A DNA stretch of 64,000 nt from an uncultured Verrucomicrobiae bacterium (GTDB lineage: Bacteria; Chlamydiota; Chlamydiia; Chlamydiales; Rhabdochlamydiaceae): positions 160,001 to 224,000 of the forward strand of contig CAWFUG010000011.1 in NCBI GenBank assembly GCA_963818965.1, written 5' to 3'. The notes beneath the pieces were generated by a model. It saw only the letters and a list, made by a program, of their open reading frames with translations. It searched no databases and was not told the origin of the DNA. Positions within the stretch are counted from its first letter, which is position 1. Every line of letters begins with the position of its first letter. The position numbers were made by a program, and so were the translations under genes. Shown piece by piece: positions 1-64,000 of the stretch.

Positions 1-1
1 C

Positions 2-346
2 TATGTTAACGCATTATACGCGTTAACAGAACACGCAGACTCCTTACAAAATGCAAAATCATTGGATCAACCCAACTTTCAAGGACTAATAGACACGGCA
101 GACAAAGTCGTCACTTTTTTCGACTCCCTAGACGATTTTTATGTTAATTATTTTGATGGCCAACTCATAGGAGTCGATTTTCGTTATTTCCCGCATTTAG
201 TTACCATAAAATATGACATGCATTACGGCACTGGAGCTGCACAACAAGCCCTTAATAAATACAGTAAAATTCCCACAGATAAACGTTTCGATAAAAATGA
301 CATTTGCCGCTTTTTAAAGATTAGAACCCCTCTTGCAAAACTTTAA
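2..346 (+). CDS. hypothetical protein, 3' part (open frame runs off the left edge)
   Basis: Frame is open from position 2 to the stop at 346; no recognisable motif. Confidence 0.5.
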   Translation, partial: YVNALYALTEHADSLQNAKSLDQPNFQGLIDTADKVVTFFDSLDDFYVNYFDGQLIGVDFRYFPHLVTIKYDMHYGTGAAQQALNKYSKIPTDKRFDKNDICRFLKIRTPLAKL

Positions 347-348
347 CT

Positions 349-429
349 CGAAGAGGGGGCCTCTTTCAAGACTGGCCCCCTCTCTGGCAACTTTAATCCC
401 GGGGCTTATGAAGCGGGCCTACGGCCAAC
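349..429. repeat. partial copy of palindromic MITE family A (inner hairpin plus part of right arm)
   Basis: CGAAGAGGGGGC..GCCCCCTCTCTGGCAACTTTAATCCCGGGG..GGCCTACGGCCAAC aligns by eye with 5333-5419. Confidence 0.6.
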
Positions 430-433
430 CGTA

Positions 434-2377
434 TTATCTCTCTTTCTTTTCAATGATCCAATAACACTCATCAGCTCCCTCTTCCGTAATGGCTTTTGTA
501 GTAACCGAGTGGCCAGAAAAAAGGGAAGAGCGGGTTGCTAATCGATTCGGAACATAGTTGAAAAATTTGATATACCGGTGGGATTCAAAATAGACCCGAT
601 CGCCGCTTTTGATTTCATATCCCAAATAGGGATTATCCACACTTTTGATTGTCCACCATTGACTGGGAGAATGATGATTTTTTGTATAACAGCAATCGCC
701 AATCACAGAATTACTGTCTAAAAAATATTCATCGGGGAATGATGAATCGTTCGCTTTGATCAAGGCAAAAGAGCCATGGGTGATCTTACCAGTATTCGGG
801 TACAATTGTAGAGAGGCGCTCTTATCTAGAGAGCCCATTTTGGCATAGTGGCCTATGCCGCTCACTGTAAGGTAGTTTCCCTTTGGATCCTTCAAGAGGA
901 TCGTATCTCCCATACTGAGCGTGTCTGCTTCATCGCTTGCTAAATCGGACGCTGTGATGATGGAATTATTTCGAGGAACACTTTCAGTGATCACCCCCTC
1001 GAAAGTGGGGGCCACGTCCACTCTTTTTCCCATATTCCATTTGCTTTGATCGATATTTTGCCATTTAAAAAGGGTCGCAATCAGTGAGGTATGATCAAAG
1101 GGAATGGATGAGTCTGATCGGATGATCGTTCCCTTTTTAATGAGGGGAGAGATAAAAAGAGCAGGAACGCGCACTCCATACCGATCAAAAGTAAACCCAT
1201 TTTCAAAATGGTCATCTGGAGCCACAGAAGAGGGTGGGGAAATATGATCGAAGAGTCCTCCGTGCTCATCAAATAGCACGATCAATAATGTATTGCTCCA
1301 GGCCTCTTTGTTGGAAATAAGACTCGTATAGATATTTGCCAATAAATTTTCCGCATTTCGAACATCGCCAGGAGGGTGCAAATCGTCTCCTTGAACACCT
1401 ACTAAAAATTGAAAATACGGATCCTCTTCATCCAATTCAATTTCCTCACAAAATGTCCATTGTGGTTCGATCAAACTAAAATTAGGCAAGTTCCCCGTTC
1501 TCGCCAGTTCATGAAAGGAATCGAGCCATTTGTAGTGTTCAGTGATATTGGGAATGCGCTCCATCGCTTTGAACATGCGAGAGGTGTAATAGGGTCCAGG
1601 AAAAAGCAGAGGAATCATATCGGTTTGCCAGAAAATAGCCCATGTCGTATCAGGCGTTTCATCTGAGAGTCGATTCCAAATCGTATCGGCATTGAAAGCA
1701 CTCTGGTTAAATGAGCCATTGACAATCTGCCCTTCTGATGTTCCACAGACTGAAAACGCGCGATTTGGATTTGTCTGCGTCGGCACCGATGCAAACCAGA
1801 GATCGCTTACGGCATAATGACGCGCTAGGCTATGTAACACAGGGAATTCTCGATCCGTATAGCCTTCCATTACTCCGCAAATGAATTGTTTGTTCTCAAT
1901 CCAATCTTTTTCCTCCCAAAGGGAAGCATAATCTTGCAAAAAGCCTAGCATCGAAGGCTGTGTATTTCCTTGTGGTCCAAAAATTTGCGCAGTCACATGG
2001 TCGAAGGGTTCATGCGGATTGTATGCAGGAGAATTGATGAGCTTTGATTCACTGACGGACGGGACTCCCTGGATCGGAGGTGAAGAATAGACGATATTTC
2101 CAGACGAATCTCTTAAGATATTCGTATACTCATCGAGTATCTCTTCTGAAAGGCCTTGGAAAGGCTCCGTGCTATTGGATGGGATGAAATGAAGCGGAGC
2201 GTCTTCGCTATAAAGCCAACCGAGTATGTTATCGAAAGATCTATTCTCCATCATGAGAACGACGACGTGTTTGATTTCCTGCTGCATCAAATGTTGATCG
2301 CCACTCAATGCATGTAAAGAACTGACAAAGAATACCCCAAGAAAACTCGCAATCTTTTTTTCCTGAATCATAGACAT
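434..2377 (-). CDS. secreted phosphoesterase / non-specific phospholipase C family protein with a C-terminal beta-trefoil-like domain
   Basis: Motifs HVVVLMMENRSFDN, PTQTNPNR, DLHPP, FDEHGGLFDH, RYGVRVPA, FDHTS; N-terminal signal peptide; C-terminal ~160 aa with GD-x-I-x-L and W-x-I repeats. Confidence 0.85.
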   Translation of the reverse strand: MSMIQEKKIASFLGVFFVSSLHALSGDQHLMQQEIKHVVVLMMENRSFDNILGWLYSEDAPLHFIPSNSTEPFQGLSEEILDEYTNILRDSSGNIVYSSPPIQGVPSVSESKLINSPAYNPHEPFDHVTAQIFGPQGNTQPSMLGFLQDYASLWEEKDWIENKQFICGVMEGYTDREFPVLHSLARHYAVSDLWFASVPTQTNPNRAFSVCGTSEGQIVNGSFNQSAFNADTIWNRLSDETPDTTWAIFWQTDMIPLLFPGPYYTSRMFKAMERIPNITEHYKWLDSFHELARTGNLPNFSLIEPQWTFCEEIELDEEDPYFQFLVGVQGDDLHPPGDVRNAENLLANIYTSLISNKEAWSNTLLIVLFDEHGGLFDHISPPSSVAPDDHFENGFTFDRYGVRVPALFISPLIKKGTIIRSDSSIPFDHTSLIATLFKWQNIDQSKWNMGKRVDVAPTFEGVITESVPRNNSIITASDLASDEADTLSMGDTILLKDPKGNYLTVSGIGHYAKMGSLDKSASLQLYPNTGKITHGSFALIKANDSSFPDEYFLDSNSVIGDCCYTKNHHSPSQWWTIKSVDNPYLGYEIKSGDRVYFESHRYIKFFNYVPNRLATRSSLFSGHSVTTKAITEEGADECYWIIEKKER

Positions 2378-2471
2378 GCCCCCCTTGTGAAAGAGGGACA
2401 GCTTAAGAATTTCAAGTTAAAATTTCAATAGAGATTTTTCAGGTTTTTTATCGATGTCAGTAGGTAAAGCC

Positions 2472-3305
2472 CTAGAAGATGAAATCGAAACCTAAAGTCA
2501 CTCCGTTATAAGCCAACCCGCCCAATTTGACCATCCATGGGCTGGTAGGAACGTGGGTTGGGTAGCTTGTAGACCCGAAAGTAAAATTAGATGTCGTCAG
2601 ATAGATAAATCGATATTCCGCACTGATGCGATAGTGTTTAAAAAATCGGTAACGAAGGCCCGCTTTCGCTTCGGTTGCGAATAGGCTGGTGTATTCACTG
2701 CGATCGTTATTGAAGTGGTTGATTCCAGGTTCTGGAGGACTGATCTGTGAAGAGTTTGCGTCATGAATGGAGACAAATCCAACTCCCACACCCACGCCAA
2801 CGTAAGGGGAAAGATAGTCGTTGTTAAATTCTAAAATCCCATTGACTAACAGGGTTCCTATATTCATGGGAAACTTATCTATAAAATCATGTTCAGGAAG
2901 TCTTGTCGTTGGATTAATAAGACTTACCTTTTTGGCAGTATTGGAAAAATACGTTCCTTCAATCTCTAAGGCGGGCGCCAGACGAAATCCCGGAGAAATT
3001 CTCCTCATCCATTCATAGCCAATGTGTGCTCCGCCAAAACCTCTTGTGCGCCCCTCTGCGGTTCCCCTCGCTTCGACAGCAAGAGGTCCTCCAGCAGCGT
3101 CGCTATAAAAGGCGGTTCCGCTTTGAGCCACGGATACGCTGTACGGAAAAACCCAGCCACCAAAACCACCCAAATAGAAGCCCGTGATACCGCAATGAGG
3201 ATCTTCTTCTTGTTGCGTGGGTTGTTGAGCGGGTTGCTTAGCTGTTAACGTTAAACATGTCAAGGTGCTCGCTGCGATCAGGGTATTTTGAATCCATCTA
3301 TTCAT
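2472..3305 (-). CDS. outer-membrane beta-barrel protein
   Basis: Signal peptide, GFYLGGFGG, PYVGVGVG, AEYRFIY, C-terminal Phe. Confidence 0.75.
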   Translation of the reverse strand: MNRWIQNTLIAASTLTCLTLTAKQPAQQPTQQEEDPHCGITGFYLGGFGGWVFPYSVSVAQSGTAFYSDAAGGPLAVEARGTAEGRTRGFGGAHIGYEWMRRISPGFRLAPALEIEGTYFSNTAKKVSLINPTTRLPEHDFIDKFPMNIGTLLVNGILEFNNDYLSPYVGVGVGVGFVSIHDANSSQISPPEPGINHFNNDRSEYTSLFATEAKAGLRYRFFKHYRISAEYRFIYLTTSNFTFGSTSYPTHVPTSPWMVKLGGLAYNGVTLGFDFIF

Positions 3306-3460
3306 GAAGCTGTCCTAATTGTGGTAATGGTTAGTGATTTTTACAGCTATAGCACGTTTGAGAAATTTTTTAAAATAAAAAGTAGACGCTCTCGAGAAAG
3401 CAGCTGAGAATGGCATAAGCAAAACATCTTATGGCTACTAGAATTATGAACCTATCCCAA

Positions 3461-4066
3461 TCAATTTGCTGTGACTGAAATTGTTTTCACATTTGAGTTT
3501 CGATCCATCAAAGAAATGGTAAATGAGGAATGGTATTCATCGATTGGAATAAACAACAGCTTATTGAGGTGTGACTGCGGTGGGATGATTTGATCTCTTG
3601 CTGCTTTCAATGAGTAGTCTATGTCCAGATGATCATTTGCCTCAGCAGATCCAACGCCGTCTACGATAGCAGGGATCGCTAACGGCCATAAAAAGAGCGC
3701 CCCTACCCCATATCCAACAACTCTTCCGACAGTAGAGGTATGTACCGTTTGCGCTACCTCTTCCGGCTCGGCAGTGGGCAAACTCACTCTACTCAGAGAA
3801 AATACATAAGATTCATTGCCGTTATTTTCGATGTAAAGCTGGATGGGTTGATACCCCTCGGCGAGCACATCTCTATCTAAAAAGCGTTTGCAATCTCTTT
3901 TATTAAAAGCTTTTGCTACAGCAACAACATTATTCTCCATGGATGCAGAAGACAAGAGAGCCTCATAGGAAAGGCTATTGAGAGTCGCTGCATTGTAGCT
4001 CGCACATCCCGATAAGAACACGAGACCACCCACTGTGGCCAAAAAAAGAATTGTAAAACGCTTCAT
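3461..4066 (-). CDS. putative lipoprotein
   Basis: Signal peptide with lipobox LSGC; internal hydrophobic Gly-rich segment. Confidence 0.7.
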   Translation of the reverse strand: MKRFTILFLATVGGLVFLSGCASYNAATLNSLSYEALLSSASMENNVVAVAKAFNKRDCKRFLDRDVLAEGYQPIQLYIENNGNESYVFSLSRVSLPTAEPEEVAQTVHTSTVGRVVGYGVGALFLWPLAIPAIVDGVGSAEANDHLDIDYSLKAARDQIIPPQSHLNKLLFIPIDEYHSSFTISLMDRNSNVKTISVTAN

Positions 4067-4157
4067 AAAACCTCTTCATTCGATCAAGCATTCTATTCCA
4101 CGTTTATTTAAAATCAATGGGTTAAATAATTAATACCACCTAACTAAACATTAAAAC

Positions 4158-4220
4158 TATACCCCGCACGCTTGAGGATGGCGCGGCCCTACGGCCAACT
4201 TTTGAGTCCACTTGGGTATA
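4158..4220. repeat. short MITE family A variant, TATACCC...GGGTATA
   Basis: Right half GGCCAACTTTTGAGTC..GGGTATA matches the arm of 5270-5439; whole unit matches 26200-26271 in reverse orientation. Confidence 0.7.
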
Positions 4221-4259
4221 AGCTTGCACGGATAATCAGAAAATTTTATTGTCATCAGA

Positions 4260-5222
4260 ATGAAATCTTTCCTTAGAAAATCGATTTATCTCATCTTTTC
4301 ATCTAGCTGCGCCGGTCTTTTCGCTTTCGATGTTAGAACAGACCTCGAACTCAATACCGGTTACCGCAATGACAGCCTTCAGCGCAAAAACACCTTAGAA
4401 TTAGTGCCTCCTGAAGTGGATCAAACAGATGAAATCAAAATCAACAATATTTCGATTTGGCAAGTCGGCATGAATGCCCGCTTTTTGATGTCCCCTTTCT
4501 CTCACAAGCATTTCCAGGAAGGTTCCCATTTTCATAACTTTTATCTCTCTGGGTTTGCCTTTTGGGGCTGGAACATAGCCAACCCACACCTACGTGAAAC
4601 CATCCAAGGGCATTTCGAAAAACAAATGGGCAGGGCAGAGGTCGACGATGTCCACACCTACGACTTTCAGATTGGCGCGGGGTATCTCATCGATTGGAAA
4701 CACTGGAACTTCAGTTTTTCTGGCGGCTACGCCTTCGATAAGCAAAAAATAGATACAACCCATGGCCAAATATCCTATCCCAGCGGTGCCCCCTTTGAAG
4801 ACGCTCCCCTTTATGGAAAGGGCTATACGACGACTACAATATGGAAAGGGGCTTGGTTGGGAATCGATTTGGCTTACATTTGGCACCACTGGAAAGCCAA
4901 GACTGGATACGAATACCATTTTGCCCACTACACTGCAAATCATTCCATTCCCGTAGGCTACATCGCTGGGGTAGAAGGGTACAAAACTCATACAAAAGCC
5001 AATGATGCCCACGGCAATGTCTTTTTCTTAAATGGAGCCTACTTGTTTTGCACGCGATGGGAACTGGGAGCTTGGTTCAAATATCAGCATTGGAATGCAA
5101 GCAATGGCCATCTGAGCAGTCCTTCCTTTTCTGCAAATGGATTTCCTTCTACAACCAAGGTGGTAGCTTCTGGAAAATGGATTTCATACAGTATCAACCT
5201 CTACATAGGTTGTGCATTTTAA
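4260..5222 (+). CDS. outer-membrane beta-barrel protein (omptin-like barrel; catalytic status unknown)
   Basis: Signal peptide, GYRND start of mature part, alternating aromatic strands, GYEYH, C-terminal Phe. Confidence 0.65.
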   Translation: MKSFLRKSIYLIFSSSCAGLFAFDVRTDLELNTGYRNDSLQRKNTLELVPPEVDQTDEIKINNISIWQVGMNARFLMSPFSHKHFQEGSHFHNFYLSGFAFWGWNIANPHLRETIQGHFEKQMGRAEVDDVHTYDFQIGAGYLIDWKHWNFSFSGGYAFDKQKIDTTHGQISYPSGAPFEDAPLYGKGYTTTTIWKGAWLGIDLAYIWHHWKAKTGYEYHFAHYTANHSIPVGYIAGVEGYKTHTKANDAHGNVFFLNGAYLFCTRWELGAWFKYQHWNASNGHLSSPSFSANGFPSTTKVVASGKWISYSINLYIGCAF

Positions 5223-5240
5223 CATTAAAAACCCTCTCTT

Positions 5241-6875
5241 ATGCATAAACAACCAATGAAAACAGCCTGTATACCCGACGTGACTCAAAAGTTGGCCATT
5301 GGCCCGCGCCAAAACCCCGCGATTGAGATTGCCGAAGAGGGGGGTAGTATTGCAGAAATACAACCCCCCTCTTCGGCAACTCAATCCCGGGAGTTTTCGC
5401 ATGGGGCCAATGGCCAACTTTTGAGTCACGTCGGGTATATAGCAACAGTCTTTTATTTGCTTTTCCACATGTGTGCGCTTAGGGGTGATATTCCTCCCTC
5501 GCTGCAAGGATTGTCTTACGGAATATACCCAACAAGTCTTACCTATAATACTGAACGTTTGAACTACAATAAACGCTTTGCCGTCTTTCCTCAGGCAATC
5601 TTTGCCCCTATGACAAATGATGAAGTCGTCTATGTCTTGACTCAATTGAAACAATATAACCTTCCTTTTGCAGTCCGATCTGGAGGTCATTGCTTTGAAC
5701 CGGGATCTCTATCTCCAGACTATGTGATCGATGTTTCGAATTTTAACGCCATTATACCCAATACAGTAACTGGAGAAGTTTATATCGGAGCAGGTTGTCT
5801 TCTCATGGATGTGCTGAATACCCTTGGTCTCATCGATTATGCTATCCCTTCCGGGGAATGCCCAACAGTCGGCATTACAGGGCTGACATTGGGAGGCGGC
5901 ATAGGATTGCTAACCCGCCCCTACGGCCTGACTTGCGATTCGGTAAAGAGCATTACTTTAGTAAATGCCGCATGCGAAGTGATCGAAGTGAATGCATCCA
6001 GCTATCCAGATCTATTTTGGGCTCTCCGTGGAGGAGGAAACGGATCTTATGGAATCGTGCTTGGCTTTACGTTTCAAATGCAATACATCCCCACGGTTAC
6101 GTACTATGAGCTTCTCTGGGAATACGATGTGGACCTGATCGATCCTTTGATGAAAGCCTGGCAATCCTGGGTGAGTACATTGCCCGATACGATTTCTTCG
6201 ATATTGGGAATCCGACATCCAGGGATTCTCACTGCATCACCTGGAACATCTCCAGCGCTCACGATTCGTGTATCTGGACTTAAGTTAGGCTCAGACCCTT
6301 TTACCGAATGGCAAAGTACTTTCTCTGGCTTTAATCCCACCGTTATTTTGTTCACAGGGAGTTACCTCGATTCCTCACAATATTGGGCAAGAGAGAGCAC
6401 AAAGCCTTTCAATAAGGCAAAGTCTAGAATTTTGATGAATCCCATCACTTCGAAAACGACAAAGAAGATAACCCAGTTTTTTAAAAAAATCGATGCGACC
6501 AATCCAGATTATACGGTTTATTTTGAATTCGATGCTTTAGGAGGCAAAACACCAGATAATCAAACCGCATTTTTCCCTCGTAATGCCTTCGGATGGTGGT
6601 ATCAGGCCTACTTTTGGGATTTTGAAGAAGAGACATCACAAATATTAGCGCTTAGCAGAAACTTTTTTGCAAACATTCCTAATGAAGTGTCCAATTACTG
6701 CTATGCAAATGTCGTCGATTACGACCTTGGAAAATATTATCTTTGGGCCTACTACGGCAATCTTGCAGGGCAGCTCATCAATATCAAGCAAAAATACGAT
6801 CCCGCAAATTTTTTTAACTGGCAACAAAGCATCCCCGTTATCAATTCCGTGCCAGGCAGTTTAATGGCTCAATAG
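5241..6875 (+). CDS. FAD-linked oxidoreductase (berberine-bridge-enzyme-like) with a 56-aa in-frame palindrome insertion in its signal peptide
   Basis: VRSGGHC FAD-binding motif, GECPTVGITGLTLGGG, DLFWALRGGG, C-terminal YYG..KQKYDPANFF BBE motif; start at 5241 or 5256. Confidence 0.9.
   Translation: MHKQPMKTACIPDVTQKLAIGPRQNPAIEIAEEGGSIAEIQPPSSATQSREFSHGANGQLLSHVGYIATVFYLLFHMCALRGDIPPSLQGLSYGIYPTSLTYNTERLNYNKRFAVFPQAIFAPMTNDEVVYVLTQLKQYNLPFAVRSGGHCFEPGSLSPDYVIDVSNFNAIIPNTVTGEVYIGAGCLLMDVLNTLGLIDYAIPSGECPTVGITGLTLGGGIGLLTRPYGLTCDSVKSITLVNAACEVIEVNASSYPDLFWALRGGGNGSYGIVLGFTFQMQYIPTVTYYELLWEYDVDLIDPLMKAWQSWVSTLPDTISSILGIRHPGILTASPGTSPALTIRVSGLKLGSDPFTEWQSTFSGFNPTVILFTGSYLDSSQYWARESTKPFNKAKSRILMNPITSKTTKKITQFFKKIDATNPDYTVYFEFDALGGKTPDNQTAFFPRNAFGWWYQAYFWDFEEETSQILALSRNFFANIPNEVSNYCYANVVDYDLGKYYLWAYYGNLAGQLINIKQKYDPANFFNWQQSIPVINSVPGSLMAQ
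5270..5439. mobile_element. 170-bp palindromic MITE (family A) with TA duplication
   Basis: Perfect 36-bp inverted repeat 5270-5305/5404-5439 and 17-bp inner stem 5329-5345/5363-5379; removing 168 bp restores TGT ATA GCA. Confidence 0.9.
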
Positions 6876-6894
6876 ACTGAGAAGCAGCTCAAAT

Positions 6895-6918
6895 GCACCA
6901 TCCTCAAGCGCGCAGGGT
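6895..6918. repeat. family A variant end fragment
   Basis: GCACCATCCTCAAGCGCGC is identical to 26246-26264. Confidence 0.55.
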
Positions 6919-6996
6919 CACGTTCGTTGGTCATTGCACTAAATGATTCCTCATCACTAGAATGGCACCCCTTCTCACTTAAACTTAAGGTTTTCT

Positions 6997-8463
6997 ATGA
7001 GTATGCCTGCGCTTAACCGATTCGAATCTCTAGTTGGTAAAATGCTGATGGTTCACCAATCTCCAAAAGAGCCATTGGGAAACTTTTCCCACGTCCTTCT
7101 CGATGGCAGAAACTTTGAGGGAAAGCAAGAAACCTCTCTCTTTACTGAGCAGGCCACCTCCACGCTATGGCAAAAGAGAGACGGGATAAACACTTACATC
7201 GACCACGAAGGGGGAAGAGTTCACCGCTTCGATGAAAGAGAGGTATCCGCCTTGCCAAGTGCGTATGCCATCCACCTTAACGACAATCCGAGGAATGCAT
7301 TCACCGCCGGCCGCCTAGCTGGACGGCAGTTAGCCGCTCTGGGCATTACGATGTCTTTAGGTCCCGTTGTCGATATTGGGCCAGGAGCATTTCCATCGCG
7401 CTGTTTCGGAACCTGTGCAGAAGATGTCTTCAAGTACGCCAAGCTCTACATCGAAGGTCTCAAACAATCCGTGTTAGTTTGCCTGAAACACTGGCCAGGG
7501 CACGGGGCTGTCTCCGGGGATTCCCATCACCTTTTGCCACACACAACCGATTCCATTGAGACTCTTGAAAAGACCCATTTCGCACCTTTCATCGCATTAG
7601 CGAAAGAAGTCGATGCCGTCATGCCAGCGCATATTGTAGTAGAGGACTTAGATCCCCTCTACCCTGCTACCTTTTCAAAACCACTCCTTTCCAAACTAAG
7701 AGAAAACGACTTCGACGGTGTGATCCTCTCCGACTCGATGTCGATGCAGGGAGCTCGGGAATTATTTAATGATAACCTCACTCTGCAATGCAAAACGGCT
7801 ATTTTAGCAGGGTGCAACCTACTCATTCTCGGGCACCTCTCCCTAGAAATAGCCAGTGATATTCAGCGACAACTTGCCCAAGAAGCCACTACTGATTCAG
7901 AGCTCGCACAATGCATCGAGAGTTCGGTCAATAAGATCGAGACGATGCTCGCCCGCTACAAAGAAAACACAGACCACATCGATTTAACGCACGTCAATAA
8001 AGCAGTACGTGTCTTTGGAAAAAGCATTGCACGAGGGGCTATGCAATTCAGAAATACACAAACGCCTTATGCGTGCAAAAAAGTAATCCTTCTCACTCCT
8101 GAGCTATTAAAATCCAATAGCGCTTACGGATTTGAAAGAGCTTACAAACGACCCGCAGATGCACTGCACACATGGAAAAGCATTTCCCCAACCGAAGAAG
8201 AAATCGATCAGCTATCAAAATTGATTGAAAAAGACGCGGGTGTTATCGTCGTGACCTTCAATGCGGATCGAGAGTCCCTGCAACAACAACTCGTCAACCG
8301 CCTATTTTTCCGCCATCCGTTACAAGTTCGCCTGCTTGAGGTAAATTACTCAGATCCCGGCTCTTTATTGCCGTGGGCCCCTGAAAACATGCCGGTTGTA
8401 TGCACTTATAGCGCTGATTCAACCTCATTAAAAGTTGCGCTCAAAGCCCTCTTAAACACCTAA
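6997..8463 (+). CDS. glycoside hydrolase family 3, NagZ-like beta-N-acetylhexosaminidase
   Basis: IDHEGGRVHR, KHWPGHG..DSH, MPAH, ILSDSMSMQG motifs. Confidence 0.85.
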   Translation: MSMPALNRFESLVGKMLMVHQSPKEPLGNFSHVLLDGRNFEGKQETSLFTEQATSTLWQKRDGINTYIDHEGGRVHRFDEREVSALPSAYAIHLNDNPRNAFTAGRLAGRQLAALGITMSLGPVVDIGPGAFPSRCFGTCAEDVFKYAKLYIEGLKQSVLVCLKHWPGHGAVSGDSHHLLPHTTDSIETLEKTHFAPFIALAKEVDAVMPAHIVVEDLDPLYPATFSKPLLSKLRENDFDGVILSDSMSMQGARELFNDNLTLQCKTAILAGCNLLILGHLSLEIASDIQRQLAQEATTDSELAQCIESSVNKIETMLARYKENTDHIDLTHVNKAVRVFGKSIARGAMQFRNTQTPYACKKVILLTPELLKSNSAYGFERAYKRPADALHTWKSISPTEEEIDQLSKLIEKDAGVIVVTFNADRESLQQQLVNRLFFRHPLQVRLLEVNYSDPGSLLPWAPENMPVVCTYSADSTSLKVALKALLNT

Positions 8464-8487
8464 GGAGGGCTCCATAATAATACTAAA

Positions 8488-9282
8488 TTAATGGAGCTTA
8501 ATTAAAAAAGCCTGAGCAGTAGGCAGGGAAATTAGTATTTCTGGCTTATCTGTCAGGAATTCATCGACTGCTTTTTTTGCTCCTGCGCATTCAGAGTAAC
8601 CGTAGTCATCAAACAAAATGATTCCACCAGAAACCATTCGTGGATAAATAAAGGCTAAACAATCCTTTGTTGCCTGGTACAGGTCTACATCTACGTGTGC
8701 AAAAGCAAAGCGCCTCTCTTCATAGTCTTGAAATGTAGTTGGAATCCATCCTTTAATCAATTCTATTTTACATTTGCGATGCGTAAGCAGTGCTTGTACT
8801 TGTTCAGGTGTTCCACCACAGACCCCTCCCGCATGAAACCATGGAGCTATGGAATTTGTTCTTGTATCTATATCTATAGCACCCGGAGCATCTAAACCTT
8901 CAAAACTATCAAATCCTAAAAGAGCCCTATTCGAGCTATCAAAACGATCTAATACTCCTGCAAAAATGTTTAGGCTTGTTCCCCAAAGAACTCCGCACTC
9001 AATAAATTCTCCAGTTCTACAATTTAAGGCCTGCCTTGCCAAAATGTATTCGATATATCGAGCAGCTCTATTACCAATAGTTTCTGTATATCCGCCATCA
9101 ATTTCAAGAAAAATAGGATCTGATAACCAAGGAGAAAATACAGGATCCGAATAACTTACGTACGTTTCATATAAATCTCCATTTATTGGATTAATCGCAG
9201 CATTAACAGAAAAAGAGCACAGAATAAAAAAAAGCAAAACGTACATAAGTAACTCCTTAAATTCACAAAGTTTTGAGCTCAC
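8488..9282 (-). CDS. TylF/MycF-family O-methyltransferase
   Basis: GEFIECGV..G, FDSFEG, HVDVDLY, GGIILFDDYG. Confidence 0.85.
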   Translation of the reverse strand: MSSKLCEFKELLMYVLLFFILCSFSVNAAINPINGDLYETYVSYSDPVFSPWLSDPIFLEIDGGYTETIGNRAARYIEYILARQALNCRTGEFIECGVLWGTSLNIFAGVLDRFDSSNRALLGFDSFEGLDAPGAIDIDTRTNSIAPWFHAGGVCGGTPEQVQALLTHRKCKIELIKGWIPTTFQDYEERRFAFAHVDVDLYQATKDCLAFIYPRMVSGGIILFDDYGYSECAGAKKAVDEFLTDKPEILISLPTAQAFLIKLH

Positions 9283-9614
9283 TCAAATTTTTCAATATTA
9301 TAAAAATATCACCAAAAAGTCTCGAAAAATCCTACAGCTCAGAAAATAAAAAGCAAAAAAGACTTCTTAACAGAGAGTACAGGGATCTTCTGATATCCGA
9401 ACTACTCCTTGCTGCTATGGAAGAAGATCATATCTCTGTTAGGAAGCTGGCCGCAGAAGCTGAGGTTTCCCCTACAATAATCCAAAGCCTGAAGTCTGGA
9501 AAAAAAACAAATATCACTATTGAAACATTGTCAAGGATCCTGGACGTGCTCGACTATCAGATTATTTTGGCACCCAAAAAGGGGTGCTCAGGAAAACAGC
9601 TAAGGATGGCATAA
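9273..9614 (+). CDS. XRE-type HTH protein, antitoxin-like, probably 5'-truncated
   Basis: SVRKLAAEAEVSPTIIQSLKSG HTH; no good start, overlaps the 5' end of the divergent gene. Confidence 0.55.
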   Translation: MSSLKFFNIIKISPKSLEKSYSSENKKQKRLLNREYRDLLISELLLAAMEEDHISVRKLAAEAEVSPTIIQSLKSGKKTNITIETLSRILDVLDYQIILAPKKGCSGKQLRMA

Positions 9615-9837
9615 ACAAAGCATAGAGGTATTAATGAAGGCCAAAATATCAAAGAAAAAAGCGGCAAAAACCATGAGTAAAAGATCTTGTGGTTACTGGA
9701 ACTGTGGCTACGAGCTACGGAGGAATTGGGTGTCAAAAAAGTTTGGATTTTCTGAAAAAAAAGAAGCCTATGAGGCCTTGAGAGGGTGGCTAAGCCTTTC
9801 CAGTAAAATTATCCTGTCCAAATTGGAGTCCTATTTT

Positions 9838-10560
9838 CTAGGAAATCGTTAAAATTGAACCCGTTCCAACTTTACAAAAGTCTTGCTGATAAGCTTCTTG
9901 AAATTGTCCAATAGCCGACTCTCCAGAACAATGACAGGGTGCTACCTTTTTAACTTGAAGATCCTGAAATTTGGTCACTATTTTTTCAATGAAGCGGCGA
10001 TCTTTTCGAAACAGATGAAATCCTCCTACTACTAAATGGATAGGAGCATTTAGTCTTTCCTGAGCAGCTTCGAGGATCTTTATAATTCCGGGATGTGCAC
10101 AACCAGTAATAATTACAAGTCCTTTCTCCGTTTGGAGAACCAGAGATTGCTCATGTAGAAAAATCCCTCCTTTGAAGACCATGGAAAAGACATTTTTTTC
10201 CACTTCTTGAAAATTTGAGACTTCTTGAATCTGCAAGTTTTGGGGCACCAGCTTAGATGGAAAGCCTTTGGGAAGATAGACTCGACAGTTTTTTTGTAAG
10301 TTTCCAAGAATTTCTCTACACCCTGCAATATGATCATCATGCTTGTGCGAAAACATAACATCCGTAATTGCTCTAAGGTCGATGCCCATTTTTTCTGTAT
10401 TAGAAAAAAAAGCATTCCGATCATTTCCGGTATCGAAAAGCATTTTGCGTTGACCTGTCTCTACAAGGGCAGAAAAGCCCCATCCTTCTCGAAGATCTTT
10501 ACTTTCCTTGCAGTTGTCATAGATGATTTTAATTGTGATCTCTTTCACTCTAATCTCCAC
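9838..10560 (-). CDS. MBL-fold metallo-hydrolase
   Basis: LFDTG, SHKHDDHIAG, TGCAHPG, GGFH, PCHCSG. Confidence 0.9.
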   Translation of the reverse strand: MEIRVKEITIKIIYDNCKESKDLREGWGFSALVETGQRKMLFDTGNDRNAFFSNTEKMGIDLRAITDVMFSHKHDDHIAGCREILGNLQKNCRVYLPKGFPSKLVPQNLQIQEVSNFQEVEKNVFSMVFKGGIFLHEQSLVLQTEKGLVIITGCAHPGIIKILEAAQERLNAPIHLVVGGFHLFRKDRRFIEKIVTKFQDLQVKKVAPCHCSGESAIGQFQEAYQQDFCKVGTGSILTIS

Positions 10561-10668
10561 AAAACCGAACTATCAAAACTTTTTTCAAATGCGTAATATT
10601 CCTGAAAAACTGCTTCAAAAAACCAAGAATTTTCACTCCAAAACACAGAAGAGTTTTCATAAGGAAAA

Positions 10669-10721
10669 TGGGGGCGATTGGACTCGAACCAACGAAGACC
10701 GAAGTCGAGGGATTTACAGTC
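10669..10721 (-). repeat. att site: duplicated 3' part of tRNA-Tyr including the anticodon loop
   Basis: TGGGGGCGATTGGACTCGAACCAACGAAGACCGAAGTCGAGGGATTTACAGTC is identical to 21763-21815. Confidence 0.95.
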
Positions 10722-10835
10722 AGTAGGAATCCAACATCCACACACACGCGCCAACACTTATCAACCTACAATACAACGGGTTATGTTTAGTCCACAGTGG
10801 TTAGTTGTTGAATAAAATTGTTTAAAATAGAGACT

Positions 10836-10857
10836 TGCTGTCCCATCTGTGTCCCAT
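10836..10857 (+). promoter_or_regulatory. putative integrase arm-type binding sites (paired GTCCCAT)
   Basis: TGCTGTCCCATCTGTGTCCCAT is 21/22 identical to 21680-21701. Confidence 0.7.
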
Positions 10858-10870
10858 TGATTATGTTCCA

Positions 10871-11578
10871 TCACAGACTACCGCCACCATCCACGCAAAG
10901 AGTTTGCCCAGTGATGAACCCTGCATCCTCAGAAAGCAAAAACTCGATTGCTGCGGCCACTTCCTTGGGTTTTCCTACTCGGCCCATTGGGATGCGTGCT
11001 AGCAACTCCTTTTCTGCCTCGCTACCAGCAGGGCGGATTGCACGAAACATAACGGTTTCGATAGGACCAGGGGCTACTGCATTAACGGTAATACCTAGTG
11101 GGGCTAATTCAAGAGCCCATACGCGTGTACAACCAATGAGAGCACTTTTCGCAGCTGCGTAACTTGTCCTTCCGGGAACCCCAAAAATCGCTCTAGAGGC
11201 AAGATTGACTATGCGCCCCCAATTGCGATCCTTCATTCTACCAACCAATCCTTGGGTCATTTGAACTGCTGTACGAACATTGATATCATACAGATCTCTC
11301 AAGGAGGCAAGGTCAATGGATCCCAAAGGTTGAGGTCCGCCAGCTCCTACATTATTCACTAGGGCATCCACATGGTAGCGATCTAGAAGTAGCGCAATAA
11401 CACGCTCTGTTTCCTCTTCACTGCTCAAATCGCAAGAGAGGAATTGTCCTGGAAATACCTCTTCCGGTTCTGCGCGCGCAATTCCTATCACGTCGTAACC
11501 CACATTCGCCAGACGTTGGCTTGTAGCCAACCCAATCCCTTTTGAAGCTCCCGTGATGACAACCGTTTTCTTCCCCAT
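10871..11578 (-). CDS. SDR-family oxidoreductase (element cargo)
   Basis: TGASKGIG, NNVG, YAAAK, VAPGPIET. Confidence 0.92.
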   Translation of the reverse strand: MGKKTVVITGASKGIGLATSQRLANVGYDVIGIARAEPEEVFPGQFLSCDLSSEEETERVIALLLDRYHVDALVNNVGAGGPQPLGSIDLASLRDLYDINVRTAVQMTQGLVGRMKDRNWGRIVNLASRAIFGVPGRTSYAAAKSALIGCTRVWALELAPLGITVNAVAPGPIETVMFRAIRPAGSEAEKELLARIPMGRVGKPKEVAAAIEFLLSEDAGFITGQTLCVDGGGSL

Positions 11579-11715
11579 ACAGCCTCTTATCCTTCTCTAT
11601 TTCCCTGATATTGCAAATCTTACATTTCTGAATGTTAAAAATGGAAGATCCTCTAATTATCCCACAGACCATGGGACACATTTAATTGGCGAAAATTCAC
11701 CTACATGCATAAAAG

Positions 11716-12441
11716 TCATGTCATGCGAAGATCAACGGCTTCAATTTTTTCTTCCACCAATTGACCTTGAAGAACCTGCACTCGATAAGCTGCACCCTGA
11801 GCATTTGCTTTGACGACCTTTTCCAACTTTCCATCCAAATAGTGCAATGCAACATGGTCATCAGCTGCAATTCCACTTGCCATGCCTTCTTTGATCATTC
11901 TGTGATAAGCTGGCCGTCTTTCAACCTCACCATCATAATGTGGGCAATGGCTACCCGACAAAAACCCCAAACATTTTAGAGGAGTTAGGAGGCCGGAAAT
12001 AGAATCTGTCACGCCTTCCTCAAACCAACATAATCCACCTGCACTGATTCCACCTAAAACAATACCCTGACTCCAGGCCTTCTTTAGGTAGACATCTAAC
12101 TTCCATTCCTTCCATAAGGCAAGCATGCTTTTGGTATTGCCTCCCCCTACGTAGATGGCATCATGCTCCAAAAGGTAAGATTCAAGATCAGCTGTTGGAG
12201 GATCAAATAAAGAAAGGTGAGACGGCTTACACTCCAATGAACCAAAGGCTCGATAGAAATCTACGATATATTTTAATGACTCACCGCTTGCCGTGGGAAT
12301 AAAGCAAATGCGGGGGCATTTGGTATGAGTTTGTTCGAGGAAATACTTCTCAATCAGTAAATTAGAAGGGATGTATGAACCGTATTTTGAAAATCCACCA
12401 CCACCTTGAATGATGATCTGCTTCTTCAATTCGTTCTCCAT
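11716..12441 (-). CDS. peptidase E (S51 family) (element cargo)
   Basis: FIPTASG, IYVGGGNT, GISAGG nucleophile, CPHY. Confidence 0.88.
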   Translation of the reverse strand: MENELKKQIIIQGGGGFSKYGSYIPSNLLIEKYFLEQTHTKCPRICFIPTASGESLKYIVDFYRAFGSLECKPSHLSLFDPPTADLESYLLEHDAIYVGGGNTKSMLALWKEWKLDVYLKKAWSQGIVLGGISAGGLCWFEEGVTDSISGLLTPLKCLGFLSGSHCPHYDGEVERRPAYHRMIKEGMASGIAADDHVALHYLDGKLEKVVKANAQGAAYRVQVLQGQLVEEKIEAVDLRMT

Positions 12442-12648
12442 TTTGTAAATTTCTCCATAACTACTTATCCCCTTTCCGAAATAGTCTAACAGGCTGCTAG
12501 AGTATTTCGTATCTCCAGATCTCTGTTGTCTCTAAAAATCTTTAGCACAGAGACTGCCCAAGGGCGCGAAAAAAGTCAACCTGTTGAATACTGCTATCCG
12601 ATTCAGTGTCCTAGCAAACGCTCCCTTCTTTTAAAAACACAGGCTTAA

Positions 12649-12670
12649 GAAGGTTCAAAAGGTTCAGAAG
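12649..12670 (+). repeat. iteron-like 22-mer, copy 1 (intergenic)
   Basis: GAAGGTTCAAAAGGTTCAGAAG is 20/22 identical to 16874-16895. Confidence 0.6.
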
Positions 12671-12716
12671 TTTTAGGGGGCTTACCGCAAGATCATGGGT
12701 TGCCTTGCCGAACAAA

Positions 12717-12764
12717 TCAATCGCCGCGGAAGTCCCTGATTAAGGATTTTAAGGCGGCGATTGA
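12717..12764. other. GC-rich hairpin (terminator of the ankyrin gene or primase-recognition site)
   Basis: 11-bp stem TCAATCGCCGC/GCGGCGATTGA. Confidence 0.5.
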
Positions 12765-12794
12765 CCAGGTAGGATGAGGTTTATGGAGCTACTT

Positions 12795-13682
12795 TTAACC
12801 CCTAGCACCATGTTGTAGAAGATATTGAACGATTTCTATTTTGCCAATTGCTTGATTAAGGGGTGTGGCATGTTCAACACCTTGACGATTTATTGATTTA
12901 TTAATACTTGCTCCCGATTCTACCAAGAATTTAACTAGGGAAAGATTCTCCAAATGTACAGCTAATATCAACGGGGTGCTTTGCTCCTTTCCACCCGATT
13001 TTTGGACTTCATTTATATCTGCCCCTTTTTTCAGAAGGAGTTCTAACATTGTCATATCTCTTGTAGTGTGAGCGACACAAAGAGCCTTCATTAGTGGGCT
13101 TTCATAATTATTGGAATAATGTATATCGGCTCCCTTATCGATCATTAAAAGAGCAACGTCTGTCCACTGCTGGTCGTTTTGACGCCGTCGGAACTCCATC
13201 GCTTGTAAGAGAGCTGTATGATCTCCATATTTATTTTTTATAATAACATTTACGTCCGCACCATGCTTGACCAATAATTTTGCCGCAATAGGGTCTTTCA
13301 TATTGAACGCTAGTTCCAATAAACTCATGTTATTCCATCTTGTAGTTGGATGAGGATTAGCACCATGAGACAGCAAAAGCCCAACTGTATCTGTGGATTT
13401 ATTCAGAATTGCCATTGTCAAAGGTGTCATTCCATTTTCATCGGGATAATCAACGTTCACCCCATGCGCAAGTAAGAAAGTAATAACTTCTGGCGCGTTT
13501 TCTAAAATTGCCTTGTGAATAAGTGTATTGGGATCAATTTCTTTTCGCACCACCTGCCATTGCAATGCACCTATTTCGTATTGATATGACAACGTGGTAT
13601 CGGATGTTTTATGGCAGGCATTTAAAGAAAAAGCAAATACAGAAAGGGCAGTAATCAATGATAATTTCAACTTCACAAACAC
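12795..13682 (-). CDS. ankyrin-repeat protein with signal peptide (element cargo)
   Basis: Several TPL..A and LL..GAD(V/I)N repeats; N-terminal hydrophobic leader ending LNAC. Confidence 0.9.
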   Translation of the reverse strand: MFVKLKLSLITALSVFAFSLNACHKTSDTTLSYQYEIGALQWQVVRKEIDPNTLIHKAILENAPEVITFLLAHGVNVDYPDENGMTPLTMAILNKSTDTVGLLLSHGANPHPTTRWNNMSLLELAFNMKDPIAAKLLVKHGADVNVIIKNKYGDHTALLQAMEFRRRQNDQQWTDVALLMIDKGADIHYSNNYESPLMKALCVAHTTRDMTMLELLLKKGADINEVQKSGGKEQSTPLILAVHLENLSLVKFLVESGASINKSINRQGVEHATPLNQAIGKIEIVQYLLQHGARG

Positions 13683-13768
13683 CTCTTAAAATTTAGGGTT
13701 AAAGTGAATGAATTATGCAATTCAATGTATTTCAATTCTTCAAAAATAATTCCTTTGCATCAAACAAG

Positions 13769-14011
13769 CTACACAAGATTGTTCTTCGAGTTCTTCAAAA
13801 TCATTCGAACTTTTTTTATTTCAGCAAGTGTCTCAGCTGAGTAAAATCCGTGCTTCGTGTTCGCCTCTTTTATGCGGGATCGTCCTACTTCGGTTTTTGC
13901 GCCCGTACATTTCCCTCCATGAAGCCGGCATCTTCCGTTGGCCATTGCTGGCTGCCGACACGGTTTATACTGATTAGTTCTGGCTTTAGCTCTGCATTTT
14001 GTGACGAACAT
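13769..14011 (-). CDS. HGGxSTG-domain protein
   Basis: CRAKAR..PCRQPAMANGRCRLHGGKCTGAKT..KHGFYS. Confidence 0.85.
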   Translation of the reverse strand: MFVTKCRAKARTNQYKPCRQPAMANGRCRLHGGKCTGAKTEVGRSRIKEANTKHGFYSAETLAEIKKVRMILKNSKNNLV

Positions 14012-14045
14012 GGGTTATCTCCCGTTTTTATTGATTACCCCCCCC

Positions 14046-14636
14046 TTATACTGGAAATTGTCCGACTACCGCCTTCGCTTGATCTGACAAATTTATCTGC
14101 TGATGTTGGACTATAACACGTTGCTCTCCTCCTCTACGGTATCGACTCAGAGCTTCTATAGTTTCATTGTGCAGTCTGAGTAATTTCGTCGCTAAATTCC
14201 CATAGCATTGCATATGCTCAAGGCATTTTGCGTCTTCCAACTTACTTAAATACGACATCCCCTGAGAATAAAGAGCCGTAGCTTTCGTTATCAAGCTAGC
14301 TTCTACTGAGTCCTTTGGTTTCATGTCGTTCAGTGATTGTAGTATTACATTCAGCTTGTCTTCAGAAGAAGAAGTCGATGTTTTAACCGCGATAACCCCT
14401 CTTGTGAGGATATGCCGAGCAAGATCGAAATCTTTAACTCCAACCACAAAATTAAGTGGATTTATTCCATTTTCCTGAATGCTAGGGTCCATAACATAAC
14501 GGTCTTTTCCTTGCTCATCCTTCCAGAGTTTGATAGGAGTTGATTCTATAGTTGGTGGCTCTATCTTCGGAGGACCCGCCTGTTTTTGCATCTCGACAAC
14601 CTTCTCGACCGTTGACTTTTCCTTTTTCTTTCCCAT
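14046..14636 (-). CDS. conserved hypothetical protein of a type often found beside HGGxSTG genes
   Basis: PKDSVEA..; C-terminal EALSRYRRGGEQRVIVQH..QAKAVVG; starts 2 bp after the helicase stop. Confidence 0.65.
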   Translation of the reverse strand: MGKKKEKSTVEKVVEMQKQAGPPKIEPPTIESTPIKLWKDEQGKDRYVMDPSIQENGINPLNFVVGVKDFDLARHILTRGVIAVKTSTSSSEDKLNVILQSLNDMKPKDSVEASLITKATALYSQGMSYLSKLEDAKCLEHMQCYGNLATKLLRLHNETIEALSRYRRGGEQRVIVQHQQINLSDQAKAVVGQFPV

Positions 14637-14638
14637 TT

Positions 14639-16330
14639 TTAATCTCTCTTAACTGTACTTATTATTTTAGCAGCTTGAATCTTTGTAATACCTGGATCAA
14701 ATGTAATACCGTGCGAGCTCAGACAATACCGCTGCTTATCAGTCGCAGGCTCATTGATTTTTCTATCGAGCATGACTGATGCTTCTCCGCTGGTGATTCC
14801 CGTGTCAAATTGAATCCCGAACTTCTGCAACGTCTCGACCTGCTTGCAAGTCGCTGGTTTCGCTCTCCAAAATGCATCTTTTCTAGCCCATACCCCACGT
14901 GTTGTTTGACCTCTTGCCCAATCCTCAGCTATTCCCATGGCGTAATTAAGAGGAAGCCGCCTATCACTTAACGGGACCGTAAGACCATCGGAATGAGCAA
15001 ACACGCGAAATCCGCACTTATCTCTCCTAACCCAAACATCTCGCTGAGTCGTCAAACTCAAGTGCCACGAATTTCCGACAGGAACCCACGCAAATTCAGA
15101 TCTTCCGAAGAATTCTATGTCTTCCACTCGTTCGGCAACAACCCTAACGCTATAAGCAGCCTTATTCACCACCATCTCACGTTCATCAAGGGGATCACAC
15201 TGCTCACAAAACTCATCGCGCTCTAGCTCATCTAATGCAGAAATAGCACCATCGAGCGTATTTTGGAAGGAACATAGGTTATGACGGGTCGAATTGTCGC
15301 AAAAATCCAGAATCAGACAGTCTTTTTTAAGCGGATGGATCCGAGTCCCTCGACCGACCATTTGCGTGTAGAGAGCTTCCGATGCAGTAGGACGTGCGAG
15401 AATTACGCAATCGATCCCCTCCTCATCGAACCCCTCTGTCAGCACTGAGCAATTCGTCAAAACCCTAATTTTACCATCGGAGAATTCTTGTAGTACTCGC
15501 CTTCGACCTTCTTTAGGCATATTACCATAAACAGGCGCAGAATCAATCCCGCTGCGCGCAAAGGCATCAGCGAGATCTTTTGTGTGCTGCACATCGGCGC
15601 AGAACACAATCACCTTTCCACGACCTCCACCAAACTCCTGGAACTTCTCCACGATCAGAGAATTTCGTTCGGGTGTATTAATCGCCATCGAGAGCTGTCC
15701 AGAAATAAAGTCGCCTCTGGACATACTCACACCCCTCAGATCGGTTTTTGTTATAATCCTTCGCCCAACTAATGGACTGAGATAACCCGCTCCAATCATT
15801 GTGCTAATGGAACGTTTGAAGGTAATTTCTTCAAAAATGGAGCCCAGCCCGACGCCATCCCCTCGTCTTGGCGTCGCCGTAACGCCTATCAGGAGTTTTT
15901 GCGGATTCCCATTCATAAACCCAAGTTCTCCTACTATTTTTCGATAACTTGGAGCAGCTGCGTGATGCGCTTCGTCGATTATCAGAAGATCAAACCCCTG
16001 TTTCGCAATAGACTGAAGACGTCTGTCTCTGCACACTGTTTGAATCGATCCAACGACGACCTGAGCGTTGACCTCATCCAATAATGCTCTAACAATCCCG
16101 ACTGAAGCCTCCGGCCAAATCATTTTTAGTTTATCTCGCGCCTGTGTGAGAAGCTCATCACGATGAGCGATGATTAGCGTTCGGCATTGGAATTGCTTAG
16201 CGGCGAGAGAAAAGATTACCGTCTTTCCTGTTCCCGTCGGCATTGAGACGAGTTGGCGCGTTACCCCTTTTGAGCGGCGATCGAGGACGGCGTCGAGGCA
16301 TTCAGTTTGGTATGGTCTAGGGGTTATCAT
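14639..16330 (-). CDS. SF2 DEAD/DEAH-box helicase (ResIII/Irc3-like)
   Basis: PRPYQ, MPTGTGKT, IDEAHH, TATP, LTEGFD, QMVGRGTR. Confidence 0.92.
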   Translation of the reverse strand: MITPRPYQTECLDAVLDRRSKGVTRQLVSMPTGTGKTVIFSLAAKQFQCRTLIIAHRDELLTQARDKLKMIWPEASVGIVRALLDEVNAQVVVGSIQTVCRDRRLQSIAKQGFDLLIIDEAHHAAAPSYRKIVGELGFMNGNPQKLLIGVTATPRRGDGVGLGSIFEEITFKRSISTMIGAGYLSPLVGRRIITKTDLRGVSMSRGDFISGQLSMAINTPERNSLIVEKFQEFGGGRGKVIVFCADVQHTKDLADAFARSGIDSAPVYGNMPKEGRRRVLQEFSDGKIRVLTNCSVLTEGFDEEGIDCVILARPTASEALYTQMVGRGTRIHPLKKDCLILDFCDNSTRHNLCSFQNTLDGAISALDELERDEFCEQCDPLDEREMVVNKAAYSVRVVAERVEDIEFFGRSEFAWVPVGNSWHLSLTTQRDVWVRRDKCGFRVFAHSDGLTVPLSDRRLPLNYAMGIAEDWARGQTTRGVWARKDAFWRAKPATCKQVETLQKFGIQFDTGITSGEASVMLDRKINEPATDKQRYCLSSHGITFDPGITKIQAAKIISTVKRD

Positions 16331-18759
16331 TTCTGCCCCCGGAGGTTAGGATGAATGTGAATTTTCTTTGATGGGTGGCCTCCAGTTTTCAGCACTTCGA
16401 CTTTAACCCAACCAAACTCCTCCAAGATCTTAATAGCCTTTTCTACTTTTTCAGAATTATCAAGGTGCATCCAATGCTTCCCGTGATAAACATCGCGAAG
16501 AGAGAATCCATTGATTAAGACGCCACTCCTGATGCGAGCCAAAAGAGCCCTGGCAGAATCCATACTGGGATCTTCCCGAGAAGCATAAAGCCGCCTAGCA
16601 TGCGTTTCTAAGTACCGGCACCATTGAATAGCTTGGTGAATAGATGGAACGTCGACCGCTTCCAGGCGGTTCCCCCTCCCTAGTGTTTCAACAAGGTATG
16701 CAATGAGAGCTAACGTCGGCACCAAAGACCTATATTTTGCTAAATGACTCTCCAATGAAGGCTCTAAGTCTCCGCTAAGCAATCGTTGCTCAAGGGACGT
16801 TCGCCATTCATCGAACAAGACCTGCGCCTCAGGAGAAAATCGAACCTTTAATGTTTCAAAAGACCCGTCAGAGGAGGGTTCAAAAGGTTCAAAAGAATCA
16901 ATCTGATGAAAAACTCTGATTGCCTGCTCGCGCGCCTCCAGATCAGGGGAGCGATCAACATTCTTCCACTGCTTTTGAACATCGGGCCAGACAAGAAGCT
17001 GGAAGCGCTGCAAAAAACCGTCATCACCCGCGCCTCCGGACATGGTCTGGTTAACATACGACCCCAAAGGACCCGGCTGGATACCGCCTATGATCGACAC
17101 GCAAAGAGCTGGTATATTCAAAGTTCCCCTTCCGATGCGATCGACGGTATAAGGGCCATCTCCATTCCAAGATTCGAGAAAAAAGGCCCTGTCTCCTTCG
17201 CGGCCATATTTATCAAAACTTTTAAACCAACCGACTAATTCGTCTCGATGAATAAGAATGCCTTGAGGATTTTTAAGCAATATTTCCCCAATTTTCTCAA
17301 CAGTAGCATCCTCTGTCTTGTATCTTTTAGGAACAGGTTCGACTAACTCATCAAGCGGCTCTAAAATAGGCATTTCAGACCCCTTCGCAGCTTTCTTCAT
17401 CTGTTCTTTTTGAATGTTTTTCTTTGCATCAACCCACATTACCTGTTGCTCATACCCCTTCATATCCTCGCGGTGCTTCTGGAGAGCCTTTTCAGCAAGT
17501 TTTTCTAAGGGTTTCACGATCTCTGCAATTGCTGGAGATTTTAATAGAGAGGGCTTACCCACCACCGCTCCCCAAAGATTTGGAATCACGAGCCAATCAT
17601 CCTGGGCCTTGGGGTGAATGCCAATCTTTCTCCCTATCAAAGATCCAAGCACCACCATACATGTAGACGCCAGGAAGTCAGGAGGAACCTGCATCCTTTC
17701 CGCAATATCCATAATCCATGGGCGTAAAGCTTCTGGGAGTAATGCTTCCTGAAATGGAGCAACAGGGAGGAATTCCTTCTTGAGCTCTAGTGGCTCCTCC
17801 CACTTTTCTTCTAGGCCTAAAAAACTACGTAAGTCATCAATCCCTTTTTCTTCGCAATGGGAATGTTGACACTTAAAACCACTCCCCTTGAACCCATTGG
17901 TGTACGGCTCAAAATAGGCAGTTCCTTCATCTCCCGTCGTATGAGTATTACGCCAAGGACATAAAATATCCCATCCCCCTAGTTTATTGGGGAGGGGGAG
18001 CTTCAACATATTGAGATTCCTCAACTCTTGCAGGATCGGATCAAGCGAATGGTCTCTGCGGTCTTTCTCTTGAGTTGCCCGTTTCAATAGATCAATTTCA
18101 AAGGCTTTTAAAAAATCTGAAGCGCTGTACGATAGTGCATCTGAATGCTCTATGACCTTAACCAAACAAGGTTCGTCCTTTCGATGAAAAAATCCCGGCA
18201 ATCGCATTACTCGGGGAAGATCATGAACAGCGGGATCGGCACTGAATCGCTGTATCAAAGCCTTCTGAACAGGAGTAAACTTCTCTAGGGTCAACCCCTC
18301 CACTAACCAATAAGCATGGTAACGTCCTGGACTTGATTCGACAATGATATGAGGAGATAATGGGCCCGATTGTACGGGGGCAATCGGCGCACCATCCAAA
18401 TCCACAAAAACGGCACGCACCTTGACGATGTTTTTCGCCTGCCTTCCCTTAAGATCTGTCGCATTGACCGTGTAGAAAACCCCCGCGCCACGTTCATTCA
18501 AATCGTTAAGAATTTCACGATGTTCCTCAAGGGTCCCATGCAAAATTCGCACAAGTTCAGGATTTTTCCTCTTGTTTATGTCGTCAAATGTTTGAAAGGT
18601 ATGCCGCTCATCCCCCGCGATCCATTTCAAAAATTGAAACGCATCAGGGTTGCTGATTTTGTGTAAAGCCGTTATATTTGGAACATGAGGATGTTCTTCC
18701 TTTGATGGAGCTGATTCCCGCCAAGGTGCAGCTCCTTCGTTTTTTTCAAGTTCTCTCAT
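16327..18759 (-). CDS. RepB-type (AEP) primase + Cys/His Zn-binding segment + DUF3987/YfjI helicase-like fusion
   Basis: FVDLDG, VESSPGRYHAYW, DLPRVMRLPG; CPWRNTH..CQHSHC; GKPSLLKSPA, DATVEK, RDEL, DRIGRG, GGIQP, DGFLQRF; AGGAGG RBS. Confidence 0.88.
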   Translation of the reverse strand: MRELEKNEGAAPWRESAPSKEEHPHVPNITALHKISNPDAFQFLKWIAGDERHTFQTFDDINKRKNPELVRILHGTLEEHREILNDLNERGAGVFYTVNATDLKGRQAKNIVKVRAVFVDLDGAPIAPVQSGPLSPHIIVESSPGRYHAYWLVEGLTLEKFTPVQKALIQRFSADPAVHDLPRVMRLPGFFHRKDEPCLVKVIEHSDALSYSASDFLKAFEIDLLKRATQEKDRRDHSLDPILQELRNLNMLKLPLPNKLGGWDILCPWRNTHTTGDEGTAYFEPYTNGFKGSGFKCQHSHCEEKGIDDLRSFLGLEEKWEEPLELKKEFLPVAPFQEALLPEALRPWIMDIAERMQVPPDFLASTCMVVLGSLIGRKIGIHPKAQDDWLVIPNLWGAVVGKPSLLKSPAIAEIVKPLEKLAEKALQKHREDMKGYEQQVMWVDAKKNIQKEQMKKAAKGSEMPILEPLDELVEPVPKRYKTEDATVEKIGEILLKNPQGILIHRDELVGWFKSFDKYGREGDRAFFLESWNGDGPYTVDRIGRGTLNIPALCVSIIGGIQPGPLGSYVNQTMSGGAGDDGFLQRFQLLVWPDVQKQWKNVDRSPDLEAREQAIRVFHQIDSFEPFEPSSDGSFETLKVRFSPEAQVLFDEWRTSLEQRLLSGDLEPSLESHLAKYRSLVPTLALIAYLVETLGRGNRLEAVDVPSIHQAIQWCRYLETHARRLYASREDPSMDSARALLARIRSGVLINGFSLRDVYHGKHWMHLDNSEKVEKAIKILEEFGWVKVEVLKTGGHPSKKIHIHPNLRGQK
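16874..16895 (+). repeat. iteron-like 22-mer, copy 2 (inside the primase-helicase gene, encodes FEPFEP)
   Basis: GAGGGTTCAAAAGGTTCAAAAG is the exact reverse complement of 20537-20558. Confidence 0.7.
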
Positions 18760-18970
18760 GTTGACCTCCTCTTTTATTCTCCTCTAACCATGAAAAGAAA
18801 AGTCGTGGCGATATTAAAAGTTTTCGTTTTCCAAGCCTGCGCACAAAACAGTCGGCCCCGTTAAATTTGGAGTTAAATAAAATCCATCTCAAGCTACCTA
18901 CACTTACAATAGACGAATACTGCTGGCAAAAATCCTTAATCGTCAAAAACTGCGCTTCATCAAAAGACAT
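18746..18970 (-). CDS. small DNA-binding protein (excisionase/AlpA-like)
   Basis: FLTIKDFC..SLRWILF..RRLGKRKLLISP..FFSWLE winged-helix pattern; GAGG RBS before ATG at 18970; overlaps the primase start. Confidence 0.7.
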   Translation of the reverse strand: MSFDEAQFLTIKDFCQQYSSIVSVGSLRWILFNSKFNGADCFVRRLGKRKLLISPRLFFSWLEENKRGGQHERT

Positions 18971-19140
18971 AATCAACCTCACTTTAGTTAAAACTATCTG
19001 AAGCAATATGCCCCAGACCTTGTTCACTATTTACATCTTAACTAATTAATTATCAACAACTTTAGAATATTTTTTAATAACACTTAAACCAAACTCTTCC
19101 CCCAAGAAAATTACACTAGATTTTCAAAAATGGGGTCGAA

Positions 19141-20289
19141 TTAAGAAGTTGCCTTTGATTTCCGAAATGCTAGAATAGCGTCCAAAACGCCACTTTCTCT
19201 CCATCGCCTCGACTGCGATTTTACGACTTCTCGGGGTATCGAAGACAACAGTGGATCCGCGCGCTTGCTTCGCATTTTGTGCAAAATAGCGTTAAGAATC
19301 GCGAGCTGGTCATGTGTGGGAGGACGTCCTCTACTCTTTTTAAGCAATGGGAGCTCTTGACACATCCGCCCCCACTCTTCCGGAGTAACAGATTCCAAAT
19401 GCGGCTCACCTAATGATTTCCTGACTACTTCCGCTCTAATAGGAGGACGGAGTGACAGCGAAGACACGGATCTGATACCCGCTTTTTTTGCGGCTGCTCT
19501 TATGTAGCTCTCCACTTGGACTGACGACAAAGGAGCACCATGAGTGTTCGAAAAAACAAAAATGGAATCATCTTTTATCTGCTGACAAAGGGATTTCCAA
19601 AGACGCGGAGAGAGGAATGTAGTGAGCATGTGAGTTCCGGTAGAGATAGACCTACTTAAGCTAATCCAATTCTGGCCATCAGTAGAGGTCGGCGCTACGT
19701 CTGATATTTGTAATCGAACAACCTCTTCCAAAGTGACATACCCACCGCCTTGGGGAAAAAAAACATTGATTTCTCGAATAATGTCACAAATGAGAGCGAC
19801 CTGAGAAGAGATCTTCTTTAACTCTTTCCGAAAACTTCTATATTCGGCATCGGAAAAGGGCTTCTTTTTCCTTGCCTCATCTTCAAAACGACGAATTGAC
19901 CTAGTTCTTCTTTTCACAGCCGTTTGCACGGGCTCTATACTCCCATCTTGGGTTACATGAGGCGTGCAAACGGGCCCTATAACCCAAGGCAAATATATAT
20001 CAAATTTTCTGCAAAGCGCTTTTAATTTTTCAGCTTCCATATTCCACGGTAAAATACATGCTACTATCCGACTACATTGCTTTTCCCATGCCAGTGTACA
20101 ATCTCTCGTCTCAAGCTCTGGAACTTTTTCCTCTCCCAGAATCTTAACCCATTGACGCCTCAACTTGCCTGAAACAGGGTCATCTGCACCTTTGGGAACA
20201 AAGAACATGGGGACGCCGACCCACATTCCCTGATAATATGCTACCCCAAAGGCTTGAATGAATTCTGATTTTAGATCGTTTTCAGACAC
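19141..20289 (-). CDS. degenerate tyrosine-recombinase-like protein with a C-terminal IS5-type HTH-like segment
   Basis: EEVVRLQISDV, VFSNTHGAPLS..AAAKKAGIRSVSSLSLR (HxLR altered, no LGH/Tyr); tail TPEEW..GRPP..ILNAILH..RRWRESGV. Confidence 0.55.
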   Translation of the reverse strand: MSENDLKSEFIQAFGVAYYQGMWVGVPMFFVPKGADDPVSGKLRRQWVKILGEEKVPELETRDCTLAWEKQCSRIVACILPWNMEAEKLKALCRKFDIYLPWVIGPVCTPHVTQDGSIEPVQTAVKRRTRSIRRFEDEARKKKPFSDAEYRSFRKELKKISSQVALICDIIREINVFFPQGGGYVTLEEVVRLQISDVAPTSTDGQNWISLSRSISTGTHMLTTFLSPRLWKSLCQQIKDDSIFVFSNTHGAPLSSVQVESYIRAAAKKAGIRSVSSLSLRPPIRAEVVRKSLGEPHLESVTPEEWGRMCQELPLLKKSRGRPPTHDQLAILNAILHKMRSKRADPLLSSIPREVVKSQSRRWRESGVLDAILAFRKSKATS

Positions 20290-20296
20290 GGGTCAC

Positions 20297-21436
20297 CTAT
20301 CCTATAAAGTTTTGGTTCATTCGATCGATCACAGCATGTTTGTGGGTATCACTTAAATGAGCGTAACGTTTCACCATTACAAGAGTTTTGTGTCCCAAAA
20401 TTTCTGAAATTTCTGCTAAGGAAGCACCACTCATAGCAAGGTAGCTTGCAGCACAATGGCGGAGATCATGAAACCTAAAATTTTCTATCTGAGCTTTTTT
20501 CAATGCACTATCCCAGGCGCTCCTCAATTGAGTGGGCTTTTGAACCTTTTGAACCCTCTCTAAGTCGCACTTTTGCAAACTAAAATGAGAATGAAGTTTG
20601 TCAGAACTTTGACTACCATTTTGAGATTTTACTTTAGGGAAGAGAAGCTGAGTATCGATATGACGTCGCTTTTCTAACTGGGATAATAATTCCAAAGCCT
20701 GACCCGCAACCGGAACAGCGCGACGCTCTCCATTTTTTGTTTCCTGCAAAATGATTCTCTTCCGATTCAGATCAACGTCAGCCCAAGTCAAATTGAGGAT
20801 TTCGCTATAGCGCATGCCAGTTGAAATGGCCAGAACGACCACAGGATAAAGAGCTGGATTCGTGCTCTCCCTACAGGCTTGAAGGAGACGTTCTCTTTCA
20901 TATTCATCCAAGAACCGCACCCGTCCACGAGATTCCTTGAGTTTAGAGACCTTCCTCATCGGAGAATCTTCCAACCATCCCCATTCTTTTACTGCAATCG
21001 ACAGAGCATGACTAAGCGCACTTAGGTATCTCACAACAGTTGCGGGAGAACGTTGAGTACCGCGATACGTTACCCCACCGAGCAATTCATCTCTCTTTTC
21101 CCCGATCAACGCGGGTGAAATATCCGCCAACAAATAGCTGCCGAGATGTTCTTTCCACCATAAAAGCTGAGCGGTTTGTTTTTTTTGGCTTTTTTTCTTT
21201 TTTGGAAGGACGTCTCTAATGTACCTATCGATCAAATCCCCTAAAGTATGCTTTTTTGCCTCTGTAGTCTTGAAATGTCGCCCATCTCTGATTGCGGCTT
21301 CCGTTTGTTGCGCCCATCGTTTAGCATCAGCACTGCGAGCAAATGTCGCAGTCTCAGGAGGATGCCCCTTCAGACGAATTTTAACCCTGTATTGATCCTT
21401 ACCATCTTTAGTCTTACGCTTTTCGATTGCTGCCAT
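20297..21436 (-). CDS. tyrosine integrase
   Basis: TGMRYSEI, FHDLRH, LGHK, RYAH all intact; ATG 21436 with GGAG RBS preferred over 21583. Confidence 0.95.
   Translation of the reverse strand: MAAIEKRKTKDGKDQYRVKIRLKGHPPETATFARSADAKRWAQQTEAAIRDGRHFKTTEAKKHTLGDLIDRYIRDVLPKKKKSQKKQTAQLLWWKEHLGSYLLADISPALIGEKRDELLGGVTYRGTQRSPATVVRYLSALSHALSIAVKEWGWLEDSPMRKVSKLKESRGRVRFLDEYERERLLQACRESTNPALYPVVVLAISTGMRYSEILNLTWADVDLNRKRIILQETKNGERRAVPVAGQALELLSQLEKRRHIDTQLLFPKVKSQNGSQSSDKLHSHFSLQKCDLERVQKVQKPTQLRSAWDSALKKAQIENFRFHDLRHCAASYLAMSGASLAEISEILGHKTLVMVKRYAHLSDTHKHAVIDRMNQNFIG
20537..20558 (-). repeat. iteron-like 22-mer, copy 3 (inside the integrase, encodes RVQKVQK)
   Basis: CTTTTGAACCTTTTGAACCCTC. 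Confidence 0.7.
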
Positions 21437-21572
21437 AAGAACGCTCCAATTTTTCAAAAGCTGAAATATACGAAAGCCGCCAATATTAGACAACAAGGGA
21501 TATACATTCACCTGCATAACACAATCTAAATCATTGACTGACAACGGATATTCAGTGGTCTTAATCCGGAAA

Positions 21573-21590
21573 GGGACACTCATGGGACAC
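21573..21590 (-). promoter_or_regulatory. putative arm-type sites, inverted pair
   Basis: GGGACACTCATGGGACAC; reverse complement GTGTCCCATGAGTGTCCC. Confidence 0.6.
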
Positions 21591-21679
21591 TAAAAGCAAA
21601 AATCACACGCAGAGATGGAGCAAAGCTTCACCACAGTTACTTTGCGTGAATGAGAAAAGCGTTGGAATAAGTGAAATAG

Positions 21680-21701
21680 TGCTGTCCCATCTGCGTCCCA
21701 T
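21680..21701 (+). promoter_or_regulatory. putative arm-type sites
   Basis: TGCTGTCCCATCTGCGTCCCAT, matches 10836-10857. Confidence 0.7.
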
Positions 21702-21762
21702 CTAGGGATTTGAAAGGGTAAAAACGAAGACGATTTTTGAGCGAGATTTTGTCTATGGAATT

Positions 21763-21844
21763 TGGGGGCGATTGGACTCGAACCAACGAAGACCGAAGTC
21801 GAGGGATTTACAGTCCCTTGCAATTGCCACTATGCGACACCCCC
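21763..21844 (-). tRNA. tRNA-Tyr(GTA), integration target
   Basis: GGGGGTGTCGCATAGTGGC..GACTGTAAATC..GGTTCGAGTCC..CGCCCCCA cloverleaf with long variable arm. Confidence 0.97.
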
Positions 21845-21859
21845 AGGAAGAGGAAAGGA

Positions 21860-21931
21860 TGCTGGCGAAAGGACTTGAACCCTCAACCGTCCGCTTACAA
21901 GGCGGATGCTCTACCATTGAGCTACACCAGC
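21860..21931 (-). tRNA. tRNA-Thr(TGT)
   Basis: GCTGGTGTAGCTCAATGGTAGAGC..CTTGTAA..GGTTCAAGTCC..CCAGCA. Confidence 0.97.
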
Positions 21932-22002
21932 TTAAGAAGTGAATATTCTAGAATTTATCGAATTTTAGCTCAAGAAGTTAATCTCTCGTCTCGAAAAATT
22001 CT

Positions 22003-22254
22003 CTATTTAGAAGGCGGTTTAGAAGAGAATCTCTGAGCGAAAGAGGCTTCTGCTTCTGAGGGAGCTGCGGGCGCTGCGGCTCTTTGGAAAAAAAGTGAGG
22101 AGATTTTTGCTGGAGCATTCCCCTCTTGTGATTGGGCAGGTGTGGAAAGGATCTCTGCGCGGATCTTCTTTCCTCGGCCTGAGGTTTCACAACATTTTTT
22201 GTGCTTCTTTCCCGATCCGCAAGGACAGGGATCATTTCTTCCGACTTTTTCCAT
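22003..22254 (-). CDS. SEC-C motif protein
   Basis: [20 protein letters not shown]. Confidence 0.85.
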
Positions 22255-22344
22255 TTTTTACCATTTTCTTTTATAGGGAACGGGAGGAAGTATCAAAAAA
22301 AGGCTGATTTTTAGTCTACCAAAAATAGTGAAAATGGGGGTACA

Positions 22345-23127
22345 ATGTCCTCTATGCCAGATGAATCTGTTACTGATTTTTTTAAAGAACACTTCCCTTT
22401 AGCAATTCCTCCTTGGACTCAAGGGGGACGAAAATTAGAGAGCATGTGCCGTAAAGCTCTTTATGAGTTCGGGCTATTGGAAGGCGTAGAGAAGGTCGCT
22501 ATTGCGCTCAGCGGGGGCAAAGATAGTCTCACGTTGCTCTATTTGCTCAATGCGATTTCGGGTAAGGGGTTTCCCCCTTTTGAGCTGATGGCGATTCACG
22601 TCGGGGGTCCTTTTTCTTGTGGCGCGGGGGTGAGCGAAGGGTTTTTAAGGGGCATCTGCGAGGGGCTCGGTGTGCCGCTTGTGGTGGCTACCTCGCAGCA
22701 AAAACTAGAAGATCTCGAGTGTTACAGCTGCTCGCGAGAGCGGCGCCGATTGATTTTCGATGCGGCAAAGGCTGCGGGATTTACGACGGTGGCCTTCGGG
22801 CACCACCGCGAGGACAATGCTGAGACGCTCTTTATGAATTTACTGCATAAGGGAGAGTTCGCGGGGATGCTGCCTAAGGTGCCTCTGCACGACTTTGGAG
22901 TGACGCTCATCCGCCCTTTGATCTTTATCGCTGAAGAGGAAATCCGCAAGTTTGCCCAGATGTATGGGTTTGCACGAATCGTCTGCCAGTGTCCTGTGGG
23001 ACAGGTATCTCTTAGACGCAGGGTGAAAGGGGCGATTCAGGATTTGGAAAAGACATTTCCCAACGCGTGGGGAAATCTGTCGCAGGCATCGCTGCTGTAC
23101 GGCTCTGATAAAGCACTCCGTAAGTGA
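22345..23127 (+). CDS. ttcA: TtcA-family tRNA 2-thiocytidine biosynthesis protein
   Basis: PP-loop SGGKDS, CYSC, GHHRED, IRPL, CQCP. Confidence 0.8.
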   Translation: MSSMPDESVTDFFKEHFPLAIPPWTQGGRKLESMCRKALYEFGLLEGVEKVAIALSGGKDSLTLLYLLNAISGKGFPPFELMAIHVGGPFSCGAGVSEGFLRGICEGLGVPLVVATSQQKLEDLECYSCSRERRRLIFDAAKAAGFTTVAFGHHREDNAETLFMNLLHKGEFAGMLPKVPLHDFGVTLIRPLIFIAEEEIRKFAQMYGFARIVCQCPVGQVSLRRRVKGAIQDLEKTFPNAWGNLSQASLLYGSDKALRK

Positions 23128-23190
23128 CGCGCCCAAATTGCAATTTTTTGCTCAACTGGGATATAATAGAAAGATGTTGAAGAAGGGATT

Positions 23191-24630
23191 ATGATTGCTC
23201 ACGAATTGGTTGCGGTTCTCTGTTATTTTGTCGTCTTGATCGGAATTGGGGTGTTTTCTTACCGCAAGAATCTGTCTGAAGCGGATTTTATCATCGGCGG
23301 CCGCTCGATGAACTATTGGCTAACAGCACTTGCAGCACATGCGAGCGACATGAGTAGTTGGTTGTTCATGGGATACCCCGCAACGATCTTGACGATGGGA
23401 CTCTTTCAGGGGTGGGCCGCCATTGGGCTGATCTTCTTCATGTTCTTGAATTGGCAGCTGGTCGCTCCGAAAATCAGAATAGCGACAGAGCAGTACAATA
23501 GTCTGACATTTTCTTCTTTTTTTGAAAGCCGTTTGGCAGACACTTCGGGAACGATTCGGATTTTCACAGCGATCATCTCTTTGGTCTTTTATACGATTTA
23601 CATCTCTTCGGGAGTCGTGGGATTGGGGCTTCTGCTCGACACACTTTTTGCCATCCCCTATCAGTGGGGTATCGTAATTGGGCTCTGCGTTATGGTCCCT
23701 TACGTGTTTACAGGGGGATTTGTAACGCTGGCTTGGATCGATCTTTTCCAGGGTTTTTTCCTAATGATCGTCATCCTCCTCGTTCCTTTTTTGCTTTTCT
23801 CGAGTGTGGGCGGATGGAGTGGGATCTCTCAGGCGATGGAATGGAAGCATCTGACAACGGGGCTCTTTCCCGATTTCTCTGGTAGGACGTGGCTGCAGAT
23901 TTTCTTTGTCATCACGGGATGGGGTCTGGGATACTTCGGGCAACCGCACATCGTGACTAAATTCATGGGGATCAGAAATGTCCATGAAATTTCTAAATCG
24001 AAGTGGATCGGAATGAGCTGGATGACGATCTCTCTGGCTGCGGCTACTCTCGTAGGGCTCGTCGGAATCTCCTATTTTTCCAACGGGCTGAATAATCCAG
24101 AGCTCGTCTTCATCGAAATGGTACGCCAGTCTTTTTCTCCTTTTTCAGTGGGAATAATCCTCTGCGCCGTGCTCGCTGCGACGATCAATGCGACAAGCTC
24201 TCAAGTGTTAGTGCTAAGCTCCAATATTACAGAGGACTTCTACAAGCGGATCTTCAGAAAAACTGCCTCTTCGCAAGAGCTTCTCATTGTCGCAAGAGTA
24301 GGTGTGATTGCAGTGGCGCTGGTCGCTTTTTCGATTGCGTTTATGAAGATCAGTTCGATCTATTCTCTGGTTCTCTACGCCTGGTCGGGACTCGGCGCGT
24401 CGTTTGGTCCTCTTCTGCTCCTCTGCCTCTACTGGAAAAAAGTCAATAAATACGGCGCCTGGAGCGGAATTCTCTTAGGAGGAATCATCTCTGGAATATG
24501 GCCCTACTTCAATCACTCGATCCCTCCTCTTTTGCCGGGGTTCACTCTCAGTTTTCTGTCGATTATCGTCATCTCGTTAGCGACGCAACCTAAAATAACT
24601 CGAGGTTCACATGACACAAACAAAACCTAA
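23191..24630 (+). CDS. putP: sodium/proline symporter
   Basis: ASDMSSWLFMG, GWGLGYFGQPHI, AWSGLGASFGP; many TM segments. Confidence 0.88.
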   Translation: MIAHELVAVLCYFVVLIGIGVFSYRKNLSEADFIIGGRSMNYWLTALAAHASDMSSWLFMGYPATILTMGLFQGWAAIGLIFFMFLNWQLVAPKIRIATEQYNSLTFSSFFESRLADTSGTIRIFTAIISLVFYTIYISSGVVGLGLLLDTLFAIPYQWGIVIGLCVMVPYVFTGGFVTLAWIDLFQGFFLMIVILLVPFLLFSSVGGWSGISQAMEWKHLTTGLFPDFSGRTWLQIFFVITGWGLGYFGQPHIVTKFMGIRNVHEISKSKWIGMSWMTISLAAATLVGLVGISYFSNGLNNPELVFIEMVRQSFSPFSVGIILCAVLAATINATSSQVLVLSSNITEDFYKRIFRKTASSQELLIVARVGVIAVALVAFSIAFMKISSIYSLVLYAWSGLGASFGPLLLLCLYWKKVNKYGAWSGILLGGIISGIWPYFNHSIPPLLPGFTLSFLSIIVISLATQPKITRGSHDTNKT

Positions 24631-25399
24631 AATATTATTGGTCAATGACGATGGGATCGGTGCTCCTGGGCTCAAGGCTCTTTGGGAGGCGTTGCACGAT
24701 TGCGCAGAGATCTCCATCATCGCCCCTGCGACAGAAAAATCGGGAGCAGGACTCGGTATTACTCTGAGAAAACCCTTGCTAATCGAAGCAGTTGCTTGGG
24801 ACAAAGCGACGCCTGCATGGAAAGTAACGGGAACCCCTGCGGACTGCGTGCGTTTGGGGATTAGCACAATCTTGGATAGCATTCCCGACCTCATCGTCTC
24901 GGGGATTAACCGGGGCTCAAATGCGGGCAAAACGGTTTTGTATAGCGGAACAGTCGGTGGAGTCATCGAAGGCACCCTGCGCGGTATTCCGGGGATTGCG
25001 TTGTCTTGTCACGATTTTGAAAACCCCGATTATGGACGCACGAAGCGCTGGATCTCATCTCTCGTGGCTCACCTCCTCGAACATCCCCTTCCCAAGGGGA
25101 CTCTGCTAAATGTTAACTTCCCCGACACCCCAGAAATCCTCGGATTAAAACTCGCAAAACAGGGGCAAAGTTACTGGATCGAGGACCCAGAGCACCGTCT
25201 CCATCCTGAAGGGCACTCCTATTATTGGCTCGGGGGCAAATGGAAGGCCTTAGAAGAGCCAGAAGACAGCGATGTTCTCTTTTTAGAAAAGGGGTATGCA
25301 GCAGCAGTTCCCATCCACGTTTCTGAATTAACGCATATGGGTTTCTTTAAAGAGAGAAAAGAGCATTTTGACGCTCATTTTAATGAGATAGGTTCTTAG
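24611..25399 (+). CDS. surE: 5'/3'-nucleotidase SurE
   Basis: NDDGI, GTPADCV, SGINRG, YSGTV. Confidence 0.95.
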   Translation: MTQTKPKILLVNDDGIGAPGLKALWEALHDCAEISIIAPATEKSGAGLGITLRKPLLIEAVAWDKATPAWKVTGTPADCVRLGISTILDSIPDLIVSGINRGSNAGKTVLYSGTVGGVIEGTLRGIPGIALSCHDFENPDYGRTKRWISSLVAHLLEHPLPKGTLLNVNFPDTPEILGLKLAKQGQSYWIEDPEHRLHPEGHSYYWLGGKWKALEEPEDSDVLFLEKGYAAAVPIHVSELTHMGFFKERKEHFDAHFNEIGS

Positions 25400-25402
25400 C
25401 CG

Positions 25403-25852
25403 CTAGGGTTGCATGCCGATCTTCCAGGCTTCGTGCGGATGCCCTTTTTTGCGAGCGAGGGTCCGTTCAAAGGCGTCGAGCTTGACGAGAGCTTCTTGCT
25501 GAGAGCGTTCGATGAGCTCTCTCGCTCCTTCTAGAGCGTAAATCCTCCGGAGCTCCTCCTGGAGCTGTTGCGAGATCCTCTGCGTCGACCGATTTTTTTC
25601 TAAAGGGACATCCTCTGGATGACGCTCCTGAAATTCACGGGCTTGGATGAATAGATCGACAAGAGACTCAAATTTTTTCTTCAGAGTGGGCTCTAAAGGG
25701 ATTAGCTGCTCGTACTGTTCTACTTTTTCTAACAGTTCTACGATCCCTTTACAACGCGACTCCCCTTCACGCTGAAAGTCCTCTAGGGAACTCGGCGCAC
25801 AACCGCTCAAAAGGAAAAAGAAAATGAGAAGGGTCTGAAGTCGAAATACCAT
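25403..25852 (-). CDS. chlamydial hypothetical lipoprotein
   Basis: Lipobox LSGC after hydrophobic leader; start MVFRLQ more plausible than 25888. Confidence 0.65.
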   Translation of the reverse strand: MVFRLQTLLIFFFLLSGCAPSSLEDFQREGESRCKGIVELLEKVEQYEQLIPLEPTLKKKFESLVDLFIQAREFQERHPEDVPLEKNRSTQRISQQLQEELRRIYALEGARELIERSQQEALVKLDAFERTLARKKGHPHEAWKIGMQP

Positions 25853-25954
25853 GGGAATGAAGATAATTTTTTCCAAAAAAAATGTCAAAAGAACAAAAAA
25901 TCACTTGTGGAAAATCGCATCTCTCTTTAAGCTAAGCACTTTGTTATTTGTACC

Positions 25955-26027
25955 GGGCGCATAGCTCAGTTGGTAGAGCGCCTGTCTTACACACAGGTGG
26001 TCATAGGTTCGAGTCCTGTTGCGCCCA
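25955..26027 (+). tRNA. tRNA-Val(TAC)
   Basis: GGGCGCATAGCTCAGTTGG..CTTACAC..GGTTCGAGTCC..GCGCCCA. Confidence 0.97.
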
Positions 26028-26039
26028 AGAGCTCGTTAA

Positions 26040-26113
26040 GCGGGAGTAGTTCAATTGGTTAGAGCACTGCCCTGTCACGGCAGAAGTTGCGGGTTCAAAT
26101 CCCGTCTCCCGCG
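26040..26113 (+). tRNA. tRNA-Asp(GTC)
   Basis: GCGGGAGTAGTTCAATTGG..CTGTCAC..GGTTCAAATCC..CTCCCGCG. Confidence 0.97.
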
Positions 26114-26199
26114 TCTCTTTCCTTCCGAAGCTGAATAGTAAGTTTCTTTTCCAGCGAGTTTTTGCCAAGTGCGAGGCTCTTTTTCAAGACTTTAGCGCG

Positions 26200-26271
26200 C
26201 ACACCCAAATCGACTCAAAAGCTGGCTAGGGGACGGCGCGAACAGCACCATCCTCAAGCGCGCGCGGTATA
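26200..26271. repeat. short MITE family A variant (reverse of 4158-4220)
   Basis: ACCCAAATCGACTCAAAAGCTGGC...CCATCCTCAAGCGCGCGCGGTATA. Confidence 0.65.
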
Positions 26272-26362
26272 GTTATTCAGATTCAGAACAAAATTAGGCC
26301 CTTTACAAGCAAAGGGTAATCGGATAAAGTCTGATCGAACTGTATACCCCCCTAATAACCTC

Positions 26363-27271
26363 ATGGCAGCACAGCAAGCGACGCGTAAAACATACAAGCA
26401 ACACCTCTCGAATTTCTTTTGGATCGCTCTCGGCGCTTTTTTAGCTGCGATCGCTATCCGGATTTTTTTGCTCCCCAATCAATTGATCGACGGTGGCGTC
26501 GTCGGTATTGCGCTGATCATCGCTCGTCTTTATGGAGATAGCTACCTCTCCTATGCTCTGGTCGTGCTGAATCTCCCCTTCATCTACCTCGCTTTCACGC
26601 AGATCCGCCGTTCGTTTGTCGTTCAAATGCTCATCGCTGTATTGCTTTTCGCTGGGTTTTTAGCGGTGCTACGCCACATCACTCCATTCATCGGGGATCC
26701 TTTAGAGATCATCGTATTCGGCGGTGCTATCTTAGGGGTCGGGGTGGGATTGATCATCCGCCATGGCGGCTGTACAGATGGTACTGAGATTTTGGCAATT
26801 TTGATCAACCGACACAAGGGATTTACTGTCGGACAGGTCGTCCTCTTCATCAATATCTTTATATTTGCAGCCTATGGGTTGATTTTTAAAGATTGGCACA
26901 TCGCTCTCCGCTCTTTGATGACTTATTTCGTCGCTTTTAAAATGATGGACTTTGTGATCGTCGGTCTCGATGAGCTCAAATCTGTGCTGATCATCTCGAA
27001 TAAACCAAAGGATTTGGGCAATGCGATCATGAATGAATTGGGGCTGGGCTTGACGATTCTTCATGGAAAAGGGGGCTTCTCTGGAGATAGTAGAGACCTT
27101 CTGCTCGTGATCGTCGAACGCCTCGACCTCGCTGAACTCAAAGAGATCGTCCTGCGCGAAGATCCTACAGCATTTATGGCAATCGAAGACCTACACGAAG
27201 TAGTGTACGGAAAACACGCCGCGGTTCCCTATAAAAAACGCTCTCGGCGCAGGGTCCTCAAGAAAGACTGA
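26363..27271 (+). CDS. YitT-family membrane protein
   Basis: [21 protein letters not shown]-terminal DPTAF domain. Confidence 0.88.
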
Positions 27272-28151
27272 AAGTATTCGGTGTCTTATGTTCGAGGACT
27301 GTTTTTAGATAGGAGCCATATGCGCTCGTAGCGACTATGGTATAGAGTTTTTCCAGCTGCTCTTTGGAGATGTATCCTTTCTGATAAGCGATCTCTTCGA
27401 GGCATGCAATACTGATCCCCTGTCTTTCTTGGATTGTCTGCACATAGGAAGAAGCTTGTTGTAGAGCTTCATGGGTTCCTGTGTCCAACCAGGCAAATCC
27501 CCGTTCAAAAAGGCGCAACTTCAAATCCCCTTTCGATAAATAGATCCGATTGATGTCAGTAATCTCATACTCATTGCGCAAAGAGGGCTTTAGGGATTTT
27601 GCAATTTCGACAACATCGTTGTCATAAAAATAAAGGCCCGTGACTGCGATCTTTGACTTTGGATTTTGGGGTTTTTCGACGATATCGAGGATGCGGCCAG
27701 TGCTGTCGAACTCGACAACGCCATAGCGAGAGGGGTCTTTGACTTCATACCCGAAAATGATTCCCCCTTTTTCAAGAAGAGTACAGGAAGAGAGCAGCTC
27801 AGCGAGCTCTCGACCATAAAAAATATTGTCCCCCAAAATTAAAGCGACAGAATCCTCTCCGATAAATGACTCTGCGATCACAAAAGCCTGCGCAATCCCC
27901 TCTGGGCGCTCTTGGGTCATATAGGAGAGGCGAATCCCAAGCTGAGACCCATCTTTAAAGAGCTGCTCGAAACGGGGCAAATCTTCTGGTGTGGAGATGA
28001 TTAAAATCTCTTCGATCCCCGCCATCATGAGCACGGAGAGCGGATAATAGATCATCGGCTTGTCGTAGATGGGAAGCAACTGTTTGCATGTCCCCAATGT
28101 GATGGGATAAAGGCGCGTCCCCTTCCCTCCGGCTAAGATGATTCCTTTCAT
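27258..28151 (-). CDS. rfbA: glucose-1-phosphate thymidylyltransferase
   Basis: [32 protein letters not shown]. Confidence 0.95.
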
Positions 28152-28219
28152 GGGTATACCAAATTTTGAAGTAACTTATGGCCCACAGGGCAGCTCTGAG
28201 GAATATATACCGATTCTTG

Positions 28220-28391
28220 GGTGGTCCTAAACATGTAATGCTAAACAACTGGTAAGGGAGTAACGCAGAGCCGCAAAGACTTTATAAATCGTTCCATCTG
28301 TTTTCAATTTTCTCTGCGTCTTTGCGGCTCTGCGTTGTATCTCTGTCGGCTCTGTTCGTAGAGTCGGTAGCATTACATGTTTAGGACCACC
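28220..28391. mobile_element. palindromic MITE family B
   Basis: Perfect 24-bp TIR GGTGGTCCTAAACATGTAATGCTA; inner 19-bp stem AACGCAGAGCCGCAAAGAC; flanks GATTCTTG/GATTCTCA. Confidence 0.8.
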
Positions 28392-28401
28392 GATTCTCAA
28401 G

Positions 28402-28920
28402 TCACGTTTGGTATATATAGATTCCAGGTAGATTGCGGTAATATTCTTTGTAGTCGAGACCGTAACCGATCACGAAATGATTTTCAATCTCGAAGAGGAC
28501 GTAGTCGGGGTAATAGGATATTTTTCGAGGTGTTTTTTTGACTAAAAGAACCAAAGACTTGAGAGTTTTGGGAGGGTTCTTTTTCAGCTCAGAAACGATA
28601 TGAGAGAGTGTGTGCCCTGAATCGAAGATGTCGTCGACCAGAAGGATATTTTTGCCCTCGGTTACAATCTCTTCAATCCCCGACGTGCTTAAAGCTCCCT
28701 TTTCAGTACCGCCCTGCCCATAGCTGCTCGCCTTTACCGACTCCAAAATACAAGGCATCTTCAATTGCCTCATGAGATCAGCGACGAGAAAAAGAGAACC
28801 CTTCATGACCATGACGAGGGTGAGTTCTTCTGTTTGGTACTCTTTATTTAAAGCATCAGCAATCGCAGAAATTTTTTGCGCGATTTCTTCTTGAGAAATC
28901 AGCTGCTTAAAAGTGGTCAT
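28402..28920 (-). CDS. hpt: hypoxanthine phosphoribosyltransferase
   Basis: LLVDDIFDSGHTL PRPP loop, FVIGYGLDY..YRNLP. Confidence 0.92.
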   Translation of the reverse strand: MTTFKQLISQEEIAQKISAIADALNKEYQTEELTLVMVMKGSLFLVADLMRQLKMPCILESVKASSYGQGGTEKGALSTSGIEEIVTEGKNILLVDDIFDSGHTLSHIVSELKKNPPKTLKSLVLLVKKTPRKISYYPDYVLFEIENHFVIGYGLDYKEYYRNLPGIYIYQT

Positions 28921-28925
28921 AAGAA

Positions 28926-30290
28926 CTATTTAGGATTAAAGGAACACCCTTCTTGGATCAATTGGTCGATGTAGCTAATTACATAGTCCTTTCCAGAGAT
29001 GAACTTCGCATCTTCTAACATGTACAGATGGAAAGGGATGGTAGTATAGACGCCACCGACGTGAAATTCTTTCAACGCGCGCTTAGCAACTGCGAGTGCT
29101 TCCTCTCGGTCTTTCCCTTTGACGATGAGTTTGGCGATCATCGAGTCGTAATGGGAAGGGATCCGATAGCCGGAATAACAGGCGGTATCCACTCTGACGT
29201 GGGGTCCCCCAGGCAGGATGAAGTACTCGACGTGGCCAGGAGAGGGAGCAAAGTGATTAGCGGGGTTTTCCGCATTGATCCGGAACTGGATCACATGCCC
29301 ATCTAAAACCACATCTTTTTGCTTGAGTTTTAGCTTTTCTCCCATGGCGATCTTGATCTGTTCGCGCACGAGGTCGACTCCGGTTAACTCTTCTGTGACG
29401 GTATGTTCGACCTGAATGCGTGTATTGACTTCCATGAAGTAGAAATTTTGTGCTTCATCGAGTAAAAATTCGACAGTGCCTGCAGAATGGTATTTTGCAG
29501 CACGTGCGATTTCAACCGCAGCTTCCCCCATTTTCTTGCGCAAGGAAGCACTTAAAATCGGGCTGGGAGCTTCTTCGATGAGCTTCTGGCGTCGTCTTTG
29601 GATCGTACAATCCCTCTCTCCGAGATAGAGATAATTGCCATGCTTATCCCCTAAAATCTGAATTTCGATGTGTCGGGGATTGACGACCATTTTTTCTAAA
29701 TAGACATCTGGGTTGCCGAAGTTTACATCCGCTTCCGTGCGCGCTGCTGCGAATTGGCGCACGAACTCATCGGGATCATAGGCGATGCGGATCCCTTTAC
29801 CCCCGCCACCTGCAGAGGCTTTGATGAAGACGGGAAAACCGATCCGCCGCGCTTCTTCTAGGGCTTCATGGGCCTGTTCGATGACGCCATTGCTCCCAGG
29901 AATAACGGGACACTTGACGCTCTTGGCAGTGGCTTTGGCTTTGGCTTTATCGCCTAAAAGAGCGATCGTCTCCGCAGTCGGGCCGATGAAGTTGATCCCA
30001 CAGCTAGCACAAATCGAAGCGAAATTCGCATTTTCACTTAAAAAACCAAAACCGGGGTGAATTGCATCTGCTCCTGTAATCTCACAAGCAGAGAGGATAT
30101 TGGGAATTTTTAGATAAGACTTTCCCGCGGGAGCTTCTCCGATGCAAATCGCTTCATCCGCATGCAAGACGTGCAAAGCTTCTGCATCTGCCTGGGAATA
30201 GACAGCGACGGTTTGTAAACCCAAATCGTGACACGCTCGAATGATGCGGACGGCGATCTCTCCGCGATTGGCGATGAGTATTTTTTGCAT
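28926..30290 (-). CDS. accC: acetyl-CoA carboxylase, biotin carboxylase subunit
   Basis: ILIANRGEIAVR, GGGGKG, MEVNTRIQVEH. Confidence 0.97.
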   Translation of the reverse strand: MQKILIANRGEIAVRIIRACHDLGLQTVAVYSQADAEALHVLHADEAICIGEAPAGKSYLKIPNILSACEITGADAIHPGFGFLSENANFASICASCGINFIGPTAETIALLGDKAKAKATAKSVKCPVIPGSNGVIEQAHEALEEARRIGFPVFIKASAGGGGKGIRIAYDPDEFVRQFAAARTEADVNFGNPDVYLEKMVVNPRHIEIQILGDKHGNYLYLGERDCTIQRRRQKLIEEAPSPILSASLRKKMGEAAVEIARAAKYHSAGTVEFLLDEAQNFYFMEVNTRIQVEHTVTEELTGVDLVREQIKIAMGEKLKLKQKDVVLDGHVIQFRINAENPANHFAPSPGHVEYFILPGGPHVRVDTACYSGYRIPSHYDSMIAKLIVKGKDREEALAVAKRALKEFHVGGVYTTIPFHLYMLEDAKFISGKDYVISYIDQLIQEGCSFNPK

Positions 30291-30296
30291 GATTTT

Positions 30297-30815
30297 TTAT
30301 ACTATTCTGATGATTTTCGTGCCGAACTCGACGGGGTGAGCGTTATCGACGAGGATCTCGGCGACGGTTCCGCTCATGCCAGCCTTCACTTCATTCATGA
30401 CTTTCATCGCCTCGATGATGCAAACCACGGTGTTGTCATCGACGCGATCTCCCACTTTGAGAAAGGGAGGATCATCAGGAGACGGCGAACTGTAATAGGT
30501 CCCTACTAAGGGGGATACCACATACTTACCCGCTTTCTCCTCTTTAGCTTCTGTTTTGGAATGGGATTCTTCGTTGTGAGATTTAGGTGGTATTGTTGAA
30601 GATTGCTTATGGATCCCTTCATGTTCTCTATGAGGAATGGTCCCGTGAGAATAAACAGGGGGATAGAAAGCTGCGACTGGAGGGGCAGCGTGCGGCGCAT
30701 GCTCGTCCTGGCGCTCGAGATGCAGCTCATCCCCGCTTTTTTGCTTGATCATCAACTTCTTAATGCCCGCTCTTTCCATGGCGGTCATCAATTCCTTGAT
30801 TTGCTTTAAATCCAC
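30297..30815 (-). CDS. accB: biotin carboxyl carrier protein
   Basis: SPLVGTYY, EAMKVMNE. Confidence 0.96.
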   Translation of the reverse strand: MDLKQIKELMTAMERAGIKKLMIKQKSGDELHLERQDEHAPHAAPPVAAFYPPVYSHGTIPHREHEGIHKQSSTIPPKSHNEESHSKTEAKEEKAGKYVVSPLVGTYYSSPSPDDPPFLKVGDRVDDNTVVCIIEAMKVMNEVKAGMSGTVAEILVDNAHPVEFGTKIIRIV

Positions 30816-30826
30816 AACTCCTCCGA

Positions 30827-31384
30827 TTAGACTCTTTGTATAAATTCATTGGTCTGGGTATCGACTTTGATCACATCGCCAGACTCGACAAACATCGGCA
30901 CTTCGATCTTCGCTCCCGTTTCCAAAATGGCGATCTTGGTCGCATTGGCCACATGGGCTGCCGTTTCACCCTCTTCCGTTTTTACGATGATGAGTTCCAA
31001 AAATTGGGGTAATTCGACGGAAAAAATCGAATCGCCATAGAACATCGCCTTAATCTCTGTCCCTTCCTTTAAGAAGTGGATCTTATCCCCGATGACTTGT
31101 GAGGGCACCAACACCTGTTCGAGATCGCCGATGTCTAAAAAGAGATAATCTTTCCCTTCCAAATACAAGAACTCTAAGCGCTTTTCTGCTAAGGAAACAT
31201 CTTGGAGTGACTGGTTCAGCTTAAAATTTTTCTCGACGACATCTTCAGAGAGGAGATCTTTGAGCTTGGTCTTGATGAAAGGAACGCCTTTAGCAACAGT
31301 GACCTTGACGCACGATTCGACGCGGTAAATCTTTCCCTCTAAAGAGAGGGTCATTCCGGGGACTAATTGGTTGCTCGTAATCAT
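30827..31384 (-). CDS. efp: elongation factor P family protein
   Basis: ATKIAILETGAKIEVPMFV..GDVIKVDT; position upstream of accB as in Chlamydiae. Confidence 0.9.
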   Translation of the reverse strand: MITSNQLVPGMTLSLEGKIYRVESCVKVTVAKGVPFIKTKLKDLLSEDVVEKNFKLNQSLQDVSLAEKRLEFLYLEGKDYLFLDIGDLEQVLVPSQVIGDKIHFLKEGTEIKAMFYGDSIFSVELPQFLELIIVKTEEGETAAHVANATKIAILETGAKIEVPMFVESGDVIKVDTQTNEFIQRV

Positions 31385-32052
31385 GATTTAAAACACTTTA
31401 AAATTAAGGAAACTTCCTTCAAGGAAGAAATAGTGTAGTCCACATCGCTTTTCATTCCTACTGAGTTCATTCCACGCCCCCAACGCACGTGGACCGTCTT
31501 AAATCCGAGTTCTTTCGCTGGTGTCAAGTCTACGGAGATCCTGTCCCCACAGACGACGACCTGAGAGGGAGAAAACCCCAACTCTTCGACGATGACTTCG
31601 TAACGAGATCTTTTACATTTCTCTTCTGAAATGGCGATTTTACTAAAAATTCGGGAATCTATACCAGCTTTTTTCAATTTCTCCATCTGTTGGGACACAT
31701 CTCCGTTGGAAACGAGCGCAAGTACATGGTGTAAAGAGAGCGTATGGAGCAGCTCTTCTGCCCCTTCCACGGTAAAAATCGGCGATGAGAAAGTGGCATT
31801 TTTGTAGATCTCGTGTGCCCCGATTTCCAAAAAACGGCGCTCTGCTCCCAAAATCTCTAAAAATTCCAAAAGAGTGTCCCGCGCATTTTCAGAGGCGCGG
31901 TCTAGTCGGCGCAAAAGGGCAAGCGCCTCTGAAAACTCAGAGATCGGAAGTCCCTCTTTTTGCATTGCGAGAAGAGCATCCTCTAATCGATGGTATGTGA
32001 TACACCCCGTCGTATCAATGAGCGTATCATCTAAATCAAAGATGATTAACAA
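31381..32052 (-). CDS. HAD-family hydrolase
   Basis: FDLDDTL, VSNG, GDRISVD. Confidence 0.9.
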   Translation of the reverse strand: MLIIFDLDDTLIDTTGCITYHRLEDALLAMQKEGLPISEFSEALALLRRLDRASENARDTLLEFLEILGAERRFLEIGAHEIYKNATFSSPIFTVEGAEELLHTLSLHHVLALVSNGDVSQQMEKLKKAGIDSRIFSKIAISEEKCKRSRYEVIVEELGFSPSQVVVCGDRISVDLTPAKELGFKTVHVRWGRGMNSVGMKSDVDYTISSLKEVSLILKCFKS

Positions 32053-32998
32053 CTTTCATTAACTCTTGTGCTAATTTTTTAGGATCGTGCCGAATCAAAC
32101 TGCGCTTTAATAAATCCTTCTTAGGCGCTTCTTTTGGTTCACCGAGGAAAGAGGCTAAGATGACTCTACCATCTGTCAAATCATTCTCGACGAGCTCCCC
32201 CTCTTCTCGGTAGACATCGATTAATTCTTGAGGGGGTTTTTGATCATTGACCAAGATATAATCGAAAATATCTTCGCCGATAAAGCGGGCGATCTCATCG
32301 AGATAGTGACTCACCTTAAATCCTGTCGTCTGCCCCTTACGATTCATCAAATTGACGACAAATAGTTTTTTAGCATCAGAACTGCGCAATGCCTCACTCA
32401 CCCCTTCGATTAAAAAATTGGGAATGAGCGAAGTATGCAATCCTCCTGGCCCGATCACGATCATATCTGCGTTGGCGATTTCATTGATCGCATGGGGATT
32501 TGCCTTCGGAAAAGGCTCTAAATAGATACTCTTATAACCTTGATCGATCTCTTGAGAGAGGTAGATCGCCTTCTCCCCTTCTAAAAGCTGCCGATTATTG
32601 AGCAACATCTTAAGGCGCACCTGGTGCGTCGTAACGGGGATGACTTTTCCTTTAATGAAGAGGATTTTTCCCATCTCCTCGACAGCTTTTTCAAAACTCC
32701 CTGTCACTTTTTCCAGAGCAGATAAAAGGAGGTTGCCAAAGCTATGCCCTTCTAACCCTCCGTTTTCAAAACGGTAGTTCATCAAAGAGCGCATCATGTT
32801 AGAAGAATTTGAAAGCGCAACCAAACACTGTCGAACGTCTCCTGGTGGCAACACTCCCAGCTCATCGCGCAAAATCCCCGTGCTTCCCCCGTCATCCGCC
32901 ATCGAGACGATTGCGCTGAGATCGACATTGTAATTCTTAAGCCCCCTCAAAATGGAGAAATTACCCGTCCCACCGCCAATCACGACGATTTTTTTCAT
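32036..32998 (-). CDS. YvcK/GlmR (CofD-related) family protein
   Basis: IGGGTG, ADDGGSTGILR, PPGDVR, GHSFGNL, RHDPKKL. Confidence 0.9.
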   Translation of the reverse strand: MKKIVVIGGGTGNFSILRGLKNYNVDLSAIVSMADDGGSTGILRDELGVLPPGDVRQCLVALSNSSNMMRSLMNYRFENGGLEGHSFGNLLLSALEKVTGSFEKAVEEMGKILFIKGKVIPVTTHQVRLKMLLNNRQLLEGEKAIYLSQEIDQGYKSIYLEPFPKANPHAINEIANADMIVIGPGGLHTSLIPNFLIEGVSEALRSSDAKKLFVVNLMNRKGQTTGFKVSHYLDEIARFIGEDIFDYILVNDQKPPQELIDVYREEGELVENDLTDGRVILASFLGEPKEAPKKDLLKRSLIRHDPKKLAQELMKVVNHL

Positions 32999-33672
32999 CT
33001 CGACCCCAGTTGTTGCAACTCTCGAATCGCTTGCGCCATGTCTGGAAATTGAAAGAGATAGGAGCCTGAAACCAAATTGTTCGCCCCTGCCTCAACACAC
33101 TGCTTGGCCGTTTCGAGATTGATCCCTCCATCGACCTGAATGTCAACCGCATGCAAATTAAGCTGCTCGCAAATTCCGCGCGCAAATCGGACCTTCTCTA
33201 ATACCTCCGGCATAAAGGCTTGCCCTCCAAAGCCGGGGTGGACAGTCATTAAGAGGATCAGATCGCACTTGTCTAAATACTTAACGATCAATGACTCTGA
33301 AGTCTCGGGGCAAAAGCTCAAACCCGCCTGCGCATTGCAGCGCCGGATAAAGTTAAGCGTATCTTCGACGTCCTCAGTCGCTTCCAAATGAAAGGTGATC
33401 CGATCCGCCCCCGCTTGGACGAAGCGCTCGATGTAATCATAGGGGTTGTAAATCATGAGGTGGACATCGAGGAAAAGATCTGTCGCGCGATTGATCGCTG
33501 CAACAGAACGAGGTCCCAGACTTAAATTGGGAACGAAATGACCATCCATAATGTCGATATGGATCGCATCTGCACCCGCTTCCTCCACCCTCTTTGCCTC
33601 TTCTGCCAGCCGTCCAAAATCGGCAGAGAGGATGGAGGGTTCTACTTGTATCTTACGTTGTTTCTTTTTCAT
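32995..33672 (-). CDS. rpe: ribulose-phosphate 3-epimerase
   Basis: PSILSADF, HIDIMDGHFVPN, DVHLM, VDGGI. Confidence 0.97.
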   Translation of the reverse strand: MKKKQRKIQVEPSILSADFGRLAEEAKRVEEAGADAIHIDIMDGHFVPNLSLGPRSVAAINRATDLFLDVHLMIYNPYDYIERFVQAGADRITFHLEATEDVEDTLNFIRRCNAQAGLSFCPETSESLIVKYLDKCDLILLMTVHPGFGGQAFMPEVLEKVRFARGICEQLNLHAVDIQVDGGINLETAKQCVEAGANNLVSGSYLFQFPDMAQAIRELQQLGSR

Positions 33673-33749
33673 TGTTCCAAAATAAAGAGAAGTTACTTGG
33701 GTATACCTTGTCTACCCCTCAAATGTCAAGAAAAGAGGGAAAAAGCATG

Positions 33750-35741
33750 TCAACAATGACAAAAACTTTCTTTATAGGACACTATCCAACACTCTTTTTT
33801 TTCCTGAGAGTCTTCCCGGTAAATTCCCCCTAAGAAAAAAGCACCGTAAAGAGGAACATTTAGACTTAAGACCTGAGAGGATCGTTTATGCAGCGACGCG
33901 ACCAACTCCTCATCCACGGGAGTTTCAGAGCGCCAAAGAAAAAAAGCATACTCATCATCGATCTGAGTCAAACACCTCTCTTCCCCTGCAATGCTCTTGA
34001 GTAAGATTTTGAATAAAATTTCGAGAGGCTCTATGGGAAAGACGCTGCGAAGCTCGATGGGAAAAATAGAGTGAAAAAAGTTTTCCAAAATCCACTCATC
34101 CTTCCGGTCCCATACTCTTTTTTTCAGAGCTAAATACTGCTCGTGCTGTTTGGCAATCATTCCCCCGTTGTAATCGCGAAATTGGCCGAGGACGCTTTCC
34201 AACTCTGTGACGAGAAAATAGCGAGCCTTGAATAGATCGACTGAGCAATCGGAGCGCAAAAAGGAAGCGATGGGGATCTTTACACGAAAGACAGAGGCTT
34301 CCTTGGGGAATTTTTTACGGATCAGCCCCATTTGTCGAATCCGCTCTAAGACAATTTTTAAAAGACAGGTGCTTTTTCCAAAAACTTCTTCAATCGGCAC
34401 ATCCCCTGGCTTTAGAATCCGCAGCCAAATCACTGTAAAAGAGAGCTCTGACTCCGTCTGCTCGTCAAAAGAGATGATTGCCTGTGGGAGGTCTCTAAAA
34501 AACCGGAGCTGATTCGAGAGAGTGATGATGTTGCGCATTACCTCTTCTTCATTGCGCGGCATGAAGAGAGAATGCGCCACTTTTTCAATCCCCGCTTGCA
34601 GTTCGATAGATAATTTCTCTTTTAAACCCTCCCTTTCTAACGTTGAAAAATCGGTAAGTTCCTCTTTTTCTACTTCGAAATAGAGCAACTGAATCCTTTG
34701 CTCAGCCTGATTCTGCTCGAGATAATCGCAAAAAAAAGAATCCTCTATGACGCGCAAATCGGGAAAACGATTGGTAAAGACCTGCAAGAGATGCCTTTGA
34801 TCAAAGAGCTCATGTTTCGCTTGTAAATTCAAGCCAACACAAACCCCCAAAACGCGTCTTTGCCCCAAGGGTAAATGAAGCGCCGTCTTATAGATCTTAA
34901 TTAGCAGAAGTCGCTGTGCTGCAATCTGATCCATCTGCAAGGCGATAGAGCGGCGAAACCAATAGAAGACATAGATGATCCGACTCATGTGAAAATAATC
35001 GCGTACCGCTTTGAATTCTTCGGGACACATGACTAAAAAATGTTGCATTTGAGAGAAAATAGAATGGTCGAAATGCTCAGGGTATCTCTCGACCAAGGAA
35101 GAAATTCGCTCTTGGATTAACGAGGTCTTCTCATCCGCCGACAGCCCCTTAATTTCTAAAATGCGGTTCGCATGGTAAACAGAAATGAGCCCCAGCCGAA
35201 TCTCCGCCTCCAAAGCACTCCATTGGGAGCGGATCGCCTCCCCTTCGGAAGGGTCTCTTAAGGAAATCGTCATCTCACACAGAAGAAAATAATTTTTCCC
35301 TATTTCGTAAAACTGAAAATTTGTCGCAAAGAAAGAGGCGGGATCGAGCTTTTTACCTGGCAACAACCATCGAGTGATCATTTCATAAAAAAATTTCACC
35401 GCGTTAGTGCGATGAGAAGAGAGCAGGTAGATAGAGATATTTTTCCCCTCTCCCCATTCTACCCAATGCAAAAGGGGCAGGGTCGCCACAAAAGATTCTA
35501 AAAAATTTTCCCCTTCCCCCCACTCATAAAAGAAATCGGCGGGAAGCAGGCGCTGGATGAGATGGGAAACCCGCCCCTCCTGGAGTAGGCTATCTGGCCT
35601 GCCTGGCCCGTCCAGAGCCGTCGCAACGCGAGGAAAAGTGCTCGTGAGCTCCATGCTACCCCTCAGCGTTGTTATACCCTGGCCAGCTTCAGGTTGGGTA
35701 TATAAAAACAGTTCTAAAAACCGCAAGAGGAATTTCCCCAT
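33750..35741 (-). CDS. hypothetical protein (start uncertain)
   Basis: 663-aa ORF divergent from rpsA; blocks such as FMPRNEEEVMRNII and FRDYNGGMI look conserved, function not recognised. Confidence 0.65.
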   Translation of the reverse strand: MGKFLLRFLELFLYTQPEAGQGITTLRGSMELTSTFPRVATALDGPGRPDSLLQEGRVSHLIQRLLPADFFYEWGEGENFLESFVATLPLLHWVEWGEGKNISIYLLSSHRTNAVKFFYEMITRWLLPGKKLDPASFFATNFQFYEIGKNYFLLCEMTISLRDPSEGEAIRSQWSALEAEIRLGLISVYHANRILEIKGLSADEKTSLIQERISSLVERYPEHFDHSIFSQMQHFLVMCPEEFKAVRDYFHMSRIIYVFYWFRRSIALQMDQIAAQRLLLIKIYKTALHLPLGQRRVLGVCVGLNLQAKHELFDQRHLLQVFTNRFPDLRVIEDSFFCDYLEQNQAEQRIQLLYFEVEKEELTDFSTLEREGLKEKLSIELQAGIEKVAHSLFMPRNEEEVMRNIITLSNQLRFFRDLPQAIISFDEQTESELSFTVIWLRILKPGDVPIEEVFGKSTCLLKIVLERIRQMGLIRKKFPKEASVFRVKIPIASFLRSDCSVDLFKARYFLVTELESVLGQFRDYNGGMIAKQHEQYLALKKRVWDRKDEWILENFFHSIFPIELRSVFPIEPLEILFKILLKSIAGEERCLTQIDDEYAFFLWRSETPVDEELVASLHKRSSQVLSLNVPLYGAFFLGGIYREDSQEKKECWIVSYKESFCHC

Positions 35742-35808
35742 TGATTATATTACGAAACTTTTGATACCCTCTCTGTTTTGAATAGAAACTGTAGGAGAAA
35801 CCTTTAAC

Positions 35809-37620
35809 ATGTCCAAACAATCTCACGCCGACTGGAATACCAGCAACATCATCGACGATGTCGAGTTCCACGAAGAAGACGCAAAGCAATTTAAAAAACT
35901 GCTCAATCACAAGGAAGAAACCGCCGGGGAAGGCTCTGTCTCCTCGATGAGCTCAGGCCAAATCCTCAAGGGGCGCATCGTAGAAATCACCAAAGATTTC
36001 GTCGTCGTCGACGTCGGATTGAAATCGGAGGGACTCGTTCCTAGCGATGAATTCAGCGATCCGAGTGAACTCTCTTTAGGCTGCTGAGATCGAAGTTTAC
36101 CTCGATCAGACCGAAGGTGCTGACGGACAGATCGTCCTCTCACGTGACAAAGCGCGTCGGCAAAGACAGTGGGAATACATCGTCCACCACTGTACAGAAG
36201 GATCAATCGTCAAAGGGAAAGTCATCCGCAAAGTTAAAGGCGGCCTCATGGTCGACATCGGGATGGAGGCATTCCTACCCGGCTCTCAGATCGACAATAA
36301 GCGAATTAAAAATCTCGACGAGTTCCTCGGTCAGACATACGATTTCAAAATCCTCAAGATCAATACAGATCGCAAAAACATCGTCGTCTCACGCAGAGAG
36401 CTTCTTGGAAGAGGAGCGCATTTCTCGCAAAGCAGAACTCCTCGAGAACATCCACGAAGGGGATGTTCGCCATGGCGTCGTAAAAAATATCACCGATTTC
36501 GGCGTCTTCCTCGACCTCGATGGAATCGATGGGCTCTTACACATCACAGACATGACGTGGAAGCGCATCAAGCATCCTTCTGAAATGGTCAACTTGGGTC
36601 AAGAAATCGAAGTCATCATCCTCCATGTCGATAAAGATAAAGGACGTGTCGCTCTAGGAATGAAACAGAAAGAGAGCAATCCGTGGGAAGAAATCGAACA
36701 GCGTTACCCACCAGGAACGCGTGTCCGCGGTAAAATCGTCAATTTAGTTCCCTATGGTGCTTTTATCGAGATCGAGCCGGGAATTGAGGGATTGATCCAC
36801 GTTTCTGAGATGTCTTGGGTGAAAAACGTCACCGATCCAAGCGAAGTCGTCAAAAAAGGAGATGAAGTCGAAGCAATCGTCCTCTCTGTTCAAAAGGAAG
36901 AGGGAAAAATCTCATTGGGACTGAAACAAATCGAGACAAAATCCATGGGACGAAGTAGAAAAGAAATACCCGATTGGAAGCAGTGTCACCGCAGAAATCA
37001 GAAACTTGACAAACTACGGGGCCTTTGTAGAATTAGAGCCGGGAATCGACGGTTTGATTCATATCTCTGATCTCAGTTGGATCAAAAAAGTTTCCCATCC
37101 TTCAGAAGTGCTGAAGAAAGGAGATAAAGTCGAAGCAGTCGTTCTTTCTGTAGATAAAGAGAGCAAGAAGATCACACTGGGCGTAAAACAGCTCAGCAGT
37201 AATCCTTGGGAAAACATCGAAAAGACGATGCCAGTCGGCTCTCTTGTCAAGGGAATCGTCTCTAAAATCACAGCGTTTGGAGCCTTTATCGAACTGCCTA
37301 ACGGGATTGAAGCACTCGTCCATGTGACAGAGTTGTCAGATCAACCCTTTGGAAAAGTAGAAGATGTCGTCAGCAAAGGAGAGGAAGTCACAGCAAAAGT
37401 GATCAAGCTCGATCCTGAGCACAAAAAAATTGCCCTATCGATCAAGGAATTCCTCGTCGATAAGAACAATGTCAATTACGATGACATCGTCGTCGGAGGT
37501 GCAAAAGCACGCGCTCCTAAAAAGGCAAAAAAAGCGAAGTCTCAAGAAGAGCACGCTGAAGATGAAGAAAGCAAAGAGCGCAGAGAGCAGCCTGAAGAAG
37601 AGACGGCCTCAGAAGAGTAG
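35809..37620 (+). CDS. rpsA: 30S ribosomal protein S1, split by three +1 frameshifts (near 36081, 36407, 36940)
   Basis: S1 repeats ([35 protein letters not shown]) continue across the frame changes. Confidence 0.92.
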
Positions 37621-37639
37621 AATTTTATTAACAAATAAA

Positions 37640-37801
37640 GGTAGTGCGAAACATGTAAGGCTCGAACCCTGCGAAGCGCAAGGCGTCAAGATGCAGGGTC
37701 GAACGACGAGTCCATAGCTGATAGGCTATAGATGAGGCGAGAGACGATGCAGATTGAGACCTTCCGCGAGCAGGGTTCAGCATTAGATGTTAAGGACTAC
37801 C
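37640..37801. mobile_element. palindromic MITE family B between rpsA and nusA with 8-bp target duplication
   Basis: Ends GGTAGTGCGAAACATGTAAGGCT / AGCATTAGATGTTAAGGACTACC resemble 28220-28391; CAAATAAA at 37632-37639 and 37802-37809. Confidence 0.8.
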
Positions 37802-37817
37802 CAAATAAAGGGATCAG

Positions 37818-39119
37818 ATGAATAAAGATCTTGTTGCTATCTTCGAATACTTAGAGAAAGAAAAGGGAATCAAGCGCGAGATTATTATCAGTGCCATTGA
37901 GGAATCTCTTCGTGTTGCCGCTCGAAAAAGCGTGAAGGGACTCATCAACGTCTCCGTCGAAGTCAATGGAAAGACAGGCGCTATTGAAGTCGTCGCACAA
38001 AAAGAAGTCGTCGAGCACGTGACGATTCCCGAAGAGGAGATCTCTTTAGAAGCAGCACGTCTCATCGATCCCAATTGTGAAATCGGCCAGTGGGTGGATA
38101 TCACCGTAACTCCTCAAGAGTTCGGCAGGATTGCAGCCCAAACCGCCCGCCAGGTGATCGCACAGAAATTGCGCGGAGCAGAACGAGATGTCATCTATGA
38201 AGAATACCGCCATCGAATCAATGAGATCATCTCAGGGACAGTTAAACGAACGATCCGGGGCGCTACCCTAGTCGTCGATCTCGGAAAAGTAGAGGCGATT
38301 CTCCCCGACCGATTTTATCCCAAATCGGAAAAATACAACGTCGGAGACAGAGTCCAAGCCCTGCTTCTCGAAGTGAGAGATACAGAAGGGGGAGGTGCAG
38401 AAGTCATCTTATCCCGCAGCCATCCCGAGTTCGTCGCACAACTTTTTGCACAAGAGGTTCCAGAGATCGACGAAGGCACAATCGTCATCGAAAGGATTGT
38501 CCGCGATCCCGGCTATCGGACAAAACTCGCCGTTGCTTCTCAAGATCCAAAGATTGATCCTGTAGGAGCCTGTGTTGGCATTCGAGGGAATCGCATCAAA
38601 AATGTGATTCGGGAGCTCAACAACGAGAAGATCGATGTGATCCCCTACTCTGATGATTCGACCACTCTTTTAAAAAGTGCGCTGCGTCCCGTTGAAATCA
38701 AAAAGATGTTTGTCAACGATGACAAAACGAGTATGACGATTATCGTCAGCGACGAGGACTATCCTGCTGCTTTAGGAAAGCGAGGAATGAATGCACGGCT
38801 CAATGGAGAGCTTGCTAATCTCGACTTACGTGTCCAGAAATGGACTCAGTACCAAGAAGCGATGAATTTAGAACACGCCCAATTGGCAACCGGTGCAGAT
38901 CCGACACTCGATCAACCGCTCACAGCTGACGACATCAGTGGACCTACTTTACAACCTGCTCTACAAAGAGGGATGATTGTCGATAGCTTGATCGAAGCAG
39001 GATTTGACACTCCGCGCAAGGTACTCAATGCTACCTCTCAAGAGCTCGCGAGCATTCCCGAAATCAGTATTGGAATGGCTGACAACATTCTAGAACAAAT
39101 CCGCAAAAACAGGGGCTAA
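37818..39119 (+). CDS. nusA: transcription factor NusA
   Basis: FGRIAAQTARQ, S1 and KH domains, DPVGACVG. Confidence 0.97.
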   Translation: MNKDLVAIFEYLEKEKGIKREIIISAIEESLRVAARKSVKGLINVSVEVNGKTGAIEVVAQKEVVEHVTIPEEEISLEAARLIDPNCEIGQWVDITVTPQEFGRIAAQTARQVIAQKLRGAERDVIYEEYRHRINEIISGTVKRTIRGATLVVDLGKVEAILPDRFYPKSEKYNVGDRVQALLLEVRDTEGGGAEVILSRSHPEFVAQLFAQEVPEIDEGTIVIERIVRDPGYRTKLAVASQDPKIDPVGACVGIRGNRIKNVIRELNNEKIDVIPYSDDSTTLLKSALRPVEIKKMFVNDDKTSMTIIVSDEDYPAALGKRGMNARLNGELANLDLRVQKWTQYQEAMNLEHAQLATGADPTLDQPLTADDISGPTLQPALQRGMIVDSLIEAGFDTPRKVLNATSQELASIPEISIGMADNILEQIRKNRG

Positions 39120-39122
39120 CCG

Positions 39123-42068
39123 TTGGCCAAAAATTTAAAACTCAATATCAAAAACACTCAGCTCGCAGAAGCTCTAAAACTCAACCAGCTTAAAAAACCC
39201 CCTGCCAAAAAGAAAAAGGCAGCAGAAGGTCCAGAAGCTGCTCAGGAAAAAGTTCTTCCCTCTCCAGCTTTAGAGAAAGTGCCTGAAGTGGTTTCAGAAC
39301 CCACTCCGAAAGCAGCTCCAAAGCCAAGTGAGGAACCCCGTAAAGAGGAACCAGCGCCTTCGCAGCATGTCGCTAAAGCTGAAGAAGCTCCTCCTCCCAA
39401 AAAAGCTCCTCCTGAACCGACTGAGCGCAATACTGATTACGAAAGAGAGTCAAGGCCCTCCTATCCCCCCCGTCGAGAAGGAGGTTATCCTCCTAGAACA
39501 GGAAGCTCTGGAAATTATCCCCCTAGAACGGATGGCCCCAACAATTATCCTCCCAGAACCGGAGGTCCCGGAGGTTATCCCCCTAGAACGGGAGGCCCTG
39601 GCAATTATCCTCCCAGAACCGGAGGTCCGGGTGGTTATCCCCCTAGAACGGGAGGCCCCGGCAATTATCCTCCCAGAACTGGAGGTCCCGGAGGTCAAGG
39701 TGGTTACCCGCCCAGAACCGGAGGTCCGGGTGGCTATCCACCTAGAACCGGAGGTCCCGGAGGTCAAGGTGGTTACCCTCCTAGAACCGGAGGTCCAGGT
39801 GGCTATCCACCTAGAACCGGGGGTCCAGGTGGTTACCCTCCTAGAACTGGAGGCCCTGGTGGCTACCCACCCAGAACCGGAGGTCCAGGTGGCTACCCGC
39901 CCAGGACTGGAGGTCCAGGTGGTTACCCTCCTAGAACTGGAGGCCCTGGTGGCTACCCGCCTAGAACCGGAGGCCCTGGTGGTTACCCACCCAGAACCGG
40001 AGGTCCAGGTGGGTATCCGCCTAGAACCGGAGGCCCTGGTGGATATTCTCGCCCTCCTATGGGATCGTCAGACCCTTCCCGCAGTGAAAAAGGGGGAAGA
40101 GTCATCGATACTGACCGCAAAAAGCCGCTTACAAAAGACCCACGCGATACAGCGAGACCGCAGCGCAAATTCGAGCAGAAGGAATTCGATGCACGTGATC
40201 GCTTGGGGCTACGCAGCAATGATGAGCAAGGCTGGAGAAAAAAACGCTCCACTCATAAATTTAGACCCTTGCAGCAAGAAGAGATCATTCGTCCGAAATC
40301 GTTAAAAGTGCGCTTACCGATCTCCGTTAAAGATCTGGCAGCTGAAATGAAGCTCAAGGCCTCCCAACTCATCTCCAAGTTGTTCATGAAAGGAGTCATC
40401 CTGACTTTAAACGATATCTTAGACGATGAGACGACGATTCAGCTCTTGGGACACGATTTCGATTGCGAGATCACTATCGACACGACAGAAGAAGAGCGCT
40501 TGCGCATCACAGACAAGTCGATCAAGCAAGAGGTCCAAGATACAGCGCCAGAGGACCTCATCTACCGTCCTCCTGTCGTCGCCTTCATGGGCCACGTCGA
40601 CCACGGAAAGACCAGCCTCATCGATGCAATCAGAAAATCGAATGTCGCCGCAGGAGAGGCAGGCGCGATCACACAGCACATCGGCGCTTTTAAGTGCCAT
40701 ACCGATGCGGGAGATATCACCATCCTCGATACACCCGGTCACGAAGCCTTTTCTGCCATGCGTGCACGGGGAGCAGATGTCACAGACATCGTCGTCCTCG
40801 TTATCGCTGGAGATGAAGGAATCCGTCCCCAAACACTCGAGGCTATCCAACAAGCCCAAACCGCAAACGTTCCCATCGTCGTTGCGATTACCAAAAGCGA
40901 TAAACCGAATTTCAACGCAGAGAACGTCTATCGACAGCTCGCAGAACAAAGTCTTCTGCCAGAGCCATGGGGTGGCCAGACGATCACCGTCAGCTGCTCT
41001 GCCGTTTCTGGAGAAGGCTTAAAAGAGCTCCTCGAGATGCTCGCTCTACAGGCGGAAATCTTAGAGCTCAAAGCGAATCCTAAGCAAAGAGCGCGCGGCA
41101 CGGTCATCGAATCAGAGATGCATAAAGGGATGGGCGCTGTTGCGACTCTCCTCGTTCAAAACGGAATTTTACGCATCGGCGATCCGGTCGTCTTTGCGCA
41201 GAATTACGCACGAGTCAAGACAATGCAAGATGAGTTTGGGCGCGATCTATTGGAAGCGGGTCCATCGACTCCCGTCAAGATCACAGGACTCTCTGGACTT
41301 CCTGAAGCCGGTAGCGAATTCATCGTCGTCAAGAGTGATAAAGAGGCGATGGAGATCGCAGAAAAACGGATGGAAGGAAAACGCTATGCCCAACTACAGA
41401 CAAAACGGGTTGGAATGGAATCTTTCCTCGCAGAAAAATCTACAGCCGTTCAGAAGAAAATTCTCAATCTGATTTTGAGAGCAGACGTCCAAGGTTCTGT
41501 CGAAGCCTTAAAGACCTCCCTCTTAAAAATCGCAACGCAAAAAGTAGAGCTGAATATCCTCTCCGCAGCCGTCGGCGAGATTTCAGAGTCTGATGTGCAA
41601 TTGGCAAGTGCCTCTAAAGCGACGATCATCGGGTTTCACACCCAAATCGAAAGCCATGCAGAGAGCTTGATCAAACAACTGAAGATCACTGTCAAAATGC
41701 ACGACATCATCTACCACGCGGTCGATGACGTCAGAGAAATGATGAAGAACTTGCTCGATAAACTCCCGCAAGAGACAGATCTCGGCGCTGCAGAAGTGCG
41801 CATGACCTTCAAAGCCTCCCAGCTCGGCGTCATCGCAGGATGTATCGTCACTGAAGGAATCATCAAACGCAACTGCCATATCCGCCAGATCCGTGACGGC
41901 AAAATGATCTGGAAAGGCCCGATCGCTTCCCTCAAAAGGGTCAAAGAAGACGTTCGCGAAGTCTCAAAGGGATACGAGTGTGGAATCTTACTGCAAAACA
42001 ACGATGACCTAAAAGCGGAAGATATCCTCCAAGCCTTTGAAATTACTTATTTAGAACAAGAGCTATAA
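39123..42068 (+). CDS. infB: translation initiation factor IF-2
   Basis: [29 protein letters not shown]. Confidence 0.97.
39462..40043 (+). repeat. 30-bp coding tandem repeat ([10 protein letters not shown]), 19 YPPR units
   Basis: Counted in both DNA and protein; synonymous variation between units. Confidence 0.95.
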
Positions 42069-42072
42069 TACT

Positions 42073-42450
42073 ATGGCAAAAAATCGCGTAGCGAGATTGA
42101 ATTCCCTCCTCAGAGAAGTTCTCTCTGAGGTCATTCGAAAAGAGGTGCGTAACCCCTTAGTCAGTGAATTTTTCACTGTCACTCAGGTCGAGATCACCCG
42201 GGATTTGCAATACGCCAAAGTCCATGTCAGCGTCATCGGAACAGAGAAACAAAAAGAAGACACCATCAAGGCCCTGCAATCGGCGGCGGGATTCATCGCT
42301 TGCCACGCCTCGAAAAAGGTCGTCATGCGCTACTTCCCCTCCCTCGATTTCAAACTCGATTCCTCTGTCGACCAGCAAATGCGCGTCGAAACTCTTCTCA
42401 GCGAGATCAAAGAAGAGAGACAATCGAGAACCACACAGACAGAGCTCTAA
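42073..42450 (+). CDS. rbfA: ribosome-binding factor A
   Basis: TVTQVEITRDLQYAKV, MRYFPSLDFKLDSS; follows infB. Confidence 0.95.
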   Translation: MAKNRVARLNSLLREVLSEVIRKEVRNPLVSEFFTVTQVEITRDLQYAKVHVSVIGTEKQKEDTIKALQSAAGFIACHASKKVVMRYFPSLDFKLDSSVDQQMRVETLLSEIKEERQSRTTQTEL

Positions 42451-42452
42451 AG

Positions 42453-43145
42453 ATGTCTCTCCTCAGAGAATCCTACTGCACTGGAATCCTGCCCATCGAC
42501 AAGCCCAGAGGGAAGACTTCCTTTAGTCTCGTCTCACTCTTGAGAAAATTGACCCATATCAAGACCATCGGGCACGCAGGCACGCTCGACCCCTTTGCAG
42601 AAGGGGTCATGATCCTCCTCATCGGCAAAGAATACACCCGCACCAGTAACACGTTCTTAAACCAAGACAAAGAGTACTCCGCAGAAGTACACCTCGGCAT
42701 CGAAACAGATAGCTTCGATACCGATGGAGTCATCGTCAAAGAGAGCCCCTACATTCCCACACTCGAAGAGATCACAGCTGCGCTCCTCAACTTCCAAGGA
42801 ACCTTCCTCCAAGTCCCTCCGATGTTTTCCGCTAAAAAAGTAGAAGGAAAAAAGCTCTACGAACTCGCGCGCAAAGGGATCACGATCGAACGAGAGCCCG
42901 TTTCCGTAACAGCCCGTACGGAATTGCTCGCATACGCCTACCCCAAACTTCAGCTAAAAGTCAGCTGCTCTAAGGGAACCTACATCCGCTCCATCGCCCA
43001 CGAGCTCGGCATCCACTTAGGTTGCGGTGCCCATCTCTCCGCCCTTACCCGCACGCGCAGCGGCACGTTCACTCTGGACCAGTGCTGCAATGGCACTCTC
43101 TTGGGCGACCCGAATTACCCCTGGATGCAGTACCTTCAGACTTAA
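42453..43145 (+). CDS. truB: tRNA pseudouridine-55 synthase
   Basis: IDKPRGKTS, GHAGTLDP, VPPMFSA, CSKGTYIRS. Confidence 0.95.
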   Translation: MSLLRESYCTGILPIDKPRGKTSFSLVSLLRKLTHIKTIGHAGTLDPFAEGVMILLIGKEYTRTSNTFLNQDKEYSAEVHLGIETDSFDTDGVIVKESPYIPTLEEITAALLNFQGTFLQVPPMFSAKKVEGKKLYELARKGITIEREPVSVTARTELLAYAYPKLQLKVSCSKGTYIRSIAHELGIHLGCGAHLSALTRTRSGTFTLDQCCNGTLLGDPNYPWMQYLQT

Positions 43146-43217
43146 ATTTCCTACCATAAAGAAAAAAATTCACAAATTAATCATACCCCGCGCGCTTGGT
43201 TAAATAAATTTTTACAA

Positions 43218-43247
43218 TTGCCACTTTTGCCACAATAACATTATAAT
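43218..43247 (+). promoter_or_regulatory. possible sigma66 promoter of the downstream effector-like gene
   Basis: TTGCCA-N18-TATAAT in AT-rich DNA. Confidence 0.45.
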
Positions 43248-43271
43248 ATCATTAAATTAATTAACAATGGC

Positions 43272-45314
43272 ATGAAAATGAGCCTTTATTTCACACCTTC
43301 TTCTGGAAACGGTACTACTGTTTATTTTACTCTAGGTCAGGTTAAACAGATCTACAAAGATCTGGACATGAAGAGCGCTCGTTGTTTCTCTCAAGTTAAC
43401 AGAACCCTGCAGGAGATTTACTTATCTGATGATCTGCAAAGAGACTTGATCGTCTGTCATTTCCAATGGCCTCTGATCCCGTCCCTGTCTTTCCAAGAGC
43501 AGTACCGGCGTCTTTTTTTATCCCGTATGCCCCATGCCTCTCCTATCCTAGAGCGCGCTTTAGAATTAAAAGAAGGGGGATATCTACACGAAACCGGACA
43601 AGAAGACGGGATTTTTAAAATAAATTCTTTGGGAACAGTCGTTGCGATAGAAAGCGAGGAATCTTCATTCATCTGCCATCTCAACACCGGAAAAGTCATT
43701 AAAACAGACAACATAGGGCAACAACATCCCATCTCTAGACTCAAAATCGACCGTGAAGGAAAGGGTATTTACAAATACTCTCGCGAAGAAAAGGGTATTT
43801 TATCCTATTATGACTCTACCACTGGAGAGTGTGAGCGGCGGTTAAATCTAATAGATGCCGACTTCCCTTACGTATTCGCAGTAAGAGTTAATCCTGAAGC
43901 GAGGACGATCTTTTCTGTTCATTCGAGTCGAGAGCCTGAAAAGACGAGAGGACCTCTCGATCCCAAGACTTGTCGCTATTTAGCAGAAATAAGTCGTCTA
44001 TGGGATCTCGATACGGGAGCAATTATCCACACCTTCGATCATAGAAAAGAGCCCCTACGTTGGTTTAAAATGCTCCCGGATGGAACTCAATTCCTATCTG
44101 GTTCAATCAAACCATCTGAGATGGCGGACGAGGAACCTAAAGCATCTGATAATTGGTACATCAGACTTTGGAATTTTAACACTAAGACATCGATCCCTAT
44201 AGATACAGCAATCAAAGTTCACCCGAACGACTATAACATAGACATGTCGCTCTCTGGGGATGGTCGTAAAGCTCTTTTCGATCGTGGTGAAGCTCCGTCG
44301 CAATACTGTAGCTTACTCGATGGTGGGATTATTGCCGAGATAGACGGCTGGGATGCGCTAGGGGATGCGCTAAGGGGGAAATGTGGGGAATATGTGGGTA
44401 AACCTTTTCTTAACCATGAAGGAACTAGAGCCTTTGATAATATCTTAGAGGAAGAAAACAACGAGTGGTTTGCGATCTGGGACCCTACGACAGGGACACC
44501 TCTTGCTCAAATTTCACTGCAAAATGATACAGTCGATTTAGCAATAGAGCCAGATGAAAGGAAACTAGTGTGTTTAACTTCGTTCGACTCTAGTGAGGAA
44601 TCTAAATCGCGTATAGGGATTCAGATATTCGATCTTTCCGCTTCCTTTCCATCTTCCTTTCCATCGGTTTTTTTACCAGAAAGCCGTCCACCGACAAGCA
44701 GCCTCGGATTTCTGAAAATAAATCCCCTGAGCTTGCGCTATGTTACATTGCATAACGACCTGAAGGTATGGAATAGCGCGCCCCTGGTCCATGAACGGAT
44801 CGCTGATGTGGCGGCGTATTGGCTTTGTGGCTCTGCGCACCGAGAAACGGTATTCGATCGTCTACCCGCCTCTGTTAAAGAGTTCGTCGATCGTTTTCCC
44901 GAAGAAAATACCACCGATGTAATCTCGAAACGCTATCAAGGCCTCATGCGCTACCTAGAAGAAAAGTGTGTACCCGAAATTGTGGACCTCTTAGATAAAG
45001 CAGTGATAGCTTCTGAGAATCAGCAAGAAGAAGAAGCCGCTATTTACCGGGAACAAGCGCTCCGATGGATCGAGAACACGGCTCTTGAAGAAGAATTTAA
45101 GATGTTGGTTCAGAACATCTGTACTTCTAGGGTAGAAAATTTGATCGCCGAGGGGACAAATTTTAGACAGATCGCTCTTGCTTATAAAACTTGGAAGCTG
45201 GTCGTGCCTCCCGGCTCAAATGGCGCTCAAAAAAGAAAGCTTCCAGAGATCCTTTCAGAACAAGAGGCGAATAAACGGCGGCATTTCGATGGAGATGCAG
45301 GATCGGTAGGATAG
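43272..45314 (+). CDS. candidate effector: F-box-like motif + WD40-like propeller + C-terminal bipartite NLS (paralog 1)
   Basis: LDMKSARCFSQVNRTLQEI..DDL; RLWDLDTG, RLWNFNT, AIWDPTTG; KRKLPEILSEQEANKRRH. Confidence 0.65.
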   Translation: MKMSLYFTPSSGNGTTVYFTLGQVKQIYKDLDMKSARCFSQVNRTLQEIYLSDDLQRDLIVCHFQWPLIPSLSFQEQYRRLFLSRMPHASPILERALELKEGGYLHETGQEDGIFKINSLGTVVAIESEESSFICHLNTGKVIKTDNIGQQHPISRLKIDREGKGIYKYSREEKGILSYYDSTTGECERRLNLIDADFPYVFAVRVNPEARTIFSVHSSREPEKTRGPLDPKTCRYLAEISRLWDLDTGAIIHTFDHRKEPLRWFKMLPDGTQFLSGSIKPSEMADEEPKASDNWYIRLWNFNTKTSIPIDTAIKVHPNDYNIDMSLSGDGRKALFDRGEAPSQYCSLLDGGIIAEIDGWDALGDALRGKCGEYVGKPFLNHEGTRAFDNILEEENNEWFAIWDPTTGTPLAQISLQNDTVDLAIEPDERKLVCLTSFDSSEESKSRIGIQIFDLSASFPSSFPSVFLPESRPPTSSLGFLKINPLSLRYVTLHNDLKVWNSAPLVHERIADVAAYWLCGSAHRETVFDRLPASVKEFVDRFPEENTTDVISKRYQGLMRYLEEKCVPEIVDLLDKAVIASENQQEEEAAIYREQALRWIENTALEEEFKMLVQNICTSRVENLIAEGTNFRQIALAYKTWKLVVPPGSNGAQKRKLPEILSEQEANKRRHFDGDAGSVG

Positions 45315-45324
45315 CAGACAGAGA

Positions 45325-45379
45325 GACATTTCCCCTTATAAACAGTGTCAAAACCCCCTAGTATCTTTTATCTAAAGAC
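45325..45379 (+). repeat. degenerate copy of the ribF promoter/leader (duplication scar)
   Basis: TTCCCCTTATAAACAGTGTCAAAACCCC and CTAGTATCTTTTATCTAAAGAC match 47848-47912. Confidence 0.7.
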
Positions 45380-45477
45380 CTTTATACCCAACTTTTGAAC
45401 TCACTTGGAGGCGTTGTTGTGTAATTCATGAGGACCTAATCTAGCTCCCCATCATTCCATTCTGAATATATGCAATC

Positions 45478-45539
45478 TCACCACAGAGAGGAAATTCATA
45501 TTAAAAAATTTCCTCTCTGTGGTTTTCCATATCTGTGGT
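45478..45539. repeat. REP-like palindrome family C
   Basis: ACCACAGAGAGGAAATT..AATTTCCTCTCTGTGGT TTTCCATATCTGTGGT, as at 59928-60005. Confidence 0.75.
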
Positions 45540-45684
45540 CAGATTTGGATATATTGAGGTGGAAGCGGTATAGAATCGAAACAACCTGAAGAACCGCAAT
45601 GCTTACTTAATTAGATAATTTTTTATACTGTTTTTTTTATTGTAATTATGTTATAATTACACTAATTTTAACAGGAGTCTCAAA

Positions 45685-47767
45685 ATGTTTCTTTCTCTCA
45701 TGTCCGCCTCTGGCGGTGATGTTACTGTTTTTTTTTAATGCAGATAACATTAAACAAACCTACAGGGAGCTCGGCAGGAAGAGTGCTCATTGTTTCTCTC
45801 AGGTTAACAGCATCCTGCAGGAAATTTACTTATCTACCGATCTACAAAGAGACTTGATTTCCTATCATTTCCAATGGCCTCTAATTGCTTCGATGTCTCC
45901 CCAAGAGCAGTACCGGCGTCTTTTTTTATCCCGCATGCCCCATGCCTCTCCTATCCTAGAACGCACTTTAGAATTAAAAAAAGGGGGATATCTACACGAA
46001 AACGGGATTTTTAAAATAAATTCTTTGGGAACGATCGTCGCGATAGAAAGCGAGGAATCTTCATTCATCTGCCATCTCAACACCGGAAAAGTGATTAAAA
46101 CAGACAAGATAGACGAACAACAGCTCATCACCCATCCCATCACTAGACTCAAAATCGACCGTGAAGGAAAGTGGATTTACAAACAATCTCCCGAAAAAAC
46201 AGACGAGATAGACGAACAACAGCCCATCACCCATCCCATCACTAGACTCAAAATCGACTGTGAAGGAAAGTGGATTTACAAACAATCTCCCGAAAAAAAG
46301 GGTATTTTATCCTATTATAATTCTACCACTGGAAAGTGTGAGAGGCAGTTAAATCTAATAGATAATGAATATCCTTATTTACTCGCAGTAAGAGTTCATC
46401 CTGAAACGATGACGATCTTTTCTATTCATTCGAGTCGAGCACCTGAGAATACAGGAGAACCTCTCGATCGCAATCATCGCTATTTCGGAGAAATAAGCCG
46501 TCTATGGAATCTCGATACAGGAGCAATTATCCACACCTTCGATCATAGCGAAGAGCCTCTGAGTTGGTTTAAAATGCTCCCGGATGGGACTCAGTTCCTA
46601 TCTGGTTCAATCCGCCCAGCTCAAAAGATAGACAGTGAGGAATCTGATGGACCCGATTTTTGGAAGATAAAGCTTTGGAATTTTAACACTAAGGAGTTCT
46701 TATATACAGGCGCATTAGTCGAAGTCACATCGGACGACTATAAGGTAATCATGTCGCTTTCTGGGGATGGTAGTAAAGCTCTTTTCTGTCGTGATGCAGA
46801 TACTTGGGACTACTGTAACTTACTTAATGGTGATCTTATCCACGAGATAGGCAACTGGAATAAGCTGTGGGAGAAACCGTTAGATTATCTAGAGGAGACC
46901 CCCCTTCTCAACCACGATGGAACTAGAGCCTTCCATGAGGTCCTAGATGAGGAAAAGAACGAGTGGGTTGCGATCTGGGACCCTACGACAGGGACACCTC
47001 TCGGTCAAGTCCCACTGAAAGATAATACAGTCGATTTAGCAATAGAGCCAGATGAAAGGAAACTAGTGTGTTTAACTACGTTCGACTCTAGTCGGGAATG
47101 TGAGTCGCGTAAAGGGATTCAAATATTCGATCTTTCCGCTTCCTTTCCATCGGTTTTTTTACCAGAAAGCAGTCCACCGAGAATGAGCTACGGGCATCTC
47201 AAAGTAAATCCCCTCAGCTTGCGCTATGTTACATTGAACAACGACCTGAAGGTCTGGAATAGCGCGCCCCTGGTCCATGAACGGATCGCTGATGTGGCGG
47301 CGCGTTGGCTTTGTAGCTCAGAGTACCGAGAAACTGTGTTCGATCGTCTGCCTTCCTCTGTTAGAGAGTTCGTCGATTGTTTTCCCGAAGAAAATACCAC
47401 CGATGAAACCTCAAAACGCTATCAAGGCCTCATGCGCTACCTAGAAGAAAAGTGTGTACCCGAAATCGTGGAGCTCTTAGACAAATCAGTAACAGCTTCT
47501 GAGAATCAGCAAGAAGAAGAAGCCGCTATTTACCGGGAACAAGCCCTCCGATGGATCGAGAATACGGCTCTTAAAGAGAAATTTAAACTTTTAGTTCTGA
47601 AAGCCTGTACTTCTGGCTCTCAAAAGCTCACTCATCCTTTCAAAATCATGCAGCTCATCCTCGATCCCGCTACGCACATCTCTCAAAAAAGGAAACTTCC
47701 AGAATCTGCCTCAGAGGAAGGGTCAAATAAACGGCAGCATTTGGATGATGTTACATCATCCAAATGA
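45685..47767 (+). CDS. candidate effector paralog 2 (F-box-like/WD40/NLS); +1 frameshift in T9 at 45728-45736
   Basis: Highly similar to 43272-45314; ATG 45685 with AGGAG RBS is in frame if the run is T8; KRKLPESASEEGSNKRQH. Confidence 0.65.
46097..46294 (+). repeat. 99-bp in-frame tandem duplication (33 aa x2)
   Basis: KTD(K/E)IDEQQ(L/P)ITHPITRLKID(R/C)EGKWIYKQSPE twice. Confidence 0.92.
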
Positions 47768-47768
47768 T

Positions 47769-47827
47769 TATACTGAAAGTGACTCAAAATTTGTCCTGCC
47801 GACAAATTTTGAGTCACTTTCGGTTAT
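47769..47827. repeat. short palindrome related to MITE family A ends; may also act as terminator
   Basis: GAAAGTGACTCAAAATTTGTC-CTGCC-GACAAATTTTGAGTCACTTTC; shares TATAC..GTGACTCAAAA with 5270. Confidence 0.7.
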
Positions 47828-47853
47828 CCATTCCTCGTGAGCGATATTTCCCC

Positions 47854-47882
47854 TTGTAAACAGCGTAAAAATCCCCTATGCT
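47854..47882 (+). promoter_or_regulatory. sigma66-type promoter of ribF
   Basis: TTGTAA-N17-TATGCT; nearly identical to the ychF promoter. Confidence 0.65.
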
Positions 47883-47912
47883 CTGGAGCCTAGTATCTTT
47901 TTCTCTAAAGAC

Positions 47913-48695
47913 ATGACTCTCATCACAAGCTTAGAAGCGATTCCTCTCATCGAGCAACCCTGTGGACTGAGCATCGGCACCTTCGACGGTGTCCACTTGG
48001 GCCACCAAGCTCTATTGCGTTACTTGAGAGTACACCTTCCCTCTCCGGCTCCTCTCATCGTCTTTACATTTGCAAACCACCCCTCGACTCTTTTTTCTCC
48101 CCACTCCCCTACTTCACTCATCTATCCCAAGAAAAAAAGAGCAGAACTCCTCTTCTCTTGCGGCGCCGACTACGTCATCATGCCTCCCTTTACAAAGGCC
48201 CTCGCCGAGCTCTCCTATGAGGAATTTTTGGACCTTCTGCGAGAGAAGTTTCCTCGCTTTCATCTCGTGTTAGGGGAAGGCGCGACCTTTGGCAAAGGAC
48301 GGGAAGGGAATGAATCTCGCGTCAAAGAGAGCGCACAAAAGAAGAACTTCACGGTAGAATACCTCCCCAAAACCCTTTTCGGCCCTCAGCCGATTTCTTC
48401 CGGCCGCATCCGTATCGCTATTAAGTCGGGCTATTTCGAAGAAGCGAGTTCCTGCCTGGGAAGACCTTATGGACTGTATGGGAGAGTTGTAGATGAGAAG
48501 GAGGGTTTGCTTTTTGTCGTGGATAAAGAGATCTGCCTGCCCCCTGAGGGGATCTATCCTGCAGAGATCAAAACGGATTCCGCTATTGAGTCTGTCCGCG
48601 TACACATTGCCCCTGAACGACGTGGCATAACTCTCGAGCCGCTAGGGAGTGGGGGTCTTTTGTGCCCTGCTGGGGAAGCGGAGTTAATTTTTTAG
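47913..48695 (+). CDS. ribF: RibF-like FAD synthetase with a short, degenerate riboflavin-kinase domain
   Basis: IGTFDGVHLGHQ, ISSGRIR, LGRPY; no GFPTAN motif. Confidence 0.8.
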   Translation: MTLITSLEAIPLIEQPCGLSIGTFDGVHLGHQALLRYLRVHLPSPAPLIVFTFANHPSTLFSPHSPTSLIYPKKKRAELLFSCGADYVIMPPFTKALAELSYEEFLDLLREKFPRFHLVLGEGATFGKGREGNESRVKESAQKKNFTVEYLPKTLFGPQPISSGRIRIAIKSGYFEEASSCLGRPYGLYGRVVDEKEGLLFVVDKEICLPPEGIYPAEIKTDSAIESVRVHIAPERRGITLEPLGSGGLLCPAGEAELIF

Positions 48696-48753
48696 TGTGC
48701 ATTAAATTATTTTACTCCACTAGAGCCTCTCTACAATTTCTTAGACATTCCCC

Positions 48754-48782
48754 TTGTAAACAGTGTAAAAATCCCCTATACT
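48754..48782 (+). promoter_or_regulatory. sigma66-type promoter of ychF
   Basis: TTGTAA-N17-TATACT. Confidence 0.7.
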
Positions 48783-48810
48783 TGACACCAAAAAAAGGGA
48801 TTATAGATCT

Positions 48811-49905
48811 ATGGCTGGATTCTCTTGTGGCATCGTCGGGCTTCCCAATGTGGGAAAGTCGACTCTATTTAACGCGCTGACCCGAAAAGGAGCTCCAGCG
48901 GCGAACTACCCCTTTTGCACGATCGATCCGAATGCAGGCACCGTCGAGGTACCCGATCCTCGCTTGGCCATTCTCTCGAAGATCTCTAAAAGTCACAAGA
49001 TCATCCCCGCTGCAGTCACCTTCGTCGACATCGCAGGGCTTGTAGAAGGCGCCTCTAAGGGAGAAGGTCTCGGCAACCAGTTCTTGACCAACATCAGAGA
49101 GACCGATGCGATCGTGCACGTCGTACGCTGTTTTGACGATGACGACGTCATCCACGTCGCAGGTAAAGTCAATCCGATAGACGATATCGAGATCATCAAC
49201 ACAGAGCTCGTCCTCTCTGATCTTCAGATGGCAGAGAATATCCTCCAGCGCCTCGAAAAACAGGCAAAGAGTAAGAAAGAACTAGTCCCGACAGTGGAAG
49301 TATTGAAAAAAGCAGCGGCTCACCTCAATGAAAACCGTTCGCTGCGCACTCTTGCTCTGACAGAGGAAGAGAGAATTCTCATCGGAGCTTATCCCTTTTT
49401 AACCGATAAAAAAGTGCTCTACGTCTGCAACGTCGCAGAAAAAGATCTTCCCCAAATGGAAAACCCTTACGTCGCACAAGTGCGCGCCTATGCAGAAAAA
49501 GAGGGCAATCAGATCATCTCGATCTGTGCGAAACTCGAGGAGGAAGTCTCTCAATTGAGCGATGCGGAAGCGACTGAATTCTTAAAAGAACTCGGCCTCC
49601 AAGAGACGGGACTCAACCGCCTCATCAAAGCGGCTTTTGAGATGCTCGGCCTCATCACCTATATCACGACAGGAGAAATCGAAACGCGCGCCTGGACGAT
49701 CGAGCGCGGCACAAAAGCTCCTGAAGCTGCTGGAAAGATCCACACAGATCTGCAGAAGGGATTCATCCGCGCCGAGGTCGTCTCTTTCGCCGACATGGTC
49801 ACATATGATGGAAGAGCAGGAGCGAGAGATGTGGGTAAAGCGCGCTCTGAAGGAAAGGAGTACATCGTCCAGGACGGAGATGTCGTCCTCTTCTTCCACA
49901 ATTAA
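48811..49905 (+). CDS. ychF: redox-regulated ATPase YchF
   Basis: [42 protein letters not shown]. Confidence 0.97.
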
Positions 49906-49913
49906 GGTATCCC

Positions 49914-51032
49914 ATGACACATCCTCTCTTTGTCAGCTGCGCCGAACATTTAGAATCTCTTCTGCTGACAGAACTGACGGCTCTTGAAATTCGAGAAATT
50001 AAGCCCGCACGCCGTGGTGTTTATATCCCGAATACTTTGGAGAATATCTTTAAGGTCAACTATTTGAGCCGTCTGAGTACGCGGGCATTACTCCCCCTCG
50101 CTCAATTTTTCTGTCCCGATCAAAATGCGCTCTATGCACAGGCGAAAAAAATCGATTGGACCCCCTTTTTCAAACCATCTACTACCTTAGCGATCGATGC
50201 GAATGTCTCCCACCCCAATATCCGTCATTCTCTGTATGCAGCTCAAGTTGTAAAAGATGCGATCTGCGATCAACTGAGAGAAAAGACGGGAGAGCGTCCT
50301 TCTGTCGATATCAAAAATCCCGATGTACAGCTCAATCTCTTCATCACACCAAAAGAAGCCATTTTGAGCTTTGACACCTCTGGAGCCCCTCTCTACCGGC
50401 GCGGATGGAAAGAGGTCAGCACAGAGGCGACTTTACCTGAGACATTGGCATCCGCTCTTTTGAGCTTATCCGGCTACTCTGCACGAGATCGTTTATGCGA
50501 TCCCTTCTGTGGTGCGGGAACACTGCTGATCGAGGCGGCGTGTCTTGCGACAAAAACCCCCGCAGGGTTTTTCCGCAAAAAATGGGGGTTCTTCAATCTC
50601 CCCCATTTTTGCCCCACTGAATGGGAAACATTTAAAAACTCCTGGGATCAAAAACGCGTTTCCATCGCTCCCCAATCGATCATCGGTGTCGACCGAGATC
50701 CCGAAGCAATTGCGCTCTGTAAAAAATACGTCAAAAAACTCGGATTCGAAGAGCAGATCGTATTGATCCACAGTCCCATCGCAAAGGTCTCCCTCCCCCA
50801 CTCCCCTACACTCGTCGTCACAGATCCTCCCTTTGGCAAGCGGATGGATACCTCAAAAGTGATCTACCAAGAGTTTGGCCAGTTCTTGCGCTCTCAATGC
50901 TCGGCGACCCCATTCGCCTTTCTGATCTGTCCCTCTTTTTCACTCGTCAAAGCGACCGGTTACCCGGTCCTCTCAGAGAAGCCCGTTCAACACGGCGGCT
51001 TAAGGCTGACGTTCTTTCAACTGACTCTTTAA
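49914..51032 (+). CDS. THUMP-domain RNA methyltransferase (RlmL-like)
   Basis: KDAICDQ, LYRRGW, ETLASAL, DPFCGAGTLLIEA, DPPFG. Confidence 0.85.
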   Translation: MTHPLFVSCAEHLESLLLTELTALEIREIKPARRGVYIPNTLENIFKVNYLSRLSTRALLPLAQFFCPDQNALYAQAKKIDWTPFFKPSTTLAIDANVSHPNIRHSLYAAQVVKDAICDQLREKTGERPSVDIKNPDVQLNLFITPKEAILSFDTSGAPLYRRGWKEVSTEATLPETLASALLSLSGYSARDRLCDPFCGAGTLLIEAACLATKTPAGFFRKKWGFFNLPHFCPTEWETFKNSWDQKRVSIAPQSIIGVDRDPEAIALCKKYVKKLGFEEQIVLIHSPIAKVSLPHSPTLVVTDPPFGKRMDTSKVIYQEFGQFLRSQCSATPFAFLICPSFSLVKATGYPVLSEKPVQHGGLRLTFFQLTL

Positions 51033-51114
51033 AAATTTTCCTTGTTCTCCCATTGCTCTTTTAGCTCACTTTCCCTATCCTCCCTTGATTAAAAAAATTT
51101 TTCAGGAGGTGGGT

Positions 51115-53875
51115 ATGACAATTCGTGAACTAACGAGCAAAGAACGTTTGCTGCAAGAACCACGTGATTCAGAGGACCCCAAGGCAGTTGGAATGGTTCT
51201 AAATGACATTCCCTCTAAAATTCCATTCGGTCCTGAAATTTCATTGTATCAAGATCTCTATCGAAGAGTGGATTTCTATTTAGATCCTAGATCTTTGATC
51301 GCAGCTGTACGTGTCTGTACGGCATGGTCAGCGGCTTTTACCCCCTCTTTGCGTGCGGTCAGAAAAATAGACGCTAACCCCCTTAAATGGGTGTTGGGTC
51401 ATTTGATTCAGGTATTAGAGGACACAGAAAGAAAAGAGGTGTTGCAAAATGCAATTACAGCTTTCGAAAAAGGGCCGGCTACGATTTCTGAAACCAAGGA
51501 GCTCTTATTTAAAATAACGGAGCTCATAGGTAGTCTTCCAAAAGAGCTCGTGTATACGACGAGTTATCTCATGAAAAATTCTCTTTTTGAGAGATTGCAT
51601 GATGAAGAAAAAAAAGAACTCACACACCTACAATCGTGGATTTCTTATGTTATAGGCAAGGATCCATATCTCCTTGCTTTACACACGGAAGGAAAGAGCG
51701 TTGCAGCTACATGCGGAGCCATCCAAAAAATACTGAGAAAAGACTTAGAACAGGCAGATTGGGGACTATTTAAGAATGTATGTTACCCTCTATTGAAGAG
51801 CGCTTGCTGCCCTGATGGATCGGAATATAATTGTTTTTTTTCGAATGCGCCTGGAGTAGCAAATTTATGGTATCAGTTATTTAATTTTCATATAAAAAAA
51901 CGAAAATCTAGAGAGGTTGTTTATGAAATACTATCAACAGCTCCTGAAGATCTTGTCGCAGTGGATGAAGAACAGATTGACTACATCCAATGGTATCAAG
52001 ATAGCTGCGCCTTTTTCGGCTTATGGAAAGAGGGATGGTCGAGTGTTGCGCATTTTTGCAGACAGCCCTCCTATAGAAAGTCGGTTTATAGCCGTGCGTT
52101 TTTGAAAATCTGGTTCCAATCGTTTAAGGAAAATAACGGCGTCTCTGAAATGATCAAAAAGGGATGCTTTAAAGAGATTTGGTGGTTGGCTGAGCAGCAA
52201 GCCATCCCCTTTCCTGAGCACAAGTACGCGCTGATCCATAAAATGGGGACCACCTATATCGATCTTCACGAATCTTCCTACGTGCAAGAGATCATCGATC
52301 GGCTGGCTGAAGAGAATGGAGTATTAGCCAAGCAGACGGAAAAACAGCTGAACAAGGAATTGGGAAAAAATTATGTGCAGGATGGCAAATACGAGGAGGC
52401 TTGTGAATGCTTTGAGCGCGCCCAACTGAGCAAGCGAAAACAGTTCAATATTTTTAAAACTCAAGCGCAAATCGCTATCAAGCAAGGCATAGCACCCGCT
52501 ATGGCCTATCGGCTCATCCAAATCAGTCTACAGATTCTCAAGGAAGCCGGAGATGACACCTCCTTCTTTCGGCAAGTGCTCGACCATCGCATCGTCTCTC
52601 TTTTGTGCAAAGTGGGGCAAAAGAAAGAAGCGAAGGCGCTATTAGATCAGGCGGTTCAAGTCTTTCGACAGTTATACCCCGAGGATAAAGATTTTTTTCT
52701 ACGCACTGATCAAAAAAAATGTGTTTCTGTTTCTTTATAAAACGGGAGATTTAGATGCGGTGCTCGACTTATACAAACAGATGCCTAAAGGTTTTGTGCC
52801 CGACCAAAAAGGCGCAGAGAAAGCGAATGAACAGCTAGAGAAAATCATAAAAAAATCGACAAGACGGCTGATGACGACTGTGAAAACAGAACAGTCCTCT
52901 GTCGACTGCATGTACCTTGCAGGAGAAGTCCTCTTTGGAATGAGTATGCTTTGGGGAGACCAAACGCAAAGGGATGCTTTAGCTTGGATACAGCATAAAT
53001 TGAAAAGAGAATCTCCTCATGTCCATCCTTCTCATGAAGCCTTTTTGCGGGGGATCAAACAACTCACCAAAGAGTTGAGAAAAGCCTCTAGCAATCAGGG
53101 CCGCTGCATCTCTATGCAGGAAGTGGGGCCTTTACTCCAAAAAGCAGTCAAATGCTGCTCTCTAAAACAGCGTGGGCTGATCCTTTTACAAGAGGGGAAT
53201 TGGGAAAAAGCGCTAGATTGCTTCACACAAGCCACCGTAAGCAAGAAGCACCAGGCAATTCTCTTTCTCAACGAAGCGAAAAAGTGCCGTTCGACGGAAT
53301 CGGTTTGTATAGCAAAAAAGCGTCAGCTTTTAGAGATAGCGCTCGAGCTTTTACGCACAGATCGCCCCGAGGATCCTTTCTTCTTTTTCGAGCAGTTATT
53401 CAAACACGTCACTATTTTCCCTTCCCTTTATAAGATAGGAGAAAAAGCAAGAGCAGAGGATCTATTAGAGAGAGCAATCGCAAGCTTGAGGCAACAGCAT
53501 TTAGAAACGAGCGCTTTTTTTAATGCGCTTTTGAAAAGACAAGTCTTTGCGACCCTTTGCAAAATAGGAAATAGCGAAAGGGCTCTCGATCTCTACCGCG
53601 AAACACCGGTATCCGCTGGTTTTCAGCCGAGCAAAGAGGTTGTAAAGGCACACAATGAAAAGTTAATGAAGATCATCCGAAAATGGATGAAGGATGCCGA
53701 TAGAAAAATACAAAGAAGGGAAGAGCTTTTTGTCGACGCTTTCTTTGAAAAGATCTTCGGAATGGTCGACATGCTGATCGGAAAGAAGGCGCGGAGCAAG
53801 ATGACCACAGAGATCTTGAAATCTCAACATCGATCGATCCAGCAGCGCCTTGAGTTCTTCTTAAATAAACCGTGA
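51115..53875 (+). CDS. candidate effector: F-box-like + TPR-like helical repeats; one gene split by a +1 frameshift at T7 52692-52698
   Basis: YLDPRSLIAAVRVCTAW F-box-like motif; dropping one T gives FFYALIKKNVFLFLYKTGD..LDLY, which matches the internal repeat FFNALLKRQVFATLCKIGN..LDLY; AGGAGG RBS before ATG 51115. Confidence 0.6.
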
Positions 53876-54922
53876 GTTTAGGCGTTCTTCGTTGTACTTT
53901 GTAAAGAGCGCTCTTGCTTTTTGAACGGTGCTGGCATTGACTAATTCTGTAACTCGCTCCACGTTCCATTTGTATAGGAGGACCATCTTGCCTCCGCCTT
54001 CTGCTTGAAACTCTTCAAAGGAAAGGATTTTGTCTTCAAAGGGTTTGGCATCAGCAACTACCTGGCTCAGTTTTTGAGCCGTTGGAACGGTGTACTGGTG
54101 TAAGGGGAAAATGGGTTTGACGTTGCATTCTTCGAATAAGTCAGCCTCTATCTCTGCGTGGGTCAGTCCAGCAGCAGGCAGTCCTAAAGCGGCAAATCTT
54201 TTTGATTCCGTCGTAACATTGGTGCAGATGGCGTTGTAACCTGTGCATAGTCCCATCGGGTTTTTAGATGAATAACTACTCGCATTGTAGATATAGACCT
54301 GATCGCCTAGGCCGATTTCAGAGGGGTCTGGATTTTCTTTTGCGATCCGGCATCTCAAAAGGTTCAGTGGATTAACGCAAAAGTAAGTGTCGATGATTAA
54401 GCGCGTTTTTGATGCGGCAGCAAAGAGGCTATCGGTTTTAGGCCCCAAGACAGATAGCAGTGCTGCGTACTGGGCGATTTGACAGACCTCTCCACAACCC
54501 ACTGCACTTATGCCCTCTTTCGCAGCTGTAATCGCTGCGCTTGGCGCAACCCCTGCCTTTAAGAGAAAGGATTGTTTCACGTAGTTAGAATAAGAACCTG
54601 CTTCTCGACATTTCTCTGCGGGAAGCATTTCGAAATGTTTGTGAGAGAGATAAGAATGGTAAAAATAGTCTCTATCTTTGAACCACTTTAGACGTGCTGG
54701 AGCAGAGGGATCGCTCGATTGACTTAATAAATCGTAATAGTCACGAGGATAGAATACCCCTTTTGCTAAAGATTGTTGTGCTGTTCTGCGCACATTCTCG
54801 CTCACGATCTCTGTCATTGCCTGCACGGTGGCGCTGTTCAGACGCGCTGCGATCTCTGCGGTTGAAAAGAGGCCTGTTGGGGAACTGGTTGCAGAATCTA
54901 ATTCCAAAGACATAATAAACAC
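53861..54922 (-). CDS. hypothetical protein, Tgl (protein-glutamine gamma-glutamyltransferase)-like fold, candidate effector
   Basis: FLLKAGVAPSAAI..C..YAALLSVLG..F..GDQVYIYN..GYN..FAALGL pattern; Ser/Thr-rich N-terminus. Confidence 0.5.
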   Translation of the reverse strand: MFIMSLELDSATSSPTGLFSTAEIAARLNSATVQAMTEIVSENVRRTAQQSLAKGVFYPRDYYDLLSQSSDPSAPARLKWFKDRDYFYHSYLSHKHFEMLPAEKCREAGSYSNYVKQSFLLKAGVAPSAAITAAKEGISAVGCGEVCQIAQYAALLSVLGPKTDSLFAAASKTRLIIDTYFCVNPLNLLRCRIAKENPDPSEIGLGDQVYIYNASSYSSKNPMGLCTGYNAICTNVTTESKRFAALGLPAAGLTHAEIEADLFEECNVKPIFPLHQYTVPTAQKLSQVVADAKPFEDKILSFEEFQAEGGGKMVLLYKWNVERVTELVNASTVQKARALFTKYNEERLNSRFI

Positions 54923-55148
54923 CCGCTTTAAATTAAAGTTTCATTTAATTTTAACATTAAACGCCGTTATTTACAATAAAAATTAAATGAAAATTAGCAC
55001 AGAAACAAGATCTGGGGCGAAAACCAGTTGCTATGAAAATTTAAGTAATATAAGCTAAATTAAATTTTCACTACTCGTTCGCGCTCTGGCTCAATCTGCT
55101 CAAGCGACCGACCCCCCCAAAAAAACCACATTTAAGGAGGACAAAAAA

Positions 55149-56636
55149 ATGCATCGTATCCATTCAGAAAGTCAGTGCTTCGCTTCAGATAATATCATGT
55201 ATCAGTTTTGTCACTTTTCGGCGCTACGCGAGCAAAAAGCACTCGCTTGCATTAACCAAAGATGCCAAGAGATCGTCATAAAATGGAGAGAAGACGAAGA
55301 GGCTATCCGGAGGGAAAAAGGGGTGATTTGCCTTCTGCCTTATGCCCTTCCCGCTTCTTGGGAAACGCTCTCTTGCGTATCGAGATCCTGCCATACACAC
55401 GTCCTAGGGATGCTCTGGGAAAAAAAGAAGCCGACCATCCTCCCCCTTTTTTCTACAGTGGAGCGCCTCGCCTACTTCATCAATAGCAAACGTTGCCCAG
55501 AACAAAAGAGGGAAATGGAAGAGTTATTGCAAAATTTAAAAGAACTAGGGGCGAGATCGATTCACCAAATTCTCTCCTATGAAATAGAAAACAAGGAGAA
55601 AATTGTAAAAATTCTCTTAACGATAGAAGATTCAGAAATGAAAATTCTAAAAAGTAAATTTCTTAGGGAAGCACCGTTGCGAGATTCTCCTCGAAACCCG
55701 ACAATTGCGCTCAGAAAAACCATGACACCCTTGTTCAATGACATCCTGACCATGCGGCAATTATTTCAAGAGAGAGGCTCTTATATAGCGGGAATAGAGA
55801 AGGTGGAGCACTTTTTTAAAATGGGTCACCTAAAACCTGCTACCGCACTGGCCCATTGGATCGATCCAAAAAAAGCGGAAGATCTCCTCTCCCTTCATAT
55901 TTTGAACTCTTTGGAAGAGCGGATCGAAAGTCACGGTCTAAGATCTCTCATCGAGATCTGTCGGCAAATAGAGACAGCGGCGCTTAAAAATGACTTACTT
56001 TACCGGTTGTTCGATAAATGTATCGAAAGTGGGTATCTGGGAGTAATCCGCTCTCATGTTCACCTCTTAGAAATCGATGCCTACAAAAAAGCAATTTCCT
56101 CTTGTCTTGCTGCTGCCTACCTGGAAGAAGATGAGATCAGAGAGGCAGTAGAGACGCTCCATCGCTTCGGCTACCCTCTCATCCGTATGTTTAATCCCGA
56201 TTCGCCGCATATCGAAAAAACCCATCACCCTTCCGATTCTGCATCTCCTTATATTCTCTGCGATCTCGTAAAAAGGGTAGAGGAAAGAGAGGAGAGAGCA
56301 AGCGTCTTTTCTTTGATTCTGGAGTACCATAAAGAGAATCAAGGTCTTTTGACGCATAAGCTGGTGAACCTCTTGTCTAAATGGAAGCTCAAATCTAGTG
56401 AACTGGAAATCGTTAAAACCATCGCTTTATCGATTCCTGAAAAGACGATCTTAGCAAAGACGCTCCTCCTTGTTTCAAAAATTTATTACAAAAAACAACG
56501 ATACAAAGAAGCAGATGCACTCATCCAAAGTGCTTTAAGCACAGCTCAAGAGGCAAGCACTCTCGAACATTCCCATCGCATTCTCATTCAGCATCTGCGA
56601 GCTGCTGAGAAAGAGATTCAAAAGAAACTCTCTTGA
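55149..56636 (+). CDS. candidate effector with F-box-like N-terminal motifs and a helical C-terminus
   Basis: KALACINQRCQEI and ETLSCVSRSCHT; AAGGAGG RBS; directly upstream of sctU. Confidence 0.5.
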   Translation: MHRIHSESQCFASDNIMYQFCHFSALREQKALACINQRCQEIVIKWREDEEAIRREKGVICLLPYALPASWETLSCVSRSCHTHVLGMLWEKKKPTILPLFSTVERLAYFINSKRCPEQKREMEELLQNLKELGARSIHQILSYEIENKEKIVKILLTIEDSEMKILKSKFLREAPLRDSPRNPTIALRKTMTPLFNDILTMRQLFQERGSYIAGIEKVEHFFKMGHLKPATALAHWIDPKKAEDLLSLHILNSLEERIESHGLRSLIEICRQIETAALKNDLLYRLFDKCIESGYLGVIRSHVHLLEIDAYKKAISSCLAAAYLEEDEIREAVETLHRFGYPLIRMFNPDSPHIEKTHHPSDSASPYILCDLVKRVEEREERASVFSLILEYHKENQGLLTHKLVNLLSKWKLKSSELEIVKTIALSIPEKTILAKTLLLVSKIYYKKQRYKEADALIQSALSTAQEASTLEHSHRILIQHLRAAEKEIQKKLS

Positions 56637-56697
56637 TCTTAAGGAACCCCTCCTATAACCTAGGGGGGGCGTGTTCTTCGCATAGCATTAAGGATCC

Positions 56698-57771
56698 ATG
56701 GCAGAAAAAACAGAAAAGGCGACCCCAAAGAAATTGCGCGATGCGCGCAAAAAAGGACAAGTCGCCAAATCACAAGACTTCCCCTCAGCGTTTACCTTTG
56801 TGGTATCGGTCGCGACGACCCTTATCCTGGCGGGTTATCTATATCAGGTGTTAGCGAGTTACATCATTGCGACGTTTCGCCTCTCCGGCTCCCACAATGA
56901 CTTGCAGAATCAAGTGACTGGGGTTCTCGTGCAGGCGGTACAAATCATTTTTAATACGAGCATGCCCATCCTGGTCATCACCTCTTGTGTCGGGGTGCTG
57001 ACGAACTTTTTGATCATCGGCCCCCTGTTTTCTCTCGAATCGATGAAGCCAGATCTGAAGCGATTGAATCCAGTGACGAACATTAAAAATCTCTTTAAGT
57101 TTAAAACCCTCTTCGAGCTCTTAAAATCCCTCTTTAAGATCACCGGGGCTGTGATCTTGATCTACTCCGTCGTTTGGACCAGCATCCCTGAGATCGTCTC
57201 CTCAGCGGCGCTCCCCATGGTAGGCTGCCTCATGATCTTCTCCGACTTTTTATTAAAAGTGATCATTCGAGTGGGTATTTTCTTTTTAGCGATCGCGATT
57301 TTCGATCTCATCTTTCAAAAGCGCAATTTCGCAAAAGAGATGAAGATGGAAAAATTTGAGGTCAAACAGGAATTTAAGGATACGGAGGGGGATCCTCACA
57401 TTAAGGGAAAACGGCGCCAGGCCGCCCAGGAAATCGCCTATCAAGAAGGGCCGTCCTCCGTTAAAAGAGCCAAGGCGATCATCACGAATCCCATCCACAT
57501 CGCCATCGCCGTCGAGTATGAATCGGAAACAGAACCAGCGCCCAGGATCGTCACTATGGGGCAAGGGATCATGGCCGATCTTATTATAAAAACGGCTTTA
57601 GAATATGGAATTCCGATTATGAGAAATGTGACTTTAGCACAAACCCTTTTTCAAAAAGGGAAAATCAGCGAATATATCCCTGAGGAGACCTATCAAGCCG
57701 TCGCGGAGATTCTGCGCTGGCTGGAAGGAATCGAAACGTTTGAGACCGCTGGGGCGGAATTATTTAAATGA
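56698..57771 (+). CDS. sctU: T3SS export apparatus switch protein
   Basis: MAEKTEKATPKKLRDARKKGQV, EGDPHIK, NPIH cleavage motif. Confidence 0.96.
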   Translation: MAEKTEKATPKKLRDARKKGQVAKSQDFPSAFTFVVSVATTLILAGYLYQVLASYIIATFRLSGSHNDLQNQVTGVLVQAVQIIFNTSMPILVITSCVGVLTNFLIIGPLFSLESMKPDLKRLNPVTNIKNLFKFKTLFELLKSLFKITGAVILIYSVVWTSIPEIVSSAALPMVGCLMIFSDFLLKVIIRVGIFFLAIAIFDLIFQKRNFAKEMKMEKFEVKQEFKDTEGDPHIKGKRRQAAQEIAYQEGPSSVKRAKAIITNPIHIAIAVEYESETEPAPRIVTMGQGIMADLIIKTALEYGIPIMRNVTLAQTLFQKGKISEYIPEETYQAVAEILRWLEGIETFETAGAELFK

Positions 57772-59900
57772 AAAATTACATAGTAAGAACAGTGCGCTTT
57801 CTCGGTGGACCCAAAACGCTCTCTTTTATCACCTCTTCAAGCGATGTCGTCTTAGCTTTATTCATCATCGTCTTGATCATGATGATCATCATTCCCGTTT
57901 CACCGACGATTTTGGACAACCTCATCGCGATCAATATGACCATCTCGATCGGACTCTTAATGGTCTCTCTCTACATTCCGAAGGCAGTCCACCTATCGAT
58001 GTTTCCTTCTCTGCTTTTGATCACGACGCTCTTTCGCCTCGGGATAGAAATTTCTGCGACGCGGCAAATCCTGCTCCACGCTTACGCAGGGCATATCATC
58101 CAGGCCTTCGGAGGTTATGTCGTCGGGGGTAACTTCGTCGTCGGAGGGATCATCTTCTTAATCATCACGATTGTCCAGTTCATCGTAGTCACAAAGGGTG
58201 CGGAGCGGGTCGCTGAAGTCGCCGCGCGCTTTACATTGGATGCGATGCCTGGAAAACAGATGAGTATCGATGCCGATATGCGCAGTGGGGTCATCGATGC
58301 CACTCAGGCGCGCGACTTACGCCTTGCCCTGACAAAAGAGAGCCAACTCTATGGAGCCATGGACGGTGCGATGAAATTCGTCAAGGGAGACGTCATCGCG
58401 GGGATCATCATCGCCGTCATCAACATCATCGGGGGTTTGATCATCGGGGTGGCCATGCACAATATGACCGCCCTCCAAGCAGCTAAGACTTATACCATTC
58501 TTTCAATCGGGGGTGGTCTGATTGCCCAGATCCCTTCTCTTTTGGTCTCTTTGACAGCGGGTATCGTGACGACGCGTGTCTCCTCTGAAAAGAAGGATTC
58601 CCACCTCGGATCGGAAATTTCAGAGCAGTTGCTCGGTCAGCCAAAAGCGATCATGATGGCCGCCGGCGTCGTCTTCTTGATGGCGTGGATCAAGGGCTTT
58701 CCAACGATCATCTTCCTCTGCATTTCCTTTGTCCTGATGCTCGTCGGTTTTACCGTTTGGTACAATGGGAAAAAAGCGACGGCAAAGACACAAGCAGGGC
58801 TGACATCGGGTCGGATGGAGACAGATGTGGCTGGCCATTCGGTGATCCGCGGCGGCGTCGATGAATATGCACTAACCCTTCCCGTCATCCTCGAAGTCGG
58901 TAAAACCCTCTCCCTAGCGGTCCGGAAGGAAAAACAGGGAGCGACGTTCATCGATGATATGATCCCTAAGATGCGCCATGCCCTTTACCAAGATCTCGGC
59001 GTCCGGTTCCCCGGCGTCCACGTCCGGACCGAGTCCCCTATTCTCGAAGCAGATGAGTACTCGATCTACCTCAATGAGGTGCCCATCGTCCGCGGCAAAG
59101 TCGTCGAAAATGCGATCTTGACGACAGAATCTCCTGAGACGCTGCGGCGCTACAATGTCCCCTTCACGACGACGAAGAACAACATTGGCCAGCCTTCGAT
59201 GTGGGTCGATGCCAAGTACCAAGAGATCTTGCAAAAGGCGGGAATCAAGTTTTGGAAGCCTTTAGATGTGATGATCCTCCACCTCTCTTATTTCTACCGC
59301 CAACACGCAGCTGATTTCATCGGGATTCAAGAGATCCGAGGCATTCTGGAATTCATCGAAAAGTCGTTCCCCGATCTCGTCAAAGAGGTCACACGTCTCG
59401 TCCCCTTGCAAAAGCTCACAGAGATCTTTAAGCGCCTGGTCCAGGAGCAGATTTCGATCAAAGACTTGCGCACGATCTTAGAATCGTTAAGCGAATATGC
59501 ACAGACAGAAAAAGATACGGTTCTTTTAACAGAGTACGTCCGCTCTTCTTTAAAACGCTACATCAGTTACAAATACTCCCAAGGCCAGTCGATCCTCTCC
59601 GTCTACCTGCTCGATCCAGAGATCGAAGATATGGTCAGAGGAGCGATCAAACAGACCTCGATGGGATCGTATCTCGCTTTGGATCCCGATGCCGTTCAGA
59701 TGATTTTGCACGCGATGCGCCAGACGATTGTTCAGACACCCGTCGGCGGACAACCCCCTGTTCTGCTCACAGCGATCGACGTCCGCCGTTTTGTGCGCAA
59801 GTTGATCGAAGGGGAATACCCCGATATGGCCGTTTTATCCTATCAGGAGATCGTCCCCGAAATCCGCATCCAACCTTTAGGACGCGTCCAACTCTCTTAA
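57768..59900 (+). CDS. sctV: T3SS export gate protein (CdsV/LcrD)
   Basis: KGAERVAEVAARFTLDAMPGKQMSIDAD, GAMDGAMKFVKGD. Confidence 0.97.
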   Translation: MKNYIVRTVRFLGGPKTLSFITSSSDVVLALFIIVLIMMIIIPVSPTILDNLIAINMTISIGLLMVSLYIPKAVHLSMFPSLLLITTLFRLGIEISATRQILLHAYAGHIIQAFGGYVVGGNFVVGGIIFLIITIVQFIVVTKGAERVAEVAARFTLDAMPGKQMSIDADMRSGVIDATQARDLRLALTKESQLYGAMDGAMKFVKGDVIAGIIIAVINIIGGLIIGVAMHNMTALQAAKTYTILSIGGGLIAQIPSLLVSLTAGIVTTRVSSEKKDSHLGSEISEQLLGQPKAIMMAAGVVFLMAWIKGFPTIIFLCISFVLMLVGFTVWYNGKKATAKTQAGLTSGRMETDVAGHSVIRGGVDEYALTLPVILEVGKTLSLAVRKEKQGATFIDDMIPKMRHALYQDLGVRFPGVHVRTESPILEADEYSIYLNEVPIVRGKVVENAILTTESPETLRRYNVPFTTTKNNIGQPSMWVDAKYQEILQKAGIKFWKPLDVMILHLSYFYRQHAADFIGIQEIRGILEFIEKSFPDLVKEVTRLVPLQKLTEIFKRLVQEQISIKDLRTILESLSEYAQTEKDTVLLTEYVRSSLKRYISYKYSQGQSILSVYLLDPEIEDMVRGAIKQTSMGSYLALDPDAVQMILHAMRQTIVQTPVGGQPPVLLTAIDVRRFVRKLIEGEYPDMAVLSYQEIVPEIRIQPLGRVQLS

Positions 59901-59927
59901 GGATCTTGTTGTATAAATGGTTGAGTT

Positions 59928-60005
59928 TCACCACAGAGATGAAAAACCACAGAGAGGAAATTTTTATATATGAATTTTTTCTCTGTGGTTTTCCATCTCT
60001 GTGGT
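59928..60005. repeat. REP-like palindrome family C between sctV and copN
   Basis: ACCACAGAGATGAAAAACCACAGAGAGGAAATT..AATTTTTTCTCTGTGGTTTTCCATCTCTGTGGT. Confidence 0.8.
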
Positions 60006-60035
60006 AAGACTACTTGATAAAGGGGTGGTGATCTG

Positions 60036-61190
60036 ATGTCTGAGCATTCTAGAATTCCTCCGATCCAGATGGAGACGGCGAAGGCCCGTCAGGCTGCGAT
60101 GGAGCGTTCGATGATGAAGATGATGATCACTCAGGAAGTGAGCCAAGAAGGCTTTCAGGACTGGATCGATTCAGGGGTCTTCAATCCCACCTTGATGTCT
60201 CGCCGTTTTGAATCTCTAGAATCGAAGCGACGCCGCTCGAACAAAGAAGAAGAGGCGGAAAAAGCGGAGAAGAAGCAGAAAGAAGTCACACAAGTCGAAA
60301 GAATCGAAAAAACTGCGCAGGAGTTCCAAAGACAGAATAAAGAATTCCAAATTCAATCCCTTTTGATCTTGAGAGAGCGGATCAACCTCATGGATACAAA
60401 AGAGGAGATCCTGCGCAAAGTTCTGGAAATGTATCCCGACTACTCGCTTGCAGACGAGGCGCTCGATTTCCTTCTACAGACATCAGACGGAGAGCTGGCA
60501 GAGAAGGTCCGTCAGGCCAGAGCCGATCTCAATAAGACCTATGGAAGGGAAGTCAAAGCAGGGAAAAACATCGCCGAACAAGCGCGCGAGTTTTCTGAGA
60601 AGGGACTTGGGACTCCGACAGGGCTGCGCGATCTCTACCGAGAAGTGACGGGAAATCCACGCGATCCCAACACTCTCTTCAATGAGCTCACCCTCCAATT
60701 TACCTATGAAGACATGAAGACAGTGATCGAGTTTCTCCTTCATTCCCTCGGGGGTGATCTCAAATCAAAAGGACCTTCGATTGACCGGGGCGAACTCCAC
60801 CGACTCCTCTCTGAAACGCGCAAACTTCAGAGCATTTTAGCCCTTTTTGTTTTTTTCAAGTCGCGGATGAAACTGATCCAATCAGCCTTCCAGCGCAGTG
60901 ACCTCACTCTTCCAGTCGTCGTCACTTTCGAGCTCATGGCCAAACAATTCATGCGCATGGTCCAAGAGCGCTACCCCTCTGCGGATAAAATCATCCAGCT
61001 CGCCGTCCCGTTAAACATCCCTGAGGATGTCCTTGCGCAAATCATCCTCTTCACACAGATGCGCGATGCAATCCGTCAGACAGCTCCTCGGCTATTCAAA
61101 TCAGAACAACAAAAACAAGATCTACTCACCGCCTTTATCGATGCGATCGAAGAGCTCGATGAAAGTCTTGAGGAAGAAGAGGAAGAGTAG
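60036..61190 (+). CDS. copN: T3SS gatekeeper CopN/SctW
   Basis: DYSLADEALDFL, AGKNI, LRDLYR, DLKSKGPSI; synteny after sctV. Confidence 0.85.
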   Translation: MSEHSRIPPIQMETAKARQAAMERSMMKMMITQEVSQEGFQDWIDSGVFNPTLMSRRFESLESKRRRSNKEEEAEKAEKKQKEVTQVERIEKTAQEFQRQNKEFQIQSLLILRERINLMDTKEEILRKVLEMYPDYSLADEALDFLLQTSDGELAEKVRQARADLNKTYGREVKAGKNIAEQAREFSEKGLGTPTGLRDLYREVTGNPRDPNTLFNELTLQFTYEDMKTVIEFLLHSLGGDLKSKGPSIDRGELHRLLSETRKLQSILALFVFFKSRMKLIQSAFQRSDLTLPVVVTFELMAKQFMRMVQERYPSADKIIQLAVPLNIPEDVLAQIILFTQMRDAIRQTAPRLFKSEQQKQDLLTAFIDAIEELDESLEEEEEE

Positions 61191-61196
61191 GACACT

Positions 61197-61649
61197 ATGG
61201 AACGCTTTGCAACGCTTTTGGAAGAACTCGGCATAGAATTAGAGACGACGCTCCATCCCGATGTCAAAGGAGCGTGTCTTCTCGTCATCGATGAGAAAAG
61301 GCGCGTGCAACTCGAATGCCATCCCCAAAGAGATCGCCTGCTCATGGCGACATTTGTCTGTGAGACTCCAGCGGGAAGGTACCGAGAAAACATCTTAAAA
61401 GACGCACTGAAAGCCAATGCCCCTTTTCCTATCAATGGGAGCTTTGCCTATTCCGATCGCAATAACCAACTCGTCCTCTTTTCGTTCGTTCCCTTAGCGG
61501 GATTGACCGGGGCAAAACTAGCTCCTCTTTTAAGCGCATTTGCCGAAAAGGCCAATCAATGGGCAGCCGCGGTAAATTCGGGAACTACCGCAGATTTGAC
61601 CCCGAAATCGACAAAGAGAAGCGACTCGCTATTTAATTTAAAACCTTAA
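61197..61649 (+). CDS. scc1: SycE/CesT-type T3SS chaperone Scc1
   Basis: LHPDVKGACLL, GRYRENILKDALKAN; follows copN. Confidence 0.85.
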   Translation: MERFATLLEELGIELETTLHPDVKGACLLVIDEKRRVQLECHPQRDRLLMATFVCETPAGRYRENILKDALKANAPFPINGSFAYSDRNNQLVLFSFVPLAGLTGAKLAPLLSAFAEKANQWAAAVNSGTTADLTPKSTKRSDSLFNLKP

Positions 61650-61654
61650 AAATT

Positions 61655-63244
61655 GTGGAAAACCTTAAAAATAATCTCCTTGAGACACCCTCTGCCGCAG
61701 CTTGGAAAAAAATCGGGATACGGCCCCACCATGGGATCAACCTTCCCCTTTCCGCCTTGCACAGTAAAAACAGCTGTGGAATCGGCGAGTTTTTAGATCT
61801 TCTGCCCTTAATCGATTGGTGTGCAGAACTTAAGGTAGATGTGATTCAGCTTTTGCCCCTCAATCAATCGGGGCTAGATCCCAGTCCTTACATGCCCATT
61901 TCCTCCTGCGCACTCCACTTCGCCTACCTCTCTCTGCACGCTCTCCCTGGAACCCAACAGACACTAGAGCACATGCGCGCGCTTAACCAGACAGATCTCG
62001 TCTGCTATGCAGAAGTCGTCCGTCAAAAGCGGGACTGGCTTCTCGATTACGTAGGCCGTATGGGGGAACAAATTGCGAACCATCCCGATTATCAAGCCTT
62101 TACCCAAACTCAGGCTCATTGGTTAAAACCCTACACACTCTTTCAAGCGCTCTCTAACCATTTCCAAACAGCCGATTGGAAACGGTGGCCTCCCGAATTT
62201 CAAACACCGCTTCCTAATCCAGAGGAGCTCTATACGCAGCATCAAAAAGAGATCTTCTTCCATTCGATCCTCCAGTTCCTATGCTACTCTCAACTCAAAG
62301 AAGTCAAAGCCTATGCGCATCAAAAAAACGTCTTTCTCATGGGTGATATCCCTATCCTCGTCAATAAAGACAGCGCCGACGTGTGGGATACTCCCGAGTA
62401 TTTCGACCTAAATCTCGCAGCAGGTGCGCCTCCCGATGTCTATGAAAAAGAGGGACAATATTGGGGATTTCCCCTCTTCCGATGGGATGTGTTACGCAAA
62501 AACGACTATGACTTTTGGAAGAGACGGCTCGCTTACGCGGAAAACTTCTTCGACATCTTCCGGATCGACCACATCGTAGGTTTTTTTCGCGTTTGGGGGA
62601 TCCCCTTAGGCGAAAAACCGAAAAATGGGCACTTTATCCCAGAGGCTGAGGCAAAATGGGAACCACAAGGGCGGGAATTACTCTCGATGATCCTCTCTTC
62701 TACTAAAATGCTCGCCATCGGAGAAGATCTCGGTACGGTTTTGGGTTTCATGCGCGAGACGATGAGCGCGCTTGGCATCTGCGGCACCAAGATCATGCGT
62801 TGGGAGCGACAGTGGAGTACAAAAACACACCCCTTCCTAAAACCAGAAGAATACCCTTTGTTAGGCCTCACCTCCGTCTCGACCCACGATTCCCCTACCC
62901 TCTCCCTCTGGTGGACACAGTACCCCAAAGAAGCAAAGGCCTATGCTCATGAAAAGGGATGGATCTATGAAAAAGAGCTTACCCTCAAACAGAGAAAAGA
63001 GATCCTCTACGATAGTCACCATACGAAAAGCCTCTTTCACATCAATCTCCTCCAAGAATACCTCGCCCTCTTTCCCGAACTCATCCACGACACTCCAGAA
63101 AGAGAGAGGATCAATATCCCCGGCACTTTTCTCCCTTCCAACTGGGTCTATCGCTTCAAACCCAGTGTCGAAGAGATCGTCTCCCATCGCAGCCTATTCT
63201 CCTCTATCGAAACCATCCTCCACTCTTCTGAAGGTGCCCCATGA
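61655..63244 (+). CDS. malQ: 4-alpha-glucanotransferase
   Basis: IQLLPLN, SPY, GDIPI, GAPPD, QYWGFP, RIDHIVG, GEDLG, STHD. Confidence 0.95.
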   Translation: MENLKNNLLETPSAAAWKKIGIRPHHGINLPLSALHSKNSCGIGEFLDLLPLIDWCAELKVDVIQLLPLNQSGLDPSPYMPISSCALHFAYLSLHALPGTQQTLEHMRALNQTDLVCYAEVVRQKRDWLLDYVGRMGEQIANHPDYQAFTQTQAHWLKPYTLFQALSNHFQTADWKRWPPEFQTPLPNPEELYTQHQKEIFFHSILQFLCYSQLKEVKAYAHQKNVFLMGDIPILVNKDSADVWDTPEYFDLNLAAGAPPDVYEKEGQYWGFPLFRWDVLRKNDYDFWKRRLAYAENFFDIFRIDHIVGFFRVWGIPLGEKPKNGHFIPEAEAKWEPQGRELLSMILSSTKMLAIGEDLGTVLGFMRETMSALGICGTKIMRWERQWSTKTHPFLKPEEYPLLGLTSVSTHDSPTLSLWWTQYPKEAKAYAHEKGWIYEKELTLKQRKEILYDSHHTKSLFHINLLQEYLALFPELIHDTPERERINIPGTFLPSNWVYRFKPSVEEIVSHRSLFSSIETILHSSEGAP

Positions 63245-64000
63245 AAATCAGGAAACTCGGGAAATTCCTTTCCCTTCTCCTTCTCCTCACTACACCCCTC
63301 TCGCCCGCCTTTGCCGCGAAAAAAAAAACAATGCCCTCGTCTCAAGTCGAAGAATTATCCGCCCTCAAATCCCTCTACCATAGCTTAGATCCCCTCTCCA
63401 TCTCCCAACAGTTAGCATTCTATGAGCTCTATCCTGAAAGCAAGGAGGGGAAATTAGCTCTGCATCGAGCTTGGGAACTCTTGAGCTCAGGTGCAGTTGA
63501 CGACAGAGAAATCGATACGCCTATTCCTAAGCTCGAACTGCAAAGCATGGTCCCCTTAATTACCCGCCAATCGTTCGATCCTCCCATCAAGCTCACAGAA
63601 GAGCAACTGAGCTTAGTTGAAAAAATCGCAGAGCGGTTACACAACCGCCGCCTCAAAGGATACGCGGCGTGGACGCGAGAAGCCGTGCTGGATCTCCCCT
63701 CAGAAGAAATCGATCTCTCCCGAGGTCTACTTCTTTTTCAATTCGATACAGACAGTCCTCATACAGAAGAAATCCGCCATTATGAAGCACTATTGGATCT
63801 CATGGCTCTTCAAATCAGAGCCCGTCTTCCGCAAGTTCCAAGCGATGAAGACAAAATTCGGGAGATCAATCGGTTTATCTTTCACGAGATGCAATTCCGC
63901 TTTCCTCCCCACTCTCTTTACGCAAACGACATCGATCTCTACACCTTTCTCCCCTCGGTTATCGATAACAGACAAGGGGTCTGCTTGGGCGTCTCGATCC
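63241..64000 (+). CDS. secreted protein with transglutaminase-like (SirB1-type) domain, 5' part only (not in the ORF track)
   Basis: ATG overlaps the malQ stop; signal peptide MKIRKLGKFLSLLLLL..AFA; frame reads to FPPHSLY..FLPSVIDNRQGVCLGVSI at the window edge. Confidence 0.7.
   Translation, partial: MKIRKLGKFLSLLLLLTTPLSPAFAAKKKTMPSSQVEELSALKSLYHSLDPLSISQQLAFYELYPESKEGKLALHRAWELLSSGAVDDREIDTPIPKLELQSMVPLITRQSFDPPIKLTEEQLSLVEKIAERLHNRRLKGYAAWTREAVLDLPSEEIDLSRGLLLFQFDTDSPHTEEIRHYEALLDLMALQIRARLPQVPSDEDKIREINRFIFHEMQFRFPPHSLYANDIDLYTFLPSVIDNRQGVCLGVSI

Follow-up and report, generated by a model that had tools for sequence, protein, structure and literature searches.

A tRNA-Tyr island with a plasmid-type replicon in a chlamydial genome and its relatives in Chlamydiota

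The stretch of chlamydial DNA analysed here (64,000 nt, hereafter the window) carries an island of about 11 kb in a tRNA-Tyr gene, which possesses ten genes, all on the minus strand and with every ORF open, and which, judging by gene comparison, belongs to a family recurring in Chlamydiota. We give about even credence to the reading that it is an intact, recently integrated and self-replicating hitcher of the kind represented by tycheposons, type C PICIs and PICMIs, with no means of transfer of its own. The first-pass annotation had proposed a self-replicating, helper-dependent island with the layout of PICI and P4-type satellites, and much of this proposal is retained: the island is bounded, intact-looking, equipped with a plasmid-type replicon, devoid of transfer and virion genes, and missing from the same site in a relative. 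Its membership in the P4 or PICI groups could not be upheld.

Boundaries, cis sites and recombination genes

The tRNA-Tyr(GTA) gene (21762–21845, minus strand), which is the sole tRNA-Tyr among the 35 tRNA genes found by ARAGORN in the assembly, provides the attL core with its 3' 53 nt (21763–21815), and a 53-bp copy of this part at 10669–10721 forms the attR core. As the first-pass annotation had described, the duplication is perfect (53/53 bases, spacing 11,094 bp); it begins in the anticodon loop of the tRNA, reaches the 3' end of the gene and is found at two sites only in the whole 2,236,974-bp assembly, the next-best matches being 12–21 nt long (blastn-short). An arm-type repeat pair of two GGGAC-containing 11-bp units is located at 10836–10857, about 115 bp inside attR, and shares 95% identity over 22 bp with a second pair at 21680–21701, about 60 bp inside attL. 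The related islands L030, L031 and L036 have the paired motif of 10836–10857 at the same relative place, and an inverted pair of GGGAC units (21573–21590), upstream of the probable integrase start, is conserved in them too. Close to either end and in front of the integrase gene, the GGGAC pairs are kept in 4/4 related islands, the present one included, despite diverged surroundings. As well, TGTCCCAT is present in five copies in the window against 1.33 expected, and none of 100 shuffles reached five.

The tyrosine integrase gene (20297–21583, minus strand) matches PF00589 (7.6e-32, profile positions 2–171 of 172) and phrog_1 (9.3e-68). Its ORF encodes 428 aa, of which homologues cover the part from M50 onwards (start codon at 21436), and the protein is 70–77% identical in L030, L031 and L036. 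The catalytic set claimed earlier is complete, with R258, K283, H372, R375, H398 and Y407 in the usual consensus boxes. The co-orientation and tight coupling of the genes were likewise borne out, but the original gene list was one short, as it omitted a 382-aa gene (orf382; 19141–20289, minus strand) between the integrase and the Xis-like gene. The orf382 protein matches PF00589 at 7.8e-4 over profile positions 40–133 of 172 only, and DUF4096 at 7.3e-7; judging by these matches, the protein has part of a tyrosine-recombinase core, lacks the catalytic C-terminal section, continues with a DUF4096 HTH and would be catalytically dead. The gene lies immediately after the integrase gene in L030, L031 and L036, and in four of five further loci.

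A small DNA-binding protein of the Xis-like type is predicted from a 93-aa ORF at 18746–19027 (minus strand), whose conserved part comprises about 73 aa from 18967. The ORF has no match in Pfam, PHROG or NCBIfam, and HTH_17 was matched at an E-value of 0.012 in one of six homologues. The fold of its AF2 model (pLDDT 81.5) is closest to excisionases and MerR-type proteins (Z 7.4–5), with excisionases as the best structural matches (Z 7.4, 6.1, 5.4, 5.3 and 5.2). Position, size and predicted fold thus agree with the name given to the gene in the first place, though no family match does.

In the mechanism proposed here, the integrase would recombine a core starting in the anticodon loop of tRNA-Tyr, assisted by proteins that occupy the GGGAC arm pairs. 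The direction of recombination would depend on the excisionase-fold protein, and the dead recombinase-like/DUF4096 protein may serve as an accessory DNA binder. Excision would then yield an 11,094-bp circle; no whole-contig circle was found among the loci compared.

Replication module, HGGxSTG protein and cargo

The island encodes an 810-aa replicase (16327–18759, minus strand), in which an AEP primase (RepB_primase, PF16793, 3.3e-14) is fused to a DUF3987 (YfjI-type) helicase (PF13148, 1.7e-80), as well as a 563-aa SF2 (DEAD/ResIII) DNA helicase (14639–16330, minus strand; ResIII 1.5e-30, Helicase_C 1.2e-17, phrog_16 1.4e-100). Both genes had been named correctly from the letters. Homologues of the primase in Chlamydiales MAGs are 58–73% identical, and the source names of the closest ones agree with the chlamydial assignment made earlier. 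Of the 26 plasmids found to carry the DUF3987 part, most are small and 21 are non-mobilizable; the SF2 helicase gene occupies the same position in locus L169. The Xis-like and primase genes overlap by 14 bp, the primase and helicase genes overlap by 4 bp, and only 2 bp separate the helicase gene from the next gene (orf196). Headed by the Xis-like gene, these genes may form one coupled operon, whose two helicase-bearing proteins would replicate the excised circle.

The next two genes encode a 196-aa helical protein (orf196; 14046–14636, minus strand) and an 80-aa HGGxSTG-domain protein (13769–14011, minus strand). The latter matches NF041373 at 42.2 bits (cut-off 29; 4.7e-11), in agreement with the first-pass annotation, and phrog_9231, 'terminase small subunit', at 7.5e-7 over the 41-residue HGGxSTG stretch only. 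The domain forms the N-terminus of genes at the TerS position in phages Pm86 and Flasso, which are two of the three phage records with a tblastn match. The 80-aa protein showed no similarity to the TerS of sibling island L030. The orf196 protein is conserved (L031, L032, L033, L035, L036, L084, G171 and L169) and its gene invariably accompanies the HGGxSTG gene downstream of the primase gene; the protein has no Pfam, PHROG or NCBIfam match, its AF2 model (pLDDT 72.4) has no fold match, and no similarity was detected to the 232-aa protein of the sibling or to phage proteins at the TerS position. We propose that the HGGxSTG protein, perhaps with its 196-aa partner, is a candidate DNA-recognition or packaging-specificity factor. 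Since serine-recombinase elements, too, carry the primase-orf196-HGGxSTG trio, it may be a replication accessory rather than a packaging module.

Three further genes were presumed to be passengers of chlamydial origin. They encode a 295-aa ankyrin-repeat protein with a hydrophobic N-terminus (12795–13682, minus strand; Ank_2 1e-32), a 241-aa Peptidase_S51 family protein (11716–12441, minus strand; PF03575 7e-50) and a 235-aa SDR-family oxidoreductase (10871–11578, minus strand; PF13561 3.9e-51; NF005753 358 bits, cut-off 310). The ankyrin and SDR assignments made earlier are matched by these profiles, and 'peptidase E' is right as to family S51, but the NCBIfam models of PepE and cyanophycinase scored far under their cut-offs. 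An SDR paralogue with 90% amino acid identity is present elsewhere in the genome (G000:C11:237455-238159), and an ankyrin paralogue (59%) adjoins a decayed related island on contig G000:C8.

Among the ten island proteins, Pfam and PHROG profiles gave no match to capsid, terminase large subunit, portal, relaxase or T4SS families, as the first-pass annotation had stated for all of these except the portal, and detected no fragments of structural or lysis genes inside the island. No repressor or helper-sensing gene was recognised in it.

Relatives in Chlamydiota and likeness to known elements

A search of other Chlamydiota for the same genes, suggested at the outset, revealed a recurring family: the int-orf382 module is present in 7/400 chlamydial genomes across five GTDB families, and L030, L031 and L036 share the core of the island and carry different cargo. 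Its distribution is patchy. The primase occurs in 2/24 other same-family genomes, and the tRNA-Tyr site is empty in G001, the sole same-genus genome, so the island is not vertically fixed; presence at this locus in all relatives, named beforehand as evidence against mobility, was not found. At 76.5%, identity to L030 is higher for the integrase than for any of the five flanking host proteins compared (40–68%).

Sibling L030 occupies the same tRNA-Tyr with the same flanks and carries TerS and TerL after the primase instead (TerS, GP3_package 32.3 bits with a cut-off of 29.4; TerL, phrog_2 1.4e-27). TerL of the L030 type was found in 63/401 chlamydial genomes, mostly on 10–20 kb tRNA islands without capsid genes, and the phage DNA-packaging genes of such family members suggest spread in borrowed phage particles. 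In a few contigs from chlamydial MAGs, genes for a P22-type portal, scaffold and head lie next to more distant TerLs of this family, which makes phages with P22-type portals candidate helpers; the chlamydial origin of these contigs, which come from MAGs, depends on binning. The chlamydial phages characterised so far are all small ssDNA Microviridae, as PMC5010888 states.

The island resembles tycheposons, which were described from Prochlorococcus and other marine bacteria. When the chlamydial islands are set beside that account (10.1101/2020.12.28.424599), both are 10–20 kb islands with a tyrosine (rarely serine) recombinase at tRNA genes and partial tRNA repeats, both have their own primase/helicase module with integration and replication modules common to cargo and packaging types, and in both a single tRNA can hold tandem arrays and remnants. 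A tRNA-targeting recombinase, partial-tRNA repeats, a replication module and a cargo or packaging gene were all found, the likeness being one of description. Unlike tycheposons, the chlamydial island belongs to another phylum and an obligate intracellular host, uses an AEP RepB_primase+DUF3987 replicase, and has the additional dead recombinase-like/DUF4096 and HGGxSTG genes; its packaging-type siblings carry TerS plus TerL, whereas tycheposons, according to the same account, carry terS or MCP alone.

With respect to PICIs, the integrase (PF00589) and, by function, the primase-replicase were found, while Pfam and PHROG revealed in the island neither a capsid-morphogenesis gene nor, beyond the HGGxSTG match to phrog_9231, a recognisable terS, ppi or rpp, the packaging or interference component of the model. 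The likeness extends to the size and the chromosomal integration given in the SatelliteFinder paper (PMC10085698), and may extend to its regulation module of alpA, merR or stl homologues, as the small Xis-like gene heads the replication operon and its predicted fold is near to excisionases and MerR-type proteins. By the model of that paper the island would count as a three-component 'type C' PICI, a type called ambiguous by its authors, and no Chlamydiota are named there ('chlamydi' occurs 0 times). PICMIs, as PMC10803314 presents them, are minimal satellites with excision and replication functions only and no capsid-remodelling genes, for which integrase, AlpA and primase are enough and can suffice to hijack a tailed phage. 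They adjoin fis, are smaller and are restricted to Vibrionaceae, whereas the present island, with two helicases and 3 kb of cargo, lies in the tRNA-Tyr of a chlamydial genome and is not a PICMI.

The likeness to P4 that the first-pass annotation saw does not go beyond the general plan, an element of about 11 kb in a tRNA gene with an integrase, a small regulator and a large primase-helicase. Not one of the ten island proteins matched a PHROG or Pfam family for capsid size or decoration (such as Psu, Delta and Sid), and the replicase is of the AEP + DUF3987 type, not of the P4-alpha type. P4-like satellites are defined by seven core components. A cfPICI was rejected as well, its own capsid, portal, head-tail adaptor/connector and terL all being absent from the island. 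As regards an ICE or IME, no relaxase, coupling protein or T4SS gene was found in the island, and neither PF03432 (relaxase) nor PF02534 (coupling protein) was matched anywhere in the assembly (87.85% complete); as regards a tailed prophage, no capsid, portal, tail or lysis gene was found in the island, and the same assembly yielded no match to island-type TerL, HK97 capsid (PF05065), Phage_portal (PF04860) or P22_portal (PF16510).

An island of the same description as PnaK_GI2, a chlamydial tRNA genomic island of Protochlamydia naegleriophila, is present in G252 and shares the RepB_primase+DUF3987 replicase type with the island in the window. In the available text of PMC5010888, PnaK_GI2 is presented only as a genomic island of one genome, and neither a replicon nor att sites are given, nor is it placed in a family or interpreted as a satellite. 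Since the element kind is known and single terminase-bearing chlamydial tRNA islands are already in print there, the earlier suggestion of an undescribed family is valid at the family level only.

Alternative readings and significance

Under the preferred reading, spread among chlamydiae would most likely proceed via particles of a tailed helper phage non-resident in this genome. A more far-reaching version, which we put forward tentatively and well below even confidence, is that of one phylum-wide satellite family, whose cargo and packaging types swap integrase, excision and replicase modules, which parasitizes uncultured P22-portal-type tailed phages of obligate intracellular bacteria, and whose HGGxSTG protein may be a minimal pac-recognition factor redirecting the helper terminase. 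Rather unlikely, in our estimate, is a cargo shuttle or integrated plasmid moved without phages, by conjugative mobilisation, vesicles or DNA uptake, with the 196-aa and HGGxSTG proteins serving replication (e.g., as origin-binding protein or loader). The trio stays together across unrelated recombinases, as expected of a replication module, and DUF3987 replicases are typical of small plasmids; moreover, cargo tycheposons without packaging genes (10.1101/2020.12.28.424599) and F-type conjugative plasmids and islands in Parachlamydiaceae and Simkaniaceae (PMC5010888 and PMC7846284) have been described. Against such a shuttle speak the complete terminase of the closest sibling, L030, and the lack of relaxase and coupling protein noted above.

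That the island, after a single integration, has become fixed and immobile in its lineage, where it is kept for its cargo or has simply not decayed yet, is a reading we regard as unlikely. No selection acts on the att copy that lies outside the tRNA, yet all 53 bases are still identical, the ten genes are open, the arm sites are intact, and the same-genus relative has no island. The genome does lack helper and transfer genes, and the composition of the island is near that of the host (GC 44.4% vs 47.5%; tetranucleotide distance exceeded by 13% of windows across the genome), as this reading would have it; related islands do decay in chlamydiae, since G000:C8 has remnants at a tRNA-Met and G002 has some at tRNA-Tyr. 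We think it very improbable that the island is what remains of a complete temperate phage after the loss of its late genes. Its gene order (int, xis, replication and, in siblings, TerS/TerL) is that of a temperate phage early arm, and the phylum does contain regions in which a related TerL accompanies portal and head genes, but the perfect att sites bound the element at 11.1 kb, remains of structural or lysis genes are absent inside it, and six further DR-bounded islands of 8–20 kb (L030, G023, G252, G079, G171 and G245) are also without virion genes.

What is understood of gene movement among chlamydiae mainly concerns plasmids (PMC7846284). Self-replicating islands that integrate at tRNAs would, as a family, add another path for genes between obligate intracellular chlamydiae, and would move host-interaction (ankyrin) and metabolic genes as well as defence systems. 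The terminase-bearing members, taken with the terminases found beside genes for portals and heads, suggest that Chlamydiota harbour tailed phages as well as parasites of these phages. The tRNA-Tyr island itself is a clean and undamaged example, whose att sites, arm sites and replicon are defined.

Integration site and gene organization of the island

The island occupies a tRNA-Tyr(GTA) gene, which was called by ARAGORN at 21762-21845 on the minus strand, next to a tRNA-Thr gene (21860-21931, minus strand). A repeat finder run on the window gave an 81-nt repeat (86%) with copies 11,094 bp apart, and reading of both copies showed the att core at 10669-10721 (attR) and 21763-21815 (attL) to be identical at 53/53 positions, as the first-pass annotation had proposed, and to span the tRNA from the anticodon loop to the 3' end. 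This 53-mer has only two sites in the whole assembly of the window's genome (2,236,974 bp in 12 contigs, 87.85% complete). As this is the only tRNA-Tyr among the 35 tRNA genes found in the assembly, the island sits in an essential single-copy gene and restores its 3' half.

Just inside the island ends, the repeat finder located a 22-bp repeat at 10836-10857 (about 115 bp inside attR) and 21680-21701 (about 60 bp inside attL), each copy consisting of two GGGAC-containing units with a spacing of 11 bp, and a third, inverted GGGAC pair (21573-21590) precedes the probable start of the integrase gene. Five copies of TGTCCCAT were counted in the 64-kb window where 1.33 are expected, a count of five not attained in any of 100 shuffles; all of them fall within the island, four close to its ends. 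The three pairs, which match the pattern expected for arm-type binding sites of an attP region, are kept at the same relative positions in three related islands (L030, L031 and L036), and their conservation amid diverged surrounding sequence speaks for selection on the recombination apparatus. Two short tandem pairs of GGTTCAAAA-like 9-mers, at 12650-12670 in the gap between the ankyrin and S51 peptidase genes and at 16877-16895 within the primase gene, could be iterons or chance. Neither predicted promoters (22 vs. 16.6 +/- 4.4 in shuffled sequence) nor terminators (11 vs. 11.2) exceeded expectation.

All ten ORFs between the att repeats are on the minus strand, in the co-oriented, coupled run described before, and one gene, encoding a 382-aa protein, has to be added to the earlier list. 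The integrase covers the whole PF00589 profile (7.6e-32) and carries R258, K283, H372, R375, H398 and Y407 in what we take to be the usual consensus boxes, in agreement with the claim that all catalytic motifs are present; because alignment with homologues begins no earlier than M50, the gene probably starts at 21436. The 382-aa gene comes 7 bp after the integrase gene, and its product, with a weak PF00589 match restricted to profile positions 40-133 of 172 and then a DUF4096 HTH, looks like a recombinase core minus the catalytic C-terminus. After a gap of 113 bp follows a coupled block that starts with the Xis-like ORF, which overlaps the primase gene (RepB_primase+DUF3987, 810 aa) by 14 bp; the primase gene in turn overlaps the SF2 helicase gene (563 aa) by 4 bp, orf196 (196 aa) begins 2 bp downstream, and the gene of the 80-aa HGGxSTG protein lies 34 bp after orf196. 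The cargo genes, which encode ankyrin, S51 peptidase and SDR proteins, come last with wider gaps, and PADLOC gave only generic helicase and ankyrin matches on the island, with no known defence system.

The 93-aa Xis-like ORF has no family match; HTH_17 was reached by one of six homologues (E 0.012), and a profile search against PDB sequences gave nothing at E <= 1. Its AlphaFold model, built from a six-sequence alignment, is a small winged helix (pLDDT 81.5), for which a Foldseek search of the PDB returned weak matches, all of them to generic winged-helix regulators (best E 0.25). In the VIA all-against-representatives search, where Z < 8 may reflect a common arrangement, the top match was the putative excisionase 2kvv (Z 7.4, rmsd 3.2, 66 aligned), followed by the PICI protein of 6hn7 (Z 6.4), the GIsul2 excisionase (6.1), Tn916 Xis (5.4), Pukovnik Xis (5.3) and RdfS (5.2). 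The label Xis-like is therefore plausible from position, size and predicted fold, short of proof, and is not backed by any family match.

Relatives and distribution in the Chlamydiota

The primase was detected in 5 of the 41 genomes searched, the window's own included; within the family it turned up in 2 of 24 further genomes, and the search gave no match in the only other genome of the same genus, G001. In G001 the right flank is conserved (DNA 69-71% identity, flank proteins 69-79%) and an unrelated 207-aa ORF, rather than an integrase gene, comes after the tRNA-Tyr; the site lacks the island, against the vertical presence in all relatives that the first-pass annotation had named as counter-evidence. 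A larger, different element may hold the same att site in another genome of the family, G009 (C23:1659-35375), where the 3' part of tRNA-Tyr is repeated (61 bp, 88.5%) 33.6 kb away and a weak integrase-like match (25%) stands alone near the distal end.

A scan with the primase as single protein recovered no relative in genome contigs and one distant match (29% identity) in viral contigs, and a large protein database held many full-length homologues at 58-73% identity, two of them source-named as Chlamydiales or Waddliaceae MAGs. A profile from 33 homologues detected 563 related stretches in a species-genome collection, the best 80 being retained. The twelve loci analysed (L030-L040 and L084) bear Chlamydiota-type labels apart from L030, an 'uncultured bacterium' by label, whose genome is one of the window's own family.

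The whole left arm of the island is common to three of these loci. Identities of integrase, 382-aa protein, Xis-like protein and primase to those of the window are 76.5%, 38%, 73% and 62% in L030, 74.8%, 38%, 83% and 67% in L031, and 70%, 35%, 81% and about 59-68% (in three pieces) in L036. Both L030 and L036 are in tRNA-Tyr, bounded by a 74-bp repeat (97%) about 10.0 kb apart and a 53-bp repeat (98%) about 10.7 kb apart, respectively, and L030 also shares the flanking genes of the window's island, with a metallo-beta-lactamase-fold gene at one end and PP-loop and SSF genes at the opposite end. The repeat of L031 (54 bp), within a tRNA-Leu(UAA)-like sequence not called by ARAGORN, likewise starts in the anticodon loop. 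As cargo, L031 possesses SDR, YCII, nucleoside deoxyribosyltransferase and toxin-antitoxin genes, and L036 an S41 peptidase. The 382-aa protein is a specific marker, matched near full length in 7 of 400 sampled chlamydial genomes from five GTDB families, with the integrase directly upstream in four of five further loci, the fifth being too short to tell. The window's gene order int ... primase, SF2 helicase, orf196, HGGxSTG recurs in a metagenome contig (L169) beside tRNA-Met.

The integrase is more similar to that of L030 than are all five flanking host proteins compared (40-68%), and its identity to L031, which is in a genome of another family (G223), is about as high as to L030, a divergence pattern that fits horizontal spread, short of proof. 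Island GC is 44.4% against 47.5% in the genome (6th percentile of 11-kb windows), and 13% of genome windows exceed its tetranucleotide distance, which fits an element circulating among chlamydiae. The cargo is of chlamydial origin: a paralogue of the SDR gene (90% aa, 86% nt) is present 56 kb away on the same contig, and one of the ankyrin gene (59% aa) on contig C8 of the same genome. The latter is found immediately past a degraded relative of the island at tRNA-Met (C8:119835-125317), of which there remain a 51-bp repeat (96%) with copies 2.9 kb apart, pieces of the integrase and part of an HGGxSTG gene (51% over 39 aa). In G002, another chlamydial genome, a primase fragment (residues 541-678, 39-46% identity) about 1 kb from tRNA-Tyr on C15 is directly followed by the start of an SDR gene (69% over 68 aa), where the contig ends; this locus has the look of a degraded island of the window's type, shared cargo included. 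The window's genome also possesses a second island of ~11 kb at tRNA-Met (C9:264662-275691; 55-bp repeat, 87%), with an integrase 49% identical to the window's, no primase, and cargo that looks defence-like (PD-(D/E)XK nuclease, SNF2 helicase, N6_N4 DNA methylase, IS DDE transposase and an AbiEi/nucleotidyltransferase pair).

Putative packaging or replication genes, and candidate helper phages

The HGGxSTG protein passes the NCBIfam HGG_STG domain model, and its residues 20-60 match phrog_9231, annotated as terminase small subunit (7.5e-7), as does the homologue of L036 (2.7e-5). A tblastn search of 50,697 phage records gave three matches; in Pasteurella phage Pm86 the domain forms the N-terminal part of ORF53 (196 aa), a gene separated by 3 bp from the annotated large terminase downstream, and in Bacillus phage Flasso the first gene past the annotated pac site contains it. 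The domain is also present in 18 longer proteins (149-501 aa), none with a Pfam domain or a name, and the strict motif in only 3 of 95 other loci scanned, a chance regex match at 3922 of L140, upstream of the island of genome G245, being discounted. No paper was found for 'HGGxSTG'. The domain matches and phage contexts speak for packaging. Against it, the window's protein consists of the domain only, BLASTP gave no alignment with the small terminase (TerS) of the sibling L030, and the trio primase-orf196-HGGxSTG also travels with a serine recombinase and another helicase in L032, L034 and L037, so that a role of HGGxSTG and orf196 as replication accessories is a real alternative. The latter loci, with the shorter L035 and L040, form a second subfamily with the order 95-aa ORF, primase, orf196-like (137 aa), HGGxSTG-like (79 aa), Xis/MerR-like (70 aa), phrog_12156 helicase and large serine recombinase. 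The AF2 model of orf196 is helical (pLDDT 72.4), and Foldseek searches of PDB and BFVD at E <= 0.001 came back empty; tblastn against the same phage records gave nothing, and the ESM Atlas only unnamed clusters. It resembles neither the two phage proteins in TerS position nor a 232-aa protein of L030 (hhalign probability 0.1), and this unlikeness again counts against packaging.

In L030 the genes after the primase encode this 232-aa protein, then GP3_package, a small terminase of the P22 type (143 aa; 32.3 bits, cut-off 29.4), an 86-aa product and a large terminase of 505 aa (TerL; phrog_2 1.4e-27, phrog_2472 3e-80), in place of helicase-orf196-HGGxSTG. Of 401 chlamydial genomes sampled, 63 have TerL of this type, many copies being intact at 53-73% identity and many others interrupted by stops. 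In five long-contig genomes the TerS/TerL pair is on tRNA-bounded islands with varying replicases: at tRNA-Met in G023 (10.5 kb, 54-bp perfect repeat), tRNA-Ser in G079 (12.5 kb), tRNA-Thr in G252 (15.2 kb, RepB_primase+DUF3987 and a Kdp potassium system), tRNA-Tyr in G245 (17.8 kb, integrase 60% identical to the window's) and tRNA-Met in G171 (19.7 kb, type I R-M and Shedu). None of the five has a capsid, portal or tail match, and that of G171 is in tandem with an 8.25-kb island carrying DUF3987, orf196 (43%), HGGxSTG (64%) and AbiE.

An HK97-type capsid (PF05065) was detected in only 5 of 401 chlamydial genomes. In G054, a more distant TerL (41-43%) is followed by a P22-type portal (PF16510, 2e-146), a family found in 18 of 401 genomes, 16 over the cut-off. 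Three of the portal loci, in G029, G297 and G266, run on into genes for scaffold, major head protein (phrog_283 4.7e-64; phrog_1357 1.6e-37), adaptor and tail fibre; tailed prophage-like regions with a related terminase thus exist in MAG contigs binned as chlamydial, their origin hanging on the binning. They possibly represent tailed phages of Chlamydiota and are the obvious candidate helpers.

Known elements and probable mode of transfer

We conclude that the island is genuine, looks intact, has moved on an evolutionary scale and belongs to a chlamydial family of replicative tRNA islands; the original observation as a whole was confirmed with small corrections. We infer dependence on a helper phage as the most likely reading, at about even confidence. 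Transfer of the same element without a phage is distinctly less probable. A plasmid-type replicase is supported by 26 plasmid records, some of 10-23 kb, that match its DUF3987 half, and 21 of the 26 are typed non-mobilizable. In the window's genome we found neither coupling protein PF02534 and relaxase PF03432 nor island-type TerL, PF05065, PF04860 and PF16510, and in an assembly only 87.85% complete missing helper genes are no proof of absence. A fixed, immobile island seems unlikely, given the maintained GGGAC pairs and the G001 site; no exact terminal overlap of at least 15 nt, indicative of a circular form, was seen among loci L030-L248, a search that says little because most of these are contig pieces. 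Descent from a prophage, as its remnant, is very improbable; beside the terminase-like domain match, none of the ten proteins matches capsid, portal, large terminase, tail, lysis, relaxase or T4SS families in Pfam or PHROG, just as the first-pass annotation had claimed for capsid, large terminase, relaxase and T4SS.

The nearest functional match is the tycheposons, described as tRNA-targeting islands of 10-20 kb that bring primases and helicases of their own, either cargo carriers or PICI-like with a packaging gene, with integration and replication modules common to both, and also in tandem with remnants at the same tRNA (10.1101/2020.12.28.424599). In SatelliteFinder terms the island has 3 of 5 PICI components if the Xis-like protein, matched to regulators by fold only, is counted as one; this would be 'type C', a class termed ambiguous by its authors (PMC10085698), and it falls outside P4, cfPICI and PICMI. 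According to the PICMI report, excision and replication functions can suffice for a satellite (PMC10803314).

Previous studies reported in one Protochlamydia genome a tRNA-Thr island of 15 kb that carries a potassium transporter together with a putative large terminase (PMC5010888), and two chlamydial plasmids with a putative prophage gene set (PMC7846284). No paper was found on these chlamydial islands as a family or as satellites (supplementary tables of PMC5010888 and bioRxiv supplements may list their genes), and no literature joining Chlamydiota with 'phage satellite', or DUF3987 with integrase, satellite and terminase; among the matches listed for chlamydiae, prophage, portal protein and Caudovirales, nothing was relevant. 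The earlier suggestion of an undescribed family thus stands in part: the kind of element is already known, and what is new is a chlamydial family with its particular gene set.
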